A DNA stretch of 10,650 nucleotides. Source: Candidatus Rokuibacteriota bacterium. GTDB lineage: Bacteria; Methylomirabilota; Methylomirabilia; Rokubacteriales; CSP1-6. The stretch's first letter is position 1; every line of letters begins with the position of its first letter. The stretch is taken from NCBI GenBank assembly GCA_016184305.1, contig JACPCX010000097.1, forward strand, positions 1-10,650. Direction: 5' to 3'. Both the position numbers and the translations under genes were made by a program. This document shows, piece by piece, positions 1-10,650 of this stretch. Below the pieces are notes generated by a model, which saw nothing but the letters and a program-made list of their open reading frames with translations, searched no databases and was not told where the DNA came from.

Positions 1-789
1 GCCGAGGTCCAGGTGATCGTGGACGCCTCCGACCCGCAGGTGGCCACGTCCGCCATCAACGCCGCCAGCTCGCTGGGCGCCCAGCGGTCGCTGGAGATCA
101 TCACCAAGACGCTGGAGGGCAGCACGCTCGGCCGTCGGACCGGGGTGCCCTTCGACGTGCGGGTCCGCGCCTGGTACAACCCCGACCTCGTGTCCGCCAT
201 CTTCATCGTCCCCGGCCTCATCGGCGCGCTCCTGATGCAGACCACCATCACGGCCATGGCGGTGTCCGTGGTGCGCGAGCGGGAGAAGGGGACCCTCGAG
301 GCCCTGATCGTGAGCCCGATCCGGCGCTGGGAATTGCTCCTCGGCAAGATCATCCCCAACCTGCTCGTGGCCTACGGCCAGATGACCATGGCGCTCATCG
401 TGGCCCACTTCGTCTTCGACGTCCCCATCCGCGGCAGCCTGCCGCTGCTGTACGGGCTCGCTCTGGTCTTCATGATGGGCACGCTCGGCATCGGGATCTT
501 CGTCTCCGCGGCCGCGCGCACGGTGCCGCAGGCGATGCAGATGGCCTTCCTGACATTCCTGCCATCCATCTACCTCTCCGGGCTCCTCTTCCCCATCGAG
601 GGGATGCCCACGGGGGCCCAGTACCTGGCCTCGATCATCCCGCTCACGTACTTCCTGCGGATCGTGCGCGGGATCATCCTCAAGGGCGTCGGGTTCGGCG
701 ATCTCTGGCCGAGCCTGCTGCCGCTGCTGGCCTTCGGGGTCGTGATCTTCTCGCTGGCCGTGATCAAGTTCCGCAAGCAGCTCGACTGA
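1..789 (+). CDS. ABC-2 type transporter permease (YbhR/YbhS-like), 5' end outside the window
   Basis: The frame is open from base 1 to TGA at 787-789. Motifs WYNPDL..IVPGLIG, SVVREREKGTLEALIVSP..LLGKIIP, LSGLLFPIEGMP and PLTYFLRIVRGIILKG, with about six hydrophobic segments, match ABC2_membrane_3 permeases. Confidence 0.93.
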   Translation, partial: AEVQVIVDASDPQVATSAINAASSLGAQRSLEIITKTLEGSTLGRRTGVPFDVRVRAWYNPDLVSAIFIVPGLIGALLMQTTITAMAVSVVREREKGTLEALIVSPIRRWELLLGKIIPNLLVAYGQMTMALIVAHFVFDVPIRGSLPLLYGLALVFMMGTLGIGIFVSAAARTVPQAMQMAFLTFLPSIYLSGLLFPIEGMPTGAQYLASIIPLTYFLRIVRGIILKGVGFGDLWPSLLPLLAFGVVIFSLAVIKFRKQLD

Positions 790-799
790 GAGGGCACCC

Positions 800-2104
800 A
801 TGCGATTGCTCACGTGTGTTGTCGCCGCGTTCCTCCTCTCCCCCGTCTCCGTGAGCGCCGCGCCCATCGCCCAGCGCGAGGTCCTCGGCAACGGAATGAC
901 GCTTCTCGTCGCCGAGCGCAGCGCGATCCCCATCGTCTCGGTGAGCGTTTACCTGCGGGCGGGCTCGGCCTTCGACCCGCCGGGCGCTCCCGGCGTCGCG
1001 AGCCTCACCGCCGATCTCCTCACGCGTGGCACGGCCCGGCGCCCGGGCCCGGAGCTGGACCGCGCGATCGAATTCGTGGGCGGCAGCCTCGAGGCCGAGG
1101 CGGGGAAAGACGGCGTCACGGTCTCGCTCGCCGTGCTGAAGAAGGACCTGGCGCTCGGGCTCGATCTCCTCGCCGAGGTGCTGCGCGAGCCCACCTTCCC
1201 GGAGGACGAGCTCAAGCGCAGGGTGGCGGAGGTGCAGGCCGCGCTCAAGCGCTCCGAGGAGAACCCGGAGACCGTTGCCGGGCGCGCGCTGGGGCAGGCC
1301 CTCTACCCGGGCCACCCCTATGCGCATCCGACGCAGGGGACCATCGAGTCCGTCGGCAAGATCACCCGCGCGGAGGTGCTCCGATTCCACCGTGAGCACT
1401 ATCGGCCCGACGCCGCCGTGGTCGCGGTGGTCGGCGACGTCACGCGCGACGAGATCCGGCGCGAGCTCGGGGCCAGGCTGGGCGGCTGGACCGCGCCGGC
1501 GGGAGCGCGGGCGGCGGTTCCCTCGGCGATCGCCGTGCTGCCGCCCGCCATCACGCGAACGCTCACGCGCGAGCTGACCCAGGCCACCGTCTACATGGGC
1601 CGCCCGGCGATCCGCCAGGACCACCCGGACTACTTCCCGCTGGTGCTGGCCAACTACGTCCTGGGCGGAGGCTCGGCCTCCCGCCTCTACACGCGGGTGC
1701 GCGAGGAGCGGGGGCTCGCCTACTCGATCTACTCCTCGCTGTCCCCGGCGCGCTACGGCGCCTCCTTCGTGGTGGGACTGCAGACTCGGAACGAGGGCGT
1801 GGACGAGGCGATGCGCCTCGCGAAGGAAGAGATGAGCCGGATGGGGCGGGAGCCCGTGACCGCCGCCGAGCTCGACCTGGCCCGGGCGTACCTCATCGGG
1901 AGCTTCCCGCTGCGCATGGACACCTCGGGCAAGGTGGCGCGGCTGATGATCGCCGTGGAGGAGTACGGCCTCGGGCTCGACTACCCGGATCGCTACAAGG
2001 AGCGCATCGGCCGCGTCACCGCGGCGGACGTGCAGCGCGTCGCGGCGCGCTACCTGGACCCCGCGCAGTTCTCGGTGATCACGGTGCGGGGCAAGACCGA
2101 CTAG
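800..2104 (+). CDS. M16 (pitrilysin/insulinase) family protein, M16B-like, secreted and probably non-catalytic
   Basis: 434 aa with an N-terminal signal-peptide-like segment and motifs LGNGMTLLV, RAGSAFDP, LYPGHPY, HYRPD..VVGDV and SRLYTRVREERGLAYSI. The HXXEH zinc motif is replaced by SLTAD (1001-1015). GAGAGGG lies upstream of the ATG. Confidence 0.9.
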   Translation: MRLLTCVVAAFLLSPVSVSAAPIAQREVLGNGMTLLVAERSAIPIVSVSVYLRAGSAFDPPGAPGVASLTADLLTRGTARRPGPELDRAIEFVGGSLEAEAGKDGVTVSLAVLKKDLALGLDLLAEVLREPTFPEDELKRRVAEVQAALKRSEENPETVAGRALGQALYPGHPYAHPTQGTIESVGKITRAEVLRFHREHYRPDAAVVAVVGDVTRDEIRRELGARLGGWTAPAGARAAVPSAIAVLPPAITRTLTRELTQATVYMGRPAIRQDHPDYFPLVLANYVLGGGSASRLYTRVREERGLAYSIYSSLSPARYGASFVVGLQTRNEGVDEAMRLAKEEMSRMGREPVTAAELDLARAYLIGSFPLRMDTSGKVARLMIAVEEYGLGLDYPDRYKERIGRVTAADVQRVAARYLDPAQFSVITVRGKTD

Positions 2105-2646
2105 CGCAAGGGCCAGGTGCGGTAGGGGCCGTAGGGCCAGAGAGGGCCGTGGGGCCAGTAGGGCCAGTCGTAGAAGCCGGGTGGGTAGACGGGAACGATG
2201 TGCGTTGCGGCCACGTCCCGCGGCCAGAGCCGGATGCGCTCGGCCGCGATGACCGGGTAACGGTACGGCAATTCGCCGATCGGGCGCTCCACCTCGGCCG
2301 TGACCGTCCCCAGGACGGTGATGCGGCGCCCCGGCGCGTAGACGGCCGGATCGAGGAAGTCGGCGGTCTTCACGAGGAAGCGTCCCTCCGAGCGGTCGCT
2401 CCGCTCGGGAGAGTCGTCCGGGCGCAGGCGGCGGGCCAGCACCTCGATCTCGGTCTCGCCCACCCGGGGGCGGGTGGCGAGGATCTCGCCGCCGAGGATG
2501 ACGCGCGCGTTGACGTGGGCCGCCGGCGCCTGGCGCAGCTCGGCGACGGTGAGCGTGCGATTCACCGAGATCACGATCTCGTCGGGGAACGCGGAGACGC
2601 ACCCGGCGAGTAGCAGGCTCGCGAAAAGGGCTCGAGCGCCACGCAT
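2101..2646 (-). CDS. slp: Slp family outer-membrane lipoprotein
   Basis: The ATG at 2646 gives MRGARALFASLLLAGC (lipobox LAGC). Slp motifs VILGGEI, GRFLV..FLDPAVYAPGRRITVLG, IGELPYRYPVI and LWP are present, followed by a Pro/Tyr/Trp-rich tail. The ORF-track extension to 2751 is not supported. Confidence 0.9.
   Translation of the reverse strand: MRGARALFASLLLAGCVSAFPDEIVISVNRTLTVAELRQAPAAHVNARVILGGEILATRPRVGETEIEVLARRLRPDDSPERSDRSEGRFLVKTADFLDPAVYAPGRRITVLGTVTAEVERPIGELPYRYPVIAAERIRLWPRDVAATHIVPVYPPGFYDWPYWPHGPLWPYGPYRTWPLR
2122..2166 (-). repeat. Five imperfect 9-nt tandem units encoding WPY-WPH-GPL-WPY-GPY in the Slp C-terminal tail
   Basis: Plus-strand units gtaggggcc, gtagggcca, gagagggcc, gtggggcca, gtagggcca are read directly from the sequence. 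Confidence 0.75.
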
Positions 2647-2652
2647 GTTCCT

Positions 2653-2681
2653 ACCGTACCCCCCTTGGCGTCCGGGAGCAA
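2653..2681 (-). promoter_or_regulatory. Putative sigma70-type promoter of slp, positioned for a leaderless transcript
   Basis: On the minus strand: TTGCTC (2681-2676), 17 nt, TACGGT (2658-2653), 6 nt, ATG (2646). Confidence 0.5.
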
Positions 2682-2759
2682 CGCAAGGGCGAGCGGACAT
2701 GGGGTTCCGCCGAGCGGAGGGAGGCGGGTCGTCCTCGGCGCGCTGCCCCACCGGGTCAA

Positions 2760-2787
2760 ATGATGCGTCGCGGCATCATGTTACAAT
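2760..2787 (+). promoter_or_regulatory. Extended -10 promoter (TGnTACAAT) with an overlapping palindrome ATGATGC-N6-GCATCAT
   Basis: TG at 2779-2780 and TACAAT at 2782-2787 sit in a locally AT-richer patch, 21 nt before ATG 2809. A perfect 7-bp inverted repeat spans 2760-2766 / 2773-2779. Confidence 0.6.
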
Positions 2788-2808
2788 GACGCCGGCGTGA
2801 GCGGAATC

Positions 2809-3387
2809 ATGCGGCGCGTGTGGATGCTTGTCGTTGTCGGAGTCACGCTGTGGCCTGCCACGGGCCAGCCCGCGGCGGCGGCCTCCTTCGCCTTGACGGA
2901 GCGGGAGCAGCAGGAGGCCATTCGTCTCGGCCGGAAGAGCGTCGTCCAGGAGCAGATCGGCGGCGAGTGGACGAGCGACAACGGCTCGGGCGAGACGCTG
3001 ACCGTCGTGACGCCGTTCCATCGGCTCGCATTGGCGGCGCGCAATGCCGCCTTCAAGAAGGAACCGCTCAAGCCGAGGGAGATCCGTGCGGTCCTCAAGG
3101 AAACCACGCGGAAGCTCACCGTGTGGGTCACGCTGCGCGGAGCCAAGTCCGACTTCGCGCGCTTCTTCGAACCGGCGCTGCGCGACGGCAAGGCCGAGAT
3201 CAAGCCGAGCTTCGTGCAGAACGAGCGGACGGCCCTGCGCGGGGAGGACGGGCGGTACGCCGCCCGCTGCCTCTACGTGTTCGACGCCGAGACGCTGAAC
3301 CCGAAGGGGCGGTTCACGCTGATCGTGCGTGATCCGGACGAGAAAGAGGTCTCGAAGTTCACGCTGGATCTCTCAGCCATGCGGTAA
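2809..3387 (+). CDS. Hypothetical protein, probably secreted (192 aa; alternative GTG start at 2797)
   Basis: Strong GC3 codon bias and a natural amino-acid composition. The N-terminus MRRVWMLVVVGVTLWPATGQPAAAASFA resembles a Sec signal peptide. No family recognised. Confidence 0.8.
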   Translation: MRRVWMLVVVGVTLWPATGQPAAAASFALTEREQQEAIRLGRKSVVQEQIGGEWTSDNGSGETLTVVTPFHRLALAARNAAFKKEPLKPREIRAVLKETTRKLTVWVTLRGAKSDFARFFEPALRDGKAEIKPSFVQNERTALRGEDGRYAARCLYVFDAETLNPKGRFTLIVRDPDEKEVSKFTLDLSAMR

Positions 3388-3409
3388 GGACCAGAACAGG
3401 AGAGCGCAC

Positions 3410-4378
3410 ATGAAAGCGATTCGCATCCATACACCCGGCGGGCCCGAGGTGATGAAGCTCGAGGATGTCGCGGAGCCCTCCCCCGGCGCAGGGCAGGCGG
3501 TTGTCAAGCTCGAGGCGGCCGGGCTCAACTACATCGACGTCTATTTCCGCACCGGCGCCTCCAAGGCATCCCTGCCGCTCACTCCCGGTTTCGAGGGCGC
3601 GGGCACCGTCACCTCCGTGGGGCCCGGCGTCACCGACGTCAAGGTCGGCGATCGGGTGGCCTACACGGGGATCCTGGGCTCCTACGCCCAGATGAACGTC
3701 TGCCCCGCCGATCGCCTCGTGAAGCTCCCCGACGGGCTGTCCTTCCGCGACGGCGCCGCCGCGATGCTCCAGGGGATGACGGCCCACTACCTCGTGGGGT
3801 CCACGTATCCCGTCGACAAGGGCGACACCTGCCTCGTGCACGCGACGGCGGGCGGCATGGGGCTCCTCCTCTGCCAGATGGCCAAGATGCGCGGCGCGAC
3901 CGTGATCGGGACGGTGTCCACGGAGGAGAAGGCCGCGCTGGCGCGGGCGGCGGGGGCGGACCACGTCATCCTCTACGCCTCTCAGGACTTCGTGGCCGAG
4001 GTGAAGCGCATCACCGGCGGCCGCGGCGTGGACGTGGTCTACGACGGCGTGGGGGCCACGACCTTCAGCGGGAGCCTGGACTGCTTGAGACCCCGCGGCA
4101 TGATGGTGCTGTTCGGGGCGGCGAGCGGACCCGTGCCGCCGCTCGATCTCCAGCTCCTCAATGTCAAAGGATCGCTCTTCGTGACGCGCCCGAGCCTCAA
4201 CCATCACATCGCCGCGCGCGGGGAATTGCTTCAGCGCGCCGGGGACGTGCTCGGCTGGATCCGCGACGGCAAGATCAAGCTGCGCGTGGAGATCACGTTC
4301 CCGCTGGCGCAGGCCGCCGACGCCCATCGCGCCCTCGAGAGCCGCAAGACCACAGGAAAGGTCCTGCTGCTGCCATGA
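3410..4378 (+). CDS. qor: NADPH:quinone oxidoreductase (zinc-independent MDR / zeta-crystallin family)
   Basis: AGGAG at 3398-3402 precedes ATG 3410. Motifs MKAIRIHTPGGPEVM, GLNYIDVYFRTG, AAAMLQGMTAHYL, HATAGGMG, GVDVVYDGVG, FGAASG, KGSLFVTRPSL and RKTTGKVLLLP. Confidence 0.95.
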   Translation: MKAIRIHTPGGPEVMKLEDVAEPSPGAGQAVVKLEAAGLNYIDVYFRTGASKASLPLTPGFEGAGTVTSVGPGVTDVKVGDRVAYTGILGSYAQMNVCPADRLVKLPDGLSFRDGAAAMLQGMTAHYLVGSTYPVDKGDTCLVHATAGGMGLLLCQMAKMRGATVIGTVSTEEKAALARAAGADHVILYASQDFVAEVKRITGGRGVDVVYDGVGATTFSGSLDCLRPRGMMVLFGAASGPVPPLDLQLLNVKGSLFVTRPSLNHHIAARGELLQRAGDVLGWIRDGKIKLRVEITFPLAQAADAHRALESRKTTGKVLLLP

Positions 4379-4459
4379 CGGCCACGCGCGTCGAGGGCTC
4401 GACCGTCGGGCCCGGAGGCGCCTCGACGGCAAACCCCACCGTCCTGCTGATCCCGTGAC
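4361..4459 (+). repeat. Imperfect direct repeat of the last six codons of qor, copies 80 nt apart
   Basis: GTCCTGCTGCTGCCATGAC (4361-4379, VLLLP*) versus GTCCTGCTGATCCCGTGAC (4441-4459, VLLIP*), 16/19 identical. Confidence 0.7.
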
Positions 4460-4477
4460 CGTGGAGCGGGGCGAGAC

Positions 4478-5968
4478 ATGAACATCGCGCGGACTCTCGA
4501 GCGGTCGGCATTCCACCACCCCGAGCGGACGGCCCTCATCTTCAAGGACCAGCGCTGGACCTACCGGCAGCTTGATTGCGCCGCCTCCTCGCTGGCCTCG
4601 GGGCTCGCCGGCCTCGGCCTGACGCCGGGGGAGCGCATCGGGCTCCACCTGCCGAACTGGCCCGAATTCGTGCTGACCTACTTCGCCGCCAGCAAGATCG
4701 GCCTCGTCCCCATCTCGCTGAACGTGGTCTACAGGCCGGACGAGCTCGGCTACATCATCAACGACGGGGCGGCCGCCGCGGTGGTCACGGCCGAGCCCGT
4801 GGCCGCGAGCCTCCCGCCGCGGCGCGACCTGCCGTCGGTGCGGTCCATGATCCGGGTGGGCGGGGCGGGGAGCGACGTGGACTTCCGCGCGCTCTCGGGC
4901 GACCCGGGGCTCCGCGCGATCGAGCTCGATCGGAGCGAAACGGCCGCCATCCTCTACACCTCGGCCACCACCGGGCGTCCCAAGGGCGTCATGCTCACCC
5001 ACGAGAACGTGGTGTCCAACACGTACGCCACGACCCACCACCTTCGCATGACGCCCGACGACCGGGGGCTCTGCGCGCTGCCGCTGTTCCACTGCTTCGG
5101 CCAGAACTTCATCATGAACGCGCTCCTGAATTGCGGGGGCACGCTCGTGCTCCAGGAGCGCTTCGTGCTGGACGACTTCACCGCCGCCATCGGGGCCCAC
5201 GGGGTGACGCTGCTGTACGCCGTCCCCACCATGTACATCCTGATGCTCTCCGCGGACATGCGCCGGTGGGACATCACCTCGCTCCGGCTCTGCTTCTCGG
5301 CGGCGGCGAGCCTGCCTGCCGAGCCGGAGCGGCAGTGGAAGCAGCGCACGGGGCACGACATCCACCAGGGCTACGGCCTCACCGAGTGCTCCCCCTTCGC
5401 CTCCTACAACCACGACACGGCCGTTCGCCCCGGCTCCATCGGCACGCCCATCGAGAACGTGGAGATGAAGGTGGTGGATCCCGCCACCGGGCAGGAGGTC
5501 GCCGACGGTCAGCTGGGCGAGATCCTCATCAAGGGCCCCAACGTGATGAAGGGCTACTTCCGGAACCCGGAGGCGACGGCTCTGGCGGTGCGGGGCGGGT
5601 GGCTCCACTCCGGCGATATCGGCTCTCGCGACGCGGACGGCTACTTCTATGTCGTGGACCGCGTCAAGGACATGATCAACGTTTCCGGCTTCAAGGTCTT
5701 TCCCCGAGAGGTCGAGGAGGTGCTGTTCCTCCATCCGTCGGTGAAGGAGGTCGCCGTGCTGGGCATGCCCGATCCGGTGCGCGGCGAGGCCGTGAAGGCC
5801 TTCGTGGTTCTCAAGGAGGGCGCGACGGCCGATGCCGAGGCGCTCCGCGCCCTCTGCCGCGACAAGGTCGCCTCGTACAAGGTGCCCGAGGCCATCGAGT
5901 TCATCCCCGCCCTTCCCAAGAGTCCCACGGGGAAGATCCTGAAGAAGGACATGCGGACCCCGGCGTGA
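4478..5968 (+). CDS. Long-chain-fatty-acid--CoA ligase-like AMP-binding enzyme (ANL superfamily, FadD/LcfB-like)
   Basis: 496 aa with YTSATTGRPKG P-loop, LPLFHCFG, QGYGLTE, GEILIKGPNVMKGY, GWLHSGDIG, DRVKDMINVSGFKVFPREVEEVL and LPKSPTGKILK. GGAGCGGGG lies upstream of the ATG. Confidence 0.93.
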   Translation: MNIARTLERSAFHHPERTALIFKDQRWTYRQLDCAASSLASGLAGLGLTPGERIGLHLPNWPEFVLTYFAASKIGLVPISLNVVYRPDELGYIINDGAAAAVVTAEPVAASLPPRRDLPSVRSMIRVGGAGSDVDFRALSGDPGLRAIELDRSETAAILYTSATTGRPKGVMLTHENVVSNTYATTHHLRMTPDDRGLCALPLFHCFGQNFIMNALLNCGGTLVLQERFVLDDFTAAIGAHGVTLLYAVPTMYILMLSADMRRWDITSLRLCFSAAASLPAEPERQWKQRTGHDIHQGYGLTECSPFASYNHDTAVRPGSIGTPIENVEMKVVDPATGQEVADGQLGEILIKGPNVMKGYFRNPEATALAVRGGWLHSGDIGSRDADGYFYVVDRVKDMINVSGFKVFPREVEEVLFLHPSVKEVAVLGMPDPVRGEAVKAFVVLKEGATADAEALRALCRDKVASYKVPEAIEFIPALPKSPTGKILKKDMRTPA

Positions 5969-7578
5969 GGCTCAGGTGGATCCTCGCCGCGGCCGGCGTT
6001 CTGCTCCTGCTCGTCGTCGGGGCGCTGGCCGCGCTGCCGTGGCTTGTCGACATCCCGAAGGTGCAGGCCTACATCTCCCTGCGGGCGAGCCAGGCGCTCG
6101 GCCGGCCCGTCACGTTCGCCTCGCTGTCCCTCGCGCTCTTGCCGCGCCCGGCCGTCAGGCTGCGCGGCCTCTCGGTGGCCGATGACCCGCGCTTCGGCAC
6201 CGCCCCCTTCCTCACCGTGGAAGAAGGCCGATTCGGATTGCGCCTGAGGCCGCTGCTGTCCGGCCGCGTGGAGTTCACTGATCTCACGCTTGACCGACCC
6301 CGCCTGGAGGTGGTGGAGGAGGGCGGCCGGCTCAATATCGCGACGCTGGGCGCGCAGACCTCGACCGCGCGCGGCGCTGCGAGGGCGGGGGGCGGCGCGT
6401 CCCGGGCGGCTCCGGCGGTCGCAGGGCTCATGTCCCAGGTCCGGATCACCAACGGCGCCCTCCGCTATCAGAAGCGGGGCGTCACGGGCGGCGACTGGCG
6501 GCTGGAGGACATGACCTTCACCCTCCACGCGAATGGGCGCGGTGATGGGCTTCTGTTGAAAGGCCAGGCCGTTGCCCAGCCGGGCGGCGTCCGGCTGGGG
6601 ATCACCGAGGCGACGCTCTCACTTGGTGGGGGCCGCGCCTTCACGGAGGCCCCGCTCCGCGCGCGGCTCGACATCGAGGCCAAGGACGTGGCGGCGCTCG
6701 GCGGCGCGTTCCTGGCCTCTCCATCGCTCGCCGGGCCCGTCGCGGGGCGGCTTCTGCTCGGCGGCACGGTCTCGCAGCTGACCGCCTCCGGCGAGCTGCG
6801 TCTGGAGCGTCTCACGGTCTCGGAGCAGCGCCCGCATTGCCCCATGCCCACGCTCCGTCAGCTCGCGCTCCAGGATGTCCGTGTGCCGGTGGCGCTGACG
6901 CCCATCAGACTCGACAGCCGGCCGCTCCAGGCGCAGGTGAACGGAGGGAGCGCGTCGGCCCACCTGACGGCGGACCTGCAGACGGCGCCCGTCATGGCGG
7001 TCAGGACGCTCACCCTCAAGGCCATCACCGTCAAGGGGATGCAGCTCTCGCCGCTCCTGGTGGACTACCTCTGCCAGGCCTATGCCGTCTCGGGTCCGCT
7101 GGATCTGACGGGCGAGGCGGTGCTGCGCCCTGCCGATCCGTGGCGGACGCTCAGCGGCGCCGGCACGTTGCAGATCGGGCGAGGGAAGGTGGTGGGCGCG
7201 GGAGCCATGCGGACGCTCCGAGACGTGGCGGAGCTGGCCGGCGCGCTGTCGCCGCTCCATCGCCCCGCGCAGGAGAGCCGTCCCGGCGCCTCGGCGCTCG
7301 ACTTCGACGCCATCACGGCGACCTACCGGATCGCCGGGGGCGTGGTGAGCACCGAGGACCTGCTTTACCGGAGCGGCACGATGACGCTGGCGGGCGCCGG
7401 CACCTACGGCCTGCGGGACGGCACGGTGGACATGGCGGTGACGCTCACGCAGGGGCGCGCCCAGGTCAAGGCACAGGTCACCGGCTCGAGTGGCGGCGCG
7501 CTCCGCGTGGTCCCCACCGACATCAAGTACAGGGAGCGGGGCGGGATCAGGAAGCTGCTGGAGCGGCTGTTGCGCTGA
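5965..7578 (+). CDS. AsmA family protein (537 aa)
   Basis: The GTG start overlaps the ligase stop (GTGA). An N-terminal membrane anchor is followed by ASQALGRPV..LRGLSVADDPRFG..LRLRPLLSGRVE..LTLDRPRL, and the C-terminus LDFDAITATYRIAGGVVSTEDL..LAGAGTYGL is AsmA-like. The sequence is beta-strand rich. Confidence 0.85.
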   Translation: MRLRWILAAAGVLLLLVVGALAALPWLVDIPKVQAYISLRASQALGRPVTFASLSLALLPRPAVRLRGLSVADDPRFGTAPFLTVEEGRFGLRLRPLLSGRVEFTDLTLDRPRLEVVEEGGRLNIATLGAQTSTARGAARAGGGASRAAPAVAGLMSQVRITNGALRYQKRGVTGGDWRLEDMTFTLHANGRGDGLLLKGQAVAQPGGVRLGITEATLSLGGGRAFTEAPLRARLDIEAKDVAALGGAFLASPSLAGPVAGRLLLGGTVSQLTASGELRLERLTVSEQRPHCPMPTLRQLALQDVRVPVALTPIRLDSRPLQAQVNGGSASAHLTADLQTAPVMAVRTLTLKAITVKGMQLSPLLVDYLCQAYAVSGPLDLTGEAVLRPADPWRTLSGAGTLQIGRGKVVGAGAMRTLRDVAELAGALSPLHRPAQESRPGASALDFDAITATYRIAGGVVSTEDLLYRSGTMTLAGAGTYGLRDGTVDMAVTLTQGRAQVKAQVTGSSGGALRVVPTDIKYRERGGIRKLLERLLR

Positions 7579-8395
7579 CGCGGGCGCCGCCGAGCTTGCC
7601 CGCCCCCACGAGGCCCACGAAGAAGGCGTAGAGCTGATCGTACTCGTCGTAGCGCGCCTGGCCCAGCCGTGCCACGGTGTCCTCGCGCAGGCTGCGGTAC
7701 ATCTCGAGCCGGCGCCGCAGGATCTGGATCCACTCCCCCGAGAGGTCCTCAGCCTCGATGGCCGTGAAGCCGGCCCGCCCCAGCAGCGCGCGGTAGCCCG
7801 GAACCGTCTCGATGGCGACGGCGGCCATCCACTCCTCGAGCCGGCGCCGCTCTCCGTCCTCGAGCCTCGGCGCGGCGATCCAGTCGCTGAAGGCGATGCG
7901 CCCGCCGGGGCGGAGCACGCGGGCGCACTCCCTGAGCACGCGGCCCTTGTCCGGGACGTGCAGCAGTCCCTCCTGGCTGATCGCGGCATCGAAGGCGCCC
8001 CGGCGGAACGGGAGCTGCTGCGCGTCGCCGCGGATGCTCCGGACCAGTCGGTGGAGCCGCACGAGTCTCGACAGCGTGGCGTTGCCCAGGCAGCGGCCTG
8101 CGTTCAGGTCCAGCGCCGTGACGTGCGCCCCGAAGCGGTGGGCCAGGAAGCGCGCCGGGCCTCCGAGGCCCGCGCAGACGTCCAGCACCCGCGCGCCGGG
8201 CCCGATGGCGGCGCGCCGCGCCAGGGTCTCGACGGCCTCGAGCCCGCCGTAGTGGTCCTGGTCCCAGTCGTAGAGGTCCTCGGGGACGAGGGATCGAGTG
8301 TCCTTGCCCTGGCGCCGGAGCGCGTCCAGCACCTGCGGGAGGCTGATGGGATGCCGGTCATAGAAGTCGATCACGCCCGGCAGCAGCGTTGACAT
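7547..8395 (-). CDS. Class I SAM-dependent methyltransferase (Methyltransf_11 type, resembling sarcosine/dimethylglycine or other small-molecule N-methyltransferases)
   Basis: Motifs DQDHYGG, motif I VLDVCAGLGG, VTALDLN, GDAQQLPF..FDAAIS and ECARVLRPGGRIAFSDW. The 3' end overlaps the AsmA gene by 32 nt. The substrate cannot be determined from sequence. Confidence 0.9.
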   Translation of the reverse strand: MSTLLPGVIDFYDRHPISLPQVLDALRRQGKDTRSLVPEDLYDWDQDHYGGLEAVETLARRAAIGPGARVLDVCAGLGGPARFLAHRFGAHVTALDLNAGRCLGNATLSRLVRLHRLVRSIRGDAQQLPFRRGAFDAAISQEGLLHVPDKGRVLRECARVLRPGGRIAFSDWIAAPRLEDGERRRLEEWMAAVAIETVPGYRALLGRAGFTAIEAEDLSGEWIQILRRRLEMYRSLREDTVARLGQARYDEYDQLYAFFVGLVGAGKLGGARVSATAAPAAS

Positions 8396-8401
8396 GGCGG
8401 C

Positions 8402-8407
8402 AGTCTA
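8402..8407 (-). promoter_or_regulatory. Putative -10 element TAGACT 6 nt before the methyltransferase ATG (leaderless arrangement)
   Basis: The minus strand reads TAGACT-GCCGCC-ATG with no Shine-Dalgarno in between. Only a weak -35 (TTCTCC, 8430-8425) lies at 17-nt spacing. Confidence 0.55.
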
Positions 8408-8433
8408 TCCGTCCCGCGCGCTCGGGAGAAGCC

Positions 8434-8462
8434 TTGAAGTGACCGGACCCGTGTGGTACAAG
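8434..8462 (+). promoter_or_regulatory. Putative sigma70-type promoter upstream of the citrate synthase remnant
   Basis: TTGAAG (8434-8439), 17 nt including TG at 8454-8455, then TACAAG (8457-8462). The last base of the -10 is non-consensus. Confidence 0.45.
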
Positions 8463-8512
8463 AAGGCGTTTTCCCCCTGCCCCACCACAGCCAAGGGAGT
8501 ATCAGGGACGCC

Positions 8513-8647
8513 ATGACGAACGCCGCAGGATCCTCGGAGAAGGCCGGTCTCGAGGACGTCGTCGTGTCCACCTCGGAGATCTGTTTCATCGACGGACAGC
8601 AGGGCCGGCTCGTGTACCGCGGCTTCGACGTGGACGATCAGCGGTAG
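8513..8647 (+). pseudogene. Truncated citrate / 2-methylcitrate synthase, N-terminal 44 codons only
   Basis: AGLEDVVVSTSEICFIDGQQGRLVYRGFDVDD matches the conserved N-terminal GLEGV...S.IDG..G.L.YRGY.I.DL pattern of short-type citrate synthases. It ends abruptly at QR-TAG with no continuation in any frame. Purine-rich AAGGGAG/AGGGA lies upstream. Confidence 0.85.
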
Positions 8648-8655
8648 CTCTTCGG

Positions 8656-8704
8656 CTCCTCACCCCGCCCTCTCCCCCGAGGCGAGAGGGCGCGGCGTGA
8701 GGGG
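8656..8704. repeat. BoxC/REP-like palindromic element
   Basis: CCTCACCCCGCCCTCTCCCCCGAGGCGAGAGGG resembles the widespread CCCTCACCC..CCCTCTCCC..GGGAGAGGG repeat. CGCCCTCTC (8666-8674) pairs with GAGAGGGCG (8684-8692), and CCTCAC (8658-8663) pairs with GTGAGG (8697-8702). Only one copy is present in the window. Confidence 0.65.
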
Positions 8705-8725
8705 GAATCGCCTCACGTCGTGCCC

Positions 8726-9520
8726 ATGACCGTCAGCCTGGTCCTCGTCGTCTACAATCAGCTGCCGCTGACGCGCGCCTGCCTCGAGAGCCTCAGGCCG
8801 ACCACCGAGCCCTTCGATCTCTGCGTGGTGGACAACGGCTCCACCGACGGCACGGAGGCATACTTCACGGAGGGGCCGCTCGGCTCTCCGTTGCGGTATC
8901 AGCGGAACGCCGAGAACGTCGGGCTGATCCGGGCCCTCAATCAGGGGGCGCGGCTGTCGCAGTCGGAGTACCTCTGCCTGCTCCACAACGACACCGAGAT
9001 GCGTGCCCCGGAGTGGCTGGCGCGCCTCCGGGCGGCCGTCGAGGGCGCGCCGGGGGCCGGCCTGGCCGGGCTCCACGGCGCGCGCCGGCTGAGGCGGGAC
9101 GGGCGCTACGTGGGCCGCACCATCGTCTCGAGCCTCGCGGGGCGCGGCAATCTCCGTGCGCCGGTCACCGAGGTGGCTGCCGTGGACGGCGTGTGCCTGT
9201 TCCTCCGGCGCGCGCTGCTCGAATCGGTCGGCGGGTTCGACGAGGGTTACGGGTTCTTTCATGGCTACGATCGCGACCTGTCCTTCGCGGTGCGCGAGGC
9301 CGGGCACCGCTGCGTCGTGGTGCAGGCGCCGTTCCTCCACCACGGGGGCGGGACCCGGACGGGCCCCGAGGCGCCGCGCCCGCCCGAGCGGGACCTGACC
9401 GAGCGGCGCGAGGCCCTGGCGCGCTTCGCGCAGAAGTGGCACCATCGCCTCCCGAGCGACGTCCGCCGCCTCCCGGAGCGCGTCCGCGACTTTCTCTCGC
9501 CGCGCCGAGCGAGGGGATGA
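8726..9520 (+). CDS. Glycosyltransferase family 2 (GT-A fold); alternative GTG start at 8720
   Basis: Motifs VSLVLVVYNQ..TRACLESL, VVDNGSTDGT, NAENVG..RALNQG, YLCLLHND, GVCLFLRR..VGGFDEGY and YDRDLSF. Confidence 0.92.
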   Translation: MTVSLVLVVYNQLPLTRACLESLRPTTEPFDLCVVDNGSTDGTEAYFTEGPLGSPLRYQRNAENVGLIRALNQGARLSQSEYLCLLHNDTEMRAPEWLARLRAAVEGAPGAGLAGLHGARRLRRDGRYVGRTIVSSLAGRGNLRAPVTEVAAVDGVCLFLRRALLESVGGFDEGYGFFHGYDRDLSFAVREAGHRCVVVQAPFLHHGGGTRTGPEAPRPPERDLTERREALARFAQKWHHRLPSDVRRLPERVRDFLSPRRARG

Positions 9521-9621
9521 TCGCGTCCGTGGAGCCGCAGAACTTCTTTCACACCGACACGGGGGGCCTGGTCGTCTCTCCCGAGACCGGTCCCGCCACG
9601 AGGGAGAGCCGCCAGCCATGA
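9517..9621 (+). CDS. Possible small ORF (34 aa) linking GT2 and the DapF-like gene
   Basis: The ATG overlaps the GT2 stop (ATGA 9517-9520) and the TGA overlaps the dapF-like start (ATGA 9618-9621). Product MIASVEPQNFFHTDTGGLVVSPETGPATRESRQP; no family recognised. Confidence 0.35.
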   Translation: MIASVEPQNFFHTDTGGLVVSPETGPATRESRQP

Positions 9622-10487
9622 TTCCGTTCGTCAAGGGGCACGGCCTCGGAAACGACTACATCGTCATCGACGCCCAGGACCTGCCGGCGCCGCTGACGCC
9701 CGGGCAGGTGCAGCGGATCTGCGACCGGAACTGGGGCGTGGGGTCCGACGGGATCCTCCTGCTCGTGCCCGCGTGGACGGGGGCCGACTTCGGGCTCCGG
9801 ATCTTTAATCCGGACGGCAGCGAGGCCGAGAAGTCGGGCAACGGGCTTCGCATCTTCGCCAAGTACCTGCACGACCACGGCCGCGCGAGCCGTCCAGCGT
9901 TCACGGTGGACACCAAGGGGGGGCGCGTCGTCTGCCAGTGCCACGTGGCGGGCGGCCGCGTGGGCGAGGTGACGGTGGAGATGGGGCGGTGCACGTTCGT
10001 GGCGCCCGAGATCCCCATGACCGGCCCCGCGCGCGAGGTGGTGCGGGAGCCGCTCCAGGTGGGCGAGCGGACGCTCAGCGTCACGGTCGTCTCGGTGGGC
10101 AACCCGCATTGCGTGGTGTTCGCGGACCGGCTGGACGAGGCGGAGACGCGCCGGCTCGGCCCGCTCATCGAGAACCACCCCGCGTTCCCGAACCGGACGA
10201 ACGTGCAATTCGCCCGCGTGGCCTCCCGCTCAGAGGTGGACATCCTGATCTGGGAGCGCGGCGCCGGCTACACCCTGGCGTCGGGCTCCTCATCGAGCGC
10301 GGTGGCCTGCGCGGCCGTGAAGACCGGCCTCTGCGACCACGGGCTCGTGACGGTGCGGATGCCCGGCGGCACGCTGTCGGTGGACGTCCGGCCCGACTGG
10401 TCCATCTGCCTGCAGGGGCCGGTGGAGGAGGTCTACGCGGGGACCTTCTCCCGCGACTTCATGGACGCGCTGCGGCGCGTGGGCTAG
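9618..10487 (+). CDS. dapF: Diaminopimelate epimerase (DapF)-family protein, Ser/Ser active-site variant
   Basis: Motifs FVKGHGLGNDY, ICDRNWGVGSDG, RIFNPDGSEAE, VSVGNPHCVVF, FPNRTNVQF, WERGAG.TLA and MPGG.L. The canonical CGNG and ACGTG motifs read SGNG and ASGSS. AGGGAG lies upstream. DAP epimerase activity itself is uncertain. Confidence 0.9.
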   Translation: MIPFVKGHGLGNDYIVIDAQDLPAPLTPGQVQRICDRNWGVGSDGILLLVPAWTGADFGLRIFNPDGSEAEKSGNGLRIFAKYLHDHGRASRPAFTVDTKGGRVVCQCHVAGGRVGEVTVEMGRCTFVAPEIPMTGPAREVVREPLQVGERTLSVTVVSVGNPHCVVFADRLDEAETRRLGPLIENHPAFPNRTNVQFARVASRSEVDILIWERGAGYTLASGSSSSAVACAAVKTGLCDHGLVTVRMPGGTLSVDVRPDWSICLQGPVEEVYAGTFSRDFMDALRRVG

Positions 10488-10650
10488 AGGCCCGAGTGCT
10501 CGGCCTGCTCGAGGGCGGCGCGCGCCAGGGCCTCGACCCGGGGGGCCATGAGGCCGAAGCGCTCGTCGCGCGTCTGGCCGCGCTTCCAGCGGATGTAGAT
10601 CTGCTGGACGACCACCGCGGTCTTGTAGCGCGCGAAGACCTCGTAGAAGG
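10484..10650 (-). CDS. 3' end of an aminoglycoside-phosphotransferase-family protein (ACAD10/11 N-terminal-like kinase); start outside the window
   Basis: My translation of the minus strand gives FYEVFARYKTAVVVQQIYIRWKRGQTRDERFGLMAPRVEALARAALEQAEHSGL*. The K.AV..QQIY.R..RGQT.DERF pattern is characteristic of this family. It is absent from the ORF track because it lacks a start. Confidence 0.8.
   Translation of the reverse strand, partial: FYEVFARYKTAVVVQQIYIRWKRGQTRDERFGLMAPRVEALARAALEQAEHSGL

Follow-up and report, generated by a model that had tools for sequence, protein, structure and literature searches.

Diaminopimelate (DAP) epimerase, DapF, is in its textbook form a Cys/Cys enzyme (EC 5.1.1.7) that relies on a thiol-thiolate pair. 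DapFs of the same fold that use two catalytic serines were identified by Lamer et al. (Lamer T, van Belkum MJ, Chen P, et al., J Mol Biol 437(21):169375, 2025, as cited in PMC13728532, Proteins 2026), and as PMC13728532 describes them these Ser/Ser enzymes are catalytically active with their serines. According to the same description, Anabaena sp. YBS01 carries both a Cys/Cys and a Ser/Ser DapF, conversion of the serines to cysteines inactivated the Anabaena enzyme, and the suggestion quoted for the Ser/Ser form is that of a backup paralogue under oxidative stress. By the 2025 literature as presented in PMC13728532, the Cys/Cys pair no longer defines the DapF family. The structure 9MRO is that of the Cys/Cys enzyme of Anabaena (PMC12039745); the same paper lists CP034058.1 as the GenBank entry for the genome of Anabaena sp. 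YBS01. Single Cys-to-Ser mutants in this enzyme class are described in PMC11602996 as slowed or hindered in catalysis and as aids to crystallisation.

The DapF described here is encoded in a 10,650-nucleotide stretch of DNA (the window) from a bacterium of the Rokubacteria/Methylomirabilota, and it has serine at both catalytic positions. The C73S and C217S mutants of H. influenzae DapF are said, from the work of Koo et al. in 2000, to keep some residual activity. These mutants (PDB 2q9h and 2q9j) likewise have serine at one catalytic position of the same fold, but they are engineered single changes in a Cys/Cys background and slowed forms, whereas the window protein is a natural double serine with co-evolved neighbours. 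With the Ser/Ser DapFs of Lamer et al., known here by their description in PMC13728532, it has in common the DapF fold and serine at both positions. Unlike Anabaena sp. YBS01 with its two forms, the source bacterium has this DapF as its sole copy; the likeness to the Anabaena enzyme is one of description. We predict, and hold to be highly probable, that the window gene encodes a working, thiol-free housekeeping DAP epimerase of its source bacterium, in a natural serine form.

Results

The dapF gene of the window and its two serine codons

The dapF ORF, which encodes a Ser/Ser-type diaminopimelate epimerase of 289 residues, extends from 9618 to 10487 on the plus strand (stop codon included), starts with ATG and ends with TAG. 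Ser73 (codon TCG, 9834..9836, plus strand), in the context EAEKSGNGL, is located at the position of the first catalytic Cys, that of the CGNG motif in canonical DapF, and Ser222 (TCG, 10281..10283, plus strand), in the context TLASGSSSS, at the position of the second, that of the ACGTG motif. The protein was aligned by phmmer with three solved DapFs, 9mro from Anabaena, 3ejx from Arabidopsis and 2otn from B. anthracis; in each alignment S73 fell opposite the CGNG cysteine and S222 opposite the ACGTG cysteine, with no gaps nearby. Ser73 adjoins a subfamily-specific residue, Lys72 (AAG, 9831..9833, plus strand). The motifs GND, NPDGS, GNPH, RTN and WERG were all kept, and the DapF equivalog model TIGR00652 was covered from position 2 to position 268 of 270 with 240.7 bits (cut-off 114.65). 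A first-pass annotation of the window had reported that serines replace both catalytic cysteines in a full-length ORF with intact motifs, and the codons, the three alignments and the model coverage bear it out in every detail. Upstream of dapF lies a gene for a family-2 glycosyltransferase and the region downstream gave no family match, so the gene context within the window was uninformative.

Family and fold assignment

The window protein matched PF01678 in two stretches (179.2 bits, cut-off 34.7), and it shares with the canonical Cys/Cys DapFs (9mro, 3ejx, 2otn, 4ijz, 8qzy and 1gqz) the same family models above cut-off. The Pfam scan gave 17 bits, below the cut-off of 27, for Pro_racemase (PF05544; proline racemase, hydroxyproline epimerase and 3-hydroxyproline dehydratase) and no match for PhzF. 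An AlphaFold2 model, for which 40 Ser/Ser sequences served as input, had a mean pLDDT of 97.4 and predicts the two-domain pseudosymmetric α/β fold of DapF, with the catalytic positions at the N-termini of the two central helices; S73 directly precedes helix 74-86 and S222 directly precedes helix 223-235. The top Foldseek match was 9mro_A (TM 0.90/0.94, rmsd 1.8), the best structural matches were all DapFs, and structural alignments with the canonical Cys/Cys structures gave TM values of 0.78-0.90 at 29-39% identity. PhzF and trans-3-hydroxy-L-proline dehydratase have the same superfold but matched more weakly (TM 0.70-0.77, 13-17% identity); they belong to different families, and the gene context holds no pointer to their pathways.

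The conserved DAP-binding residues N12, N64, G74, N75, N162, N195, E213 and R214 are present in the window protein, and we take these to be the substrate ligands on the strength of the H. influenzae and Anabaena structure papers. The DAP ligand residues are stated in general terms in PMC12039745. The textbook thiol-thiolate pair is absent, both positions being serine, and the DapF fold together with serine at both catalytic positions places the protein in the Ser/Ser class. No natural Ser/Ser chain was found in the copies of the PDB searched with phmmer and Foldseek. A look-up in a protein atlas returned generic DapF clusters only.

Conservation of the serines and phylogeny

Both serines were present, as SGNG and ASGS, in all 121 proteins with at least 79% identity to the window DapF, and the closest relatives are by source name Candidatus Rokubacteria and Methylomirabilota. 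Chance or sequencing error falls far short of explaining the Ser/Ser substitution. For a wider set, a library of 1.84 billion proteins clustered at 50% identity supplied the 150 best representatives, to which the query was added. These 151 sequences comprised 104 Ser/Ser and 34 Cys/Cys proteins, as well as 13 that were partial or odd (S/-, -/S, R/S, S/P, T/C, Y/S, E/S, C/S and S/T). The consensus sequence around the two sites is EAEKSGNGL ... GYTLASGSSSC in the Ser/Ser proteins and EAEMCGNGI ... GETLACGTGAC in the Cys/Cys proteins.

The representatives were aligned with MAFFT (fast setting), and a quick IQ-TREE tree was built from 101 rows. Ser/Ser representatives entered it as every second sequence and the remaining representatives if they had 240 residues or more, and six locus-translated Cys/Cys proteins were added. 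A branch with an SH-aLRT value of 99 contained 58 rows, of which 50 were Ser/Ser, three were cut at the second site and five were odd (S/T, E/S, R/S, S/P and T/C); none of the Cys/Cys rows in the tree fell inside it. This well-supported branch holds nearly all Ser/Ser proteins of the tree; one Ser/Ser row, P0238, falls among the Cys/Cys rows and may represent a separate origin of the Ser/Ser form.

Among the loci that we fetched, site 73 was encoded by all six serine codons (TCG, TCC, TCA, TCT, AGC and AGT) and site 222 by TCN codons and one AGC, and codons varied in this way are the mark of serine itself having long been under purifying selection. A change from TCG to a cysteine codon, TGT or TGC, takes two base changes. 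The sequences point to the Ser/Ser DapFs as a selected, ancient and widespread subfamily, the product of neither recent mutation nor error. The first-pass annotation had argued against a sequencing error or a single recent mutation and had proposed a selected Ser/Ser subfamily that alignment and a tree should reveal; the 121 relatives and the varied codons agree with the former, and the share of Ser/Ser representatives, the supported branch and the six codons at site 73 with the latter. One-off decay, in which the close homologues would be Cys/Cys, is ruled out by the same 121 relatives.

Sequencing error, recent decay and selenocysteine recoding were all rejected as accounts of the two sites: TCG is an ordinary serine codon that is two changes away from cysteine, and the clade keeps serine with varied codons. 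When plasmid records were searched for Ser/Ser copies, 94 candidate records came up, all with less than 60% identity; the 40 records listed were all at or below 41.2% identity, with no cyanobacterial organism among these 40.

Residues around the active site

The columns of 103 Ser/Ser representatives were compared with those of 34 Cys/Cys representatives. In both sets 38 positions, including the DAP-binding motifs and the eight residues named above (N12 to R214), were conserved above 85%. Other columns differed between the two sets. Position 225 is Ser in 94% of the Ser/Ser proteins and Gly in 100% of the Cys/Cys proteins, position 248 is Met in 86% and Leu in 100%, and position 72 is Lys in 83% of the former and in 0% of the latter, where Met accounts for 91%. 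Likewise, Ile occupies position 79 in 95% of the Ser/Ser set against Cys in 82% of the Cys/Cys set, Gln occupies position 197 in 93% against Glu in 82%, and Ser occupies position 224 in 77% against Thr in 94%. The window DapF differs from canonical DapF accordingly, with K72 (canonical Met), I79 (Cys), Q197 (Glu), S224 (Thr), S225 (Gly), S226 (Ala) and M248 (Leu).

The clade-specific substitutions cluster round both catalytic sites, as would also be seen if the Ser/Ser protein bound DAP or a DAP-like amino acid and carried out other chemistry or used another substrate, with an unrecognised enzyme making meso-DAP. An altered catalytic pair can indeed change the chemistry of the DapF fold, as in the Cys/Thr trans-3-hydroxyproline dehydratase, PrpF and PhzF. 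DapF homologues with other substrates include O-ureidoserine racemase (7vdy) and histidine racemase (PMC11602996). However, the conservation of the 38 positions in both sets, with the DAP-binding motifs among them, argues against a change of substrate, and activity of Ser/Ser DapFs has been reported in print, as described in PMC13728532. We consider such a change of function unlikely, and the distribution and the neighbours of the gene, described below, bear on it further.

The same comparison bears on the possibility that another cysteine took over as the catalytic thiol. The first-pass annotation had suggested that a nearby cysteine, in NPHC or SAVAC, might act as a substitute, and C35 of the ICDR motif is a further candidate. 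Of the Ser/Ser representatives, 96% have C35 and 89% have C165, which would suit such a role, but the two also occur in 74% and 65%, respectively, of the Cys/Cys representatives. C227 occurs in 72% of the Ser/Ser and 65% of the Cys/Cys representatives and is Ser in the window DapF, C231 occurs in only 13% of the Ser/Ser clade, and at position 79 it is the Cys/Cys proteins that mostly have cysteine. No Cys column specific to the Ser/Ser clade was found among the 103 and 34 representatives, and in the AlphaFold2 model it is S73 and S222 that occupy the helix N-termini. Because C35, C165 and C227 are not clade-specific and position 227 is Ser here, a relocated catalytic cysteine was rejected, and we regard it as extremely unlikely.

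Distribution within Methylomirabilota

The source genome (3.2 Mb, 88.83% complete) contains one DapF match, and no second, Cys/Cys DapF was found in this 88.83% complete assembly. Each of the two further genomes of the genus (94% and 98% complete) likewise has a single DapF match, which is Ser/Ser in both (L087 and L092). Across the phylum, 112 of 121 sampled Methylomirabilota genomes had a DapF match, essentially one per genome. Four genomes had two matches, at least one of which was cut in each case; in two genomes the matches were two halves, and in the other two a full copy was accompanied by a fragment at a contig end.

We classified the main match of 111 of the 112 genomes, leaving out G100 and five fragment matches. 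Ser/Ser DapFs were found in 92 of these genomes and Cys/Cys DapFs in 16, and the remaining three were partial with Ser at the one site covered. Unpublished genomes contributed three Ser/Ser loci (G029, G047 and G058) and one tallied genome (G100); without them 89 Ser/Ser genomes remain and the picture is unchanged. The form follows the taxonomic family, three families (f4, f5 and f7) having Cys/Cys DapFs and six (f1, f2, f3, f6, f8 and f9) having serine, and none of the 111 classified genomes had both forms. The Methylomirabilota Cys/Cys DapFs have only 31-34% identity to the window DapF and form a separate long branch among the Cys/Cys rows of the 101-row tree; therefore, the Ser/Ser and Cys/Cys forms are not sisters within the phylum. 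One form has, as far as the sequences indicate, replaced the other within the phylum, by transfer or by differential loss. In 95 of the 111 classified genomes the serine form is the only DapF homologue, and the form tracks the families cleanly; both observations argue against a protein with other chemistry that leaves the production of meso-DAP to an unrecognised enzyme.

The need for meso-DAP and the pathway genes

MurE of the source genome passes two 2,6-diaminopimelate-ligase equivalog models (533.5 bits, cut-off 373; 528.1 bits, cut-off 476) and fails the L-lysine ligase model (280.3 bits, cut-off 536). Meso-DAP dehydrogenase (Ddh) was not found in the source genome, where the best score was 21.4 bits against a cut-off of 180.6, and there was no match there for dapD of the succinylase branch. 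Thus the source genome, at 88.83% completeness, yielded neither of the two alternatives for which the first-pass annotation had proposed a search, a second, Cys/Cys dapF or a ddh bypass. That no Ddh was found is a further point against a DapF homologue that has left epimerisation to another enzyme.

The match to the remaining pathway genes was weaker. In the source assembly (88.83% complete) dapB gave no match, three dapA-like matches were all below cut-off (the best at 165.1 bits, cut-off 206.15), and a LysA-like gene scored 250.9 bits (cut-off 297.9). The best DapL-like aminotransferase, which scored 628.2 bits as alanine transaminase versus 545, was under every cut-off. Of the 41 genomes of the same family, the source genome included, 38 have a dapB and 36 a dapA over cut-off; in same-family genomes the two genes adjoin each other, and both other genomes of the genus have the pair. 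Because the family relatives have both genes, the lack of dapB and of a dapA over cut-off in the source assembly is most simply explained by missing sequence. With the weak dapA, dapB, LysA and DapL matches in that assembly, the pathway around DapF therefore rests partly on related genomes.

The absence of both textbook catalytic residues could also mean that the window protein is a non-catalytic pseudoenzyme that serves as a DAP sensor or binder or as a protein partner, and a precedent exists in the moonlighting of E. coli DapF with RppH (titles of PDB 6d13 and 6vck; mentioned in PMC13728532). In that case, however, the lineage would be without any known route to meso-DAP. Moreover, the whole active-site shell and the serines themselves are kept with synonymous codon turnover, as expected of catalytic residues, and every point raised against a change of chemistry or substrate applies here as well. 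We therefore regard a pseudoenzyme as very unlikely.

Fusions and neighbours of Ser/Ser DapF in other lineages

Several representatives carry the Ser/Ser DapF domain in a fusion. In P0127 and P0157 it is fused to LysA (360.3 and 409.8 bits, cut-off 297.9), in P0145 to MurE (451.1 bits, cut-off 257.3; DAP-ligase equivalog 433.6 bits, cut-off 373), and in P0189 and P0255 to alanine racemase (378.8 and 247 bits, cut-off 168). Fusions called on metagenome contigs may be gene-calling artefacts, but even then they show that the genes are adjacent. Two further representatives have additional domains, a GGACT domain in P0138 and a GNAT domain in P0231.

A neighbourhood scan of one genome per species gave at least 600 matching stretches, of which 80 loci were kept, all Ser/Ser. 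They come, among others, from the candidate phyla Rokubacteria, Dadabacteria, Firestonebacteria and Latescibacterota, from Thermodesulfobacteriota, Nitrospira, Gemmatimonadota and Anaerolineae, and from Pirellulales, Polyangiaceae, Opitutales, Acidobacteriota, Ignavibacteriota, Spirochaetota and several Bacteroidales groups; cultured or named hosts include Tangfeifania diversioriginum, Clostridium sp. LS, Sulfurihydrogenibium and Sporomusa. When the neighbours, taken as crude ORF calls from the 80 loci, were clustered, an aminotransferase cluster was represented in 15 loci, and its one annotated representative is DapL (TIGR03542, 620.7 bits, cut-off 364.7). A LysA-like neighbour was present in 11 of the 80 loci; the one annotated representative scored 289.5 bits, just under the cut-off of 297.9, and in nine of the ten loci with a measurable distance the gene lay on the same strand within 170 nt of dapF. 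The order in one Polyangiaceae locus is dapF, followed by the DapL-like and then the LysA-like gene. In the genomes of Tangfeifania, Sulfurihydrogenibium and Nitrospira, the Ser/Ser DapF is the only DapF match.

The fusions to LysA and MurE and the adjoining dapL-like and lysA-like genes are difficult to reconcile with other chemistry or another substrate, and by context the Ser/Ser protein has the same genomic role as canonical Cys/Cys DapF. The epimerisation of LL-DAP to meso-DAP by the window DapF is predicted from its status as sole copy, from the fusions and from the gene neighbourhoods. The first-pass annotation had left three functional options for the Ser/Ser protein, and the thiol-free mechanism acting on the same substrate fits best. 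The other two, another substrate and a non-catalytic binder, fare poorly with a protein that is the only DapF homologue in a lineage needing meso-DAP and is linked elsewhere to LysA, DapL-like and MurE genes.

Discussion

The window DapF belongs, on this analysis, to a large and old DapF branch in which both acid/base cysteines are serines, and it would convert LL-DAP to meso-DAP for lysine and peptidoglycan synthesis. The two-base 1,1-proton transfer of the canonical enzyme may be retained, with Ser-OH/Ser-O- taking over from thiol/thiolate. Two points count against this explanation, namely that a thiol is by far the better acid/base when compared with a serine hydroxyl, and that single Cys-to-Ser mutants of this enzyme class are slowed or hindered (PMC11602996). 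The serine alkoxide could be aided by the helix dipoles and by the exclusion of water upon closure, and presumably also by the neighbours typical of the clade, namely Lys72, Ser224/Ser225, Gln197, Met248 and the Ile79 that replaces a third Cys.

A broader proposal, which we advance tentatively and consider possible but doubtful, is that many phyla, with strict anaerobes among them, rely on the Ser/Ser form as their only housekeeping DapF, and that it displaced the Cys/Cys form at the level of families. Its activity would then come from a co-evolved shell (Lys72, Ser224/225, Gln197, Met248 and the loss of Cys79), with the alkoxide abstracting the α-proton. If this is true, the Ser/Ser form is more than a backup paralogue for oxidative stress and represents a chemically distinct solution. 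The presence of a sole Ser/Ser DapF in many lineages, anaerobes among them, sits uneasily with an explanation based on oxidative stress, and the clean family-level replacement in one phylum, together with the many anaerobes, bears on why the serine form exists.

As a discovery, the window gene has little weight, natural DapFs with catalytic serines having been published already. The first-pass annotation had stated that earlier literature on a characterised Ser/Ser DAP epimerase would remove the novelty, and active Ser/Ser DapFs were indeed in print in 2025 (Lamer et al., as cited in PMC13728532). The practical consequences concern annotation and inhibitors. The label "diaminopimelate epimerase" on Ser/Ser genes is probably right despite the missing cysteines, and DapF should not be counted as broken when pathways are reconstructed for Rokubacteria, Nitrospira, Aquificae and many Bacteroidales. 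DapF inhibitors that target thiols, aziridino-DAP for example, would presumably fail to label the Ser/Ser enzymes.

Some genomes keep a Cys/Cys copy beside the Ser/Ser form, an arrangement that would also suit a Ser/Ser protein with another substrate or other chemistry. Clostridium sp. LS has one DapF of each form, and in a Sporomusa MAG two Ser/Ser DapFs accompany a single Cys/Cys DapF; the Ser/Ser copy of these two-form genomes could serve a specialised function.

Variation in catalytic pairs and domain partners

When the DapF of the window was aligned with representatives of 50%-identity clusters (151 sequences; tree of 101 rows), several departed from the common pairings at the first and second catalytic sites. 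P0184 has a Thr/Cys pair and is placed inside the Ser/Ser clade, P0265 and P0267 carry Cys/Ser and Ser/Thr pairs, respectively, and P0238 has a Ser/Ser pair yet lies among Cys/Cys sequences in the tree; each of these is one cluster representative, and sequencing or assembly errors could underlie the odd pairs. P0238 may represent a second origin of the serine form.

Fusions were observed in two further representatives: in P0138 the partner of the Ser/Ser DapF domain is a gamma-glutamyl cyclotransferase-like (GGACT) domain, and in P0231 it is a GNAT acetyltransferase. A lysine or cell-wall role accounts for neither partner.

Distribution of the Ser/Ser form

A scan of one genome per species returned at least 600 matching stretches, and the 80 Ser/Ser dapF loci kept from these (L127-L206) bear names that include Thermodesulfobacteriota, Anaerolineae, Bacteroidales, Sporomusa and Clostridium. 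Many of these holders carry names of groups that are largely anaerobic. The oxidative-stress rationale offered for the Ser/Ser DapF of Anabaena in PMC13728532 is not easily reconciled with them, lifestyle being read here from group names.

Genomic context

In 36-38 of the 41 genomes of the window's family, dapA and dapB occur as an adjacent pair, and both other genomes of its genus have it (comparison locus G037:C30:9716-11396). A search of the whole assembly that contains the window (completeness 88.83%) did not find the pair; its absence there probably reflects an assembly gap.

An ORF of 196 aa with a signal-peptide-like start (2797-3384, plus strand) gave no match in the Pfam search; its neighbours on either side are a gene for an Slp-family lipoprotein (2104-2751, minus strand) and one for a zinc-type dehydrogenase. 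Convergent with dapF, a minus-strand open frame (10488-10649) terminates exactly at the stop codon of dapF and runs off the window end; neither this frame nor a longer one overlapping it (10293-10649, minus strand) matched a Pfam family.

Predicted conformation

The AlphaFold2 model of the Ser/Ser DapF (m40963b061479) was compared with PDB structures. It is nearer to the closed, inhibitor-bound 9mro and 3ejx, with TM 0.88-0.90 and rmsd 1.8-2.2, whereas for 4ijz and 8qzy, which are DapFs without ligand, the values are TM 0.78-0.81 and rmsd 3.1-3.6. A tendency of AlphaFold2 towards the open form for enzymes of this class is noted in PMC11602996.
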